NCBI GenBank assembly: GCA_031362565.1
Contig: JANLSU010000014.1
Coordinates: 60,578-124,577 of the forward strand
Length of the DNA: 64,000 nt
Origin: a bacterium
GTDB lineage: Bacteria; Krumholzibacteriota; Krumholzibacteriia; G020349025
Reading direction: 5' to 3'
Below, in pieces: positions 1 to 64,000 of this stretch (its first letter is position 1; each line of letters starts with the position of its first letter). A model generated the notes under the pieces. That model saw only the letters and a list, made by a program, of their open reading frames with translations. It searched no databases and was not told the origin of the DNA. The translations under genes and the position numbers were made by a program.

Positions 1-255
1 TTCCCGCTCGTCGACCGCTTGCTGGTCGGCCTGCCGTTCAACAACATCGAATTGGGCGGCTTCCGCGGCGCCCTCTTCGCCGACGCGGCCTACGCCGGCC
101 CGCCACTATCGCTGTGGGCGGGAAGCCTCGGCATGGGCTTCGAACTGGGATTGGGTGGCGGGTTCATCGCCCGCTGGGACCTGGGCCGCAGGCACGATTT
201 CCACCACCTCGAACCGCAATCTTTCTCGCGCTTCTTCCTCGGCTGGGATTACTGA
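1..255 (+). CDS. C-terminal fragment of outer-membrane beta-barrel protein (BamA/TamA surface-antigen-like), 5' truncated by window
   Basis: Open frame from position 1; amphipathic beta-strands (GALFADAA, SLGMGFELG, IARWDLG) and terminal aromatic motif FFLGWDY. Confidence 0.65.
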   Translation, partial: FPLVDRLLVGLPFNNIELGGFRGALFADAAYAGPPLSLWAGSLGMGFELGLGGGFIARWDLGRRHDFHHLEPQSFSRFFLGWDY

Positions 256-364
256 GCTCGACGTCTCGACCGCTTGGGCGATGCAGGCAGGGTTCCTGCT
301 TGCTATCATTCGCCGCCTGGGCAGCGCGTTGTCGTGGGCGCCGAGATCCGCAACACAAGGAGCG

Positions 365-874
365 ATGGGTGTGAACGCAGACGACAGCCGGCGCTTGGAA
401 GAGCAGCAGCTCATCGAACGGCTCCGCAAGATCGAAGCCCTCTTCGCTCGACCGGGTACGGAGGGGGAACGGGCGGCAGCCGGCAACGCCGCGGAGCGGG
501 TGCGGGCGCGCCTCGATGGGTTCAAGGACAAGGAGCCGCTGCGGGTCACGCAGTTCTCGATCCACGATCCGTGGGCTCGCATGCTGTTCTTGGCGCTCGT
601 GCGGCGCTCGGGCTTGAACCCGTACCGGGAGAAGGGCCAGCGCCGGACGACTGTCATGGTCCGCGCCAAAGTGGGCTTCATCGAGACCACCCTGTGGCCG
701 GAGTTCCTGGAACTCGAGCGCACCCTGCAAGGCTACCTGCACGAGATCACCCAGCGGGTCATCTCCCAAGCGATCCACAGCGACGTGCGTGACGCGGAGG
801 AGCAATCCACGTCTGCCAGCGCGCCGGGCCAAAGAGCCCTCGGCTTGGACCGCGCCGCGGGCGGCCCGGGGTAG
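365..874 (+). CDS. Hypothetical protein (N-terminus DUF2786-like, LRKIEALFARPGTEGERAAA)
   Basis: ATG at 365 after AAGGAG; protein-like composition; family is recall only. Confidence 0.6.
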   Translation: MGVNADDSRRLEEQQLIERLRKIEALFARPGTEGERAAAGNAAERVRARLDGFKDKEPLRVTQFSIHDPWARMLFLALVRRSGLNPYREKGQRRTTVMVRAKVGFIETTLWPEFLELERTLQGYLHEITQRVISQAIHSDVRDAEEQSTSASAPGQRALGLDRAAGGPG

Positions 875-895
875 GCTCAATCGCTCCTCCGGCGG

Positions 896-925
896 TTGAC
901 ACGGGGCGGGGCGCCTTGTTAGCCT
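896..925 (+). promoter_or_regulatory. Putative sigma70 promoter of rpsT
   Basis: TTGACA-N18-TAGCCT with TG extended -10. Confidence 0.5.
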
Positions 926-961
926 GTCGGGTCTGGTTCCGACCTGGAGGTCCTACGGGGC

Positions 962-1231
962 ATGCCCCATCATAAGCAGTACGTGAAGACATTGCGGAAA
1001 GACGCCAAACGGCGGATCGTGAATCGCTCGAAGCGGTCGACGTTGCGCACGGCGCTTCGCGAGTTCCGCGCCCAGACCGACGCCACGAAGGCGGCGGCGC
1101 TGGTCCCGAAGGTGTCGGCGCTCCTCGACAAGGGTGCGAAGACGAACCTCATCCATCCGAGCACGGCGAGCCGGCTCAAGTCGCGCCTCGCCCTGACCGT
1201 GATTCGTTTGCAGTCGCGCACCGCGGCCTGA
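962..1231 (+). CDS. rpsT: 30S ribosomal protein S20
   Basis: 89-aa basic protein; NRSKRSTLRTA and LDKGAKTNLIHPSTASRLKSRL motifs; GGAGG SD. Confidence 0.95.
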   Translation: MPHHKQYVKTLRKDAKRRIVNRSKRSTLRTALREFRAQTDATKAAALVPKVSALLDKGAKTNLIHPSTASRLKSRLALTVIRLQSRTAA

Positions 1232-1258
1232 AGGGCCGCGGTCGCGCGTCGGCGCGTT

Positions 1259-2968
1259 TCATCCTGCCCGCACTGCGTTCAGCACCGCGCCCAGCAAGTC
1301 CTTGCGGCCGTGGTGGGTGACTTCCTTGGTGCGCCGGTCGCGGATCTCCAGTTTGTCCTCGTTCAAGCCACGCTCACCGATCGTCACCCGGGTCGGAATC
1401 CCGATGAGATCGGCGTCCTTGAACTTGCCTCCGGGCCGCAGGTCGCGATCGTCGAGCAGGGCATCGACTCCGGCCGCCCGCAGCCCGGCGTAGAGGTCCT
1501 CGGCAACGCTGACGCTTTCGGCGTGGGTTCCCGACAAGGGCAGGATCACCACATCGAACGGCGCGATCGAGCGCGGCCAGGTGATGCCGTCCGCGTCGTA
1601 GTGCTGTTCGATCGCCGCCGCCACGGTGCGCGTCACGCCAAGTCCGTAGCAACCCATCACGAACGGTTTTTCCTGGCCGGCCTCGTCCAAGAAGTTGGCG
1701 CCCATGGCCTGGCTGTACTTGAGACCCAACTTGAAGATGTGGCCGACCTCGATGCCGCGCGATGAAACGAGCCCGCCCTTGCAGCGCGGACAGCCGTCGC
1801 CGGCCCGCCCCTGCACGAGATCGCCCCAGGCGGCAACCTGGAAGTCGCGCCCCGCAACGACGCCGCGCAAGTGGGTATCGGTGCGGTTGGCGCCGACCGT
1901 CAAACCCCGGTCGCCGCGCAACGTCGAATCAGCGACGATGCGCACCGAGGCGGGCAACTTCACCGGCCCCGCGAAACCAACGTCGGCGCCGGTCACGGCG
2001 CGCACCTCTTCGGGCAGCAGCGGGCGGAAATTGCCGCTGCCGGCAAGCCGCGCGAATTTGGCTTCGTTCAAGTCGCGATGGCCGGGCAGGAGCGCTGCCA
2101 CGTCCTGGTCATCGACCTTGAAAAGCAACGTCTTGACGAGCGTGTGCGGCGCCACCTGCAAGAAACCCGATACTTCCTCGATGGTGCGTTTGCCGGGCGT
2201 CGCGACCTCTTCGGGCGCCGCCGATCCGGCCGGACGCTCGAGCACTTCCGGCGCGATCTCGGCGCGCTCGGCGTTGGCCGCGTAGCCGCACGAATCGCAC
2301 GACAGGATCTCCGATTCGCCGTTCGCCGCCAACACCATGAACTCGTGGCTCTCACTGCCGCCGATCAAACCGGTGTCGGCCTCGACGCGCCGGAAATCGA
2401 GCCCGCAGCGTTCGAGGATCCGGCCGTAGGCACCGCGCATCGCCTGATATGTGAGATCGAGCGAGGCCTCGTCGGTGTGGAAGCTGTACGCATCCTTCAT
2501 CATGAATTCCCGCGCCCGCATGACGCCGAAGCGCGGCCGGATCTCGTCCCGAAACTTGACCTGGATCTGATACAGCGTCTGCGGCAGCTGCCGGTAACTG
2601 CGCAGCGTGTTGCGCACGAGCGCCGTGACGATTTCCTCGTGCGTCGGTCCGAGAGCGAAATCATGTTCGTGCCGGTCGCGAAAGCGCATGAGTTCCTTGC
2701 CGAAGGCACCCCAACGGCCCGACTCTTCCCATAGATCGGCGGGCTGCAGAACCGGCATGACGATTTCTTGCGAGTCGATGCGGTCCATTTCGTCGCGCAC
2801 GATGCGCGCCACACGCGCCACGGTCCGCGTTCCGAGAGGCAACTGCGTGAACACCCCGGCTGCCACCTTGCGCACCATGCCGGCGCGCATCATGAGCTGG
2901 TGGCTGACGATTTCGGCGTCGGATGGGGTTTCCTTGAGAGTCGGAATGAAGGCCTTCGACCAGCGCAT
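1259..2968 (-). CDS. proS: Proline--tRNA ligase (with INS editing domain)
   Basis: LGPTHEE, FRDEIRPRFGVMRAREF, GIEVGHIFKLG and MGCYGLGVTR motifs. Confidence 0.97.
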   Translation of the reverse strand: MRWSKAFIPTLKETPSDAEIVSHQLMMRAGMVRKVAAGVFTQLPLGTRTVARVARIVRDEMDRIDSQEIVMPVLQPADLWEESGRWGAFGKELMRFRDRHEHDFALGPTHEEIVTALVRNTLRSYRQLPQTLYQIQVKFRDEIRPRFGVMRAREFMMKDAYSFHTDEASLDLTYQAMRGAYGRILERCGLDFRRVEADTGLIGGSESHEFMVLAANGESEILSCDSCGYAANAERAEIAPEVLERPAGSAAPEEVATPGKRTIEEVSGFLQVAPHTLVKTLLFKVDDQDVAALLPGHRDLNEAKFARLAGSGNFRPLLPEEVRAVTGADVGFAGPVKLPASVRIVADSTLRGDRGLTVGANRTDTHLRGVVAGRDFQVAAWGDLVQGRAGDGCPRCKGGLVSSRGIEVGHIFKLGLKYSQAMGANFLDEAGQEKPFVMGCYGLGVTRTVAAAIEQHYDADGITWPRSIAPFDVVILPLSGTHAESVSVAEDLYAGLRAAGVDALLDDRDLRPGGKFKDADLIGIPTRVTIGERGLNEDKLEIRDRRTKEVTHHGRKDLLGAVLNAVRAG

Positions 2969-3064
2969 GCGGTTCCTTTCATTGCCTCGAACAGCTTCGG
3001 AGCGCGCAGCGTACCGCACCGGCGCCGGGCGCTCAATGGCTGCGGCAAAAGGGGTCAGGGGCCT

Positions 3065-4666
3065 CTAAAGTTCGAGCCGGGTGGTCACGAGTACGGCCGG
3101 GGATGTGCGGGAGGGCGCCGTCGCACTGTGGCCAGCGTGCCGGATGGTCAGGGCCCGCACATCGAGCCCGAACTCGATGCTCCGCAGCCCGTGGTAGGCG
3201 ATCGCAATCCCGGGCTGCGACCGGCTTTCGACGACGCCCGACAAGTAACCGACGTTGTCGGATACGCGCTGGTCGTGATCCACCGCGAGCCCACCCTCGC
3301 CGTGGCGTTCTAGTTCATAAAACAAGCGCGCTTCGAAGCCGCGCGACAGCCGGCGGCGGAGTGCCACATCCCACAGATCGCTGTCCGGCCCCGTGCGGCT
3401 GCCGAGCGTGCCACCGAAGTGCTGATAGCGGTCGATCGGATGGACGTGGGTGTAGGTGAACTGGCTCGCCCAACTCCACTCCGCCTCCACGTCCCAGTCG
3501 CCGAGGCCGAAGGGGGCGAGCCATCTCGCCCCGGCCAACACGCCGAGTTTGTTGCCGTAGTTGCGCCACCCACGGCGCAAGTTGAGATCGTCGATGACGC
3601 ACTCGCCATAGAGTTCGCCGCCCGACGCGATGCGCCAGCGCCCGTCGACGCTCGCGAGGGCGTTGTCGAGGTCGCCATTGTTGGCCTGGGTCACGAAGAG
3701 CACCGTCAGGGGATTCACGTACGACAAGTCGAGGCCGCGATTGCCGTAAATCAACGCTTCGGAAACGGCGAGGCGCAGGCGCGGATGCGGCTCGATCTCG
3801 AGCCGGTGCGCGGCGAGATAACGTTCGCGCAATTCCGGGTCGCCGGGCAGGAGGCGCGCGGCGCGCAACTGGCCGGCCAGGCTGGTAAAACGTACCGGCC
3901 CGAGGCGCATCTGCAGGCGCAGCAAGTCGAAGGGCGGGGTTGCGTCCTGCAACAACATCGCGTTCGAACGGCCCGGTCCCCAGCGCAAACGCATCCTTGC
4001 CAGATCGAGCCGCCAACGGCCCGATTCGAAACGCACCCCGGGCTCGACGGTCCGGGTGATTGCGAACCGGTCGCTCGGGTCGAAGACGAACTGCGCTTCA
4101 CCGTCCCGCACATCGGTCGACTGGGCGAGCGATGCATCGCCGGTGCGAACGCGATACGCGACATGCTCGAAGGCCAGCAAGCGGCCGTCGAAGAGCGCCA
4201 GCGCGGCGGCGGGTTCGAGGGTCGTGTGCGCCGTGACATCCCGGTCGGCGCTGCCGCCGTGCTTCTCGAAGCGCTGGCCGCCTTCCCAAAACGCTTGCAG
4301 GCGCCAACCGGTGCCCGTCCAAAGGTGATAGGCCCGGCCGAGCACCGCCGTCGTGTCGCCGGCGGCCGTCAGTTCGGCGGCGAACTCGGCCCGCAGCATA
4401 TCGATCTGTTGGGATTCGATCGGCGTCGGGCGCCAGGCGCCGCGGCGGGCACCGTCGGTGAGGCCCCGGACCATCGTCGCCGCTTCACCGCGGGTGATTG
4501 GCCGCAAATCCAAGAAAGTGCGCGGCACGGCGCCGCGGACTTCGAGCCGTTCCAGAAACTCGTACGACCAGTGTCCGAGTGGTACATCGAGGTGTTCGAA
4601 GGCAAACGCCGGCCGGGCGATCAAGAGCCCCACGACGAGCACCAAAAGCTGTTTCAACCGGAACAT
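3065..4666 (-). CDS. Capsule assembly Wzi-family outer-membrane protein
   Basis: Signal peptide; RWGPG, AHRLE, SEALIYG..YVNP and NNGD.DN motifs. Confidence 0.7.
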   Translation of the reverse strand: MFRLKQLLVLVVGLLIARPAFAFEHLDVPLGHWSYEFLERLEVRGAVPRTFLDLRPITRGEAATMVRGLTDGARRGAWRPTPIESQQIDMLRAEFAAELTAAGDTTAVLGRAYHLWTGTGWRLQAFWEGGQRFEKHGGSADRDVTAHTTLEPAAALALFDGRLLAFEHVAYRVRTGDASLAQSTDVRDGEAQFVFDPSDRFAITRTVEPGVRFESGRWRLDLARMRLRWGPGRSNAMLLQDATPPFDLLRLQMRLGPVRFTSLAGQLRAARLLPGDPELRERYLAAHRLEIEPHPRLRLAVSEALIYGNRGLDLSYVNPLTVLFVTQANNGDLDNALASVDGRWRIASGGELYGECVIDDLNLRRGWRNYGNKLGVLAGARWLAPFGLGDWDVEAEWSWASQFTYTHVHPIDRYQHFGGTLGSRTGPDSDLWDVALRRRLSRGFEARLFYELERHGEGGLAVDHDQRVSDNVGYLSGVVESRSQPGIAIAYHGLRSIEFGLDVRALTIRHAGHSATAPSRTSPAVLVTTRLEL

Positions 4667-4810
4667 GCGCACACTCCGTTCCCTTGGGCCCCATGATCGT
4701 GGACGTACCGCGTTCCGACAACCTGAAACATGGACCAAGAGGGGGGCGGCTTGGTTCGCGTAGACCCTCAGGGGTGACTCGCACTAGACTCGGCGCGCAG
4801 AGGAGCGCGC

Positions 4811-6799
4811 ATGAACTTCGAACCTGATGAGCCGGAACCCAAAGGCGAAGACGCGGCAGACGGTCCGGCGCTCGAGGCGCCCAGTTCCCCGCTCGTCGAG
4901 AAGGCCCGCCAGTTGCCGGAAGAGCCCGGCGTCTATCTCTTCAAAGATGGCCGCGGCAAGGTGCTCTATGTCGGCAAAGCCAAGGTGCTCCGCGACCGGG
5001 TGCGGAGCTATTTGGGCGCCGCAGCGGATCTCGCACCCAAGACGCGCGTCCTCATGGGACGCGCCCAGGACCTCGACTGGATCGTCACCCGCACCGAAGT
5101 CGACGCGCTCGTCCTCGAATGCAATCTCATCAAGGAATACCGGCCGCGTTACAACATTCGCTTGCGCGATGACAAGAAGTACCCGTACGTCCGCGTCACC
5201 GTCGATGAATTCCCGCGCGTGTTCGCGACCCGCAACATCGTCCACGACGGCAGCGAGTACTTCGGCCCTTATTCCGATGTCGGCGCCATGCGCCGGACGC
5301 TGTCGACCCTACAGCGCGTCCTGCCGACGCGCCCGTGCACTCCCGATACCCTGGACGGCATCGACCGGCCGTGCCTGTACTACGACATTCACATGTGTGG
5401 GGCGCCGTGCGTCGGGTTGCAAAGCCGCGAGGATTACCTGGAGACCGTCGATGGGGTGCGGCTTTTCCTGCGCGGCAAGACCGACGAACTGGCGACGCGG
5501 CTCCGCAAACGCATGGAGGCCTTGGCCGCCGGCCGCCAATACGAGGCCGCGGCACGGGTCCGCGATCAGATTCACGCCATCGATCGCATCACCGATCGCA
5601 TGCGGGCCGTCGTTGGCGAGGGCGTCGAACGCGATGCGGTGGCACTCAGGCGCGATGGGCCGAACGCCTGCGGCGTCATTCTGGCGATTCGCGGCGGCCG
5701 GCTCTTGGCGAGCGAAACGTTCTATTTCTCGGATCGCGACGAAAGCGACATCGAGGTCTTCACCGCCTTCATCGAGCAGTACTACAACGCCACGGTCTCG
5801 GTGCCCGAAGAGATTTTCCTGAGTGCGGAGGTCGAAGACCACGATCTCTTGCAGCGCTGGCTGACCGAGAAGCGTGGTGGGCCGGTGAGCGTGGTCCAGC
5901 CGCAGCGTGGTGAGAAGCGCACGCTGGTCGGTCTGGCGCTCAAGAATGCCACGCTCAAGCTCGACGAACGGCTCATCGCGCAGGGGGTCACATCGAAGCG
6001 GGTGCCGGACGATGTCGTGCAATTGGGCGCCGCACTCGGCATGCGTGAACTGCCGCGCCACATCGAGTGCTTCGATATCTCCAATTTCCAGGGGTCGTCG
6101 CCGGTCGCGTCGCTGGTGCATTTCGAGGCCGGCCAGCCGGCCAAGAAAAACTACAAGCACTTCCGGATCCGCGGCATCGAGGCGCCGAACGATTTCGCGA
6201 TGATGGAACATGTCGTGGAACGGCACTTCCGGGCGCTGCGCGATGGCGCGGCGGCGCTGCCCGAACTCGTCATGGTGGACGGCGGGCGCGGCCAATTGAG
6301 TGCCGCGGAGCGCGCTCTCTCCCGGCTCGGCCTTGCCGACCGCGTCACTCTGATCGGACTCGCCAAGCGCTACGAGGAGATCTACCGGGTGGGCAACCCC
6401 GAACCGCTGCTGTTGGCGCGCACGTCGGCGGCGCTCAAACTCGTCCAGCGGGTGCGCGACGAAGCGCATCGCTTCGCCATTTCCTATCATCGCCGCCTGC
6501 GCGACCGTGAACTCATGCATTCGGCACTCGATGACATCCCCGGGATCGGTGCCAAGACCCGCTTGGCGCTCTTGCGGCACTTTGGTTCGGTAGCGCGCAT
6601 CGCGGTGGCGAGCGCCCAGGACTTGGCGGCGGTGACCGGCGTCGGCGCCATCACCGCCGAGCGCATCTTGAGTGTGCTGTCGCATCCGGCGTTGCGCCCG
6701 GTGCCGGACGGGACGCCGGTGGCGGTGCCGGGTGACGACGACACGAGCGAGGAAATCGTCCTCGACGCCGAGTGGATGGCGCCGGACGGGCCCTCATGA
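4811..6799 (+). CDS. uvrC: Excinuclease ABC subunit C
   Basis: GIY-YIG (PGVYLF..LYVGKA), IECFDISN, DGGRGQ, RDEAHRFA, HhH. Confidence 0.97.
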   Translation: MNFEPDEPEPKGEDAADGPALEAPSSPLVEKARQLPEEPGVYLFKDGRGKVLYVGKAKVLRDRVRSYLGAAADLAPKTRVLMGRAQDLDWIVTRTEVDALVLECNLIKEYRPRYNIRLRDDKKYPYVRVTVDEFPRVFATRNIVHDGSEYFGPYSDVGAMRRTLSTLQRVLPTRPCTPDTLDGIDRPCLYYDIHMCGAPCVGLQSREDYLETVDGVRLFLRGKTDELATRLRKRMEALAAGRQYEAAARVRDQIHAIDRITDRMRAVVGEGVERDAVALRRDGPNACGVILAIRGGRLLASETFYFSDRDESDIEVFTAFIEQYYNATVSVPEEIFLSAEVEDHDLLQRWLTEKRGGPVSVVQPQRGEKRTLVGLALKNATLKLDERLIAQGVTSKRVPDDVVQLGAALGMRELPRHIECFDISNFQGSSPVASLVHFEAGQPAKKNYKHFRIRGIEAPNDFAMMEHVVERHFRALRDGAAALPELVMVDGGRGQLSAAERALSRLGLADRVTLIGLAKRYEEIYRVGNPEPLLLARTSAALKLVQRVRDEAHRFAISYHRRLRDRELMHSALDDIPGIGAKTRLALLRHFGSVARIAVASAQDLAAVTGVGAITAERILSVLSHPALRPVPDGTPVAVPGDDDTSEEIVLDAEWMAPDGPS

Positions 6800-7713
6800 G
6801 CGCCCCCATCGCATCACTCACGCCACTCGCCGCGGCGCGCGAACGCTATCTCGTCCATCTGATGGTCGAACGCGGCCTCGCCCGGCTGACCCTGGACGCC
6901 TACGCCGCCGACCTCGAAGCGTACGGCGCATTCCTGGCCGGGCTCGGCGTCAGCGCCCCGGGTGACGTCGTGGCGACGCACATTCACGAGTACCTGGCGG
7001 CGGCGACCGCCGCCGAACACACCGCTAGCACGCGCGCCCGGCGGCTCTCGACGCTGCGCGGCTTCCATCGCTTTTGTGTGTTGGAGGGCCTCGCTGCCGA
7101 TTCACCGGTCGAGCGCTGGCGGGGTCCGCGCCGCACCCGGCCCTTGCCGCACGTTCTGCGGGTGCATGAAATCGAGCGCCTGGTCGCGGCCCCGGACCCG
7201 TCGACCGCACTCGGACAGCGCGATCGCGCCCTGCTCGAACTGGCCTATGCGGCCGGATTGCGTGCCTCCGAAGCCTGCGACCTGTTGGTGGAGGCTTTCG
7301 ACGCGCGCGCGGCGCTGGTGCGGGTGTTCGGCAAAGGCTCGAAGGAGCGTTTGGTGCCGGTCGGCCGCGCCGCTCTTGCGGCCGTGGCCGCCTATTTGAG
7401 CGACGGGCGGATCCGGCTGACGCGGGGCCGCATTGCGCCGACGCTCTTCCTGAACACCCGCGGCACGCGGCTGTCGCGCATGGGGTTTTGGAAAATCCTG
7501 CAAAAAAACCTGCGCGCCGCCGACATCCGCACGCCGGCGAGCCCGCACACGCTGCGCCACAGCTTTGCAACCCATCTGTTGGAAGGCGGCGCCGATCTGC
7601 GCGTCGTCCAGGAACTGCTCGGGCACGCCGATATCGGCACCACCCAGATCTATACCCAAGTCGATCGCCAGTACCTGACCGAGGTGTACCGGACGTACCA
7701 TCCGCGCGGCTGA
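6796..7713 (+). CDS. xerD: Tyrosine recombinase XerD
   Basis: GLRASE, GKGSKERLVP, SPHTLRHSFATHLLEGGADLRVVQELLGH, TTQIYT, YHPRG end. Confidence 0.9.
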   Translation: MSAPIASLTPLAAARERYLVHLMVERGLARLTLDAYAADLEAYGAFLAGLGVSAPGDVVATHIHEYLAAATAAEHTASTRARRLSTLRGFHRFCVLEGLAADSPVERWRGPRRTRPLPHVLRVHEIERLVAAPDPSTALGQRDRALLELAYAAGLRASEACDLLVEAFDARAALVRVFGKGSKERLVPVGRAALAAVAAYLSDGRIRLTRGRIAPTLFLNTRGTRLSRMGFWKILQKNLRAADIRTPASPHTLRHSFATHLLEGGADLRVVQELLGHADIGTTQIYTQVDRQYLTEVYRTYHPRG

Positions 7714-7822
7714 AGCGGCGCATGGACGGGCGGAAGTTCCGGCCTGTTGTGCTAGGATCGTCCACTTCGAAGCAGAGGCTCACGGCCACGGAGGCGGGGC
7801 CGGGGGAGGGAGGAGACGAAGC

Positions 7823-8827
7823 GTGGCGATCGTTTTGAGCGGCATGCGTCCAACCGGGCGGCTGCACCTGGGGAATTACACCGGCGCACTCGAGTCCTGG
7901 GTCCGCAACCAGGATGTGCATCGCTGTTTCTTCATGGTGGCCGACCTGCATGCGCTGACCACCGACCTCGACACGACGCAAATCGCTTCGCGCACCCGCG
8001 ACATGGTCATCGACTGGCTGGCGGTCGGCCTCGACCCCGACCGCGCCCCGATCTTCGTGCAGTCCCAGGTGCACGAGCACGCCGAACTGCACCTGGTTTT
8101 TTCGATGCTGATCACGCTGGCGCGGTTGCAGCGCAATCCCACCGTCAAGGACCAGGTGCGCGACCTCGGGATCGACGACAACGTGACCTATGGCCATGTG
8201 GGTTATCCGGTGCTGCAAGCCGCCGACATTCTGCTCTACAAAGGCGACTTGGTGCCGGTGGGCGAGGATCAGGCACCGCACGTCGAGATCACGCGCGAGA
8301 TCGCCCGGCGCTTCAACAACGCCTTCCGGCCGGTGTTTCCGGAGCCGCGGGTCGAGCTGACCAAATTTGGCCGCTTCCCGGGCGTCGACGGCCAGCGCAT
8401 GAGCAAGTCGCAGGGCAACACGATTCAGTTGTGCGACTCACCCGAGGAAATTCGGCAGCGCATGCGCCGCGCCGCCATCGATCCGGAGCGGGTGCGGCAG
8501 GACGATCCGGGCCACCCCGAGGCGTGCACCGTCTTTACGTACCACCAACGTTTCAGCCCATCGGACGCGCTGCCGGAAATCGAGCGCGGCTGCCGCGCCG
8601 GGGCGCGGGTCCGCAGTTGCTTGGATTGCAAGATGGAAGCGGCCGACCGCATCGCGGCGCACTTCGCGCCGGCACGTGACAAGCGGCGCGCTCTCGAGAC
8701 GACTCCCGAGCGCGTCGACGAAGTTCTGGAATCGGGGCGCGAGCGCGCGCATCACGTCGCGCAGGCGACGATGATCGAAGTGCGCGACGCCATGGGCCTG
8801 GGCGGCAAGGGGAGGGGGACATCATGA
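7823..8827 (+). CDS. trpS: Tryptophan--tRNA ligase
   Basis: SGMRPTGRLHLGN, YPVLQAADIL, VPVGEDQ, RMSKS. Confidence 0.96.
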   Translation: MAIVLSGMRPTGRLHLGNYTGALESWVRNQDVHRCFFMVADLHALTTDLDTTQIASRTRDMVIDWLAVGLDPDRAPIFVQSQVHEHAELHLVFSMLITLARLQRNPTVKDQVRDLGIDDNVTYGHVGYPVLQAADILLYKGDLVPVGEDQAPHVEITREIARRFNNAFRPVFPEPRVELTKFGRFPGVDGQRMSKSQGNTIQLCDSPEEIRQRMRRAAIDPERVRQDDPGHPEACTVFTYHQRFSPSDALPEIERGCRAGARVRSCLDCKMEAADRIAAHFAPARDKRRALETTPERVDEVLESGRERAHHVAQATMIEVRDAMGLGGKGRGTS

Positions 8828-9576
8828 GTTATGTCGTGCATCTCGAATCGTTCGAGGGTCCGCTGGATTTGTTGTTGTATCTGATCCAGCGCGAAGAAAT
8901 GGACATCTACAACATTCCGATCGCGCGCATCACCGAGCAATATTTGGAGCAGGTGCGGCGTATCGAACGGCTCGAGCTGCAGCCGGCCGGCGAGTTCCTG
9001 GTCATGGCGGCAACACTCATGCGCATCAAGGCGCGCATGCTGCTGCCGCACCAGCGGCCGGGTGAGGAGAAGGAAGAGGATCCGCGGCACGAGCTGGTGC
9101 AGCGCCTGATCGAATACAAGAAGTTCAAAGAAGCGGCCCGCGAACTCGAAGAACGCGAAGACGACCGCAGCCGGCGCTATACCCGGCCGGTCGATGCGTC
9201 GCTCATCGAGGACATGAAGAGTCTCGGCGACGAGATCACCTTCGAAGTGGGACTGCCGCAGATCATGAAGGCGCTGGCCGAAGTGCTGGCGCGCGTCGAC
9301 GAAGTCGTGGCGCACGAAATCCAGCTCGAAGCGGTATCGCTCGAAGACAAGGTCGCCAACCTGCGCACCAAGCTCGCGGCGCGCGGCCGGCTCGCCTGGA
9401 GCGAACTGTTCGAGGACGTGCGCACCCGGCTCGATGTGATCGTCACTTTCATGGCCATGCTGGAACTCGCCAAGGGCGGTGCGCTGCGCTTGCAGCAGGC
9501 CGACAATTTCAGCGAACTTTGGATCTGGAGTCGCGACACCGAAGCGGCGCCGGAAGTTCACCAGGAGGCACGATGA
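8824..9576 (+). CDS. scpA: Segregation/condensation protein A
   Basis: FEGPLDLLLYLI; EFLVMAATLMRIKARMLLP. Confidence 0.95.
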   Translation: MSYVVHLESFEGPLDLLLYLIQREEMDIYNIPIARITEQYLEQVRRIERLELQPAGEFLVMAATLMRIKARMLLPHQRPGEEKEEDPRHELVQRLIEYKKFKEAARELEEREDDRSRRYTRPVDASLIEDMKSLGDEITFEVGLPQIMKALAEVLARVDEVVAHEIQLEAVSLEDKVANLRTKLAARGRLAWSELFEDVRTRLDVIVTFMAMLELAKGGALRLQQADNFSELWIWSRDTEAAPEVHQEAR

Positions 9577-10493
9577 CGCTGTCGACACAAATCGAAGCCT
9601 TGCTGTTCGCCAGCGATCAACCGCTGCCCAAGTCGCGTCTCGGCGAACTCTTGCCGGGTGCGACGCGCGATGAAATACAGGCCGCGCTCGACGAACTCGA
9701 AGCACAGTATGCGGACGGGCCGCGCGCCTTCCGGCTGTTGCGGGTGGGCGGCGGCTTGCAACTCGCCACCAAACCGGAGTTATCCGACATCGTGCGCCGG
9801 TTGTTCACCACCAAGCGGCGCGTGCGCCTGACGAAGGCGGCCCTCGAGTCGCTGGCGATCATCGCCTACAAGCAACCGACGACCCGCCCCGAGATCGACG
9901 CCATCCGCGGCGTCGCGAGCGGCGGCGTGATCGAGACGCTCTTGGAACGCAACTTGGTCCGGCTCGCAGGCCGGGCCGAAGGTGTCGGTCGGCCCTTGTT
10001 GTATGCGACGACGCCGGAGTTCCTGCAGTATTTGGGACTCAATTCAATTGACGACCTGCCGAGTTTGGGCGAACTGGAAGCCATGCTCGCGGAACGTGAA
10101 TCGGCGGCGCGCTTGGCGGACGAGGAAGAAATGCTGGCACTCGAGGATGCGGCGCGCCAGGGCCTCGCCCCCGAAGACGGTGCGGAGACGCCGGCGCCCG
10201 CCGCGCGGCTCGAGGACCGGCTGCGTGAACGCAACCTGCCGACGCTCGAGGAATTGGACAGCGAGCTGCGCGAACGCGCCGACCGGGTTGCCGATCTCTC
10301 GGCGCGCGTCGCTGCCGAACGCCGCCGGCATACGGCCGAACTGGCACCGGCGACACCCGCCGCCGCCGCCGCCGCCGAAGAAGAGAATGAAATTGCGCCG
10401 GCCGCCAGCGAAGGCGCCGCGGTTCTGGACTTCGAGACCGACGCCGGGCGGGCGACCGAAACTCTCGACCCGGCGCGCGAGGGATGCGACTGA
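9573..10493 (+). CDS. scpB: Segregation/condensation protein B with long acidic C-terminal extension
   Basis: IEALLFAS; LESLAIIAYKQP..IRGV; GRPLLYATT. Confidence 0.93.
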   Translation: MTLSTQIEALLFASDQPLPKSRLGELLPGATRDEIQAALDELEAQYADGPRAFRLLRVGGGLQLATKPELSDIVRRLFTTKRRVRLTKAALESLAIIAYKQPTTRPEIDAIRGVASGGVIETLLERNLVRLAGRAEGVGRPLLYATTPEFLQYLGLNSIDDLPSLGELEAMLAERESAARLADEEEMLALEDAARQGLAPEDGAETPAPAARLEDRLRERNLPTLEELDSELRERADRVADLSARVAAERRRHTAELAPATPAAAAAAEEENEIAPAASEGAAVLDFETDAGRATETLDPAREGCD

Positions 10494-11203
10494 ACCAGTA
10501 CTTGGCGGCGTGCGGCCTCGGGAGCCGCCGCGATTGCGAAGCGCTCATCGCCGCCGGCCGCGTCCACGTCAACGGCGCGCCGGGGCATTTCGGAATGCGC
10601 GTCGGCACGAGCGACACGGTGGCGCTGGACGGACGAACGCTGGCCATGGAGGCCACCGGATCCGTGTGGCTGATGCACAAGCCGGCGCGGGTTTTGTCGG
10701 CGGCACGCGACGCCGAGGGCCGCACGACAGTTCTCGATGTGGCGCGGCGTGCCGGCATCACCACCCGCGTCTTCTCGGTGGGCCGGCTCGACTACGAAAC
10801 GACGGGGCTCCTGCTTCTGACCGACGACGGCGATCTCGCGTTCGCACTCACCCATCCGTCGAAGGGGGTCGAGAAGGAATACGAGGCGCGGATCGCGGCG
10901 CCGCTTGCCGCCAGAGCGCTGGAGCGCTTGGCGGCGGGAATCGAACTGGAAGATGGACCCACGGCGCCGTGCGACGCGGCGCAGGAGATTGCCGCCGGCC
11001 AAGTCACCGTGCGGCTGGTGTTGCATGAAGGCCGCAAGCGGCAAGTGCGCCGCATGCTGACGGCGGTCGGCGCGCCGGTTCTGGCATTGCACCGAGTGCG
11101 CGTCGGCCCGGTGCGGCTCGGCGATCTAGCCCCCGGGGCAGTGCGGCGCGCCACCCCGGCGGAAGATACAGCGTTACGTCGCACCGCTGGCTTGGAGCTC
11201 TAA
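10484..11203 (+). CDS. rRNA pseudouridine synthase (RluB/RsuA family)
   Basis: S4 domain; GRLDYETTGLLLLTDDG; EGRKRQVRRM; follows scpAB. Confidence 0.92.
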   Translation: MRLNQYLAACGLGSRRDCEALIAAGRVHVNGAPGHFGMRVGTSDTVALDGRTLAMEATGSVWLMHKPARVLSAARDAEGRTTVLDVARRAGITTRVFSVGRLDYETTGLLLLTDDGDLAFALTHPSKGVEKEYEARIAAPLAARALERLAAGIELEDGPTAPCDAAQEIAAGQVTVRLVLHEGRKRQVRRMLTAVGAPVLALHRVRVGPVRLGDLAPGAVRRATPAEDTALRRTAGLEL

Positions 11204-11212
11204 GGGAGCATC

Positions 11213-12268
11213 GTGCGCATCGTCTTCCGGCCGAACGCCACGCGCGCCCAAATCGATCGCGTCGAACAGTTGCTCGTGCAACTGCGATACCGCTCACGGC
11301 GCTCGAAGGGTGAAGAAGGTGTGGTGATCGGCGTCGTCGGCGACACGTCGCTGCTCGTGTCGCGGCAAATCGACCGCATGCCCGGGGTCGCCAAGCTGGC
11401 ACCGTTCACCGTGCCGTACAAACAGGCGAGCCGCGAGTACAGCCAAGAGCGCAGCGTGGTGCGCGTCGGTGCTCTGGCCGTCGGCGGCACGAGCGCCATC
11501 GCCGTCATGGCCGGCCCGTGCTCGGTCGAGAGCCACGAGGGCCTCTTTGCGGTGGCGCGGCGCGTCAAAGCCGCCGGCGCGTCTTTTCTGCGCGGCGGCG
11601 CTTTCAAGCCGCGCACCTCGCCGTATTCATTCCAGGGCCTGGGGCGCGAAGGGCTCGAACTCTTGCGGAGCGCCGGTGATGACACCGGCCTGGCGGTCGT
11701 GACCGAAGTCATGGATACGCGCCACGTGGATCTTTTGGCCCAGTATTCCGACGTTCTGCAAGTCGGCGCTCGCAATGTTCAAAACTTCGATCTGTTGCGC
11801 GAAGTGGGTGCCTCGGGCAAGCCCGTGCTCCTCAAGCGCGGCCTCATGACGACCATCGAGGAATACTTGCTCTGCGCCGAATACATTCTGGCAACGGGCA
11901 ACGAGCAGGTCATCTTGTGCGAACGCGGCATTCGGACTTTCGATACCGCGACCCGGAACACGCTCGATGTCTGCGCCGTGCCGGTGATTCAGCGCTTCAG
12001 CCACTTGCCCATCATTGTCGACCCGAGCCATGCGACGGGCGACTGGCACTACGTGATTCCGATGGCCCGCGCCGCGGTCGCGGCCGGCGCCGATGGCCTG
12101 ATGATCGAAGTGCATCCGAATCCCGCCGCGGCTTTCAGCGACGGACCGCAGTCGTTGACGCCGGACCGATTCGATCAGCTCATGCGCGAGGTGGCGCCGC
12201 TCGCCGCGGCGGTCGGCCGCAAACTCGACCAACATGCGGCGGCACGTGGCCGGGCCGAACCCTCATGA
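11213..12268 (+). CDS. aroF: 3-deoxy-7-phosphoheptulonate synthase (type I-beta, N-terminal regulatory domain)
   Basis: [35 protein letters not shown]. Confidence 0.94.
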
Positions 12269-13821
12269 CGACGCCTGCAACCGCCCCGGCATTCGCATTC
12301 CGGCCCGGCGAGCGGGCGGCGCTCGACGAGCGCTTGCGGGAGCACGCCGAACTCTTGCGGCAACTCATCATCGCCATCGACGGCCCGGCGGCTTCCGGCA
12401 AGAGCACGACGGCGCGCGCCGTCGCGGCGCGTCTCGGCTTGTTTCATCTCGACACCGGAGCGATGTATCGGGCTCTGACGTTGCTCGCCGAGCGCCAGGG
12501 CATTGGCGCCGGCGACGAGCCCGCACTGGTCCGCTTGGCGGCGGCACACACCATTGCGCTCGAACCGGGCGCGGCGGCTGCCCGCGTTCTGGTGGACGGC
12601 GAAGACGTCAGCACCGCCATTCGCACCCCCGAGGTCACTGCCGCGGTGTCCGAGGTCGCTTCGCACCCCGAGGTGCGCCGGGCAATGGTGCGCCAACAGC
12701 GGGCCCTTGGCGCCCACGGTGGGGTGATCTTGGATGGCCGCGACATCGGCACCGTGGTCTTCCCCGATGCGAGCGTGAAAGTGTTTCTCGTCGCCGATGT
12801 CGCCACCCGGGCGGCGCGCCGGCAAGCCGAAGACGCCGCCCGCGGCGTGCGGCACGATCTCGCGGCGTTGAGTGCCGATCTCGAACGCCGCGACCGGGCC
12901 GATTCCACTCGCTCGGCTTCGCCGCTCGAACAAGCGCCGGACGCAGTGCGTCTCGATACGAGCCGCCTTCAACCCGCCGACCAAGTCGACGCGGTGCTCG
13001 CCCTTGCGGTGCGCCAGGTGCGCAACGAGCGTTTGGCCCCGAGCGGAACGATCGCCGCGGGACGCGTGCGGGTTCTCGAAGTCGATGCCGAGGCGAGCGC
13101 GCAGCCGGGTTACCGGCCGTTTCACTCGTTCGTCTATTGGTTCTGCCACACGGCCATTCGCGTCCTAGCGCGTCTCGTGTTCGGGCTGCGGATTCATTTC
13201 CATCCGGCGGCGCGCTTGCGCGGCAGTGTGCTGGTGGCCGCCAATCACATCTCGGGCCTCGATCCGCCGCTGGTCGGGTCGTGCGTGCCCTTCGAGACGT
13301 GGTTCTTGGCCAAGGTGGAGTTGTTCAAGAACCCGGCGCTGGGGGCGCTCATCCATCGCTTCAACGGCATTCCGATCCGCCGCGGCACGGCCGACTTCGA
13401 AACCCTCGACCGGGCGGTAGAGGAACTGCGCAAGACACACAACGTGCTCATGTTCCCGGAAGGCACCCGCCACAAGCCGGGGACGCTGGGCGACCCCCGC
13501 TGGGGGTTTGGGTATGTGGCGCTGGCCGCCGGGCGGCCCATCGTGCCGCTTTTCGTGCGCGGTACCCGGGACGGGCGGCCGCGCGGCCTGCGGCGCGAGC
13601 CCATGGAGGTCTGGATCGGGCCGCCCTTCCGGCTCGAAGCCGTCGAAACCGCCGATCATGCCGCCTACAAGGAGGCGGCCCGGCTCGCCATGGACCGTAT
13701 CGCGGCGATGATGCTGCGCTCGGCCGCCGCCCGCCCGCTCCGCGGCCTCGAATTGCCCGGCGCGTGGGCCGGGGCCCCCACCGAGCGCACCGAGTCCAAT
13801 GCCGGCCCGGTGACCGCCTGA
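12265..13821 (+). CDS. cmk: Fused cytidylate kinase / 1-acyl-glycerol-3-phosphate acyltransferase
   Basis: IDGPAASGKST, DTGAMYR and DGRDIGTVVFP (Cmk); NHISGLD and FPEGTR (PlsC) in one ORF. Confidence 0.9.
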   Translation: MTTPATAPAFAFRPGERAALDERLREHAELLRQLIIAIDGPAASGKSTTARAVAARLGLFHLDTGAMYRALTLLAERQGIGAGDEPALVRLAAAHTIALEPGAAAARVLVDGEDVSTAIRTPEVTAAVSEVASHPEVRRAMVRQQRALGAHGGVILDGRDIGTVVFPDASVKVFLVADVATRAARRQAEDAARGVRHDLAALSADLERRDRADSTRSASPLEQAPDAVRLDTSRLQPADQVDAVLALAVRQVRNERLAPSGTIAAGRVRVLEVDAEASAQPGYRPFHSFVYWFCHTAIRVLARLVFGLRIHFHPAARLRGSVLVAANHISGLDPPLVGSCVPFETWFLAKVELFKNPALGALIHRFNGIPIRRGTADFETLDRAVEELRKTHNVLMFPEGTRHKPGTLGDPRWGFGYVALAAGRPIVPLFVRGTRDGRPRGLRREPMEVWIGPPFRLEAVETADHAAYKEAARLAMDRIAAMMLRSAAARPLRGLELPGAWAGAPTERTESNAGPVTA

Positions 13822-13941
13822 GCCAAGGCGTCTGCATCTCCAATTGCCCAGGACCCTTGCCCCGCTGGGCCCAATGCTGGTACCGTGCTTCGGTTCAGCC
13901 CCTCAATGGGGCCATTCGTTCGATTGGGAGGAGATCGCTGC

Positions 13942-15963
<2,022 letters not shown>

Positions 15964-16044
15964 GTCGAAGTTGGAGCGATGTGAGGCGAGGGGTGGGCGC
16001 AGACGCGTCCACCCCTCGTCACGACCGGGCTGGGAGGTGCGGCC

Positions 16045-16377
16045 ATGTGGCTGCTCAGGAGCATCCTCGCGTTCTTGGGCCTTGGCGCCGTCATGGTGTT
16101 CGCGATTTCGAACGTCGATCAGCGCGTCGACGTCGTCGTCTTCACTCGCACCTACCATGACGTCTACTTGAACCTGGTCTTGCTCTGTGCCGCACTGGCC
16201 GGAGCGGCGATCTGTTTTGCGGTGATGATCGTCCGGGAGTTCGCGCTGCGCACCGTTCTGCGGCGGGTCAGGCGCGAGAACGTCCGCTTGGACGATGAAC
16301 TCGTGGCGTTGCGCAATTTGCCGCTGAGCGGCGTGCTGCCGGCGGCGCGGGCCCAAAGGCCGTCCCCAAACCGCTGA
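16045..16377 (+). CDS. LapA-family membrane protein
   Basis: Two TM segments, FAISN motif, coiled C-terminus; precedes LapB-like gene. Confidence 0.75.
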   Translation: MWLLRSILAFLGLGAVMVFAISNVDQRVDVVVFTRTYHDVYLNLVLLCAALAGAAICFAVMIVREFALRTVLRRVRRENVRLDDELVALRNLPLSGVLPAARAQRPSPNR

Positions 16378-16390
16378 GGGCAACCGATCC

Positions 16391-17530
16391 GTGGATGCGA
16401 GTTCCTTTCTTTTCGGCACCGGGCTGATCGCGAGCGCGGGGGTCGTCTTGTATGCGGTGAGCCGCGGCGATTCGCGCCCGGCAGCGTCCCCCGACCACTA
16501 CCGCGTCGCCATCGGCCACTTGGGCGCCAACGATCTGGATGCGGCGCTGGAGAGCCTGCGGCGCACCGTGCAATCGCCGCACGCACCGCCCGACGCCTAC
16601 ATCAAACTCGGCAATCTGCTGCGGGCGCGCGGCGATGCGCCGGCAGCCCTGCAAGTGCATCGCAGTCTGACGGTGCGGCGCGATTTGAATCCGCACGAGC
16701 GCGAAGCAACGCTCAGGGCGCTGGCGGACGACCACCGGGCACTCGGCCAGCACGCCGAAACGCTGGCCGCGCTGCAACAATTGGCGGCGATGCGGCGCGA
16801 TGCGGACGTGCTGACGGAATTGGCGCGCGAGCTCTTGCTCCAAGACCAGTACGACGAGGCGGCAACCACGATCCGCGAAGCGGCGCGCGTCGCAACCGGG
16901 ATCGGCCGCAGCGAAATCGCCGCGTTCCTGGCGGCGGCCGCCGCCCAGTGCCTGCGCCAAGGCCAGGCGCCGGATGCCAAGCGCCTCTTGCAACAGTCCC
17001 TCAAGGAGGACGACGCCTGTCCGCGAGCGCTGGCGCAACTCGGCGATATCGCGATGGCCGAAGGCGACCACGAGAGCGCGCTGTACTACTGGCAGAAACT
17101 GGTGTTCGCGGGAACGTCGGCATCGGCCGGCGCGCACGAGAAACTCGAACGGGTGTACTTCGAACTCGGCAAGTTTAGCGATATCGAACGGGTCTATGCC
17201 CAGATCCTGGAGAGCCGGCCGCGCGATCTCGAGACCTTGCACGCGGCGGCGCGGATCGCCCTCAAGAAGGGCGAAGCCGAGGACGCCGAGCGCCTGCTGC
17301 GCCGGGCTCTCGACGCGAATCCGGCCTCGCACACGGCATTCTATCTGCTCGCCGGGCTCTGGCTGGACGAGGGCAAGACGCGCGACCTCCGCGAACTCTT
17401 GGCGGAACACGCCGCCCAAGACAAACCCGAGAACGCCTTCGTGTGCCCGCAATGCGGCCAGCAGGCCGACATCCAGCCGGGGTACTGCATCGGGTGTGGG
17501 CACTTCGGTGAATATCGAGCTGCATCATGA
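16391..17530 (+). CDS. LapB-like TPR protein with C-terminal rubredoxin-type CxxC..CxxC
   Basis: N-terminal TM; LGNLLRARGD..ALQVH; CPQCG...CIGCG. Confidence 0.8.
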   Translation: MDASSFLFGTGLIASAGVVLYAVSRGDSRPAASPDHYRVAIGHLGANDLDAALESLRRTVQSPHAPPDAYIKLGNLLRARGDAPAALQVHRSLTVRRDLNPHEREATLRALADDHRALGQHAETLAALQQLAAMRRDADVLTELARELLLQDQYDEAATTIREAARVATGIGRSEIAAFLAAAAAQCLRQGQAPDAKRLLQQSLKEDDACPRALAQLGDIAMAEGDHESALYYWQKLVFAGTSASAGAHEKLERVYFELGKFSDIERVYAQILESRPRDLETLHAAARIALKKGEAEDAERLLRRALDANPASHTAFYLLAGLWLDEGKTRDLRELLAEHAAQDKPENAFVCPQCGQQADIQPGYCIGCGHFGEYRAAS

Positions 17531-20151
17531 GCGTCGCGGACGGTGCCCGCCTCACCCCCATGATGGCCCAGTACTGGGACGTCAAGAAAGCCCACCGCGA
17601 AGCGATCGTCTTGTTCCGCATGGGCGACTTTTACGAGACCTTCCATGACGATGCCAAGATTGCGTCGCGCGTTCTCGGTGTCGCGCTCACCACCCGCGAT
17701 CGCAACAGCGATCATCCAACACCGCTCGCGGGCGTGCCGTTTCATAGCATCGATACCTATGTCGCGCGCCTCTTACGCGCCGGCTACAAAGTCGCGATCT
17801 GTGAGCAGATCGAGGACCCGGCGCTCGCAAAGGGGCTCGTCAAGCGCGCCGTCACCGAGGTACTGACGCCCGGCACAGCCTCGGTGCCGGCGCTCTTGCC
17901 CGAACGCGACGCCCACTACGCCCTCTGCTTGGCGGCCCGCGGCGACGAAACCGCGGCGGCCCCGATCGGCTTCGCATTCCTCGATTTTTCGACCGGCGAG
18001 TTTGGACTCGGCGAACGCCGCGCCGCAGAAGCCTGCGACATTGTGGCCCGCTACGCGCCGGGCGAATTGTTCCTGCCGCGCGCCTGTCTGGCGACGCCGC
18101 TCGAATTGGAGCTGCGGCGCCGCTTCGAGACATTGCCGATTTCGTTCCTGGACGATGCCTCGTTCACAACTCGCATCGCCACCGACGCGCTCACGAAGCA
18201 TTTTGGCGTGTTGACGCTCGAAGGCTTAGGCATGGCCGACCTGCCGCAGGGGATCGCCGCCGGCGGCGCCTTGCTCGACACCGGGACCCGCCTCAAACAG
18301 GCGCGCTTGCAAGCGGTGACACGCGTCCAGATCGTGCGCGAGGCCGACGAGTTGGTGCTCGACGACGACACCCTCGCCAATCTGGAGATTTTCCGGCCGC
18401 TCCGCGGCCAGGATCCCGGCGTGACGCTCGTGCACCACCTGGACGCTTGCCAAACCGCCATGGGGTCGCGGTTGCTGCGGACGTGGTTGCGCGGTCCGGC
18501 CCGCCGCCCGGAAGTTGCGAGCGCCCGCCATGCAGCGGTCGAGTGGTTGGTGGAACAACCCGAAACGCTCGAGGTGCTGCGCACGAAGCTGGCGGGGATC
18601 GGCGATATGGAGCGCTTGCTGGGGCGGATCGCCGCCGATCGCGCCACGCCACGCGACTTGCAGGCATTTGCGGAAAGTTGTGAACGGCTGCCCGAGGTGG
18701 CGCTGGCCCTCACGCCGGCGACGGCGCCGCTCCTCCTGGAGTTGCACGGCGGGCTCGATCCGCTCTCTGACCTGGCCGAGTTCATTCGCACCACCCTCGT
18801 CGAAGATCCGCCGGCGCACTTGCGCGACGGTGGGGTGATTCGCAATGGGGCTTCGAGCGAACTCGATGAGTTGCTCGCGGGGACGCGCGAAGCACGGGAG
18901 TGGATCGCGAGTTTGCAGGAGTCCGAACGCCGCGCCACCGGCATCGCCAAGCTCAAGGTCGGCTACAACAAGATCTTCGGCTACTACCTCGAAGTGCCGC
19001 GCGGCCAGGCGGAGCGCGTACCGGCCCACTACATCGGCAAGCAGACACTGGTGAACGCGCAGCGCTTCATCACGCCCGAGATGAAGGAGCGGGAGCAGCT
19101 CGTCCTGCGCGCCGAGACGGAGCGCGTCCGGATCGAAACCGAGATCTTCGCGGCACTCCGGCAACGCCTCGCGGCGCATGCGGAACGGGTGCGGCAAACG
19201 ACCACCTCGCTCGCCGGCCTCGACGTTCTGGCGTCGTTCGCGTCGGTGGCGCGCAAGCGCGATTACGTGCGGCCGCGATTGACCGGCGGCGACCGGATCT
19301 TCATCCGCGACGGCCGGCACCCGGTCGTGGAACTCTTGCTGGACGCGGCTTTCGTGCCCAACGATGTCGATCTGTCGACGTCCGGCGCGCAGATCCTGCT
19401 CATCACCGGCCCCAACATGGGCGGCAAGTCGACGTACCTGCGCCAGGTCGCGCTCATCGTGCTGCTGGCGTATGCCGGCTCGTTCGTGCCGGCGCGCGAA
19501 GCGGAAATCGGCGCCGTGGATCGCATCTTTACCCGCGTCGGAGCCTCCGACAATCTGGCGCGCGGCCAGAGCACGTTCCTCGTCGAAATGACCGAAACGG
19601 CCAAGATTCTCAACACCGCCACGAGCCAGAGTCTCGTGGTGCTCGACGAAGTCGGACGCGGAACGAGTACCCACGACGGCATGAGCCTGGCCTGGGCGGT
19701 GCTCGAATACCTGCACGACCGCGGTCCGGCGCGGCCACGAACGTTGTTCGCGACGCACTATCACGAGCTCACGGTGCTCGAGGAGTCGCTGACGCGGCTG
19801 CGCAATCAAACCGTCGAAATCAAAGAAATGCAGGACGACATTTTGTTCCTGCACCGCATCCGGCCGGGGCGCGCCGACAAGAGTTACGGAATTCAGGTCG
19901 CCAAGCTGGCGGGACTGCCGGCGGCGGTCATCGAACGGGCCCGTGAAATCCTCGCCGAACACGAGCGGATGGAGGAAGCACTCGGCCATCACGCACCGGC
20001 GACACTGCCAAAGGAGCCGCCACCGCGCCAACTCGACTTGTTCGCGGCAGGCGAGCGCCGGGTCGCGGAACGGCTGCGGCAGATCGAACCCGGATCGTTG
20101 AGCGCGGCGGCGGCGCTCGATCTGCTGCGCGAGCTGCGCGGCCTGGTCTGA
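17527..20151 (+). CDS. mutS: DNA mismatch repair protein MutS
   Basis: TPMMAQY, FRMGDFYE, GPNMGGKST, DEVGRGTST, SYGIQVA. Confidence 0.97.
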   Translation: MSVADGARLTPMMAQYWDVKKAHREAIVLFRMGDFYETFHDDAKIASRVLGVALTTRDRNSDHPTPLAGVPFHSIDTYVARLLRAGYKVAICEQIEDPALAKGLVKRAVTEVLTPGTASVPALLPERDAHYALCLAARGDETAAAPIGFAFLDFSTGEFGLGERRAAEACDIVARYAPGELFLPRACLATPLELELRRRFETLPISFLDDASFTTRIATDALTKHFGVLTLEGLGMADLPQGIAAGGALLDTGTRLKQARLQAVTRVQIVREADELVLDDDTLANLEIFRPLRGQDPGVTLVHHLDACQTAMGSRLLRTWLRGPARRPEVASARHAAVEWLVEQPETLEVLRTKLAGIGDMERLLGRIAADRATPRDLQAFAESCERLPEVALALTPATAPLLLELHGGLDPLSDLAEFIRTTLVEDPPAHLRDGGVIRNGASSELDELLAGTREAREWIASLQESERRATGIAKLKVGYNKIFGYYLEVPRGQAERVPAHYIGKQTLVNAQRFITPEMKEREQLVLRAETERVRIETEIFAALRQRLAAHAERVRQTTTSLAGLDVLASFASVARKRDYVRPRLTGGDRIFIRDGRHPVVELLLDAAFVPNDVDLSTSGAQILLITGPNMGGKSTYLRQVALIVLLAYAGSFVPAREAEIGAVDRIFTRVGASDNLARGQSTFLVEMTETAKILNTATSQSLVVLDEVGRGTSTHDGMSLAWAVLEYLHDRGPARPRTLFATHYHELTVLEESLTRLRNQTVEIKEMQDDILFLHRIRPGRADKSYGIQVAKLAGLPAAVIERAREILAEHERMEEALGHHAPATLPKEPPPRQLDLFAAGERRVAERLRQIEPGSLSAAAALDLLRELRGLV

Positions 20152-20324
20152 CCTCGAACGGCCCCTGGGCGGCGAGTTTTCGTCCCTCGCGGTGACGCCG
20201 ATCCGCGACACCTCCAGACGCGCCTCGAATCAACCCGAAATGAAACCCGCAACCACGCCCGGATCCAAGTGTCCACGGCATGGCATTGGGCGCTCCAGAC
20301 GAACCGGTCTGTAATGATGCATCC

Positions 20325-20340
20325 TGGCGCATGGTTTGCT
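20325..20340 (+). promoter_or_regulatory. Putative sigma54 (-24/-12) promoter
   Basis: TGGCGCATGGTTTGCT: GG-N10-GC matching TGGCRC-N5-TTGCW. Confidence 0.6.
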
Positions 20341-20396
20341 GCACCGTATGGCACGCGGAGCATCCTGCTATTGCCGCGCCCACGAGGAGTTCGCCG

Positions 20397-22739
20397 GTGC
20401 CGGAACTCGAACGCAAACCGCGCATCGCGCTCCTGGGAGCGGGGCCGCGCGAAGTCGAACTGCTGACCGAGCTGCGCGCTGCGGGGCGCGTCGATGTGGC
20501 CGGCGTGTACGACTCGGATTCGCATGCTCTGGGGCTCGACGTCGCCTCCGTGCTCGGTCTCATTGCGGCGCACACCGTCGAAGATCTCGAACGCCTGCGC
20601 GGCACCGACTGCATCATTCTGCCACACGACCCCGAATCGCTGGCGCCCGCCGTCCGCTGGGCGGCAGGCACCGAAGCCGAGCTCGTCACACCGGCTGCCG
20701 CCCGCACCCGATGGACCCATACGGATCCGGAGAGCGCCGACGTCGCGGCCCCGGGACTCGCAACGGCCGCCGGCCGCGGACTCGTGGAGGCGGTCGATTG
20801 GAGCCAACGGCTTCAGGATCGCAACGAGCTGGCGAGCTGGCTCTTGGAGCTGGCGCTGCAGGCCGTCGGCGCCGACGGCGGTTCGATTCAAATGCTCGCG
20901 CCTGACACGTCCGAGCTCTATATGGTCGCCGCGCGCGGCCTCTCGGAGCGTCTCGTGCGCCTCGGCCGCCACCGCGTCGGCGAAGGCATCTCGGGAACCG
21001 TCGCTGCGACGCGCATTGCGTCGACGCTTTCCGGACCGAAGCCCGGTCGCATGACGCGCGAACGCGGCGCCGTCATGGCTTCAATCAGCCTGCCGCTCGA
21101 ATACGAGAGCCGGCTCGTCGGCGTTCTCAACGTTTCGTCGACCGTCGAGAGCCGGCAGTTCGGCCCGCAGCATGCGGCGACGCTCACCGGCCTCGCGCCG
21201 CGCATCGCGCGATTGCTGCACGAAGCGACGCGGCTCGAGTCACAACCCTACCGGCTCGACCTGCCGCGCTTCGCGCGTGCAGCCCCCGCCGGTGACCTGC
21301 GAATCCGCATGCGGGCGCTCAGTGAACATGTCCGGCGTGGGTTCGATGCGGAGCGCGCCGCGCTGTTCTTCACCACCGAGGCGGGGGACTGGATCGCGAT
21401 CGCGTCCGCGACTCGGAACGGCGAGGCGGCGCGCGGCGGCCATGTGCGGCGCGATCTGCTGACTCGTGCCCTCCTGGACGAGGAGTGGCTGCACGCTCGC
21501 GACACGAGCGTACCGCCGGAGAACAGCACCAACCCCGATGCCGTGACGCGGGCCGTCGAACAAGCGCTCGGCGCGGCGGTATCGGTCGTCTACGCGCCAC
21601 TCGCCGGACTCGTGCCGATCGGCGTGTTGGTGCTCGAGTTTGTATCGCTCGCGGCTGCCGAGTCCTGCGTTCGGCACGGTTTCGAACCGGTGCAGCAGCT
21701 GGCACTGTATTGCGATGCGGAAACGCGCGCCGCGCACGCCACCCACCGGATGCGAGTGCTCGCACGCCTGGCGCGGTCGCACCCGCGCATCGTCGCGCTG
21801 CGCGACAGCCCGCAGGCCGATGAACTCTTGGCGTCCGAGGCGGCCCGCTTGGTGGGCGCGCACGCGGCCATCGTCCGCCGGGTGAGTGAAACGAGCCGCA
21901 CGTACTCCCGGCCTGCCGTGCACGGGTTGCCGGAACCCTTGCCCGAACAGTGGCGGGCGCTCGACGCACGCGTCACCGAGAAGACGCTGCAAGGCCGGCA
22001 CGCGGTGCTCACAACCGCCACCCAGGAGAGCGATGGGGTGCCCGAAGCCGAGCCGGCGCGCACTTCGCGGGTCTCGGTGCCGGTCGTTCAAGCGAACGAA
22101 TTGGTGGCCGTGATCAACGTCTACGACAAGGAATGGAACGATCCGCTCGATCCCGGCGCCTTCACGGAATTCGATCGCGAGGCACTGCAGAGTTTGGCAA
22201 CGGTTGCGGCAACGCTGTTCGATGCCGGCGACTCACAGGTTGCAGCGCCGCCGGCACGGGCGGTGCCGGCGGCCGTGATGCCACAAACGAACGGCGCGGC
22301 GGTACAAACGGTGGCGGCACCGGCCGCTATTGCGGCACCCGCCGGCGCCACGGCTCTGCTCGACACGGTGATCGCGGACACGTTGGCGAAACGCGGCGGC
22401 CTCGCGCTCTGGCTGTGCCGGCTCCCAGGACTCGTCCCCGGGCCAGGCGAGGGGCCGGAGATTCGTGCCGCGCTGGCGAGTGCGCTGCGGAGCGGCCTGC
22501 GCCCCAGCGATCGTGTCGCGTGGTACGACCCCGAAAACCTCGTCATCGTGACCCCCGGCTCGATTCCCACGGGGGTGCCGTTCGAGGCCCGCTTGCTGCG
22601 GCTCTTGCGCCCGCAACTCGCCCGCCTCGCCGCGAGTTCGTTGCAACCGTTCGAAGTGTGGATCGGAACAGCCGCGGCACCGGAGGACGGCACCGATGCC
22701 GCAACGCTCTTGAATGTCGCGATCGAGCGCTCCGGCTAA
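20397..22739 (+). CDS. Multi-GAF domain protein with N-terminal Rossmann-like and degenerate C-terminal GGDEF-like domain
   Basis: GTG after AGGAG; GAF motifs (GEGISGTVA, VGVLNVSS, VINVYDK..FTEFD); C-terminus LRPSDRVAWY...IGTAAAPEDG. Confidence 0.7.
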   Translation: MPELERKPRIALLGAGPREVELLTELRAAGRVDVAGVYDSDSHALGLDVASVLGLIAAHTVEDLERLRGTDCIILPHDPESLAPAVRWAAGTEAELVTPAAARTRWTHTDPESADVAAPGLATAAGRGLVEAVDWSQRLQDRNELASWLLELALQAVGADGGSIQMLAPDTSELYMVAARGLSERLVRLGRHRVGEGISGTVAATRIASTLSGPKPGRMTRERGAVMASISLPLEYESRLVGVLNVSSTVESRQFGPQHAATLTGLAPRIARLLHEATRLESQPYRLDLPRFARAAPAGDLRIRMRALSEHVRRGFDAERAALFFTTEAGDWIAIASATRNGEAARGGHVRRDLLTRALLDEEWLHARDTSVPPENSTNPDAVTRAVEQALGAAVSVVYAPLAGLVPIGVLVLEFVSLAAAESCVRHGFEPVQQLALYCDAETRAAHATHRMRVLARLARSHPRIVALRDSPQADELLASEAARLVGAHAAIVRRVSETSRTYSRPAVHGLPEPLPEQWRALDARVTEKTLQGRHAVLTTATQESDGVPEAEPARTSRVSVPVVQANELVAVINVYDKEWNDPLDPGAFTEFDREALQSLATVAATLFDAGDSQVAAPPARAVPAAVMPQTNGAAVQTVAAPAAIAAPAGATALLDTVIADTLAKRGGLALWLCRLPGLVPGPGEGPEIRAALASALRSGLRPSDRVAWYDPENLVIVTPGSIPTGVPFEARLLRLLRPQLARLAASSLQPFEVWIGTAAAPEDGTDAATLLNVAIERSG

Positions 22740-22766
22740 ACGCCGCAGCCGTTCCGTAACCACAAC

Positions 22767-22991
22767 CTATTCCGGCTCGAGATCCTCCGGAGGCGTTTCC
22801 GGAAGATGCAACACGTCGGCGCAGTACGCCGAGAGCGACGGACAACCGGCCTCGAGATGCAGCCCGCGCGCCTTGAACTCAGCCAGATGCGCGCCCAGCG
22901 CCGCCTTCGCGGCGCGCTCCGACTTTGCAAGACCCTGCATCCGGGCGAGCATTTCGGCATCGGAAAGACTGGACGGAGATTTTCGGTTCAT
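22767..22991 (-). pseudogene. Short (74 aa) ORF resembling only the N-terminus of DUF222-like/HNH proteins
   Basis: LSDAEMLARM..AHLAEF..RGLHLEAGCPSLSAYC..VLHL pattern (recall); GGAGG SD; no HNH domain. Confidence 0.55.
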
Positions 22992-23200
22992 CGCCTGCCT
23001 CCTTGACTCGTTCGACCCGAGCGCTCGACGGCGCCCGGGGTTCGGGGCCGAATGTAAGCTTCGCAATCGACGGGCCGCGACTCCGTTGCGCGCCAGGAAC
23101 GGGCCTACGGGCGGTTTTTCCCGAAATGGCCGCACACCGTTCATCCACTGCCGACACGCCAGGCTGTCAATGGCGTGGACATCGACGCCGAGCGAGCCGC

Positions 23201-23221
23201 TTTTCCACAACGTTTTCCACA
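23201..23221 (+). promoter_or_regulatory. Tandem DnaA-box-like sites upstream of mutL
   Basis: TTTTCCACA at 23201-23209 and 23213-23221 (TTWTNCACA consensus). Confidence 0.5.
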
Positions 23222-23286
23222 GGCGCGCCGGGCCGGCATGCGGGACGCCTTGGGATGATCGCGCGGCTTGTGCTACTTTGTGAGAT

Positions 23287-25115
<1,829 letters not shown>

Positions 25116-25119
<4 letters not shown>

Positions 25120-26033
25120 AGCCGGCCGCGGCGATCCTCTGCGGTCCGACGGCCACGGGTAAGACCGCACTCGCGGTCCAGATCGCAGCCCGCGTCCCGG
25201 TCGAGGTCATCTCCGCCGATTCGCGCCAAGTGTACCGGCACTTGGATATCGGCACCGCCAAGCCCACCGCTGGGGAACGCGCCGCCGTCCCACACCATTT
25301 GATCGATTTCCTGGCGCTGGATGGCGCTTACAACGCGGCGCGTTTCGCCGCCGATGCGCGGGCGCTCATGGCCGAGATTCGCGCCCGCGGCCGGGTGCCG
25401 CTCGTGGTCGGCGGGGCGGGTTTTTATCTGCGCGTTCTCGAAGCGGGCCTCTTCGATGCACCCTATGAGCCCGAAACGCTCCAGCGCGTGCGCGCCGAGT
25501 TGGCAACGTGGCCCACGGACGCCATCGGCGCCGAACTTGAGCGGCTCGATCCCGAACGTCGCGCCACCCTGCATCCGAACGACCGACAGCGCTTGGCGCG
25601 GGCCCTCGAAATCTGCATCGCGTCGGGCCGCACGGTCACCGCACTCACGGCGGCGCGCCACGTTCCGGAGGAGCATTTCGTGCGTTTCCGGCTCACCGTC
25701 GAGCGCCCGGAACTGCATCGGCGCATCGCGGCCCGAACCGCGGCACTCTTCGATGCGGGCTGGATCGCGGAGGTCGAAGCGTTGATCCAAAGCGGCGTCG
25801 ACCCGGAGAGCCCGGCACTCGCGACCCTCGGCTATCCACATGTCGTGGCGGTGGTGCGCGGCGCGTTGCAACGCGATGCAGCGCTGGAGCTGGTGATGCG
25901 CGACACGCGGCGTTTCGCACGCCATCAGGAGACCTGGTTTCGCAAGCTCGCCGACGCAAGCCTGATCGCGCCCGGCGACGACCGGACCCCCGACATGGTG
26001 GCGGCGCGCTTGCGGCGTGAATTCGGCGTCTGA
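25116..26033 (+). CDS. miaA: tRNA dimethylallyltransferase
   Basis: GPTATGKT, DSRQVYR, DIGTAKP, HPND..R; GTGA overlap with mutL. Confidence 0.95.
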
Positions 26034-26040
26034 GCAACGC

Positions 26041-26069
26041 TTGACGCTCCGCGGGCGCGATGCTAGCGT
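26041..26069 (+). promoter_or_regulatory. Putative sigma70 promoter of tRNA-Gly
   Basis: TTGACG-N17-TAGCGT with TG extended -10. Confidence 0.5.
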
Positions 26070-26083
26070 GCCCAGCGAGTGAT

Positions 26084-26159
26084 GCGGGTGTAGCTCAGTT
26101 GGTAGAGCATCAGCTTCCCAAGCTGAGGGTCGTGGGTTCGAAACCCATCACCCGCTCCA
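26084..26159 (+). tRNA. tRNA-Gly (CCC)
   Basis: Cloverleaf; anticodon arm TCAGC-TTCCCAA-GCTGA; GGTTCGAAACCC; CCA end. Confidence 0.96.
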
Positions 26160-26188
26160 CTCGTCGAGGCCGGTTCGCCGGCCTCGAC

Positions 26189-27121
26189 TCATTTCCGCCG
26201 TGGCGGGCGCTCTGGAGCGGGCCGCCGGCGCACGGGCGCCGGTTTGCGGCGCTGGGCGTGAAAGTCACGAATGATCTTCCAGGCCTCGTCGGCCGTTTCC
26301 GCGTAGCGCACGAGGCCGAGATCCTGGTCGGCGATCGTGCCCTCGTCGGCGAGATACTGCAGATCGAGCGCCCCCTGCCAAAACTCGCGTCCAAACAGAA
26401 TCACCGGCATAACGCGCGTCTTCCCGGTCTGCATGAGCGTCAGTGCCTCGAAGAGTTCGTCGAGCGTGCCGTAGCCGCCCGGAAACGCGACCAGCGCCTG
26501 GGCGCGCAACAGGAAATGCATTTTGCGGACCGCGAAGTAATGAAATTGAAAGCACAGTTCGGGCGTGATGTACGAGTTGGGTGCTTGCTCCATGGGCAGG
26601 GTGATGTTGAGCCCAATGCTCGGCTCACCGACGTCGAATGCGCCGCGGTTGGCGGCTTCCATGATCCCAGGGCCGCCGCCGGTGACGATCACGTAGTCGG
26701 TTTCACCGCGCTTGCGGGATTCGGAGACCAAGCGGCCGAACTCGCGCGCTTCGTCGTAGTAACGCGCTTTGGCGAGAACCCGCCGCGCCACCGCCAGCCG
26801 GCGCGTCAGCCCCGGATCGGCAGGCCGCGACTGGAACTCGGCCTCCAGGGACGCGACGCGGCCGCGGGCCACCGCCGGTTCGATGATGCGCGTGCCGCCA
26901 AACGCCACGATGGTGAAACGGATCTGGTGGTGCCGGAGGATCATCTCGGGTTTTTGCAACTCGAGCTGCAGGCGGAGCGGCCGCTGGTCGTGCTGCATGA
27001 TGAACTCGTGATCCTCGAATGCCAGGCTGTACGCCGGCGATTCGACGATCGCCTGAATGCGGGTCGCGGCCGCCGCCGGCGCATCCGGATCCGTGCCACC
27101 CTGACGCTTACGGGAACTCAT
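26189..27121 (-). CDS. LOG-family (TIGR00730-like) nucleotide phosphoribohydrolase
   Basis: TGGGPGIMEAANRGA, IGLNITLP, PGGYGTLDE. Confidence 0.88.
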   Translation of the reverse strand: MSSRKRQGGTDPDAPAAAATRIQAIVESPAYSLAFEDHEFIMQHDQRPLRLQLELQKPEMILRHHQIRFTIVAFGGTRIIEPAVARGRVASLEAEFQSRPADPGLTRRLAVARRVLAKARYYDEAREFGRLVSESRKRGETDYVIVTGGGPGIMEAANRGAFDVGEPSIGLNITLPMEQAPNSYITPELCFQFHYFAVRKMHFLLRAQALVAFPGGYGTLDELFEALTLMQTGKTRVMPVILFGREFWQGALDLQYLADEGTIADQDLGLVRYAETADEAWKIIRDFHAQRRKPAPVRRRPAPERPPRRK

Positions 27122-27150
27122 CCTCGGTCCTTTCGTCCTGGCCTCGTGGG

Positions 27151-28536
27151 TCACAATTCGATGCGCTGGCGATAGGCCGGCGCGATCACATTCCAGCCGC
27201 GCTTGGTGTGCAACGTGTCGGTGAGCGCGGCGGCCGCGCCCGGTTCGCCGTGCGTCACGAACACCTGGCGCGGCGCCGGCTCGACGTCGTGCAGCCAGCG
27301 CACGAGTTCGTCGCGGTCGGCATGTCCCGACAAATGTCCCAAGTCGACGACCTCGGCGCGCACCGGAATCTCCTGCCCGTACAAGCGCACGGTTGGGGCG
27401 CCCTCCTGCAGCGCCCGGCCGCGCGTGCCGACGGCCTGATAGCCGACGAGGGCGATCATATGGCGCGGATCGGGCGCCACCCATTCCAAGTGGTGCAGGA
27501 CACGCCCGCCGGTCAGCATGCCGCTCGACGAGAGGAGCAGTGCGGGGCCGTGCATGTTGTTCAAGCGCTTCGATTCTTGTGCGGTGCGGCACAAATGCAC
27601 GTTCGGCCCGTAGAGCACGCACGACGGCCCGGTCAAGTCCTCGGCCGGAATGCCGTGCAGTTCCGGGTACTTGCAGTAGATCGCCGTCGCGTCCACCGCC
27701 ATCGGGCTATCGAGATAGATCGGGAATTCGGGCAATGCCCCGGTGCGAATGAGTTCGCGGGCAAGGTAAATGATCTGTTGGGCGCGCCCGACGGCGAAGG
27801 CCGGCACGAGCAGTACGGCGCGTTTCTCGAGCATGCGCTGCAGAACGTGGCGCAACGCATCGAGCGGTTCGCCCGGCGGATGGAGCCGGTCGCCATACGT
27901 CGACTCGACCAACATCACATCGGGATTGCCCGGTGCTTCGGGGTCGGCGACGAGCGGCATGCCGTTGCGGCCGACATCGCCGCTGAACAGCACGTGCAGT
28001 TCGCGGCCGGCATCCCGTGCCACGACGTCGATCATCGCCGAGCCCAAGAGATGCCCGGCGTCGCGGAACCGGGCGCGGAACTGCGGCGACACATCGAACC
28101 ACTCGCCGTACTTCTTGGTCTGCATGCGCTCCAGGAGCTGGTCGACGTCGTGCCGGTCGTAGAGCGGCAACGCCGGCGTGTGCTTGGAGAGACCCTTCGT
28201 GTTGAAAAACGCCGCGTCCTCTTCCTGCAAATGCGCCGAGTCATGCAAGAGAATGCGCGTCAAATCGAGGGTCGGCGGCGTGCAGAATACGGTGCCCGTG
28301 AAGCCGAGCTTCGCGAGGCGCGGCAGGAAGCCGCTGTGATCGATGTGGGCATGGGTCAGCAGCACCCAACGCAGCGCCTTCACATCGAAGGGGGGTTGGT
28401 CCCAGTTGCGCAGCCGCAATTCCTTGAGGCCCTGAAAGAGCCCGCAGTCGACCAGCAGTTGCTCGCCGCCCGCTTCGAGCAGATGTTTGGATCCAGTGAC
28501 GCTGCCGGCGCCGCCGCAAAATGTAAGCGCGATCAC
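27151..28536 (-). CDS. MBL-fold/beta-CASP metallo-hydrolase (RNA-processing type)
   Basis: VTGSKH, DCGLFQG, THAHIDHSG, AGHLLGS, ESTYG, SGHAD, VTHGE; GTG start after AAGGAGG. Confidence 0.9.
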   Translation of the reverse strand: MIALTFCGGAGSVTGSKHLLEAGGEQLLVDCGLFQGLKELRLRNWDQPPFDVKALRWVLLTHAHIDHSGFLPRLAKLGFTGTVFCTPPTLDLTRILLHDSAHLQEEDAAFFNTKGLSKHTPALPLYDRHDVDQLLERMQTKKYGEWFDVSPQFRARFRDAGHLLGSAMIDVVARDAGRELHVLFSGDVGRNGMPLVADPEAPGNPDVMLVESTYGDRLHPPGEPLDALRHVLQRMLEKRAVLLVPAFAVGRAQQIIYLARELIRTGALPEFPIYLDSPMAVDATAIYCKYPELHGIPAEDLTGPSCVLYGPNVHLCRTAQESKRLNNMHGPALLLSSSGMLTGGRVLHHLEWVAPDPRHMIALVGYQAVGTRGRALQEGAPTVRLYGQEIPVRAEVVDLGHLSGHADRDELVRWLHDVEPAPRQVFVTHGEPGAAAALTDTLHTKRGWNVIAPAYRQRIEL

Positions 28537-28888
28537 GCGTGCCTCCTTCGTCGGAACGCACGCAGAATCGCAGATCGCACCGCACGAGGAAAGCGGGGGC
28601 GAAAGCGAGAGAGAGCCGGCCGAACGCGTGCCGGATCGAAGGGAACGCCCGGCCGGCCCAGAAAGCGCCCGCTTCACTGCACCGTCGCTTTGCAACGAGC
28701 CACGGCAAACATGCGAGGCGGATCGCGGTTGGAGGGGGAGAGCGGGCGCGCCAACCTCCGCGGCCCCGCCCCTCTGACACCGGCACCGAAACGGGCCTGC
28801 CACGGCGTGGCGGCAGCACCGCGTCTCGTCCTGGGCGGAAAGGTAAGAAAGGCGGTGCGCCGCCGCAAGGACGCGCCGGCCAAGGGGG

Positions 28889-29986
28889 CTAGTAGCCCGG
28901 GAGCGCCACCCAGGCACCGCTCTGGTGCGACTGGCGAACGGCGTCCAGCACGTCCTGGACCGCCTGGCCGTCCGCGAAGGTCGCAGCGCTCGCCGGCGGC
29001 TCGTGGCCCGCTTCGATGGCCTGCACGAGGGCCCGGGCTGAATGGACGAAGGCCAGTGCCCAGGGCGAGTCCGGAAGGATCTGGCGCACCTCGGCCGCCA
29101 AGGGGTCGGGCTCGCTCAACAAATCGAATGGCGCGTCGGGGGCCGACGGATCCCGCCGGCTGCCCCAAAGGCGCATTTCCGTGTCGAGCTTCAAGGCGCC
29201 TTCGGTGCCCTGAATGACGACATGAAATCCTTCGCCGCGATGCGCAACCGCCGACAAGTTGATGACGATCTGCAGTGCATGCGGGCCAGAGGTGCAGAGC
29301 CAGAATGCCGCCCAGTCATCGGCATCGACGGCGCGCGGCCGCAGCTCGCCGGCCGCGGCGCGCTCGGGCACGAAGGTGCGCAGCACGCCGGCGGCGGCGG
29401 CAATGTCTCCGAACAGCCACCGGAAGAGATCGACGGCATGCGAGCCAAAGGCACCGAGCGCACCACCGCCGCGCTGGCGTTCTTGCCACCAGCTATGCGG
29501 CCGGGAATGGTCGAGCCAACGCGGCGTCGCAAGATCCCACTGTGCATAGAGCGGCGTTCCCACGAACCCATCGGCAATCAAGCGCCGCAGGCGAACGACA
29601 CTGGGCGCGAAGCGCAATTGATGATCGATGAGCGCAAAGCCCCGGGCGGCGCGCGCCGCCGCCGTCATCACCGCCGCCTCACCGGCATCGAGAGCCATGG
29701 GTTTTTCGCACAGCACATGCTTGCCGGCCGCGAGTGCCGCGAGCGCGAGCGTCCGATGCGTGTCGGGCGGCGTGGAAATACAGATGAGGTCGATGGCGGC
29801 ATCGCTCAGCACGGCCTCGAGCTGGGTCGATGATCGCGCGATGCCGTGACGGCGTGCGAGCGCTTCGGTCCGCGCTGGGTCACGCCCCACCAAGGCACGG
29901 ATTTCGGCACCGGGAATGAGCCGGAAGGCCGGCAATTGCACATTGAGGGCAAATCCCGTTCCGACGAGCGCGATGCCGACCGCCAC
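28889..29986 (-). CDS. Gfo/Idh/MocA family oxidoreductase
   Basis: GKHVLCEKP; GGGALGAFGSHAVD. Confidence 0.9.
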   Translation of the reverse strand: MAVGIALVGTGFALNVQLPAFRLIPGAEIRALVGRDPARTEALARRHGIARSSTQLEAVLSDAAIDLICISTPPDTHRTLALAALAAGKHVLCEKPMALDAGEAAVMTAAARAARGFALIDHQLRFAPSVVRLRRLIADGFVGTPLYAQWDLATPRWLDHSRPHSWWQERQRGGGALGAFGSHAVDLFRWLFGDIAAAAGVLRTFVPERAAAGELRPRAVDADDWAAFWLCTSGPHALQIVINLSAVAHRGEGFHVVIQGTEGALKLDTEMRLWGSRRDPSAPDAPFDLLSEPDPLAAEVRQILPDSPWALAFVHSARALVQAIEAGHEPPASAATFADGQAVQDVLDAVRQSHQSGAWVALPGY

Positions 29987-30085
29987 GATTCCGCCTCCAG
30001 TCCCGCGGCCAGTCTAGTCCGAACGGCCGGGCCCTGGCGAGTGCGTCGAGCGGCGGGTATGCTCACGGTGATGGAGGTTCGAGTC

Positions 30086-30862
30086 ATGAAGTTGCCCGTG
30101 CCGGTCCTGGCGTTGGCGGTTGTCGCCGGTCTGCTGGCTCCGACAACCGCCGCTGCCACCGCGCCCACCGAGCCGACCCGCATCGAACTCAAAACCGCCG
30201 ACGGATTGACGATCGCCGGATTTTGGTTGGATTCACACATCGATAAGGGCCCGGCCCTGATCCTGCTGCACAACAGCGGCCGCGACCACTATCCGTATCG
30301 AGTCCTGTGGCAGTATTTGCTGCGGCAGGGTGTGAGCGTGCTGGCGATCGATTTTCGCGGTCACGGCGCGTCGCAACGGACCACCCCGGCCGCCTACGAG
30401 ATGCTCGTGACACGCGATCAGCGCGTCTATACGGATTTCATTCAGGATGCCCGCGCCGGTTTGGCGTTCCTGACCCGGGTGCACCACATCCCGCCGGAGA
30501 AGATCGGGGTGGTCGGCGGCGAGGTCGGTGCCACGGTGGGTTTCCAGTTGTGCGCCGAAAACCCAAAACTGCGCGGCTTGGTGGCATTGTCGCCGCTCTC
30601 GAACGCCTACGGATTGCCGACGCTCGAGTATGCGCGCCAGTTCGGCAAACGGCCGCTGCTCATCATCAGCGTCAAACGTCTGCTCGAAGAGGGCCCGCAG
30701 CCGATCGTCGACCTGCTGGGGAAGACCGCTACGGTGCGTCTCGAGGTCTACGCCGGCCTCGAGACGCGCGGCGTCGAGATGCTCGACCAGCCGGCCGCCG
30801 TCGAACGCTTCATTCTCGGCTGGGCCAAAGAGTGGCTGCAGGGCGGCCACCAGGCAAAATAG
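30086..30862 (+). CDS. Exported alpha/beta-hydrolase-fold protein
   Basis: Signal peptide; LILLH, IDFRGHG; nucleophile elbow reads GGEVG (no Ser). Confidence 0.75.
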   Translation: MKLPVPVLALAVVAGLLAPTTAAATAPTEPTRIELKTADGLTIAGFWLDSHIDKGPALILLHNSGRDHYPYRVLWQYLLRQGVSVLAIDFRGHGASQRTTPAAYEMLVTRDQRVYTDFIQDARAGLAFLTRVHHIPPEKIGVVGGEVGATVGFQLCAENPKLRGLVALSPLSNAYGLPTLEYARQFGKRPLLIISVKRLLEEGPQPIVDLLGKTATVRLEVYAGLETRGVEMLDQPAAVERFILGWAKEWLQGGHQAK

Positions 30863-31005
30863 GCGCAACCCCCATTGCGGCAACGGGTTCGACGTCCAGG
30901 CTCGAATTTTGCCCGAGCCTGGAACGAGCATTTGACCGCTAGTCGCCACTGTGATAAGAGATTCCGTGGTTCGTCTCAGATCGCCTGCGAAGGAAGGGCC
31001 CCTCG

Positions 31006-32382
31006 GTGCGGAAGCGTGTGACCGTGGCGATCGTCGGTCGCCCCAACGTCGGAAAATCGACGCTGTTCAATCGCGTCCTCCGGCGCCGCGAGGCGGTCGT
31101 CCATGACGAGCCCGGGGTGACGCGCGACCGCCACTACGGCCTGACCGACTGGGCGGGCCATCCCTTCTATGTCGTCGACACCGGCGGACTCGTGCCGGGG
31201 GCGCGCGACGGAATTCCGTCCCTGGTCCGCGAAAGCGCCCTGATCGCCATCACCGAGGCCGACGTGCTGGTACTCGTGACTGATGCGACCACCGGGGTCA
31301 CGACGCTCGACCAGGAAGTCGCCGAAATATTGCGGCGCAGCCGCAAGCCGGTCATTCTGGCGGTCAACAAGACCGAGGAGCCGAGCCGGGTGCTCGAAGC
31401 GAGCGAATTCTATGCGCTCGGGCTCGGCGACCCGATTCCGATCTCGGCGCTCCATGGCACGAGCACCGGTGATCTGCTCGATCGCATCGTCGCGGCCCTG
31501 CCCGACAACGGGCCCGAGCCCGAGAGTGATGCCGAGTTGCGCATTGCCATCGTCGGGCGCCCGAACGTCGGCAAGAGTTCACTGCTGAACGCGCTGGTGG
31601 GTGAGTCGCGGGCGCTCGTCAGCGAGGAACCCGGTACGACGCGCGACTCCATCGATTCACGCTTGCGCTGGCATGGGCATTCGATCGATCTCGTCGACAC
31701 GGCCGGCCTGCGGCGTCAGGCGCGGCGCAAGGACGCGGTGGATGTCTTCGCATCGATCCGCACCATGCGAAGCATCGAACGCTCCGATGTGTGTCTGCTG
31801 CTCCTCGACGCCAGCGAACCCATCAGCAATCAGGACACGCGCATCGGCGGCTATATCCACAAGGCCGGCAGGGGACTGGTCATTTGTTTCAACAAATGGG
31901 ATCTGGTCGAGAAGGACACCAAGACCGTCAACGAGTTCAAGCGCAACTTCGAACGCGATTTCGCTTTCGCGACCTATGCGCCGCAGATCTTCATCTCGGC
32001 ACTGACCGGAACGCGGGTGCACAAGCCGCTCGAGGTGGCCTGGATGGTGGGTGAAGCACGCGCCCAGCAAATCCCGACGCCGGTCCTGAACCGGGTGTTG
32101 CACGACGCCGTCAACCGCCGGCCGCCGCACTACCATAGCGGCGGCACCGGCACCGTGAAGTATGCCGTGCAGTCCGACACGCGGCCGCCGCGCTTCGCGG
32201 TCTTCGTCAACAACCCGACGTTCTTCGAACGATCTTATATTCGCTATCTGTCGAATGCGATGCGCGAAACGTTCGATTTTCCGGGCAGTGTCTTGAAGAT
32301 CGAATTGCGGCCGAGTCCGTCCAAGCGCCGTGGGGCGCCGGGGGCGCCCGGCACGGCAGTGGCAGAGGAAGAGGACGAATGA
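31006..32382 (+). CDS. der: Ribosome biogenesis GTPase Der
   Basis: Two GRPNVGKS G-domains; DTGG/DTAG; KH-like C-terminus. Confidence 0.96.
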   Translation: MRKRVTVAIVGRPNVGKSTLFNRVLRRREAVVHDEPGVTRDRHYGLTDWAGHPFYVVDTGGLVPGARDGIPSLVRESALIAITEADVLVLVTDATTGVTTLDQEVAEILRRSRKPVILAVNKTEEPSRVLEASEFYALGLGDPIPISALHGTSTGDLLDRIVAALPDNGPEPESDAELRIAIVGRPNVGKSSLLNALVGESRALVSEEPGTTRDSIDSRLRWHGHSIDLVDTAGLRRQARRKDAVDVFASIRTMRSIERSDVCLLLLDASEPISNQDTRIGGYIHKAGRGLVICFNKWDLVEKDTKTVNEFKRNFERDFAFATYAPQIFISALTGTRVHKPLEVAWMVGEARAQQIPTPVLNRVLHDAVNRRPPHYHSGGTGTVKYAVQSDTRPPRFAVFVNNPTFFERSYIRYLSNAMRETFDFPGSVLKIELRPSPSKRRGAPGAPGTAVAEEEDE

Positions 32383-33038
32383 TCACGCTCGCCGTCGTCG
32401 TGGTCGCGTCGTATCTCGTCGGGGCGGTGCCGTGGAGCTTGCTTCTGGTGCGCTGGGTCAAGGGCATCGATTTGCGCACCGTCGGCAGCGGCAATCTCGG
32501 CGCCACGAACACCTTTCGCGCTCTCGGAGCGGCCGGCGGACTCGTGGTGCTCGCACTCGACATTGCCAAGGGCTTCGTCGCGCCGGTGGTGATCGCCCGT
32601 TGGCGGATCGATGCACCGCCGGTGCCGGGCGATGTGCTGGCGCTCGCAGCCGGCATGGCTGCCATCTTGGGACACATGTTTCCGGTCTACACGCATTTCC
32701 GCGGCGGCAAGGGGATCGCAACGACGGCCGGCGTTTTCCTGGGGCTCGAACCGCGCGCCTGTCTAGTGGCGATCGGCGCCTTCGCGCTCGGCTTCGGAGT
32801 GTCGCGCGGCATCGTTTCGGTGGGCAGCTTGGCGGCAGCACTGGCGCTGCCGTTTGCGGTGTTCGCGATGGGGCAAAGGAGCGGTGCCACGGCCGCCGTG
32901 CATGTCGGAGTCGCAGCGGCGCTCGCGTTGCTCATTTGGACCAAGCACACGAGCAATCTCTCGCGCCTGGTGCGCGGCCAGGAAGCGAGCATCTTGCGGC
33001 GTCGCGGCGCCACGCCGGTACGAAGGACAGGACCATGA
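32379..33038 (+). CDS. plsY: Glycerol-3-phosphate acyltransferase PlsY
   Basis: GSGNLGATN, DIAKG, GHMFP, FRGGKGIAT. Confidence 0.95.
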   Translation: MITLAVVVVASYLVGAVPWSLLLVRWVKGIDLRTVGSGNLGATNTFRALGAAGGLVVLALDIAKGFVAPVVIARWRIDAPPVPGDVLALAAGMAAILGHMFPVYTHFRGGKGIATTAGVFLGLEPRACLVAIGAFALGFGVSRGIVSVGSLAAALALPFAVFAMGQRSGATAAVHVGVAAALALLIWTKHTSNLSRLVRGQEASILRRRGATPVRRTGP

Positions 33039-34057
33039 GCGGCATTGCGATCCTCGGTGCCGGCAGTTGGGGTACGGCTCTGGCCGTCAACTTGGGAGAG
33101 AGCGCGCCGGCTCTGTGGGATCACGACGAGGCGCGCGCCGTCGCCACCCAAACCTCGCGCGTCAACGGGCGCTATTTGCCCGACGTCCGCCTGCCGGACG
33201 GAGTGCGCGTCACCAGCCACTTGTCCTTGGCATTGCGCGGCGCCGATGTCGTGGTTTTCGCGACCCCATCGCACACCCTCCGCGAGGTCGCCCGCCGGGT
33301 CCGTGACGCGGCCGGATTCGATCCGCAACAGATTGTCGTCAACGTCGCGAAGGGCCTCGAGGAACATTCCGGCAAGCGTCTCTCGCAGGTTCTCGCCGAA
33401 GAGTTGCCGCAGCCGGCGAATCGCATCGTGTCACTCGTCGGCCCGAGCCATGCCGAAGAGGTGGCGCGGCGGATGCCGACCACCGTCGTCGCCGCTGGCA
33501 CCGACCCGGCGGTGTTGCAGCGCGTTCAGGAGCTCTTTTCGACCGACACGTTCCGCGTCTATACGAACGACGATGTGATCGGGGTGGAACTCGCCGTGGC
33601 GCTCAAGAACGTCATCGCCATCGCCGCCGGCATCGCCGACGGACTGGGGTTCGGCGACAACACCAAGGGCGCACTGCTGACCCGCGGGCTGGCGGAGATG
33701 GCGCGCCTCGGGGTCGCACTCGGGGCCCGCGCCGAAACGTTCGCCGGGCTGGCGGGACTCGGCGATCTGGTGACGACGGCGACCAGCCGTCACAGCCGCA
33801 ACCGCAACTTGGGCGAGGCGATCGCACGCGGCCGCTCGCTCGAAGACGCACGCCGCGATCTCGGAATGGTTGCGGAAGGCGTGCCGACGGCGCGCGCGGC
33901 CGTCGAGCTGGCTCGTGCCCGGCAACTCGAATTGCCTATTTCAGAGCAGGTGTACGCGGTTCTGTTCGAAAAGAAGGATCCGCGGCAGTCGATCCGTGAC
34001 TTGATGGTGCGTGCGCCCCGGGCCGAGGCCTGGAGCGACGCAAAAGGAGGATCATGA
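33035..34057 (+). CDS. gpsA: NAD(P)H-dependent glycerol-3-phosphate dehydrogenase
   Basis: GAGSWGTAL, GPSHAEEV, LKNVIAIAAG, GLGDL..T..S..SRN. Confidence 0.95.
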   Translation: MSGIAILGAGSWGTALAVNLGESAPALWDHDEARAVATQTSRVNGRYLPDVRLPDGVRVTSHLSLALRGADVVVFATPSHTLREVARRVRDAAGFDPQQIVVNVAKGLEEHSGKRLSQVLAEELPQPANRIVSLVGPSHAEEVARRMPTTVVAAGTDPAVLQRVQELFSTDTFRVYTNDDVIGVELAVALKNVIAIAAGIADGLGFGDNTKGALLTRGLAEMARLGVALGARAETFAGLAGLGDLVTTATSRHSRNRNLGEAIARGRSLEDARRDLGMVAEGVPTARAAVELARARQLELPISEQVYAVLFEKKDPRQSIRDLMVRAPRAEAWSDAKGGS

Positions 34058-34440
34058 CCGTCATCCCTCCCAAACTGTACTTCTCGATCAGCGAGGTCGC
34101 CGAGCTGACCGGTGTGAAGGCACACGTTTTGCGGTACTGGGAATCGGAATTCCAGGATTTGCATCCAAAGAAAAATCGCGCCGGAAACCGCAGCTATCGT
34201 GAAAAAGACATCCGGCTCGTGATGCTGATCCGCGACTTGCTCTACAAGCAGGGGTTCACGATTTCCGGGGCGCGATTGCAGCTCAAGGATCGCCTGCGCC
34301 GTGAGGAGCCTGGTCTGGAGGCGCAGGCGGCGATGCCGGGCTTGGATTTTCCGGCGGCGCCGGTCAGCGACGATCGATCACGCTCGGTGCTGCGTGCCAT
34401 GAAGCGCGAGCTTCAGGAATTGCGCAAGCGGCTAGACTGA
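34054..34440 (+). CDS. MerR-family transcriptional regulator
   Basis: YFSISEVA..HVLRYWESEF..GFTISGAR; precedes tRNA-Pro. Confidence 0.9.
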   Translation: MTVIPPKLYFSISEVAELTGVKAHVLRYWESEFQDLHPKKNRAGNRSYREKDIRLVMLIRDLLYKQGFTISGARLQLKDRLRREEPGLEAQAAMPGLDFPAAPVSDDRSRSVLRAMKRELQELRKRLD

Positions 34441-34472
34441 GCAGCGGCGTACTGGTAGGCTGCGCCAGCCTT

Positions 34473-34549
34473 CGGGGCGTAGCGCAGCCTGGTAGCGCAC
34501 CTGCATGGGGTGCAGGTGGTCGCTGGTTCAAATCCAGTCGCCCCGACCA
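34473..34549 (+). tRNA. tRNA-Pro (GGG)
   Basis: Cloverleaf; CCTGC-ATGGGGT-GCAGG anticodon arm; CCA end. Confidence 0.95.
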
Positions 34550-34595
34550 TTTGGCGGGAGCCCACCAAGGGCTCCCGCATTTGTTTTGGTACGCG

Positions 34596-35459
34596 TCAGA
34601 TCATGCGGCCGGCGAGGTGGCGCACGATGAGCGCGACGAAACTGCCCGAGGTGACGAGACCGAGCGTCAGTACGCGATCGTGATTGGCGATCGTGCGCGC
34701 CGGGTCGTAGTGACGCGACCACAGTGCGACGACGGCGCACAGCGCCAGCAACGCGACGACGAGGAAGATCGTTTCAGCAGTCGTGAACACGGTCTGCGCT
34801 GCCGGCAGAGCGGTAAGAAGCGCGAGCCCGAAACACGCGAGCGTCGTCCGGAATACAATGCGCGGCCCGAAGCGGGCGGCGAAACTCCGGTCACCGCGTG
34901 CCAGGTCTTCTTCGATCTGGAACACTTGCGTCAGCGGATACAACCCGGTCACGAGCAACGTCGCCGCCAGCCCGCCGCAGACGAGCGCGACATTGAATTG
35001 CGGCCAGCCCGCCGGCACCGCCACGACCGCGCCCGCCAAGAAACCCAACAGGCCCTGGCCAAAAGCCACGACGAGCAGGCTCGACGCCGGGCCGTTCTTG
35101 AGACGAACGCGTGGATGGGAGTACGCAATGCTGAGCAGCGCGATGGCGGCGTACACGAGGCTGAACGGCAGGCCGGCAAGGGGAGCCAGCAGCGCTCCGG
35201 CGGCCATAAAGCCGAGGCCGCCCCATAAACAGAAACGGCCCGCCGGCGGCGGGGCACGCAGCCCAGTCACCGGGCCTTTGTCTTGATCGTAGTACGAGTT
35301 GTAAGCCGTCGTGCCGCCGTACAACAAGAGGTGCAGCACCAGGAACGCGACGGCGGCGCGGCGATCCGGAACGCCACCGGCGAGCAGGAAAGCCCACAAG
35401 AAAATGCCCGAGAGAATCAGTTGGAACTGCAAGCGCAGGTGAATCAGAAAAGCAATCAC
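34596..35459 (-). CDS. UbiA-family prenyltransferase
   Basis: Multi-TM; NSYYDQD and QIEEDLARGD motifs; YSHP..RLK. Confidence 0.8.
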   Translation of the reverse strand: MIAFLIHLRLQFQLILSGIFLWAFLLAGGVPDRRAAVAFLVLHLLLYGGTTAYNSYYDQDKGPVTGLRAPPPAGRFCLWGGLGFMAAGALLAPLAGLPFSLVYAAIALLSIAYSHPRVRLKNGPASSLLVVAFGQGLLGFLAGAVVAVPAGWPQFNVALVCGGLAATLLVTGLYPLTQVFQIEEDLARGDRSFAARFGPRIVFRTTLACFGLALLTALPAAQTVFTTAETIFLVVALLALCAVVALWSRHYDPARTIANHDRVLTLGLVTSGSFVALIVRHLAGRMI

Positions 35460-36601
35460 GCCGACGCCCGCCGGTGCATTGCGGCACCTTCGGGGGTGCC
35501 GCGCGTCCGCGCAATGAGGGCGTCGAAGGCGCGCGGCCAGTGGCCGAGCGCGTGGACCACGGGGGTGATGATCGCCGGCCGTTCGAGGGCGGCGTGCAGC
35601 AAGGAATCCCAGCGCAAGCGCGCCGCAAATTCGCGCCGCCAAGCGCGTTCATAGGCGAGTTGTGTTGCCGGTGCGGTGCACTCCGCTTGCAAGCAAGTGA
35701 TGGCGTGCTCGGCTGCGAGGCGGCCCGAACGCAACGCCATCGCGATGCCGTCGCCGGACAATGGGTGCGGCGGCGCCGCGGCATCGCCGGCGAGCAGCAC
35801 GCCGCGCCAGAGGGGATGCCGCACCCCGAAGACGAGTTCGCTTTCGCTGGTGCGCGAGGCGGGATCCGGAGTTGTTGCAGCGTACAGTGCCGCAAGACGC
35901 GGCACGCGGGCGGCGATCGCGGCCAGCACACCGGCGGCACCGGCGCCCCGGTGCCGGCGCACGACATCGGCGCGGGCCACCAAGCAAACGTTGAAGCGGG
36001 ATGCGCCGATGGGCGCGACACCGACGTAGCCACCCGGGAAGGCGTCCAGTTGGACTTGCGCGGGACCCGGGATGGCGCCAATGCGGTGCTCTTTGAGGCC
36101 AACGCGCGTGGCGCGGCCGGGGGTGCGTTGCAGATGCTTGCCGAACGCGCCAACGACAACCCGCGCCCGGACCCGGGCGGCCGTGGCGCCCGCGAGTTCG
36201 ACTTCGAAGCCGTGTTGGAAGTCGCCTGTCCAATCGGTGGCGTGGGTTTCGGTGCGCAACTCGGCGCCCTGCGCGACCGCGTTGCGAACGAGCGCGGCAT
36301 CGAGAATGAAACGCGAGATCCCAAACGCGGCTGCGGGCAAAAGCGCATTCGCCATCGCACCGCGCGACACGACCGACGCGCTACGGATCGGCACCGCACC
36401 GAGGCCTTCGAGATCGATGCCCAGGGCTTCGAGATCGGTGCGCGCTTCGGGTGAGACAAACTCACCGCACAAGCGATGGCGCGGCAGCCGGCCGGCTTCG
36501 CAGAGCAACACTCGCGCCCCGGCCTGCGCCAGAACGGTCGCGGCCGCGGCGCCGGCGGGCCCGGCACCAATGACCAGCGCGTCGTACGCCACGGCCGTCA
36601 T
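35456..36601 (-). CDS. FAD-dependent oxidoreductase (geranylgeranyl-reductase/halogenase-like fold)
   Basis: IGAGPAG; PRHRLCGEFVS; GDAA..HPLSGDGIAMA. Confidence 0.82.
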   Translation of the reverse strand: MTAVAYDALVIGAGPAGAAAATVLAQAGARVLLCEAGRLPRHRLCGEFVSPEARTDLEALGIDLEGLGAVPIRSASVVSRGAMANALLPAAAFGISRFILDAALVRNAVAQGAELRTETHATDWTGDFQHGFEVELAGATAARVRARVVVGAFGKHLQRTPGRATRVGLKEHRIGAIPGPAQVQLDAFPGGYVGVAPIGASRFNVCLVARADVVRRHRGAGAAGVLAAIAARVPRLAALYAATTPDPASRTSESELVFGVRHPLWRGVLLAGDAAAPPHPLSGDGIAMALRSGRLAAEHAITCLQAECTAPATQLAYERAWRREFAARLRWDSLLHAALERPAIITPVVHALGHWPRAFDALIARTRGTPEGAAMHRRASA

Positions 36602-37863
36602 CGCCACGGCTCCACCCGCCGCACGACGAGGGCGGCGTTCTTGGAACCAAAGCCGAGGCAATTGCAAAGCGCGGCGCGAATTTCGCCGCTGCGCGCCCGG
36701 CCCGGCACATAGTCCAAATCGCAGTCGGGATCCGGTGTGTCGATGTTGGCGGTGGGCGGCAGAAAGCCACCCCGCATGCCGAGAATTGCCGCCACCACTC
36801 CAGCGGCGCCCGAGGCGCCCTGCGGATGACCGATGAGCGACTTGGTTGCCGACGTGGCGACGCGGCCGGCATGCGGGCCGAGGGCCGCCTTCACGGCGCG
36901 GGTTTCGACGCGATCGTTGAGTGCCGTGCCGGTGCCGTGCAGATTCACATAGTCGATGTCGGCGGGCAGGACGCCCGCATCTTCGAGCGCCAGGCGCATG
37001 GCGCGCGCCGGCTCGGCACCGTCTTCGCGCATTGCGACGCGATGGAACGCTTCGCACGTCGCACCATAGCCGGCGATCTGGGCGAGCGGCAGGCGGCCGC
37101 TCGCACGGACGCGATCTTCGGACTCGACCAGTAGCATCCAGGCGCCTTCACCCAGAACGAAACCATCGCGATCGCCGCTCATCGGGCGCGAGGCCCGCGC
37201 CGCCATCTCGTTCCAATGCGTCGATACCACCCGCAGGCTGCAGAAGCCGGCGAGGATGGCGGGCGTGATGCACGACTCGGCGCCGCCCACCAAGATCGAA
37301 TCGGTGCGGCCGGCGCGGATGAGATCGAGTGCCGCGCCGAGTGCATCGGTCGAACTCGTGCAGCCATTCGAAAGCACGTGGCTCGGGCCGCCGGCACCGA
37401 GCGCAATCGAGACTTCGCTCGCCAGCATGCCGGCGGTCGAACAGGGCACGGCGTACGGGCTCACCGGCCGCGCCTCGCCGCCAAAGAAGGCCGCGTATTG
37501 CCGTTCGGCATACTCGACGCACCCGGCACCGCTGCCGACCAGAACATGCAGTGAACTGCGCCACGCTTCCGGCAACGCCTCGGGGTCGAGCCCGGCGTGC
37601 GTCAACGCTTCGCGCGCCGCGGCGACGGCGAGAGGTACGACGCGCGCGACCCGGCCACGATCGCGTGGTAGGACCCAAGCATCAGGATCAAAATCGGGGA
37701 CTTCAGCCGCGACCCGGCAGGCAAGATGATCGGCGTCGAAAAGTGTCAGTGGGCGCGTCGCGGTGCGGCCCATGCGCAGGCCCGATTCGTAGGCTTCAAG
37801 CCCGAGACCATGCGGACCCACGCACCCCATGCCGGTCACGAAGGCGCGGCGTGAGGCATGCAT
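36598..37863 (-). CDS. Beta-ketoacyl-ACP synthase (FabF-like)
   Basis: Catalytic Cys (NGCTSS), His (LHGTGT), His (KSLIGH); GFGSKN. Confidence 0.88.
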   Translation of the reverse strand: MHASRRAFVTGMGCVGPHGLGLEAYESGLRMGRTATRPLTLFDADHLACRVAAEVPDFDPDAWVLPRDRGRVARVVPLAVAAAREALTHAGLDPEALPEAWRSSLHVLVGSGAGCVEYAERQYAAFFGGEARPVSPYAVPCSTAGMLASEVSIALGAGGPSHVLSNGCTSSTDALGAALDLIRAGRTDSILVGGAESCITPAILAGFCSLRVVSTHWNEMAARASRPMSGDRDGFVLGEGAWMLLVESEDRVRASGRLPLAQIAGYGATCEAFHRVAMREDGAEPARAMRLALEDAGVLPADIDYVNLHGTGTALNDRVETRAVKAALGPHAGRVATSATKSLIGHPQGASGAAGVVAAILGMRGGFLPPTANIDTPDPDCDLDYVPGRARSGEIRAALCNCLGFGSKNAALVVRRVEPWR

Positions 37864-37985
37864 CCGATGGCCCTCCCTCGACCCGAGCCGCGTGATCATA
37901 GGGGTGGGGAAGGCTGAACGCAACGGCACGGAAGTGGACCACACTCCCCGGCGTGTGGCAGGCTGCGTGGTCCTTGGAGGCGCAG

Positions 37986-38660
37986 GTGATCGATCGAACC
38001 GGAGTCATCGCGGTCATTCCGGCCTACGAGGCGGCGCCACACCTCGAGGCGGTGTTGCGCGGCGTGCAGGACTATCTCGAGCCCGCGGCGATCCTGGTGA
38101 TCGACGATGGCTCGCGTGACGCGACCGCCGAGGTGGCGCGCCGTGCCGGCGTGCGCGTCTTACAGCATCCGCGCAATCAGGGCAAGGGTGCGGCGTTGCG
38201 GACTGGATTCGACGCGGCGCGCGCCGCGGGCTTCACGCACGTCCTCACGCTCGATGCCGACGGACAACATCCACCGGCATGCATTCCGCGCTTCCTGGCG
38301 GTACGCGACCAAGCCGAAGTCATCATCGGCTGGCGCCTGCATGATCCGGGCGCCATGCCGGCGGCGCGCCGCATGTCGAACCGCGCCACGGCCGCGATCC
38401 TGTCGGCGCTCGCCGGCCAATCGATCCTGGATGGCCAGTCGGGCTACCGGCTTCTGGCGCTCGCGCCGCTCGAGGGTTTGCGGTTCGGGGCCCGGGGATT
38501 CATGCTCGAATCCGAACTCTTGGTGCGCGCCGCACGTGCCGGCGCGCGCATCGGCCACGTGCCCATCCCTTGCGTGTACGGGACGGAGACGAGTCATATT
38601 CATGCGGCCGAGGACACGGTGCGTTTCCTTTGGCTTGTGGGCCGCAGTTTCTTCTGGTAG
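37986..38660 (+). CDS. Glycosyltransferase family 2 (DPM1-like)
   Basis: VIPAYE, DDGSRD, NQGKGAAL, DADGQH, D.QSGYR. Confidence 0.9.
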   Translation: MIDRTGVIAVIPAYEAAPHLEAVLRGVQDYLEPAAILVIDDGSRDATAEVARRAGVRVLQHPRNQGKGAALRTGFDAARAAGFTHVLTLDADGQHPPACIPRFLAVRDQAEVIIGWRLHDPGAMPAARRMSNRATAAILSALAGQSILDGQSGYRLLALAPLEGLRFGARGFMLESELLVRAARAGARIGHVPIPCVYGTETSHIHAAEDTVRFLWLVGRSFFW

Positions 38661-38688
38661 CGTCCCGCGCCGACGGCGGTGAAATTCT

Positions 38689-39438
38689 TTGCGCATTCTG
38701 CTTTCAAACGATGACGGCATCCGCGCCCCGGGGCTTGCGGCGCTCGAACGCACCCTGGAAGGCTTGGGGCACATCGACGTCGTGGCACCCGATCGCGAAC
38801 GCAGCGCCTCGGGGCATTCGTTGACGCTGACCCAGCCGCTGCGGGTCACCAAACACGACGACCGCCACTGGTCGGTTTCCGGCACGCCGACCGACGCCGT
38901 GCTCTTGGCGCTCGAGAAACTCCTCCCCGCGCGGCCCGACTGGATCGTTTCGGGGATCAACCACGGACCCAACATGGGTGAGGACGTGACGTACTCGGGG
39001 ACGGTCGCGGCCGCCATGGAGGGGGCGATCCTCGGCATCCCGTCGATTGCCGTGTCGATGGCGGCGCGCGGCGAGCTCTTGTTCGAGGAATTGCGGCCGC
39101 CGTTGCGCACGCTCCTCGAACGCCTGATGCAGTATCCGCTGGCGCGCAATCAGCTTCTGAACGTCAATCTGCCCAACGTGCCGACGGCCCAAGTGCGCGG
39201 CGTGCGCGCCACGCGGCTCGGGTCGCGCGTCTATCGCGATGCGGTCGTGGCGCGGCAAGATCCGCAGGGGCGGGACTACTATTGGGTGGGCGGCACCGGG
39301 CCCGACTGGGTCAACGACGAACGCTCGGACGCCTACGCGGTGGCGCACGGATTCATCTCGGTGACGCCGCTGTCGACCGACTTGACGCACTATCAAGCGC
39401 TCGTCGACCTGGAGGCGCACTTCGACCGATGGCAATGA
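38689..39438 (+). CDS. surE: 5'/3'-nucleotidase SurE
   Basis: ILLSNDDG, GTPTD, SGINHG.N, YSGTVAAA. Confidence 0.95.
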   Translation: MRILLSNDDGIRAPGLAALERTLEGLGHIDVVAPDRERSASGHSLTLTQPLRVTKHDDRHWSVSGTPTDAVLLALEKLLPARPDWIVSGINHGPNMGEDVTYSGTVAAAMEGAILGIPSIAVSMAARGELLFEELRPPLRTLLERLMQYPLARNQLLNVNLPNVPTAQVRGVRATRLGSRVYRDAVVARQDPQGRDYYWVGGTGPDWVNDERSDAYAVAHGFISVTPLSTDLTHYQALVDLEAHFDRWQ

Positions 39439-40127
39439 TGGCGGACATCAAGCTGCGGGTCGCACGCCGGCGCATGGTGCAGGAACAGCTCCTGCGGCAT
39501 GGCATTCACGATCGGCGCGTCCTGGACGCCATGAACCAAGTCGCGCGCCACAACTTCGTGGACGATGTCTTCGCGCCGCGCGCCTATGGTCCCAATGCGC
39601 TGCCGATTGGTGGCGGCCAGACGATTTCGCATCCACGCATCGTGGCGCTCATGACCCAAGCGCTGGAGCTTTGCGGCACGGAGCGGGTGCTCGAGATCGG
39701 CACCGGCAGCGGCTACCAAACAGCGGTGCTGTCGCTCCTGGTCGCCGAGGTTTGGAGCTTGGAACGGTTGCCGGCGCTGGCGGCGCGCGCCACCCTACGG
39801 TTGAACGAAATGGGGGCGCGCAATGTGCACCTGCGGGTCGATGCCGGACTCGGTTGGCCGGATGCGGCGCCCTTCGACGCCATCTTGGCGAGCGCCGCGG
39901 CGCCGGAGGTGCCGGGCCGGTTGCTGGCGCAGTTGGCACCCGGGGGACGTGCGGTGCTGCCGGTAGGGCGCGGCGGGCGGCAGCAACTCTTGCTCCTGCA
40001 CCGCCAGGGCGACGAGGTCACGACGCGCAATCTGGGCCCCTGCCGGTTCGTGCCGCTTTTGGGGCCGAACGCTGCGCGCTCGGGCCACGGCCCGTCCGCT
40101 GGACAGGATGCCATCGAGGCCGTATAG
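39435..40127 (+). CDS. pcm: Protein-L-isoaspartate O-methyltransferase
   Basis: [28 protein letters not shown]; follows surE. Confidence 0.93.
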
Positions 40128-40191
40128 TGGCCCGCTGGCAGGGTGCGGCGCTTCCGAGCGACGTCCTTCCATCTCAAGGGCTTGGCTGGTT

Positions 40192-40268
<77 letters not shown>

Positions 40269-40308
40269 CTTTTTCTTCGGTTCGAGCCGTGACCCGGATG
40301 GAGACGGC

Positions 40309-40845
40309 ATGCAGGATCGCGAGCGAGTTCTCCGCGAACTGCAGGCCCAAATTCGCGATGTCCCGGATTTCCCGATTCCGGGCATTCTGTTTCGCGACAT
40401 TACGCCGATCTTCCAAGACCCAAAATCCTTCAGGGCTTGCGTCGATCTCTTTGTAGATCACTTCAAGGATATGCGGGTCGAGGTGTTCGCCGGCATCGAG
40501 TCGCGCGGCTTTTTGTTCGCGGCCCCGGTGGCGCTCGCTCTGGGGGCGGGGTTCGTACCGGTGCGCAAGGCCGGTAAACTGCCGGCGGCCAAATTCCAGC
40601 GTACGTACGATCTCGAATACGGCAGCGCCACGATCGAGCTGCACCGCGACGCGGTGCGGCCCGGGCAGCGCGTCGCGCTCCTCGATGATTTGCTCGCAAC
40701 CGGCGGCACCGCCGCAGCCGCCAGTTCGCTCTTGGAAGAAGCCGGCGGCACGATTGTCGACATTGGTTTCCTGATCGAGCTCGATTTCTTGAATGGCCGA
40801 CAGCGCTTGGGCGGCCGGCCCGTCACCAGCTTCATCCACTACTGA
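40309..40845 (+). CDS. apt: Adenine phosphoribosyltransferase
   Basis: [35 protein letters not shown]. Confidence 0.95.
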
Positions 40846-40861
40846 CACTAAAGGGGCATGC

Positions 40862-43171
40862 ATGGCGACGGCTCTAGCCAGCGGGCAAACAGACGGCGCG
40901 GCGTTCGAGTCCTACATCGCGCCTGAAACTCGCATGCGTGAACTCACGATTCGCTCGGTCGTTCTCGGCACCATTCTGGGCATGGTGTTCGGCGCTTCGT
41001 CGCTTTACTTGGTCTTGAAGGTCGGCTTGACGGTGAGTGCCTCGATTCCGGTGGCGGTCATTTCGATCACCATCTTCCGCGCCGTCTCGAAACTCTTCGG
41101 TGGGTTCGGCGTCAAGGACGCGACCATTCTCGAGAACAACATCGTGCAGACGGCCGGTTCGGCGGGGGAGTCGATCGCCTTCGGGCTGGGCGTCACAATG
41201 CCGGCCATCATGATCTTGGGATTCAATTTGGAGATCACCCGCGCCATGTTGGTGGCGGTGCTCGGCGGACTGCTCGGAATCTTGATGATGATCCCGCTGC
41301 GCCGCGCGCTCATAGTGGCGCAGCACGGCAAGCTCAAGTATCCGGAAGGCACGGCCTGCGCCGAGGTGCTCAAGGCGGGCGCATCGGAGGAGTCGCGCAG
41401 TATGGCGTCGGCGGCTGCCAAGCGCGATGCCATCGCGGCGGCGGCAGCTGGACTGGCCGGCAACACCAGCGCGCGCACGATCTTCGCGGGCTTCGGTTTG
41501 GGACTCGTCTACAAGACGTTGATGAATTCGCTGCATTTCTGGAAGGACACGCCGGAGAAAATCTTCAAGGCACCGTTCAAGGCCGGTTCGGTGTCGGCGG
41601 AAATCTCGCCGGAGCTCTTGGGCGTCGGCTATATCATCGGGCCCAGGATCGCATCGATCATGTGCGCCGGCGGCGTGCTGGCCTATATGCTCTTGATTCC
41701 GCTCATCAAGTTCTTCGGCGAGGGCATGACGGGGCCTCTGGCGCCCGGGACCATCCCAATTTCGGAAATGAGCCCGAATCAAATACGTGGTGCCTACGTG
41801 TTGTATATCGGTGCGGGGGCGGTTGCGGCCGGCGGCATCATCAGCCTGCTGCGCTCCTTGCCGATCATCTGGCACGGCCTCAAGGAAGGGCTGAAGGACG
41901 TCGGCCCGGGCGCCAAGAATGCGGTCAAGAACATGCGGCGCACTGAGAGGGATCTGTCCATGAAGACCGTCGGCATCGGCATCGTGCTGTTGCTGGCGGC
42001 GATCGTTATCGCCCGCCCGTTGCACATGAACTTGCTGGGTGCGATCCTTATCGTGGCGTTCGGGTTCTTGTTCGTGACTGTTTCGTCGCGTCTGACGGGC
42101 GAGATTGGGTCGTCGTCGAATCCGATTTCCGGCATGACGGTGGCGACGCTGTTGCTCACCTGCCTCATTTTTCTGGCCGTCGGCTGGACGGGTGGCGCGT
42201 ACTACGTGACGGCGCTTTCGGTCGGCGCCATCGTCTGTATTGCGGCGTCGAACGGTGGCACGACGTCGCAGGACCTCAAGACTGGGTTCCTGATTGGCGC
42301 GACGCCGCGCTTGCAGCAGATTGCGATTCTGGTCGGGGCACTCGCCTCGGCGCTCGTACTGGGACCCATTCTGCTCAAGCTGAACGACGCCTCGACCACC
42401 TACGTGCCGATTGCCCAAGTCGTACCGAGCGGCCTGCACACGGATGCGCCGCTCAGCGATACGGAGGCGATTCGCGGCGTGCAGGCGGCCAGCGACTCGA
42501 AGAGCTACAAGGTCTGGCACAAGACCGACACCCAAGGCGGCCCGGAAGGCAAGTATTTGGTCGATGAAGCGGGCAACGCCGTCTACTTGGTCGACCCGGG
42601 CATCAACGGCACGCATGACACGCGCCCGGATGGCTCGAAGGTGAAGAAGTTCGATGCGCCCAAGGCGACGCTCATGTCGTACATCATCAAGGGCATCTTG
42701 GATCGCAAGCTGCCGTGGGGCTTGGTCATCTTCGGCGTGATGATTTCGCTCGTGCTCGAACTGTCGGGGATTCCATCGCTGGCATTCGCGGTAGGGGTGT
42801 ATCTGCCGCTTTCGTCGTCGTCGCCCATCTTCCTGGGTGGCGCCGTGCGCTGGCTCGTGGATCGCAAGCGGCGCAAGGAATTGGCGCATGCCAATCTCAC
42901 CGAAGAGCAATTGGCAGCCGAAGGTGACAAGAGCCCCGGCGTTTTGATGGCTTCGGGGTATATCGCTGGCGGGGCGATCGCGGGCATCATCATCGCGTTC
43001 ACGCAGGGTGTGCTCGGCAACTTCGACAGTGACCAGATCAAACGGATGGCGGGCAACCCGTTCTTTGCCGGCGCGCACGCTGATGCGCTCTCGATGCTGC
43101 TGTGCATCATGCTCATGACCTTGCTTTACCTGGTGGGACGCGAGAAGTTGCTCGCGACCCGCCGCCGCTAA
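40862..43171 (+). CDS. OPT-family oligopeptide transporter
   Basis: YLVLKVGLTVSASIP, ENNIVQT, YPEGTACA, SSNPISG, QDLKTG. Confidence 0.92.
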   Translation: MATALASGQTDGAAFESYIAPETRMRELTIRSVVLGTILGMVFGASSLYLVLKVGLTVSASIPVAVISITIFRAVSKLFGGFGVKDATILENNIVQTAGSAGESIAFGLGVTMPAIMILGFNLEITRAMLVAVLGGLLGILMMIPLRRALIVAQHGKLKYPEGTACAEVLKAGASEESRSMASAAAKRDAIAAAAAGLAGNTSARTIFAGFGLGLVYKTLMNSLHFWKDTPEKIFKAPFKAGSVSAEISPELLGVGYIIGPRIASIMCAGGVLAYMLLIPLIKFFGEGMTGPLAPGTIPISEMSPNQIRGAYVLYIGAGAVAAGGIISLLRSLPIIWHGLKEGLKDVGPGAKNAVKNMRRTERDLSMKTVGIGIVLLLAAIVIARPLHMNLLGAILIVAFGFLFVTVSSRLTGEIGSSSNPISGMTVATLLLTCLIFLAVGWTGGAYYVTALSVGAIVCIAASNGGTTSQDLKTGFLIGATPRLQQIAILVGALASALVLGPILLKLNDASTTYVPIAQVVPSGLHTDAPLSDTEAIRGVQAASDSKSYKVWHKTDTQGGPEGKYLVDEAGNAVYLVDPGINGTHDTRPDGSKVKKFDAPKATLMSYIIKGILDRKLPWGLVIFGVMISLVLELSGIPSLAFAVGVYLPLSSSSPIFLGGAVRWLVDRKRRKELAHANLTEEQLAAEGDKSPGVLMASGYIAGGAIAGIIIAFTQGVLGNFDSDQIKRMAGNPFFAGAHADALSMLLCIMLMTLLYLVGREKLLATRRR

Positions 43172-43180
43172 CGCGCCCAC

Positions 43181-43224
43181 AAAAATAGCGGCGCGGCCCT
43201 TTTGGACCGCGCCGCCGTTGATTT
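43181..43224. terminator. Putative bidirectional intrinsic terminator
   Basis: GCGGCGCGG/CCGCGCCGC stem with A/T-rich flanks between convergent genes. Confidence 0.7.
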
Positions 43225-43239
43225 CTACGCTCGCTTCGT

Positions 43240-45078
43240 TCACCAGCCGATGGGCTGCCCTTCGTTTTGTTTGTCGAGCCACACCTTGAGCGGCGCGAAG
43301 TAGTCGAGAATCGCCGTGGCGTCCATTTGGCGCTGGCCGGTCATCGCGTCAAGCGCATCGGGCCACGGCTTGGACAAGCCCATCTCGAGCATCTTCTGGA
43401 GCTTGGCGCCCGCCGCCTTGTTGCCGTAGATCGACTGGCGGTTGAGCGGGCCGGTAGTGCCGGCGGCTTGGCACATGGCGCGGTGGAACTGGAACTGCAG
43501 AATGCGCGCCAGGAAGTAGCGCGTGTACGGCACGTTGGCCGGCACGTGGTACTTCGCACCGGGATCGAAGTCGGCCTCGGTGCGTTCGACCGGCGGCCGG
43601 ATGCCCTGGTACTTCTCGCGCAACCGCCACCACTCGGCATTGGCATTTTCCGGCTTGATCTCGCCCGAGAACACCTTCCAGCGCCATTGGTCGATGACGA
43701 GCCCAAAGGGCAGGAAGGCGATCTTGTCCATGGCCTGCTTCAACAACAGACCGATGTCGCTCGAGGCGTCCGGTTCGGCGTCGATGAGGCCGAGCTGCTT
43801 CAAGTAGCTCGGGGTGATCGATAGCGCGATTGCATCGCCGATCGCCTCGTGGAAGCCGTCGTTCGCACTGTCGCGGTACAGGAAGGGTTGAGTTTCATAG
43901 GCACGCTGGTAGAAGTTATGGCCCAGCTCGTGATGGATGGTGGTGAAATCCTCGCCGGTGATGTCGATGCACATTTTGATGCGCAGATCATGGTCGGCGT
44001 CCACATCCCAGGCGCTTGCGTGGCACACGACGTCGCGATCACGCGGCTTGAGGAATTGCGACCGCTCCCAAAACGTCGCCGGCAGGGGCGGGAAGCCGAG
44101 CGAGACGAAGAAGTTTTCGCCGTACTTCACCATACCGCGCTCGTCGACATGCTTGGCGCGGAGTGCCGCCGTGACGTCGATGGCCGCGTCGGCACCCTTG
44201 GGGGCGACGATCGGGTAGACGTTGCCCCACTCCTGGGCCCACAGATTGCCGAGCAATTGCGCCGGAATCGGACCGTTGGCCGGTACGACATCCGGGCCGT
44301 AGGTGTCGCGCAAGCGCCGGCGCACGTAGGCGTGCAGCGACAGATAGAACGGCTTCACCTGATCCCATAGGCGGTCGAGTTCGGCGGCGAAAGCGTCGGG
44401 CGGCATGTCGTATTTTGAACGCCAGAGTGCTCCCGTGTCCTTGAATCCGAGTTCGCGGGCGCCTTGGTTGGCGATCTGCACATAGCGCATGTAGTCGCTA
44501 CGCATCGGCGCACCGACGGCGTGCCAGCCCACCCATGCATCGCGCAATTCGTTGGCGTCGCGGCTGCCGGCCATGATCTTCTCGATCTCGCCGATGTCCA
44601 GCGTCTCGTCCTTGCCGTCCTTGCCCTTGTGGGTCCATTTGCCTTTGCCGTAGGCGCCTTCCATGCGCGCCGCAATCTGCGTCAACTCGCCGCTCAACTT
44701 CGGATCGGCGGGACCGGGGAGCGTGATCGCCAGCTTGATGAGCATGAGTTTGCGGCGCACGTCCGGCGGCAGGTCGAACTTGTCGTACTTGGCCGCCTGC
44801 TTTGCGAGCTTGACGTTGGCTTCGATGAGGCGCTGGTTGGCGAGGGCCGAGATCTGCTCGGTGTCGTCGGTGATGTAGGTCGCCTTGACCCAGTCGGCGC
44901 GTTGGGCTTCGACGGACAACGTCTTGAGCTGCGCCTCGGCCTGCTCGACGAATTTGGCCGCCTGGTCCGCCATGGAATTCTTGGCTTTGGGACCGTCGAC
45001 CGCGAACGACTGTTGCGGGACCAAAGTGCACGACAAGGCGAGAAGGGCAGGCGCAACCAGTGCGAACCGCCGGACCAT
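43240..45078 (-). CDS. M2-family peptidyl-dipeptidase A (ACE-like)
   Basis: Signal peptide; CHASAWD, HHELGH, GFHEAIGD, FDPGAKYH, YTRYF. Confidence 0.93.
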   Translation of the reverse strand: MVRRFALVAPALLALSCTLVPQQSFAVDGPKAKNSMADQAAKFVEQAEAQLKTLSVEAQRADWVKATYITDDTEQISALANQRLIEANVKLAKQAAKYDKFDLPPDVRRKLMLIKLAITLPGPADPKLSGELTQIAARMEGAYGKGKWTHKGKDGKDETLDIGEIEKIMAGSRDANELRDAWVGWHAVGAPMRSDYMRYVQIANQGARELGFKDTGALWRSKYDMPPDAFAAELDRLWDQVKPFYLSLHAYVRRRLRDTYGPDVVPANGPIPAQLLGNLWAQEWGNVYPIVAPKGADAAIDVTAALRAKHVDERGMVKYGENFFVSLGFPPLPATFWERSQFLKPRDRDVVCHASAWDVDADHDLRIKMCIDITGEDFTTIHHELGHNFYQRAYETQPFLYRDSANDGFHEAIGDAIALSITPSYLKQLGLIDAEPDASSDIGLLLKQAMDKIAFLPFGLVIDQWRWKVFSGEIKPENANAEWWRLREKYQGIRPPVERTEADFDPGAKYHVPANVPYTRYFLARILQFQFHRAMCQAAGTTGPLNRQSIYGNKAAGAKLQKMLEMGLSKPWPDALDAMTGQRQMDATAILDYFAPLKVWLDKQNEGQPIGW

Positions 45079-45137
45079 GCGACGACCTCCTAGGATTCGA
45101 ACGTCACGAGCGCTCCACGCGAGCGCCCCACGATACA

Positions 45138-46814
45138 TCACGCGGTATCGAGCGTCGCGAGAAAACGCGGCTTCTGGCGCGGTTTCGTGGCTTGCTCGAA
45201 AGCGTAGGCGAGCCGGATGAGCGTGCCTTCCGACCAGGCGGCGCCGATGAGCGACATGCCGACCGGAAGCCCGAACGAATAACCGACCGGCACGGTGATG
45301 CTGGCGCAGCCGGCAACCGCCGCCGGCGACGAACTCGCGCCCAGGAAATGATCGCCGTTGACCAAGTCGATGGGCCAGGCCGGCGAGCCGGTGGGGCCGA
45401 CGAGGGCATCGAGCTTTTGCGCTGCGAGTACGGCCTCGAGGCCCTCGGTGCGTGCCAGTTGCTGGCATTTGGCGAGCGCATCGCGGTACGGTTTGTCGGT
45501 CAGCGGACCCTTCTCCTGCGCCTTTTCGAACAGGTCCTGGCCGAAGTAGCGCATCTCGCGGTCGCGGTGTTGCGTGTTGAAGGCGATGAGATCGGCCAGG
45601 GTCCGCATCGGGGACTTGGGGCCGAGGTCGGCCAAGTAGGCCTCGAGATCGGTTTTGAATTCGTAGAGCAGCACCGTGAACTCATCGTCGTCGTACTCGC
45701 CGAGATGGGGGATTTCGACCGGATCGATGAGAATGGCACCCTGGCGCTTCATGGCATCGAGCGCTTGTTCGACGAGGGCGTCGGCTTCGGGGCTGTAGCC
45801 GAAGAATTTCTTGCGGACAACGCCGATGCGCGCTCCAGCCAGGCCCTTGGGATCGAGGAACTGGGTGTAGTCGACGCGTTCGCGGTCGGCGCCGGCGATG
45901 GTGGCGCTGTCGTGGTCGTCGGGAAATGCGAGCGCGGTCAAGAGCGCGGCGGCGTCGGCCACCGTGCGCGCCATCGGCCCCGCGGTGTCCTGGCTGTGGG
46001 CGATCGGGATGATACCGGCGCGCGACACGAGCCCGAGGGTGGGTTTGATGCCGACGAGCGAGCACATGCCCGCTGGACAGACGATCGAACCGTCGGTTTC
46101 GCTGCCGACGCCGACGGCGGCTAGATTGGCGGCGATCGCGGCACCGGTGCCGGAACTCGAACCACACGGACTGCGGTCGATGACGTAGGGATTGCGGCAC
46201 TGGCCGCCTCTGGCGCTCCAGCCGCTCGACGCTTGGCTCGACCGGAAGTTGGCCCACTCGGAGAGGTTCGTCTTGCCGAGAATGATGGCACCTGCAGCGC
46301 GCAGGCGCGCGACGATGAAGGCATCACGGGGCACGACGGCGTCTTCGAGCGCCAGCGAACCAGCGGTGGTTTTCATGCGGTCGGCGGTCGCGATGTTGTC
46401 CTTGACGAGAATCGGGATGCCGTGCAGTGGGCCGCGCACGTGGCCGGCCTTGCGCTCGGCGTCCAACTGTGCGGCGATGGCCAACGCTTCGGGATTCGTT
46501 TCGATGATCGAGTGGAGCGCCGGGCCGCGGCGGTCGAGGGCCTCGATGCGCGCCAGATAGGCGGCCGTGAGGGCGCGCGACGTGAGGCCGCCCGACTGCA
46601 TGCGGGCTTGCAGCTCGGTGACGGTGGCTTCTTCGAGATCGGCGTGCGGCGCGCGTACGGCCGGGGTGTCGGCGCGCGCTCCGGTCGCCGTTGCCGCCAC
46701 CGCGGCGAGAGATGCGGTCGTGCCGCCCACCGCCGCCGCAAGGCCGCCGAGCGTACCGGCGCGCAGGAAACTGCGCCGCGTCATCGAGCGCGGGTCCGTG
46801 GATCGCGAACGCAT
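45138..46814 (-). CDS. Amidase-signature family amidase with Tat signal
   Basis: TRRSFL twin-arginine; GIPILVKDN, GSSSG, GSETDGSI. Confidence 0.92.
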   Translation of the reverse strand: MRSRSTDPRSMTRRSFLRAGTLGGLAAAVGGTTASLAAVAATATGARADTPAVRAPHADLEEATVTELQARMQSGGLTSRALTAAYLARIEALDRRGPALHSIIETNPEALAIAAQLDAERKAGHVRGPLHGIPILVKDNIATADRMKTTAGSLALEDAVVPRDAFIVARLRAAGAIILGKTNLSEWANFRSSQASSGWSARGGQCRNPYVIDRSPCGSSSGTGAAIAANLAAVGVGSETDGSIVCPAGMCSLVGIKPTLGLVSRAGIIPIAHSQDTAGPMARTVADAAALLTALAFPDDHDSATIAGADRERVDYTQFLDPKGLAGARIGVVRKKFFGYSPEADALVEQALDAMKRQGAILIDPVEIPHLGEYDDDEFTVLLYEFKTDLEAYLADLGPKSPMRTLADLIAFNTQHRDREMRYFGQDLFEKAQEKGPLTDKPYRDALAKCQQLARTEGLEAVLAAQKLDALVGPTGSPAWPIDLVNGDHFLGASSSPAAVAGCASITVPVGYSFGLPVGMSLIGAAWSEGTLIRLAYAFEQATKPRQKPRFLATLDTA

Positions 46815-47002
46815 GGGACGCATCCTCTCGTTGAGTGCGCACCCGCCCTCACCGGCGGAGAGCGTGGAGTGGAACGCGCCAGGATACATCGAAGGCGGCC
46901 CGGCAGGGGGGAGTGGCGCGAGGACATGCCCCCCCGCGCCCCTTGTTGACCCTGTTGCAGCTTCGGTACAGTGCGCTCACGACCGCCGCAAAGGAGCGTT
47001 CC

Positions 47003-47581
47003 ATTCCGCCACTCCTTCACAGCCTCGTGCTCGTGCGCCACGGCGAGACCGAGTGGTCGACCGCCGGACGCCACACGGGCCGAACCGACCTGTCACTCAC
47101 TGCGCGCGGCCAGGAGCAAGCCCGCGCCGTCGCGAACAAGCTGGCCGGGCGATCGTTCGCGCGGGTTTTTTCGAGCCCCCTCCACCGCGCCGCCGAGACG
47201 TGTGCGTTGGCGGGCTTCGGCGCCGAGGCTGAAGCACTCGACGATCTGATGGAGTGGGACTATGGAGCGCTCGAAGGCCTGACCTCGAACGAGATTCGCG
47301 CCACGCGGCCCGGCTGGACGATTTGGTCTGGTGACGTGCCGGGCGGGGAGTCGGCGGCGGCGGTCGCGGCGCGCGCCGACCGGGTCGTTACACGCGTGCG
47401 GGAAGTGCGCGGCGACGTCCTGCTGTTCGCGCATGGGCACTTGCTGCGCGTTCTCGTGGCCCGTTGGCTGGGTCTCGAGCCGCAGGCAGGCCGCTTGTTC
47501 GCCCTCGACACGGCGACGGTTTCCGTCCTGGGGTGGGAACGCGACCAGGCGACGATTCGGCAGTGGAACGTTGGACCGTGA
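47003..47581 (+). CDS. Histidine phosphatase family protein (start uncertain: ATT 47003 or GTG 47027)
   Basis: RHGETEW, SSPL.RA, EWDYG, FAHGH. Confidence 0.85.
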   Translation: MPPLLHSLVLVRHGETEWSTAGRHTGRTDLSLTARGQEQARAVANKLAGRSFARVFSSPLHRAAETCALAGFGAEAEALDDLMEWDYGALEGLTSNEIRATRPGWTIWSGDVPGGESAAAVAARADRVVTRVREVRGDVLLFAHGHLLRVLVARWLGLEPQAGRLFALDTATVSVLGWERDQATIRQWNVGP

Positions 47582-47679
47582 TGCGTTCTGGACATGGACG
47601 GCGGGCTGGAATGAAACGGCCTGCCGGGTGGTTGTCTTCCCATGCACCGGCCAAGCGCCGGTGAAAGGCAAGGTGCGCG

Positions 47680-48141
47680 ATGTTACAGGCTGGCACGCCG
47701 TTCCCGAAGTTCGCTCTCCAGAATCAGGAGGGTAAGACCGTGCGTCTCGAGGACTTCGCCGGCAAGTGGCTCGTCCTCTATGTGTATCCCAAGGACGACA
47801 CACCGGGCTGCACCATCCAGGGCAAGTCGTTCACGGCGACCCGGGCCGACTTCGAAGCCGCCGGCATCGAGGTCGTGGGCGTCAGTCAGGACGACGTCGA
47901 ATCGCACCAGAACTTTTGCAATAAGTTTGCATTCACGATTGATCTCTTGGCTGACACGAAAGCGGAACTTCTGCGCGCTTTGGGCATTGGACAGAGCGAG
48001 CACCAGGGCGTCGCGTACTGGGACCGCTCTAGTTTCGTGGTCGACCCGAAGGGCATCGTGCGTAAAGTCTACGAGAAGGTCAAGGCGCAAGGGCACGAGA
48101 TGGTCCTTCTCGACGACATTCGCCAACTTCAGAACGCCTGA
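47680..48141 (+). CDS. Peroxiredoxin (Bcp/PrxQ-like)
   Basis: YPKDDTPGCT motif. Confidence 0.9.
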   Translation: MLQAGTPFPKFALQNQEGKTVRLEDFAGKWLVLYVYPKDDTPGCTIQGKSFTATRADFEAAGIEVVGVSQDDVESHQNFCNKFAFTIDLLADTKAELLRALGIGQSEHQGVAYWDRSSFVVDPKGIVRKVYEKVKAQGHEMVLLDDIRQLQNA

Positions 48142-48221
48142 GCAGCATTGAACACGAAGCGGCCCGCGCCGCGTCGTCCATGCGTCGTGCCACCCTCGGC
48201 GCACGCCATCAAGGAGCCTTC

Positions 48222-48872
48222 ATGGATTCGCGACGTCGATGGATTGCAACCTGTGCGCCGCTGATCGCGGCCGGTATCCTCCTCCTGTCCCGATTCGGTC
48301 ACGCCGCGGACGCCATGAAGGCCCCGACGCTCGACACCGCGACGTTCGCGATGGGCTGCTTCTGGTGCGCGGAAACCGCCTTTGAGGGGTTGCCCGGAGT
48401 CGCATCGGTCGTCTCGGGCTATACCGGCGGCTTCAAGAAGAACCCGACGTACGAAGAAGTGTCTTCGGGCACGACCGGCCACTACGAATCGATTCAAGTC
48501 GCCTTCGATCCCAATGTCGTGTCCTACGCGCAATTGCTCGATCTGTTCTGGCACAACATCGACCCGTCCCAGGACCATGGCCAGTTTTGCGATCACGGCG
48601 ATCAGTACCGCGCCGCCATCTTCTATGCGAACGACACGCAGAAGCAGCTGGCGCTCGCGTCGAAGCACAAGATCGAAACAACGCCACAGCGGTTCAAGGG
48701 GAGCATCGTGACGCAGATCATCGCGGCGACGACGTACTACCCCGCCGAGGACTACCACCAGGACTTTTACAAGAAAGACCCGGTGCGCTATAAGAGCTAC
48801 CGCCTCGGCTGCGGCCGCGATCATCGTCTCGAGGAACTCTGGGGGCAGTCGGGCCGGCAAGGGCATCATTGA
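48222..48872 (+). CDS. msrA: Peptide-methionine (S)-S-oxide reductase with signal peptide
   Basis: GCFWC, SGYTGG, GHYE, QYRAAIF, AEDYHQ. Confidence 0.95.
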   Translation: MDSRRRWIATCAPLIAAGILLLSRFGHAADAMKAPTLDTATFAMGCFWCAETAFEGLPGVASVVSGYTGGFKKNPTYEEVSSGTTGHYESIQVAFDPNVVSYAQLLDLFWHNIDPSQDHGQFCDHGDQYRAAIFYANDTQKQLALASKHKIETTPQRFKGSIVTQIIAATTYYPAEDYHQDFYKKDPVRYKSYRLGCGRDHRLEELWGQSGRQGHH

Positions 48873-48930
48873 TCGCACCCCGGCCCGTGCTCGTCCAGTC
48901 GAGCCGTGCAATGCGATCGCCAATCGAGTC

Positions 48931-49031
48931 GCGACCGGTGAAGGGAACTGGTGTTCCCCGCAGGCTTCAAACCTGTCGGTCGACCGGGCTTCAGTCTGGT
49001 GATGCTGGGTTCGATTCCCAGACCGGTTTCG
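48931..49031 (+). tRNA. selC: tRNA-Sec (TCA), atypical acceptor stem, no encoded CCA
   Basis: 6-bp D stem GGGAAC-TGGT-GTTCCC; anticodon arm GCAGG-CTTCAAA-CCTGT; long variable arm; T arm CTGGG-TTCGATT-CCCAG. Confidence 0.8.
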
Positions 49032-49134
49032 ACTCGAACGGCACCACGCCGCCTCTGCACTTTCGGCTCACACGTCGGCTCGCCGCACCCCGGTCTTGGT
49101 TCACAAGACTCGTCCAACCACGGCGGCGCCGGCC

Positions 49135-51324
49135 TCACACCCGCCTTTCATTGCGGTAGAACACACCAGATTCTTCGACGCCCAACCGCCACAGCACATC
49201 GAGTGGCGCGCGGCCCCGGCAGCGTGCAAAGAACCCGTGTTCGCCCTGATGGTGATGGAACCGGCACAAACACAGTTGATTCCAAAGCTGGTCGCTGCCC
49301 TGATGTGACCGGTACACGAGATGGTGATCTTCGATGTTGCACCGTCGCGTACAGCCGGGCGCCTGACAGCGGAAGCCAGCTCGTTCGTACACCGCGTCCT
49401 TGTCGCGCTGGGGAAAGCCTGCCGGATTGTCCCAAGTCGCCGCAAAGTCCTCCAACAGGGCCAGCAGTCCGACCCAGGTAGGCACGCGCCGGCCGCGCTG
49501 CAAAGCAATCAGCGCGCCGCGCCTCGACGGTGCGAGGGTCTGTAGATCGACCGCGTCATCGTCCACCATCGGCATCATTTGTTCGGTCACCCGCTGTCGG
49601 GCCGCCTCGAGCGTCGCCTGCACCCGGTTGGCGAGTTCGGCCGGCAAACGGAATCGCATCGTCGAGCCGCCCGTCCCTAGGACGGAGAACGTCGGGACAG
49701 TTGGATCTTCGCCCGGCAAGTGCAGACGCGCCAAACGGTCGAGGGTGTCGCCGGGTGCCCGGCGCAGGCTTTGATCCCACACCGCGTCCGGTAACGGCAT
49801 GCGCACGGACCGCGGGTTCCTTGCAGGCTCACGATTGGAGGCACCGTCAGCAGCGTCCGTCGACCGGGGCCGGCAGCCGACGTTGTCGTCATGAAGCGGC
49901 ATTGGCGTCGCGTCATTCCCATACAGGGCCTGGCGGCGATAGTACAGCCGTTCGTCCCGGAGACGCTTCACGGTCGTTTCCCGGGCGTGTTCGATCCAGG
50001 CGCGATCGACTGCCGTATTACGCTGTTGGCCTTTGAGGATGTCGGCCAAGACTTGCGCGGGCTCGAAGTGGATCTGACCTTCACGGTAGGCCTCGAGAAT
50101 CAGCGGCCGCTCCTTGAGCTCGCGGACGACGGCAACACGCGCATAGGCTGTGCTCCGTGGCATGCCGAGCCGCTCGGTCGCATAGTGGCCCAGCGATCGA
50201 AATCCGAGCGTCGCCCAGTCGTTGCGTTGACTCATCCCGTGCAGCACATCGCCAAGACGCCGTTCGATGGCATCGTCGGACGCGATCAGCACGCGCAGCC
50301 GGCGCTCGAGTTCGTCCGGGGGCACTGTGGCGGAGCCACTGCCGGTGCCCTGATCCGGGGCCAGGAGGTCGTTTGAAGCATGGCTCTGCGGGGTGTCTCT
50401 GCCACCCACCGCATCGCCAAGCGCTTCCGTCGCTCTGGCCACCGTCGCAGACTCCGCCGCCGGCATCTTTTCGAGATGCGCCCAGTTCCGAGTCGCGCGT
50501 GCCATGGCGTGTTCGACCACTCGCGTCGAGATGCTGCGACGCAGGGGTGTCGACGTGACGTCGGGAGGAAACGGACCGGCGCAGGTTTCGGCGACAATGG
50601 CGTCCCAAAAAGAGCGAACGGTCGCCTCGTAGCCGGAGATGGCGCGATAGACATCACATGTATCGTAGAAGGCGGCCTGTACCGGCTCGGGGGCGTCGAA
50701 GCGGATGTCAAACCGCTCGCCCAGCTCCGCTTCGAGCGGGCTCGGACCGGCAGCATCCGCCATTGCGTCGGCACCATCCCGAGCGTCTCGTGTCGGCGGT
50801 TGCGCTTCCGGTGCATCGCCGCCGGATTCCAACGCCTCGAAGGCTGCCGCGCCCATCGCGGCGACCGCGGTCGTCGCTTCTGCCAACTGCCGCACGGTGC
50901 GGGTGCGGGCGAGGCGAATCCACCAATCCATCGACTCCGGCGTCGCGACCCGTGCCAAGTGCTCCGCTGTCACGCGCCCGATCGGTGCTGCGCCATCCCA
51001 TCCCAGGAGGGCGCGCTCAAGTTGCGGGCTGGCCGTAATCGCACGCCCCAGCGCCACCAGTTCGTGCAGCCAGTGATCGCTACGGTCGAGACACTCGCGC
51101 GTGTGATCGCAAAGGCGCGAGAAGCCAAGCTGGGACGCGGCCTTGGCCTCGACGAAGTCCACCGCCCCATGGGCGAGCATGGGCACAACGGCGTACGATG
51201 CGGCGCGCAACTCGCATGCGGACCGGTCGGCGAACCAGGCGTCGACCGGCAATGCGGTGGTACCGCTCGCGGTAGTCGCGAGGGACACCGGAATCTTCTC
51301 GGCTCTGGGAGGAGCCACCCGCAC
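49135..51324 (-). CDS. DUF222-like protein with C-terminal HNH endonuclease
   Basis: RCQAPGC..EDHHLVYRSHQGSD..NQLCLC..HH; LGFRSLGHYATERLGM; start uncertain. Confidence 0.8.
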   Translation of the reverse strand: MRVAPPRAEKIPVSLATTASGTTALPVDAWFADRSACELRAASYAVVPMLAHGAVDFVEAKAASQLGFSRLCDHTRECLDRSDHWLHELVALGRAITASPQLERALLGWDGAAPIGRVTAEHLARVATPESMDWWIRLARTRTVRQLAEATTAVAAMGAAAFEALESGGDAPEAQPPTRDARDGADAMADAAGPSPLEAELGERFDIRFDAPEPVQAAFYDTCDVYRAISGYEATVRSFWDAIVAETCAGPFPPDVTSTPLRRSISTRVVEHAMARATRNWAHLEKMPAAESATVARATEALGDAVGGRDTPQSHASNDLLAPDQGTGSGSATVPPDELERRLRVLIASDDAIERRLGDVLHGMSQRNDWATLGFRSLGHYATERLGMPRSTAYARVAVVRELKERPLILEAYREGQIHFEPAQVLADILKGQQRNTAVDRAWIEHARETTVKRLRDERLYYRRQALYGNDATPMPLHDDNVGCRPRSTDAADGASNREPARNPRSVRMPLPDAVWDQSLRRAPGDTLDRLARLHLPGEDPTVPTFSVLGTGGSTMRFRLPAELANRVQATLEAARQRVTEQMMPMVDDDAVDLQTLAPSRRGALIALQRGRRVPTWVGLLALLEDFAATWDNPAGFPQRDKDAVYERAGFRCQAPGCTRRCNIEDHHLVYRSHQGSDQLWNQLCLCRFHHHQGEHGFFARCRGRAPLDVLWRLGVEESGVFYRNERRV

Positions 51325-51351
51325 GGAGTCGCGGGCTCAAATCGCGATCTG

Positions 51352-51380
51352 AAGATACAAGACAAATAAAAGAATGTCAA
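51352..51380 (-). promoter_or_regulatory. Putative strong sigma70 promoter of the HNH gene
   Basis: Minus strand TTGACA-N17-TATCTT, TG extended -10, upstream A-tract. Confidence 0.7.
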
Positions 51381-51564
51381 GAGATCGGCAAGTTTTTTTT
51401 GCAACTCGATCTTTTGGGCGCGCGCCTGCACGGTCGCGGACGCGTCCTCGATCGTCAACCGTAGGAAGCGCCGTGTCCCAGCCCATCGCCAACCACAGCG
51501 CAAACGCATCCTCACCCTTCCACCCGGCGCCATGGTGCGCTATCGTGGCCGGGGAGGTCTGGCC

Positions 51565-52083
51565 GTGCGTGTCGAGCGAATTTGGAAGATCGCGCTCTGT
51601 GCGGTTGTCATCCTAAGCACCGGTTGCTTCGGTTACAGCTTCAGCGGCCGAACCCGCGCCGGCGACGTCTACATGCCATTTTTCGAAGATCGCAGCTCCG
51701 GCGAGCGTGCCCTGGACGTCGGCAACGACCTCACGCAACGCCTTGTCGGCGAGTTTCGCCAGGACAGCCACACCCACGTTTTCCAGACCGCTTCGGACCG
51801 CGGCCGCGCCCAGAAGGAACTGCTCGGCGTCGTGAAGCGCGTGACCGAATCCATTCTCTCGCGTGACCCGAACGAGACGGGCGAGGAGTACCGCGTCGTG
51901 GTCGAATGCTCGGTCACGTACCGCGATCTCGCGACGGACAAAGTGCTCTGGCAAAGCGCCAACGTGACGGGCGACGGCCAATATCTGCTCAGCCAAGGCG
52001 ACACCGGGTTTCGCGGCGCGCTCGACGAGGCATTGGGTGAAGTCGTGCGCTCGATCATCGATAACACCCTGCGAGCCTGGTAG
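51565..52083 (+). CDS. LptE-like lipoprotein
   Basis: Lipobox STGC followed by FGYSF; adjacent to holA/leuS; GGAGG SD before GTG. Confidence 0.75.
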   Translation: MRVERIWKIALCAVVILSTGCFGYSFSGRTRAGDVYMPFFEDRSSGERALDVGNDLTQRLVGEFRQDSHTHVFQTASDRGRAQKELLGVVKRVTESILSRDPNETGEEYRVVVECSVTYRDLATDKVLWQSANVTGDGQYLLSQGDTGFRGALDEALGEVVRSIIDNTLRAW

Positions 52084-52202
52084 GGAACGCTTCCATTCTG
52101 GCCGCCAACACGCGCCCTCGGCCCGAAGGGCTCGACAGGTTCCGCAACCGCGTGATATCCCCCTTGGTGGGGGCCCGCGAGGCATCCCCCCACGGAGGCA
52201 CA

Positions 52203-53240
52203 GTGGCGGCTCGAAATGCATACGGTATCGAGGAGCTGAGGCGCGACCTCGCGAAGCGGGCTCCGGCACCCGTGTACGTCGTCGAAGGCGAGGAAGCACT
52301 GCTGGCCGCCGAGGCCGTGCAGCTGATCGTCGATACGGTCTTGCCCGCCGGCGCCGGCCGCGATTTCAACCTGAGCAGTTTCTCGGGTGACGACGAAACG
52401 GGCCGCCAGTTTTTAGCGCAGGCGCGCAGCTATCCGTTCCTCGCCGACCGGCGCGTCGTGCTCGTGCGCCGCTTCGACAAGATGTCGCTCCGCGACCGCG
52501 AGGAAACCGCGTTCTTCGACTACCTGAAAGCACCGGCACCGACGACGGTGCTGGTGCTCGTCGCCCGCGCGCTCGACCGGCGCACGACGGTTGCCAAAAC
52601 CGTCGAACAGGCCGCCACCGTCGTGGCGTGCGGGGCGTTGAAAGAAGAACTGCTGCCCGGCTGGGTGCGCGATCGCCTCAAGGCGCAAGGCATCGGTGTC
52701 ACCGACGCCGGCTGCAAACGCCTCGTCGAACTCGCGGGCCCCGGCCTGCTCGATCTCGCGAACGAGATCGCCAAGCTGCGCGCCCGCTATCCCGAGGCGC
52801 GCGAAATCAATGAATCGCAGGTCGAAGCAACCGCCGGCCATCACCGGGTGGAGGAGGTCTTCGCCATCAGCCGCGCCTTTCGGCCCGACGATGCGTCCGG
52901 TTTCCTGCAAGCGTTGAGCCGCGTGCTCGAAACCAAGCCGGAAGCCGAGATTATCGGCGTCGCGGCGCTCCTCGCCCGGCACGTGAACGATTTGCTCCGC
53001 ATCCGTATTCTGCTCGATCGCGGTATGCCGGCGGGCGGACTCGCGAAGCGTTTGGGCAAGAATCCATACTACGTCGACCGGCTCGTGCCGCAAGCCAAGG
53101 CCTGGCGCCGCGAGTCGTTGCGTCTGTGGCTGCGCAATCTGCAACGCGCCGACGTGCAACTGAAGTCGTTGGCCTTGCCGAAGCGCTGGATTCTGGAGCG
53201 GGCGTTCTTCAATTCGTTCTTGGGACAGGACCTGGCATGA
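52203..53240 (+). CDS. holA: DNA polymerase III subunit delta
   Basis: PVYVVEGEE, DFNL..F.G, PFLADRRVV, L.NEIAKL. Confidence 0.88.
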   Translation: MAARNAYGIEELRRDLAKRAPAPVYVVEGEEALLAAEAVQLIVDTVLPAGAGRDFNLSSFSGDDETGRQFLAQARSYPFLADRRVVLVRRFDKMSLRDREETAFFDYLKAPAPTTVLVLVARALDRRTTVAKTVEQAATVVACGALKEELLPGWVRDRLKAQGIGVTDAGCKRLVELAGPGLLDLANEIAKLRARYPEAREINESQVEATAGHHRVEEVFAISRAFRPDDASGFLQALSRVLETKPEAEIIGVAALLARHVNDLLRIRILLDRGMPAGGLAKRLGKNPYYVDRLVPQAKAWRRESLRLWLRNLQRADVQLKSLALPKRWILERAFFNSFLGQDLA

Positions 53241-55747
53241 GCGCCGAGCAACACTATCCGTTCACCGAGATCGAAGCCAAGTGGCAAGCGCGCTGGCGCG
53301 AGAGCCGTTCCATGGCCTGCGATATCACGGACGCGACCGACAAATTCTACTGCCTGATGATGTTTCCGTATCCGTCCGGCGATCTGCACGTCGGCCACGG
53401 CCGCAATTACATCATTGGCGACGTGCTGGCGCGCTACCTGCGCATGGAAGGCCGCAACGTCCTGGCGCCCATGGGCTGGGATGCGTTCGGGTTGCCGGCC
53501 GAGAACGCCGCCATCAAGAACAACGTCCATCCGGCCGATTGGACGACCCGCAACATCGCGCGCATGAAGCGTCAGTTCTCACGCTGGGGGATCGAGTACG
53601 ACTGGCAGCGCGAGGTGACCTCCTGCGAACCGGAATACTACCGGTGGACGCAATGGCTCTTCCTGCAACTCTTCGATGCCGGTTTGGCGGTGCGCAAGCA
53701 AGCCGACGTCAATTGGTGCCCGTCGTGCAAAACGGTTCTGGCCAACGAACAAGTCGTGAACGGCCGTTGCGAACGTTGCGATTCGGTCGTCGAAGATCGC
53801 AGTCTCATGCAGTGGTTCTTCCGCATCACCGAGTATGCCGACCGCCTGCTCGGCGATCTGGACCAACTCGATCACTGGCCCGAGCGCGTCAAGACGATGC
53901 AACGTAATTGGATCGGCCGGAGCGCCGGAGCGCGGATCGATTTCGAGCTCGTCTCGACCGGCGAAAAGGTGCCGGTCTTCACGACCCGGCCCGACACGCT
54001 CTGGGGCTGTACCTACATGGTGCTGGCGGTCGAGCATCCGCTCGTCGAAAGCATCATTGCGCGGTCGGCCAGCGGCGGCGCCGACTTGCGCGCCTTCGTG
54101 TCGCGCGTCAAGCGCCTGGGCCGCGAAGCGCGCGGCGACGCGGGGCTCGAGAAAGAGGGCATCGCGACCGGCGAGGAAGTCGTCAATCCGGTGAATGGGC
54201 GGCGCATTCCGCTCTGGCTCGCGAACTATGTCGTCATGGACTACGGCACGGGCGCGGTCATGGCGGTGCCGGCGCACGACCAGCGCGACTTCGAATTCGC
54301 CAAACGCTACAACCTGCCGATCGAAGAAGTGGTGGCTCCACCACCCGGCGTCCAAGGCACGCTGCCCGGCGCCGCGTGGCAGGATGCAGGCGTGCTGGTC
54401 CGCAGCGGCCCTTTCGATGGACAAAAGTCGGACGAGGCGTTGCCGAAGGTGATCGACTGGCTGCGCGAGCATGAGGCCGGCGATCACACCGTGTCGTTCC
54501 GCTTGCGCGACTGGCTCATTTCGCGTCAGCGCTATTGGGGCGCACCGATTCCGATCATCTACTGCCCTGACTGCGGCACGGTACCCGTGCCGGAGAAGGA
54601 CCTGCCGGTGCGTCTGCCGACGCTCGTCGACTTCCGCCCGGTGGGCGACGGCCGCTCACCGCTGGCTACCAGCGGTGAGTTCTTGCACACGAGCTGTCCC
54701 AAGTGCGCCGGACCCGCCGAGCGTGACACCGATACGATGGATACGTTCGTCGACTCGAGCTGGTACTTCCTGCGTTATGTGTCGCCGCACGATTCCGAGC
54801 GGCCGTTCGACCCGGCGGTCGCGAACCGTTGGCTGCCCGTCGACCAGTACATCGGCGGCGTCGAACACGCGATTCTGCATCTCATGTACGCGCGCTTCAT
54901 CACCAAGGTGCTGCACGACCGCGGTTGGATCGCCTTCAAGGAACCCTTCGCGCGGCTCTTCACGCAGGGGATGATCACGAAAGACGGCGCCAAGATGTCC
55001 AAGAACAAGGGCAACGTCGTGCCCCCGGACGTCTTGATCGAGCGCTTCGGCGCCGACACGGAACGCGTCTACACGCTCTTCATCGGGCCTCCCGAGAAGG
55101 ACGCCGAGTGGAACGACCGCGCCGTCGAAGGCGCCTACAAGTTCTTGAACCGCACCTGGCGGCTCGTGCATGAACACTTGGATGCGGTGCGCGCCTACGC
55201 GGCGAACCCGGCCGCCATCACGGGCGTCGAGATGGGATCCGTCGAACGCGGCTTGCGCCGCAAGACGCATTCCTGCGTCCAAAAGATGCGCCGGGATCTG
55301 GCCGAGCAGCTGCACTTCAACACCGCCATCAGTGCGCTCATGGAACTCGTGAACGACTGTGGGGAAGCGCTGCGGGCTGCAGAAGGCGCAATGAGCCCCG
55401 GCATGCGGCTCGCGATCGGCGAGGCCCTGCACCACTTGATCCTCATGCTGTCGCCCATGGCGCCGCACGTCTGCGAGGAACTCTGGGAAAAGGTCGGGCG
55501 ACCGGGCGGCATCTTGGCGGCGCGTTTTCCGCAGGCCGATCTGTCGGCGCTCACCGTCGACAGCGTGACGTTGGTCGTGCAGGTGAACGGCAAGATCCGC
55601 GGCCGGCTCGACATGCCGGCCGGGGCCGCGGAGGCCGAAGTCAAACGGCAGGCGCTCGCCCTGCCGGCCGTCGAGCAGCAGCTTGGCGGCACCGCACCGC
55701 GCAAGGTCTTCGTCGTTCCCGACAAACTGGTGAACATCGTCGCCTGA
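53237..55747 (+). CDS. leuS: Leucine--tRNA ligase
   Basis: MFPYPSGDLHVGH, GTGAVMAVPAHDQRD, GGVEHAILHL, KMSKNKGN. Confidence 0.97.
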   Translation: MSAEQHYPFTEIEAKWQARWRESRSMACDITDATDKFYCLMMFPYPSGDLHVGHGRNYIIGDVLARYLRMEGRNVLAPMGWDAFGLPAENAAIKNNVHPADWTTRNIARMKRQFSRWGIEYDWQREVTSCEPEYYRWTQWLFLQLFDAGLAVRKQADVNWCPSCKTVLANEQVVNGRCERCDSVVEDRSLMQWFFRITEYADRLLGDLDQLDHWPERVKTMQRNWIGRSAGARIDFELVSTGEKVPVFTTRPDTLWGCTYMVLAVEHPLVESIIARSASGGADLRAFVSRVKRLGREARGDAGLEKEGIATGEEVVNPVNGRRIPLWLANYVVMDYGTGAVMAVPAHDQRDFEFAKRYNLPIEEVVAPPPGVQGTLPGAAWQDAGVLVRSGPFDGQKSDEALPKVIDWLREHEAGDHTVSFRLRDWLISRQRYWGAPIPIIYCPDCGTVPVPEKDLPVRLPTLVDFRPVGDGRSPLATSGEFLHTSCPKCAGPAERDTDTMDTFVDSSWYFLRYVSPHDSERPFDPAVANRWLPVDQYIGGVEHAILHLMYARFITKVLHDRGWIAFKEPFARLFTQGMITKDGAKMSKNKGNVVPPDVLIERFGADTERVYTLFIGPPEKDAEWNDRAVEGAYKFLNRTWRLVHEHLDAVRAYAANPAAITGVEMGSVERGLRRKTHSCVQKMRRDLAEQLHFNTAISALMELVNDCGEALRAAEGAMSPGMRLAIGEALHHLILMLSPMAPHVCEELWEKVGRPGGILAARFPQADLSALTVDSVTLVVQVNGKIRGRLDMPAGAAEAEVKRQALALPAVEQQLGGTAPRKVFVVPDKLVNIVA

Positions 55748-55761
55748 AGCCCGAAACACAA

Positions 55762-55796
55762 ACGGCGCGTCCGGGGGTGGGATCCGGACGCGCCGT
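55762..55796. terminator. Hairpin between convergent leuS and degP-like gene
   Basis: 13-bp perfect stem ACGGCGCGTCCGG/CCGGACGCGCCGT. Confidence 0.65.
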
Positions 55797-55823
55797 CGAA
55801 CGTCGCTCGATTTCAGCCAAGTC

Positions 55824-57344
55824 TCAGGAATCGCGCGACAGTGTGACGTAGAAAGAACGGTCCTCTCGCCGCACGAGGAGCGCCACCGGTTCCTTGGATT
55901 TCGTGCGGCTGACTTCCGCCTTGAACTCCTGCACCGAGTGCACATGCTTGCGATTGACGCCACGAACGATGTCGCCAGCCCGCAATCCGGCCTCTTCGGC
56001 CGGGCTGCCGGATTCGACGGACGTGATCACGACGCCATCGGGGCGGTCCTTCGCATTCACGTTGACGTTGAGCTGGCGCAAGAGGGACGGCGTGATGTTG
56101 GCCAACTCGAAGCCGAAGCCTTGGTCACCATTGTCGTCGTTCGAGCGCTCACTCCGGCTCACGACCCGATCCTCCGGCTTCTCCTCGAGCTTGATGTCGA
56201 ACTTCTTGCGGTCGCCCTCGCGCAGCACATCGACCGCCACGCGATCGCCGGGCGTCAGCCGCGAAACGCGGTTGCGGAACTGGGCGACGCTGCCGGCCGG
56301 CTTGCCGTCCAATGACAGGATGACATCGCCCTCTTCGATGCCGGCGCGGCCTGCCGGGCTCTCGCCCACGACGTCGGCAACCACGACGCCACTGTGCTCG
56401 TCGATTTTGAGGCTGCTCGCAAGGTCCGATGTGACGTCCTGAATCGAGACGCCGAGCCACGAACGGGTGACCTTCCCGTGCGCCATGAGTTCGTCCATGA
56501 TGTCCTTCGCCATCGTGATCGGGATGGCGAAACCGACTCCTTGGTAGCCGCCCGAGCGGCTGGCAATCGCGGTATTCATGCCGATGACTTCGCCGCGCAA
56601 GTTGACGAGCGGCCCGCCACTGTTGCCCGGGTTGATGGCGGCGTCGGTCTGCAGGAAGTCTTCATAGTCCGCGAGGCCGACCGCGGCGCGCCCCTTGGCG
56701 CTGATGATCCCGGCCGTCACGCTGTGCTCGAGTTGTTCGCCGAAAGGACTGCCGATGGCCAGCACCCACTCGCCGACACGCAGCTTGCTGTCGTCGCCGA
56801 GCTTCACGGCCGTCAAGCCCTTGGCCTCGACGCGCACCACGGCGACGTCGGACTTGGGGTCGGTCCCGACGACCTTGCCCGGATATTCCTTGCCGTCCTG
56901 CATGCGCACGGTGATCTTGTCAGCGCCTTCGACGACGTGGTTGTTGGTGAGAATGATGCCGTCCGAACCGACGACGAAGCCAGAGCCCGAGCCGCGCATG
57001 CGCTGGTCGCCGCGCGGTTGTCCGAAGAAGCGGAAGGGGTCCTCGCCGCCCCCGCCGCCGAACGGCAGCACGAGTTGGCGCTGGGACGAATCGTCGCCGC
57101 TGACGCGCTTTTCGCTGCGCACGGTGACAACGGACGGGGTCAGTTGCTCGGCGACGTCGGCGAAACTGAGCAAATCGGGGCTCAAGCCGGCCGGCCGGCG
57201 ACTCTGAGATGCAATGTCCTCCGCGTGGGCGACGGAGTCGAGGCGGGCAAGCTGGGGCTCGAGGCGCGTGCCTCGGAGTCCGGAACCGAGCGTGACACCC
57301 ACGAGGGCGCTCGTCACGATCGTCAGGGCGATCTTCGCGCGCAT
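55824..57344 (-). CDS. DegP/HtrA serine endoprotease with two PDZ domains
   Basis: GSGF, TNNHV, QTDAAINPGNSGGPL; AAGGAGG SD. Confidence 0.95.
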   Translation of the reverse strand: MRAKIALTIVTSALVGVTLGSGLRGTRLEPQLARLDSVAHAEDIASQSRRPAGLSPDLLSFADVAEQLTPSVVTVRSEKRVSGDDSSQRQLVLPFGGGGGEDPFRFFGQPRGDQRMRGSGSGFVVGSDGIILTNNHVVEGADKITVRMQDGKEYPGKVVGTDPKSDVAVVRVEAKGLTAVKLGDDSKLRVGEWVLAIGSPFGEQLEHSVTAGIISAKGRAAVGLADYEDFLQTDAAINPGNSGGPLVNLRGEVIGMNTAIASRSGGYQGVGFAIPITMAKDIMDELMAHGKVTRSWLGVSIQDVTSDLASSLKIDEHSGVVVADVVGESPAGRAGIEEGDVILSLDGKPAGSVAQFRNRVSRLTPGDRVAVDVLREGDRKKFDIKLEEKPEDRVVSRSERSNDDNGDQGFGFELANITPSLLRQLNVNVNAKDRPDGVVITSVESGSPAEEAGLRAGDIVRGVNRKHVHSVQEFKAEVSRTKSKEPVALLVRREDRSFYVTLSRDS

Positions 57345-57576
57345 GGGGATCCTCCTTGGAGCGCGGGTGAGAAACATTCGCGCCGCAAATCGAGCGGGCG
57401 AGAAGCGGCCCGGCACAGCCGCGAGCGAGACAGTGAGCGCCGGTGATCGTCTCGAACGCGCCGTACCGGGCCGTTGATCGCTCCAACACGCCGGAGCGGC
57501 GCGAGTTCCCGGCGCGGCGAAGAGGGCAGCGACGCTGCAGAAATGGATCGCGTAATTTGTTTTTACACAACTTGTT

Positions 57577-59337
57577 ATGCGTATTGTTTCAGACATTACA
57601 TGCGATTGGCGCGAGTCGCCCCTGAAGTTGGGGCACCACGGTAATGGCGAATGCGAGGTTCGGTTGTCCGGTCGAATCGACCTGTACTGGAACACGTTTC
57701 GGCATTTGAAGCGTGAGCAGATCGTGCATCGAGCGTTGCGCGTGCTGCGGTTTCGCGGCGTCGGCCCGGTGCCGGAAGGGCTTGTCGAGGCCGACGGCTG
57801 GGAGCCGCGTGTGCCGCGCTGTCCACATGCCGTCCTGGGCCGGCCTCTGGACGGCGTGTTCGTCGCTTGGGGTGAGGAACGTCAGTTGCTCGGCGACGCG
57901 CCGTGGATCGACACCGCCATGAGCACCGCGTGGAATTATCCGGTGCAGTATCTCGATGCAGCGCCCGCGTTGGCGGCGATGGCTCGAGCGTCGGGCGATG
58001 AATCCGAAATCATCAAAGTGCGCGACTGGATGGATCACTGGATTGCCTCACACCAGCCCGGCCGTAACAGCAGCATCAGTTGGGATCCGTATCCGACCGC
58101 ATTGCGAATCGTGAACTTGCTCGACGCCGTCGCGATCCTGGGCCGTTCCGCGCCGGCAACCTGGCGCGAGGGGATTCTGCGCAGCGTTTGGCAACAAAGC
58201 GTGTGGCTGGCGCGGAACGTCGAGATGCACTTGCTCGGCACGCATCTCCTCAAAGACGCCAAAGCCCTCCTCATTGCCGGCAGCGTTTTCGAAGACGGCG
58301 TGGCGCGGCATTGGCGCGAGCTGGGCGAAACGATTCTCCGGCGCGAACTCCCGCGCCAAGTGCGCGCCGACGGCAGCCACGAAGAACCGACCCTGCCATA
58401 TCAAGGCATGGTGCTCGAAGACGTGCTCGATCTGATTAATTTCGCGCCGATCGGCAGCGGCGAGCTCGCCCCGATCCTGCGCACAACGGCCGAACGCTTG
58501 CTCGAATTCGCCCATCAAACGCAAACACCGGCCGGCACAGCGCCACTTCTGGGCGATACCGGCGAGGAACGCGTACCGCCCACGCGCACGCTGCTCGAGT
58601 ACGCAGCGCGGTTGGGATTCACGATTCCGGACGCCGGCGGGGGAGTGCGGCTTCTCGAACCGAGCGGCATCGCCGTTTACCGCGGTCGCCGCCAGTACGT
58701 CCTCGCCGACGTGGGTGGCGTCGGCACCGATCACGTGCCGGGCCACGGTCATTGTGACTCTCTGTCATTCGAGTGGTGGGTCGACGGTGTGCCGATCCTG
58801 GTCGACACCGGAACTCTGTCTTACGTCCAGGGTGCGGCGCGCACCGCGTGCCGCAGCACGCGGGCGCACAACACGATCGAGATCGATGGATACGAACAGC
58901 ACGAAATCTGGGCGGCGTTCCGGGTCGCGCGGCGCGCCACCGTGCGGGCGCGTCTGGACTCGAATGGCGTTGTCGAAGCCGACTTGATTCCGTGGCACGA
59001 CCGCCAGGTTCGTTTGACGCGCCGGTTCGTCTTCGACGAAACCACCACGCGCGTCGAGGACGGCATTGAAGGGCCTGGTTCGCACGGCGTCGTGAGCCGC
59101 ATGCACTTGCACCCGGAGTGCGAAATCGAGCCCGCCGGCCGCACGCTACGCATTCGGCACGGCCGCGCCAACGCCTCGATCCTGATGCCGGAACAGACCG
59201 AGATCCTGGTTCCACCAAGGTCCACGAGCGTCCATTGCGCCGAACCCGGAATCCCGCGCCCGAACATCGAACTGCAAGTCGCATACGACGGTGCGTTGCC
59301 ATGGACATCGATTTGGGAGCTGCGGGTTGGATCGTGA
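57577..59337 (+). CDS. Heparinase II/III-family protein (true start possibly TTG 57664)
   Basis: WDPYPTALRIVN, E.HLLGTHL, DG.H.E, GHGHCD.LSFE, DTG..Y, RST.AHNT. Confidence 0.82.
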   Translation: MRIVSDITCDWRESPLKLGHHGNGECEVRLSGRIDLYWNTFRHLKREQIVHRALRVLRFRGVGPVPEGLVEADGWEPRVPRCPHAVLGRPLDGVFVAWGEERQLLGDAPWIDTAMSTAWNYPVQYLDAAPALAAMARASGDESEIIKVRDWMDHWIASHQPGRNSSISWDPYPTALRIVNLLDAVAILGRSAPATWREGILRSVWQQSVWLARNVEMHLLGTHLLKDAKALLIAGSVFEDGVARHWRELGETILRRELPRQVRADGSHEEPTLPYQGMVLEDVLDLINFAPIGSGELAPILRTTAERLLEFAHQTQTPAGTAPLLGDTGEERVPPTRTLLEYAARLGFTIPDAGGGVRLLEPSGIAVYRGRRQYVLADVGGVGTDHVPGHGHCDSLSFEWWVDGVPILVDTGTLSYVQGAARTACRSTRAHNTIEIDGYEQHEIWAAFRVARRATVRARLDSNGVVEADLIPWHDRQVRLTRRFVFDETTTRVEDGIEGPGSHGVVSRMHLHPECEIEPAGRTLRIRHGRANASILMPEQTEILVPPRSTSVHCAEPGIPRPNIELQVAYDGALPWTSIWELRVGS

Positions 59338-59459
59338 GCTCAGCGCCGGGTCCCGCACCGGCGGAACGAGGCGGCAGGCGAAGGGAACTCGACCCGGAAC
59401 GATTCCGACGCCGCCGGCGCCAAGCCGGAGCGAAATTCCAAGCAACCGGCAGATTTATT

Positions 59460-59487
59460 AGTTTACATAATCCGTCTTATGCGCCAA
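59460..59487 (-). other. dif site (XerC/XerD recombination site), probable provirus att boundary
   Basis: Minus strand TTGGCGCATAA-GACGGA-TTATGTAAACT versus E. coli dif GGTGCGCATAA-TGTATA-TTATGTTAAAT (11-6-11). Confidence 0.88.
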
Positions 59488-59545
59488 ACCAAGAACCGAC
59501 GGGGCGTACTGTAGAAAATCACCCAGCGCGCGTCAACCGAAAAAG

Positions 59546-59576
59546 TCTAACAGGATTCGACCCTCATCCTGTTAGA
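59546..59576. repeat. Perfect 11-bp inverted repeat
   Basis: TCTAACAGGAT-N9-ATCCTGTTAGA. Confidence 0.8.
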
Positions 59577-59667
59577 TCGCGCCCCCTTGTCAGACGCGGC
59601 CCCCAGCCGTGCTAGGATCCGCCCTCACAGCGTTTTCTCTTGGTCTCCACTGCGAGGGAGTCTCTCC

Positions 59668-60072
59668 ATGCGAAAGCTCGTCGCTTCTGTGCTTATCCTG
59701 GCGATCGTCGCCAGTGCCTTCCAAGTCGGACGCGCCGCCGCCGGCAGCCACAAGGGCGCCATGCCGGTCGCGATCGTCTACCCAGGCCCCTTTGTACTCG
59801 ACGACTCAGGGCGATTGTTTCAAAAGAACAACGATGGGTTGGGGTGGACGCAGTTTGCCCAATGCCCGCCCGGCGTGCCAGCGACTATGACCCAGTGGCC
59901 CAGTGACGGGTCCGGATTCAAGTTCTTGGTCGCAATGCAGAATGGTGACGTGTTCATCGGCCCGCACGCGAATCCGACACTCGAGTGGGCGTTTCTAGGG
60001 AACGTATTCAACGATCCAGCGGTCGGAACCTCGAGCAGCACGATCGGCGACTTGAAGCACAGATATCGGTAG
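59668..60072 (+). CDS. Exported hypothetical protein (134 aa), probable provirus cargo
   Basis: GGGAG SD; signal peptide; C-terminus SSTIGDLKHRYR. Confidence 0.75.
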   Translation: MRKLVASVLILAIVASAFQVGRAAAGSHKGAMPVAIVYPGPFVLDDSGRLFQKNNDGLGWTQFAQCPPGVPATMTQWPSDGSGFKFLVAMQNGDVFIGPHANPTLEWAFLGNVFNDPAVGTSSSTIGDLKHRYR

Positions 60073-60073
60073 A

Positions 60074-60814
60074 TCACCAGGAGTGCACGCCGCCCAAACA
60101 GTCGATGAATCCTTGGACCTGGTAGAGCGTCGCGTCGGGCGAAGTGCCCTGAGTGAACTCAACGATGTGAATCGGAACGTCGCCTTCGTAGTGGTAGCCG
60201 ATGAACTTCTGGTAATCCCTGCCCGGCGCTCCGCCGACCGGCAGGTTAACCACCTTCGGCGCTAAAACCCACGTCGTCTGCACGCTGTTCACTCCGGAAA
60301 GATCGACCACGGCAGGACCGACGCCGGCGGTGTCAATCAGCAGGCCGCCGGTCATGGTCCGATACGAGGCGGTGTATTCCTGAGTCGTCATGCCAGCGAT
60401 CTCGCCGGATGCAAGGCCATCGCAGTAAAGCAGATGGTCCGTGGTCTGCACCGACGTCGCGCTTCGGGTGATGATCCGGTCACAGTGACCGACGCGCAGA
60501 ATGTCTACGTACACGTCGACCAGTTTCTTGCTGCCGATAATCATGTCGGACAGGAGAATCCCGAGCGGCGCCATGTAGGAAGCCGAATTCGTGACAACCT
60601 TCGGAATACAGCAACCCTGGCCCATCGGGATGGCGGGGTTGGAGTAGCTTGCAGGCTTCAGGTCGAGGCACACCAGCATTCCCTTGAGGTTGGTGCCGAG
60701 CGAAGCGCCGCCGCCTTCGTCAAGCGTCCATTCGTTGCTCGTCATGTACATACGGCTTACGAGCCGCTCGAATGGGCCTTGCCGGAAGCCGCTGGAAGGA
60801 CCTTCAATGTGCAT
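60074..60814 (-). CDS. Hypothetical beta-rich protein (246 aa), putative spike/receptor-binding protein
   Basis: TAATG coupling with upstream ORF; last gene of structural operon; function inferred from position. Confidence 0.6.
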   Translation of the reverse strand: MHIEGPSSGFRQGPFERLVSRMYMTSNEWTLDEGGGASLGTNLKGMLVCLDLKPASYSNPAIPMGQGCCIPKVVTNSASYMAPLGILLSDMIIGSKKLVDVYVDILRVGHCDRIITRSATSVQTTDHLLYCDGLASGEIAGMTTQEYTASYRTMTGGLLIDTAGVGPAVVDLSGVNSVQTTWVLAPKVVNLPVGGAPGRDYQKFIGYHYEGDVPIHIVEFTQGTSPDATLYQVQGFIDCLGGVHSW

Positions 60815-61239
60815 TAGCTCATCGCCTTGATTGCGACGACCGACAAGATCGCGATCGTGAGGATCGCCGGCCACACAGACGGACCGCCCTCGGCGACGTT
60901 CTTCGCGACCTCGATTACCTTGGCCGTCGACTGCTCGACAGGCCCCGGCACCTGCGTTCGAGGCGAGAGCGCGATCGCGCTCGGGAGGTTCAAGCCGCTG
61001 AACTGACCAGAGAAAGCGACGCGGCCGCGCTTTTTGCCGTTCTGGAGATCGGTCCAGATGCCGTCGATGTCGGGCGTGCGATACTTCGGATTCGGGGTCT
61101 CGCCGGCGCCGTCGAACACGCGGCCATTCGGCAGATTGGCGAGCACGGTGCGGCTCGTCACGACCTGGGTGCGCCGGTCGAGCTCGTCCTTCATCTGATC
61201 GCCCATCACCATCGCCAGGCGTAGACTTGCCGTGCTCAT
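60814..61239 (-). CDS. Hypothetical protein with C-terminal TM anchor (141 aa)
   Basis: WPAILTIAILSVVAIK; ATGA coupling. Confidence 0.7.
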   Translation of the reverse strand: MSTASLRLAMVMGDQMKDELDRRTQVVTSRTVLANLPNGRVFDGAGETPNPKYRTPDIDGIWTDLQNGKKRGRVAFSGQFSGLNLPSAIALSPRTQVPGPVEQSTAKVIEVAKNVAEGGPSVWPAILTIAILSVVAIKAMS

Positions 61240-61391
61240 TGTTTCGCTGCCTCCCGCGACTTCCGGAAGTGATAACCGCCCAAGCCCGCCGTCGCGCCGA
61301 TGTAGATTCCAAGTGCAATACCATCGATGCCGCAGTGCAGCGCGTACGCTTCGATCCCCGTAAGAGCCACAATCGCGAGAACGGTCTTCAT
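61236..61391 (-). CDS. Small membrane protein (51 aa), possibly holin-like
   Basis: MKTVLAIVALTGIEAYALHCGIDGIALGIYIGATAGLGGYHFRK...; ATGA overlaps on both sides. Confidence 0.68.
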   Translation of the reverse strand: MKTVLAIVALTGIEAYALHCGIDGIALGIYIGATAGLGGYHFRKSREAAKQ

Positions 61392-61534
61392 TCGCCCCTC
61401 GCGATCAGAGCCAATGCACCGATGGTGTTCAGGACCGCGAACGTCAGAGCCACGCCACGCAGCACGCCGTGCGTCTTCCACGCGATCACGCCGGCGACGC
61501 CGGCGATTGCCAGGCTGCGGGTTGAAATCTTCAT
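61388..61534 (-). CDS. Small membrane protein (48 aa; not in ORF track)
   Basis: MKISTRSLAIAGVAGVIAWKTHGVLRGVALTFAVLNTIGALALIARGE; ATGA overlaps on both sides. Confidence 0.68.
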   Translation of the reverse strand: MKISTRSLAIAGVAGVIAWKTHGVLRGVALTFAVLNTIGALALIARGE

Positions 61535-61881
61535 GCGTGAACCGCCTTCGCGAGCATTCCAGTGAGAACGGCAGTCGAGCTGCCGACCAGGATGACGGCC
61601 TTCCAGCCGCCGTAGACGTGGTAGTGGCGCGCGGTGCCCTTCTCATGCAGCTCGACCGTATAGCCGAGAGCCGTCAGCACGTCGCGCTTTGCCTGCGATG
61701 TCTCGATGCCCATATCGACAGCGCCGCCGACCAAGTGCAGCGACGTCGGCGACGCGGACGTGGTCGCCTTGTTCTGGGCGGGAGTCCGCTTCCAGTCGGT
61801 CACGCGAATGTGCAGCAGGTCAGCCAGCGCGCGCAGCATGTGCCCGCCGATGACGTATTGCGTGCGGTCGCCTTCGATCAT
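61531..61881 (-). CDS. Peptidase M15-like zinc peptidoglycan hydrolase with hydrophobic C-terminal tail
   Basis: R-T-x-x-Q-N, SLHLVGGAVD (SxHxxGxAxD) and HYH. Confidence 0.75.
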   Translation of the reverse strand: MIEGDRTQYVIGGHMLRALADLLHIRVTDWKRTPAQNKATTSASPTSLHLVGGAVDMGIETSQAKRDVLTALGYTVELHEKGTARHYHVYGGWKAVILVGSSTAVLTGMLAKAVHA

Positions 61882-61894
61882 GGCGGGTCTCGCC

Positions 61895-62242
61895 TCAGTG
61901 CTTCAGAACTGCGAACGCGCCCACCAGAATGGCGGCAGCGAATAGAATCGTGATCAGCGAAATCACGTCGGAGGCGTTCTCGACGGTTTTCTTGGCCGTG
62001 GCACCGCCGTTGTAGACGGCGCCGGCCAACGTCGGCGACGTGCTGAACGCGATGTCGATCGCTTTCTTTGGGTCGCTCCTGATGAACGCGACCGCGTCCT
62101 TCACTTCGTCCCAGTACGAATGCCCGACGCTCGTGCCGGTTGCCTGGTCGAGCGCTTTGCCGCCGCGCAGCGCGGCCGCGTGCGTCGAGGTTGCGCCGGG
62201 CAGATCCTTGATCGAGGTGACGAAGTCGAACTTGGTGCTCAC
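61895..62242 (-). CDS. Hypothetical protein with C-terminal TM anchor (115 aa)
   Basis: VISLITILFAAAILVGAFAVLK; GTGA coupling. Confidence 0.7.
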   Translation of the reverse strand: MSTKFDFVTSIKDLPGATSTHAAALRGGKALDQATGTSVGHSYWDEVKDAVAFIRSDPKKAIDIAFSTSPTLAGAVYNGGATAKKTVENASDVISLITILFAAAILVGAFAVLKH

Positions 62243-62397
62243 TTGCGCCTCCGGGCGACGAGCCAGATCACGACGATCGCGAGCCCGATGCCGGCGACGA
62301 GCTTCATGTTCACGCCACCCGGCAGCTTGAGCGTGTTCTTCTGCGTGGATCGGGCGTTGTCGTCCGCCTCTGCCACCAAGGCCTCGAGCGAGTTCAT
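62239..62397 (-). CDS. Small protein with C-terminal TM and basic tail (52 aa)
   Basis: LVAGIGLAIVVIWLVARRRK; ATGA coupling. Confidence 0.7.
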   Translation of the reverse strand: MNSLEALVAEADDNARSTQKNTLKLPGGVNMKLVAGIGLAIVVIWLVARRRK

Positions 62398-62696
62398 TGC
62401 TTGCGCGTCATCAGGTAGACGGCTGTGAGCCCGCCACCGACGCCGAGAATCCACTTCCACGGCGGCCCGGTTGCGGTGGCCGGCGACTTCGAAGCATCGA
62501 GAACCCGCTGCGCATCCATCTGCGCCGCCTGGTTCGCTTCCTGCGGTGTCGCGGTGCCGCCTGCGACAGACTTGACAGCGTTCGAAGCCGCATTCACGGC
62601 ACCAACGACGATGTTGCCGCCCGGCACTGTGGCCTTGACGATATTGCCGATCGCCTTGCCGATTTTCAGTTTCTTGATTTTCGAGAAGAAGCCCAC
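62394..62696 (-). CDS. Putative virion membrane protein (100 aa): amphipathic basic N-terminus, C-terminal TM
   Basis: MGFFSKIKKLKIGKAIGNIVK...WKWILGVGGGLTAVYLMTRK; GGGAG SD before GTG. Confidence 0.72.
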   Translation of the reverse strand: MGFFSKIKKLKIGKAIGNIVKATVPGGNIVVGAVNAASNAVKSVAGGTATPQEANQAAQMDAQRVLDASKSPATATGPPWKWILGVGGGLTAVYLMTRKQ

Positions 62697-62721
62697 GACC
62701 GTCTCCCTGGGTGGAAGGACT

Positions 62722-62749
62722 GGCGGCGCGCCGCTATGGACGCGCCGCC
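62722..62749. promoter_or_regulatory. GC-rich hairpin directly downstream of the putative capsid gene
   Basis: GGCGGCGCG-N10-CGCGCCGCC, no U-tract. Confidence 0.55.
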
Positions 62750-62765
62750 GTCCCCACCTGTTCGA

Positions 62766-63722
62766 TCACGCGGCCGCTAACTGCTGCAGCGTGAAGACCT
62801 CTTCGATCTTGCCGGCACGGAGCTTCCGCGCGACCTTGGCCTTCACGACTTCGCCGGACGCCTGCACCGTACGGTCGCGCTTCTTCGAATCGAAGACCGC
62901 GGACAGGATCAGGTGACGCACCACGACGGCGCCGGTCGCGGTCGTCGTAATGACGACGTCGTCCGACAGGACTTCCGTGATCTCGCCCAGGCGCGCGAGC
63001 TTCGTCTCGAAGCAACGCACGTAGCTGCCTTCGATGCGGTTGTCCCAGTTGCTCATCGATTGCAGAACGCCGACCTGGATCGAACTGGATTCCTGGCCGT
63101 CCTTCTTGATCGCGAGCTCCGTGAAGTTGGCGGACGGAGTGATCAGCAGACTTTTGGCGGTACCGTTGTTCACGCCCCAGCCGCGATCGGTGTAGATCGC
63201 GACCACGTTGTCCTGCGGGACGACGCGCCGGTCCTTCGATGCGGCCGAGAAGTCCTGATTGAGCTGAATCATGTACAGCGAGTAATTTTCCTCGCCGGCG
63301 TCGACGGTGACGCCGTACAGCTCGACCAGCGCGCCGGCCACGACCGATGCCGTGAAATTCGGCCCGAATTGCAGCGTGATCTGTGCGCGGTCGGTCGTCT
63401 CGACGGCTTCGACGGTTCCATCGCCATAGCCGCGCGGTATGAAGACCGACATCGCGAATGGAAGGTTGATTGCGGTGTCGCCCGTGCACTCGACCTCGCC
63501 GCCGATCTTTTCGTTCATGAAATGAATCATGTCGAAGTCGGCGTCTACGATCACTTGCGAGCCGTGACGGTAGAACACGTGACCGACCTCGCCGATCGCG
63601 AGGAACTGGGCGGCGGCCTGCGTTCCCGAAATGCGAAGCAGGAAGTAGTCGTAGGTCTCGGGATCGATGTCCGCTTGGAACACTGCACCCGTCGCCGTTT
63701 TGGATGCGAGCAGCTTGCGCAT
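62766..63722 (-). CDS. Putative double-jelly-roll major capsid protein (318 aa)
   Basis: Size; two beta-rich halves; C-terminal basic helix; no signal peptide or TM; recalled resemblance to FLiP-type MCP; flanked by small TM genes. Confidence 0.62.
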   Translation of the reverse strand: MRKLLASKTATGAVFQADIDPETYDYFLLRISGTQAAAQFLAIGEVGHVFYRHGSQVIVDADFDMIHFMNEKIGGEVECTGDTAINLPFAMSVFIPRGYGDGTVEAVETTDRAQITLQFGPNFTASVVAGALVELYGVTVDAGEENYSLYMIQLNQDFSAASKDRRVVPQDNVVAIYTDRGWGVNNGTAKSLLITPSANFTELAIKKDGQESSSIQVGVLQSMSNWDNRIEGSYVRCFETKLARLGEITEVLSDDVVITTTATGAVVVRHLILSAVFDSKKRDRTVQASGEVVKAKVARKLRAGKIEEVFTLQQLAAA

Positions 63723-63726
63723 GGTG

Positions 63727-63834
63727 TTACGCCACCACCGCGGGGAACTTCTTCGACAGCTTGGCCGTCACGATCCCGGCCACAACGCCGGCGAAGACGG
63801 TCACTGCGAAGAAGATGATCTTCTCCTTGGACAT
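63727..63834 (-). CDS. Tiny single-TM protein (35 aa; not in ORF track)
   Basis: MSKEKIIFFAVTVFAGVVAGIVTAKLSKKFPAVVA; AGGAGG SD; ends 4 nt before capsid-like gene. Confidence 0.72.
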   Translation of the reverse strand: MSKEKIIFFAVTVFAGVVAGIVTAKLSKKFPAVVA

Positions 63835-63854
63835 TTTTCGATTCCCTCCTACAC

Positions 63855-63889
63855 AAAAAAACCGGGTCGCCCTGTTACAGGCGCCCGGT
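63855..63889 (-). terminator. Intrinsic terminator-like hairpin plus U-tract immediately upstream of the structural operon
   Basis: Minus strand ACCGGGCGCCTGTAACAGGGCGACCCGG followed by TTTTTTT. Confidence 0.65.
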
Positions 63890-64000
63890 CCGGGTTCGAA
63901 GAGAAGTCGAACACGGTCAGGGGGGGCACTCCTAGAAGTTTCCCCCTATGTCAGGGTTTAGACCCCCTCTTTACGAACTTCCCGGCACGCCCGTGGGTCG

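Follow-up and report, generated by a model that had tools for sequence, protein, structure and literature searches.

What lies between the dif site in the chromosome of an Eisenbacteria MAG and the end of the contig that carries this site? The window analyzed here is a stretch of 64,000 nt from assembly GCA_031362565.1 (contig JANLSU010000014.1, 60,578 to 124,577, forward strand). Base 64000 is the end of the contig (C70), and therefore nothing follows it on the same contig. A preliminary description had proposed a tailless, membrane-containing provirus of the FLiP type, possibly with an ssDNA genome, inserted at dif. The dif site itself, a double-jelly-roll (DJR) capsid gene and the absence of a visible integrase speak for a tailless provirus at dif, but a FLiP-like ssDNA virus is less likely than a PM2-like one. 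We consider that positions 59488-64000 are probably one end of a PM2-like (Vinavirales-type) DJR prophage integrated at dif, that is, an IMEX.

The 28-mer with 11-6-11 structure previously recognized as dif is present with an intact XerD arm (Table 1), and the motif is conserved as a single copy in four of the six other genomes of the family; a reversed control pattern gave 0 matches. The XerC and XerD arms are presumably placed as in the dif site of E. coli. The assignment also leans on the Vibrio dif consensus given in PMC12715192. GC skew near dif is weak, and on contig C9, which carries the other end of the element (see below), it is inconsistent. Certain 8-mers with a strand bias of 12:0 to 15:1 on the left arm are all in the opposite orientation in the outer part of C9, with small counts.

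To the right of dif, an abrupt switch to a block of minus-strand genes had been described. The block is real and consists of ten co-oriented ORFs (63834-60074), six of whose nine junctions overlap as ATGA, GTGA or TAATG, but a plus-strand gene intervenes between it and dif. In all ten ORFs, GC3 is well above GC2, as in host genes. A 19-residue hydrophobic window was found in seven of the eight small proteins; in the 100-aa protein, the Gly-rich C-terminal hydrophobic tail falls below the hydrophobicity threshold used. Neither Pfam nor PHROGs gave a match to a tail, portal, terminase or integrase family in the parts seen. The hairpin upstream of the 35-aa gene has a folding energy of -23.2 kcal/mol (z -2.64) and was missed by a consensus terminator scan.

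Table 1. Features at the dif site and in the adjoining element. Positions are those of the window, except for the last line.
Feature	Position	Strand	Remarks
Chromosomal dif, left junction of the proposed prophage	59460..59487	+	AGTTTACATAA (XerD arm), TCCGTC (centre), TTATGCGCCAA (XerC arm)
134-aa secreted cargo protein	59668..60072	+	Signal-peptide-like N-terminus; ends ...LKHRYR
246-aa soluble beta-rich protein	60074..60814	-	Last gene of the operon
141-aa protein	60814..61239	-	C-terminal transmembrane segment
51-aa membrane protein	61236..61391	-	
48-aa membrane protein	61388..61534	-	
116-aa putative LAS/M15-type peptidoglycan peptidase	61531..61881	-	Hydrophobic C-terminus; weak call
115-aa protein	61895..62242	-	C-terminal transmembrane segment
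52-aa membrane protein	62239..62397	-	ATG start; 73-aa GTG form also open
100-aa protein	62394..62696	-	C-terminal hydrophobic tail
318-aa capsid protein	62766..63722	-	
35-aa single-pass membrane protein	63727..63834	-	Directly before the capsid gene
Terminator-like hairpin with seven-U run	63855..63894	-	Upstream of the structural operon
Element end on contig C9	1.36 kb		Cys-rich protein, secreted protein with host-lineage C-terminal sorting tag, two small proteins

Assignments for the individual products vary in strength. The 116-aa protein contains SLHLVGGAVD and HYH, which we take to be the SxHxxGxAxD/HxH-like signature of a LAS/M15 peptidase. Its description as an M15 peptidase draws on this motif and on a match to PHROG 894 ("endolysin", E 0.0021), but it has no match in Pfam at E ≤ 0.1 or among PDB sequences at E ≤ 5. 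The 141-aa protein belongs to no family in Pfam or PHROG. By its position, the 246-aa protein is a candidate vertex or spike protein; a single homolog was found (P0113, 45% identity), the closest Atlas clusters are viral hypothetical proteins, and an AF2 model from a two-sequence alignment was unusable (pLDDT 30.6). The 134-aa cargo gene is convergent with the structural operon and adjoins the att site. A search of the regions beside dif in relatives did not find it; its product has a host paralog on contig C122 (37% identity).

The 318-aa protein is a double-jelly-roll capsid protein, with two upright barrels in one chain, as the preliminary description had supposed. It has no Pfam match of its own, and the A1 alignment profile matched no PDB sequence at E ≤ 1. 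Among 81 members of its family, Pfam P2_C, a domain of the PM2 coat protein, matches six (best 2.5e-5) and P2_N two (1.2e-5); the clusters nearest to the family in the Atlas bear P2_N/P2_C domains too. The protein gave 107 matches at E ≤ 0.001 among 50%-identity cluster representatives, and the contigs of the family have lengths that cluster at 10.5-13.4 kb. With A1, a word-index search yielded no more than 3 proteins. Using tblastn, no match was obtained in 50,697 phage records (window protein, P0005, P0048 and P0012) or in plasmids, and the family was absent from scans of isolate phages, plasmids and IMG/VR. Related loci were likewise absent from viral contigs scanned with the window protein, P0009, P0019, A3, A5 and A6, and from genome contigs scanned with A3 and A5. 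Within the phylum, the capsid gene was found in one of 208 genomes, with both the single protein and the family profile; the element is accessory and not part of a conserved core.

The second dif-like att site that had been sought beyond the window lies at the opposite end of the element, on contig C9. Its sequence is AGTTTACCGCG-TCCGTC-TTATGCGCCAA, and it is the only site other than dif in the 5.4-Mb assembly when up to 7 substitutions are allowed on both strands. Central hexamer and XerC arm are identical in the two sites (17/17 bases), the XerD arms differ by four mismatches, and the genome contains exactly two copies of the 17-mer TCCGTCTTATGCGCCAA. In relatives, the sequences beside dif match the left flank in the window and the outer flank on C9: in G002, HtrA and heparinase-like genes adjoin dif, as they do at the left of the window, while in G006 the genes next to dif match C9 17470-18660 in the predicted orientation. 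As in an IMEX, the element is bounded by dif and by another dif-like site in direct orientation, on two contigs that we infer to be adjacent within one element. No k-mer overlap was found between the end of C70 and the end of C9 or any other contig. In total, 5.9 kb of the element with 15 ORFs is visible over both contigs.

A metagenome scan for related loci returned L003 alone, which is the nearest related locus, with 39% capsid identity. It contains, in order, a homolog of the 134-aa cargo gene (2645-3121, minus strand, E 2e-11), a half-dif attP (3231-3258), a tagged secreted protein on the plus strand, a rolling-circle initiator (Pfam Rep_1, 3e-21; more weakly REP_ORF2-G2P, 4.2e-5, below cut-off), an FtsK/HerA-type packaging ATPase (PHROG 2666, 3.6e-20; HerA and STIV B204 in the PDB), a 33-aa membrane protein, the capsid protein, a 93-aa membrane protein and an SLT lysozyme. 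The ATPase gene is two small genes upstream of the capsid gene, and the two occur together in this locus. The L003 attP agrees with 17/17 bases of the dif core and XerC arm of G002 and G003, and sits exactly where an excised circle of the window element would carry its attP. The N-terminus of the 100-aa protein resembles that of the 93-aa protein (E 0.001 over 43 aa). No recombinase was found among the 19 ORFs scanned in L003. A C-terminal GKFV likeness between the ORF at the end of the window and the L003 ATPase was rejected (score 21; shuffles, mean 18.6, maximum 30). The L003 contig (CXWL01...) is absent from the main text of Yutin et al. (PMC5894146) and may be in its supplements.

In both the window element and L003, the attP lacks a proper XerD arm and has a centre identical to dif. 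TLC-phi, VGJ-phi and CTX-phi of Vibrio cholerae, which are filamentous phages or satellites, reportedly use host XerCD at dif, and the TLC-type attP is said to lack a proper XerD arm and to have a dif-identical central region. Unlike these, the window element carries a DJR capsid gene. A closer parallel is found in the Vibrio "dif-type" DJR prophages (NO16-like tailless vibriophages), which PMC12715192 describes as integrase-free IMEXs of 12.9 ± 1.0 kb in dif; their attP may mimic dif over its full 28 bp or with one arm only (17 bp), and dif is regenerated at one junction. The window element resembles them in its one-armed mimic of 17 bases and in the intact dif at one of its junctions. However, its host belongs to the Eisenbacteria rather than to the Pseudomonadota, its capsid protein, like three family members, has no similarity by tblastn to any of 50,697 phage records, and its att site is flanked by secreted proteins, one with a full host-type C-terminal tag and one with a looser variant. 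The RstR/XafT-like lysogeny module of the Vibrio elements was not recognized in the visible parts, where Pfam likewise gave no XafT-like factor (DUF3653).

PM2, a Pseudoalteromonas phage (Corticoviridae, Vinavirales), also has a DJR capsid, with a genome of similar size (about 10 kb) and, like L003, a rolling-circle Rep; the grouping follows Yutin et al. 2018 (PMC5894146). Its gene order, P9 ATPase, P7 (34 aa), P2 capsid, P3 (104 aa, C-terminal TM) and small membrane proteins, is mirrored here: the 35-aa protein and its 33-aa counterpart in L003 correspond to P7, and the 100-aa protein has the position and size of P3. The window capsid is longer than P2 (318 vs. 269 aa) and has no significant sequence or profile similarity to it (hhalign E 0.041, probability 1.3%). 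PM2 is lytic, and the PM2-like prophages analyzed in 2007 used integrases or transposases (PMC1950889).

It is unlikely that the element is instead a FLiP/PhiCjT23-like ssDNA membrane virus (Finnlakeviridae-like) at dif, with a rolling-circle Rep and no packaging ATPase. FLiP ranks slightly above PM2 in the structural comparison of the capsid, and the profile similarity to the FLiP capsid protein is not significant (hhalign E 0.02 over 104 columns). For the Flavobacterium phages FLiP and PhiCjT23, PMC9719478 gives ssDNA genomes, an M13-like rolling-circle Rep and no reported packaging ATPase, whereas L003 encodes one; the family contigs are, moreover, longer than the 6.0-8.4 kb given there for PhiCjT23-like prophages. 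A rolling-circle Rep is not distinctive, since PM2 is annotated with one too. L003 has both Rep_1 and the ATPase, and domains of the PM2 coat protein are matched by some family members; a virus of the PM2 type, probably with dsDNA, is therefore more likely. The use of dif by such viruses has precedents: dif-borrowing tailless DJR viruses are already described in other bacteria, as PhiCjT23-like prophages (2022) and Vibrio dif-type prophages (2023-2025). What is new is the host phylum, together with a capsid family that has no match in the collection of isolate phages searched.

We also considered a defective remnant or domesticated structural cassette at dif that lacks replication and packaging genes and forms no virions. 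Consistent with this, tblastn with 17 L003 proteins matched nothing in the genome but the capsid gene and the N-terminal part of the 100-aa gene, Rep_1 and relatives of the L003 ATPase or Rep were absent from the 133 contigs, and no FtsK/HerA packaging ATPase was found in the 5.9 kb seen or elsewhere in the bin. The Logan depth of the element (4.1-6.7) is no higher than that of the chromosome (7.2-11.2), and there is therefore no sign of induction. This explanation nevertheless appears improbable. The 11 genes visible in the window and the four on C9 all have open frames and a GC3 typical of coding sequence, both att sites are intact, and the absence of the element from 207 other genomes of the phylum argues against long domestication. 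Furthermore, the gap falls at contig ends with about 4x depth, where the Logan contigs of run X1 likewise end (at 63996), so that poor assembly is the simpler reason for it. Very unlikely, finally, is an assembly or binning artefact that misjoined a free viral genome with a dif-like attP to a chromosomal contig: the Logan unitigs are interrupted exactly at 59460-59489, none of the Logan contigs spans dif with >30 bases on both sides and the element ends both contigs, but Logan record 3 joins an intact chromosomal-type XerD arm to 828 element bases, at the C9 junction, element genes adjoin a flank that shows synteny with the region beside dif in a relative, and there are two different hybrid sites, as integration predicts, where a free circle has one. 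The depth gap and the break at the dif 30-mer could reflect a mixed population of lysogens and non-lysogens; because similar k-1 breaks occur inside the element and the depth is low, we draw no conclusion on this point.

According to the PM2-like prophage reading, 59488-64000 would comprise the operon for structural and lysis proteins, together with one cargo gene, from a small icosahedral virus that has no tail, a DJR capsid and probably an internal membrane, which the many small membrane proteins and the PM2-like gene order suggest. Its attP would copy the central hexamer and XerC arm of host dif (17 bases), with a degenerate XerD arm. Recombination of this one-armed attP by host XerC/XerD would therefore restore a complete dif at the left junction and make the right junction, on C9, a hybrid site with a defective XerD arm. 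Dependence on Xer is suggested by the site architecture and by the visible parts, in which Pfam and PHROGs revealed no recombinase among the 15 ORFs. C70 encodes two Xer-type recombinases, scoring 328.1 and 257.9 bits on the XerD model and 291.1 and 276.3 bits on the XerC model, just under or under the curated cut-offs, and we counted the host as having both XerC and XerD. By analogy with L003, the middle of the element that is absent from the assembly would be about 5 kb and most likely hold a rolling-circle Rep, regulators and an FtsK/HerA packaging ATPase; the dsDNA genome and the ATPase are thus predicted from one relative.

More tentatively, the element may represent a family-level, unclassified PM2-like lineage of 10.5-13.4 kb in Eisenbacteria and perhaps other uncultured FCB-group hosts. 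To enter dif, its members would use a half-dif attP of 17 bases that is adapted to the genus of the host. The secreted proteins with the host-lineage C-terminal tag on both sides of attP would be lysogenic-conversion cargo, displayed through a host-specific sorting pathway.

By means of an integration junction, and not of a prediction, the element ties a virus to a host whose candidate phylum has no cultured members; if the reading is true, it would be the first virus tied to the Eisenbacteria phylum by its integration site. DJR prophages that borrow dif, described in Vibrio and Flavobacterium, would thereby be extended to a third and distant lineage, and this suggests that small tailless viruses use the strategy generally. 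The capsid family provides a handle on about a hundred unannotated metagenomic relatives, and pairs of half-dif attP and dif, such as those of the element and its host or of L003 and the genus g2, could serve to match viruses of this kind with their hosts. Because it is tagged, the secreted cargo also lends itself to tests of the C-terminal sorting signal of the host genome.

The left part of the element, a candidate double-jelly-roll (DJR) virus prophage, begins at a dif motif and lies on contig C70, which ends at window base 64000. The motif was present as a single copy in the source genome and, with 1–2 mismatches, as a single copy in four of the six other genomes of the family, and a reversed pattern, searched as a control, gave 0 matches; 59460–59487 is therefore the chromosomal dif. 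By analogy with E. coli dif, we take its left 11 bases to be the XerD arm and its right 11 bases to be the XerC arm. The Vibrio consensus, as quoted in PMC12715192, leads to the same assignment. On re-examination, dif was again seen to be followed by ten co-oriented minus-strand ORFs, as in the preliminary description, six of the nine junctions being overlaps of 1 or 4 bases. The element ORFs in the window have a GC3 of 0.67–0.92 and a GC2 of 0.36–0.55, similar to host genes. No Pfam family was found at E ≤ 0.01 for any of them, and PHROGs gave only two weak matches, to an endolysin for the 116-aa protein (E 0.0021) and to a holin for the 35-aa protein (E 0.014). Ahead of the operon that runs from the 35-aa to the 246-aa ORF, RNA folding predicted a hairpin resembling a terminator (z −2.64, −23.2 kcal/mol), with seven U residues directly after it. 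The most likely products of this operon are a capsid protein and internal-membrane proteins, together with, more tentatively, an enzyme that degrades the cell wall and a vertex protein.

An exhaustive HMMER search with the 318-aa protein returned 107 matches at E ≤ 0.001, nearly all of 290–330 aa and aligned from end to end. From an alignment of 81 of these 107 family members, AlphaFold2 produced a model with a pLDDT of 92.5 and a pTM of 0.90, consisting of two β sandwiches, each with a helix after strand five or six, plus a C-terminal helix. Foldseek and VIA-align matched this model almost exclusively to DJR capsid proteins, and structure comparison gave 23.1 for STIV, about 21 for PRD1/PR772 P3, 19.9 for FLiP, 18.3 for PM2 P2, 17.5 for PhiCjT23 and 17.3 for PBCV-1. 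The DJR capsid fold is thus confirmed at the level of the predicted structure, and the objection that the protein might not be a jelly-roll fails. The family had no sequence similarity to solved capsid proteins, and neither PM2 P2 (E 0.041) nor FLiP (E 0.02) was matched significantly by profile comparison. Pfam PM2 coat domains were detected in a minority of members (P2_C in 6/81, P2_N in 2/81) and also in the nearest Atlas clusters, and the contigs that bear family members were repeatedly 10.5–13.4 kb long. The clusters examined carried no names for the family, and it had no match in 50,697 isolate phage records. Single-protein and family-profile searches agreed in finding the capsid gene in only one of the 208 genomes of the phylum; by this distribution it is therefore accessory rather than core.

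The sole related locus retrieved with its genomic context was L003, a metagenome contig of 13.4 kb encoding a capsid protein with 39% identity to that of the window. Its genes follow the same order as in PM2, which has Rep P12 and, further along, the P9 ATPase, P7 (34 aa), the P2 capsid protein, P3 (104 aa, with a C-terminal TM), membrane proteins and the spike. According to Yutin et al. 2018, members of the PM2 group have a conserved packaging ATPase, which the FLiP group lacks. The preliminary description had proposed a FLiP-like, possibly ssDNA virus, of which the DJR capsid stood; however, the L003 ATPase, the PM2 gene order, the P2_C and P2_N matches and the 10.5–13.4-kb contigs argue against the FLiP-like, ssDNA part, and we therefore favor, by comparison with this one relative, a PM2-like, probably dsDNA, membrane-containing virus. 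Neither Rep_1 nor relatives of the L003 ATPase and Rep were found in the contigs of the bin, and the missing middle of the element would, by analogy with L003, be about 5 kb.

Features of the element, its host genome and the related locus L003 (L003 in the direction of the capsid gene; L001 is the C9 locus)
Location	Feature	Coordinates	Strand	Details
Window	chromosomal dif	59460-59487		AGTTTACATAA-TCCGTC-TTATGCGCCAA
Window	134-aa secreted protein gene	59668-60072	+	right of dif
Window	ten ORFs		-	rightward from 134-aa gene: 246, 141, 51, 48, 116, 115, 52, 100, 318, 35 aa
Window	host Xer-type recombinase gene	6841-7707	+	G000:C70:67418-68284
C70	host Xer-type recombinase gene	G000:C70:54195-55046	+	
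C122	host paralog of 134-aa protein	G000:C122:27608-27991	-	
C9	second dif-like site			AGTTTACCGCG-TCCGTC-TTATGCGCCAA; 1,364 bases from one contig end
C9	112-aa Cys-rich protein	L001 6700-7038		adjoins att site
C9	secreted protein, about 176 aa	L001 6998-7552	+	
C9	58-67-aa protein			
C9	76-aa membrane protein			
L003	homologue of 134-aa protein	2645-3121	-	E 2e-11; opposite strand
L003	dif-like site			reverse complement GGTTGCCCTTG-TCCTTC-TTCTGCGCCAA
L003	secreted 240-aa protein	3318-4040	+	
L003	574-aa Rep_1 rolling-circle initiator			3e-21
L003	several small Zn-ribbon-like proteins			
L003	P-loop ATPase	8566-9561		PHROG 2666 'head and packaging' 3.6e-20; HerA chains 1e-5; STIV B204 packaging ATPase 2.5e-4
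L003	33-aa membrane protein			
L003	capsid gene			
L003	93-aa C-terminal-TM protein			
L003	193-aa membrane protein			
L003	SLT lytic transglycosylase			5e-16

In two relatives (G002 and G003), the core and XerC arm of dif agree with the dif-like site of L003 at 17/17 bases, and the two genes on either side of the L003 site are of the kinds expected to border attP in the excised window element. L003 therefore looks like a sister virus from a sister genus, in unintegrated (or circularly permuted) form. In L003 and the window element alike, the dif mimic is one-armed, spans 17 bases and has a degenerate XerD arm. Several small L003 proteins, at 6653–8121 and 9566–9712, have paired CxxC motifs; neither these nor the 112-aa Cys-rich ORF of C9 had a family match, and they may be regulators or accessory factors for recombination. 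The L003 contig contains ambiguous bases. Beyond its ATPase domain, the ATPase ORF continues for ~120 low-complexity residues, and its tail is overlapped in another frame by a more protein-like 113-aa ORF (9209–9550); either an overprinted gene or a contig frameshift may account for this.

The second dif-like att site that the preliminary description had sought was found on contig C9, the one site besides dif in a fuzzy search of both strands of the whole assembly with the 28-mer (≤7 substitutions). In the central hexamer and the XerC arm it matches dif at every base, its XerD arm differs at the inner four bases, and the 17-mer made up of hexamer and XerC arm occurs exactly twice in 5.4 Mb. 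The site has the orientation expected for a prophage lying between it and dif, and the four ORFs in the 1.36 kb from the site to the contig end are oriented like the window operon. A PD40 beta-propeller gene lies outside the site. In G002, HtrA and heparinase II/III-like genes occupy one side of dif, as in the left flank of the window, and in another relative (G006) the genes that adjoin dif on its XerC-arm side correspond to C9 17470–18660. The 8-mers that are strand-skewed in the left arm (12:0 to 15:1) occurred only in the opposite orientation on the outer part of C9, in small counts (7 occurrences).

The dif neighborhood varies among relatives: 2.9 kb of other genes separate the heparinase-like gene from dif in G002 (L011 3061–6000), and the dif flanks in G003 (L010) are quite different, which fits a plastic terminus region. 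In Logan contigs of the sequencing run of the source metagenome (X1), the dif 30-mer (59460–59489) is the exact point at which independent unitigs break; the depth was 4.1–6.7 in the element, against 11.2 and 7.2 in the adjoining chromosome. The depth difference and the break at dif could point to a mixture of cells that carry the prophage and cells that lack it, but similar breaks also occur within the element.

The two genes closest to attP both code for secreted proteins. The one on C9 ends in ...VTWSRVRGLYR, the C-terminal tag of the host lineage; the pattern W-x2-[VILFM]-[KR]-x-[LMF]-[YWF]-R was found at the C-terminus of 48 of the 28,871 stop-to-stop ORFs of at least 100 aa in the source genome, this protein included. 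The 134-aa protein ends in ...LKHRYR, a looser match, and has a host paralog on contig C122 (37% identity over 135 aa), around which tblastn detected no other element gene. Of the two L003 counterparts, the 240-aa protein ends in ...WGAVKALWR and the other in ...WTRFKRGFR. Host-tagged secreted proteins beside an att site recall the hypervariable cargo regions described in PMC12715192 for Vibrio IMEXs (integrative mobile elements exploiting Xer).

DJR prophages that use Xer/dif are already in print: 28-nt dif motifs flank the 57 Flavobacterium prophages that were reported alongside PhiCjT23 (PMC9719478), and NO16-like and other Vibrio DJR prophages have been published (PMC9966536, PMC11630473 and PMC12715192). 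The earlier supposition that the combination, an integrase-less, lipid-containing icosahedral virus using Xer/dif, was not known to have been described is therefore incorrect. A full-text literature search for Eisenbacteria and prophage found no description of such a virus or prophage from Eisenbacteria, nor did we find any annotation of this capsid family.

No recombinase was present among the 15 element ORFs visible in the window and on C9. Two host genes encode Xer-type recombinases; both lie on C70, the contig that carries dif, at 52 kb and 65 kb from it. In the circular genome, attP would consist of the central hexamer flanked by the XerC arm and a degenerate XerD arm, a design that resembles the TLC-phi class of IMEX. 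It also resembles the "left- or right-armed 17-bp" attP of Vibrio dif-type DJR prophages, as worded in PMC12715192. The left junction carries an intact dif and the right junction a hybrid site whose XerD arm is defective. Host XerC/XerD would recombine attP with dif; the left junction would regenerate a working dif, so that chromosome dimer resolution would be kept, and the right junction would be a poor Xer substrate, stabilizing the prophage.
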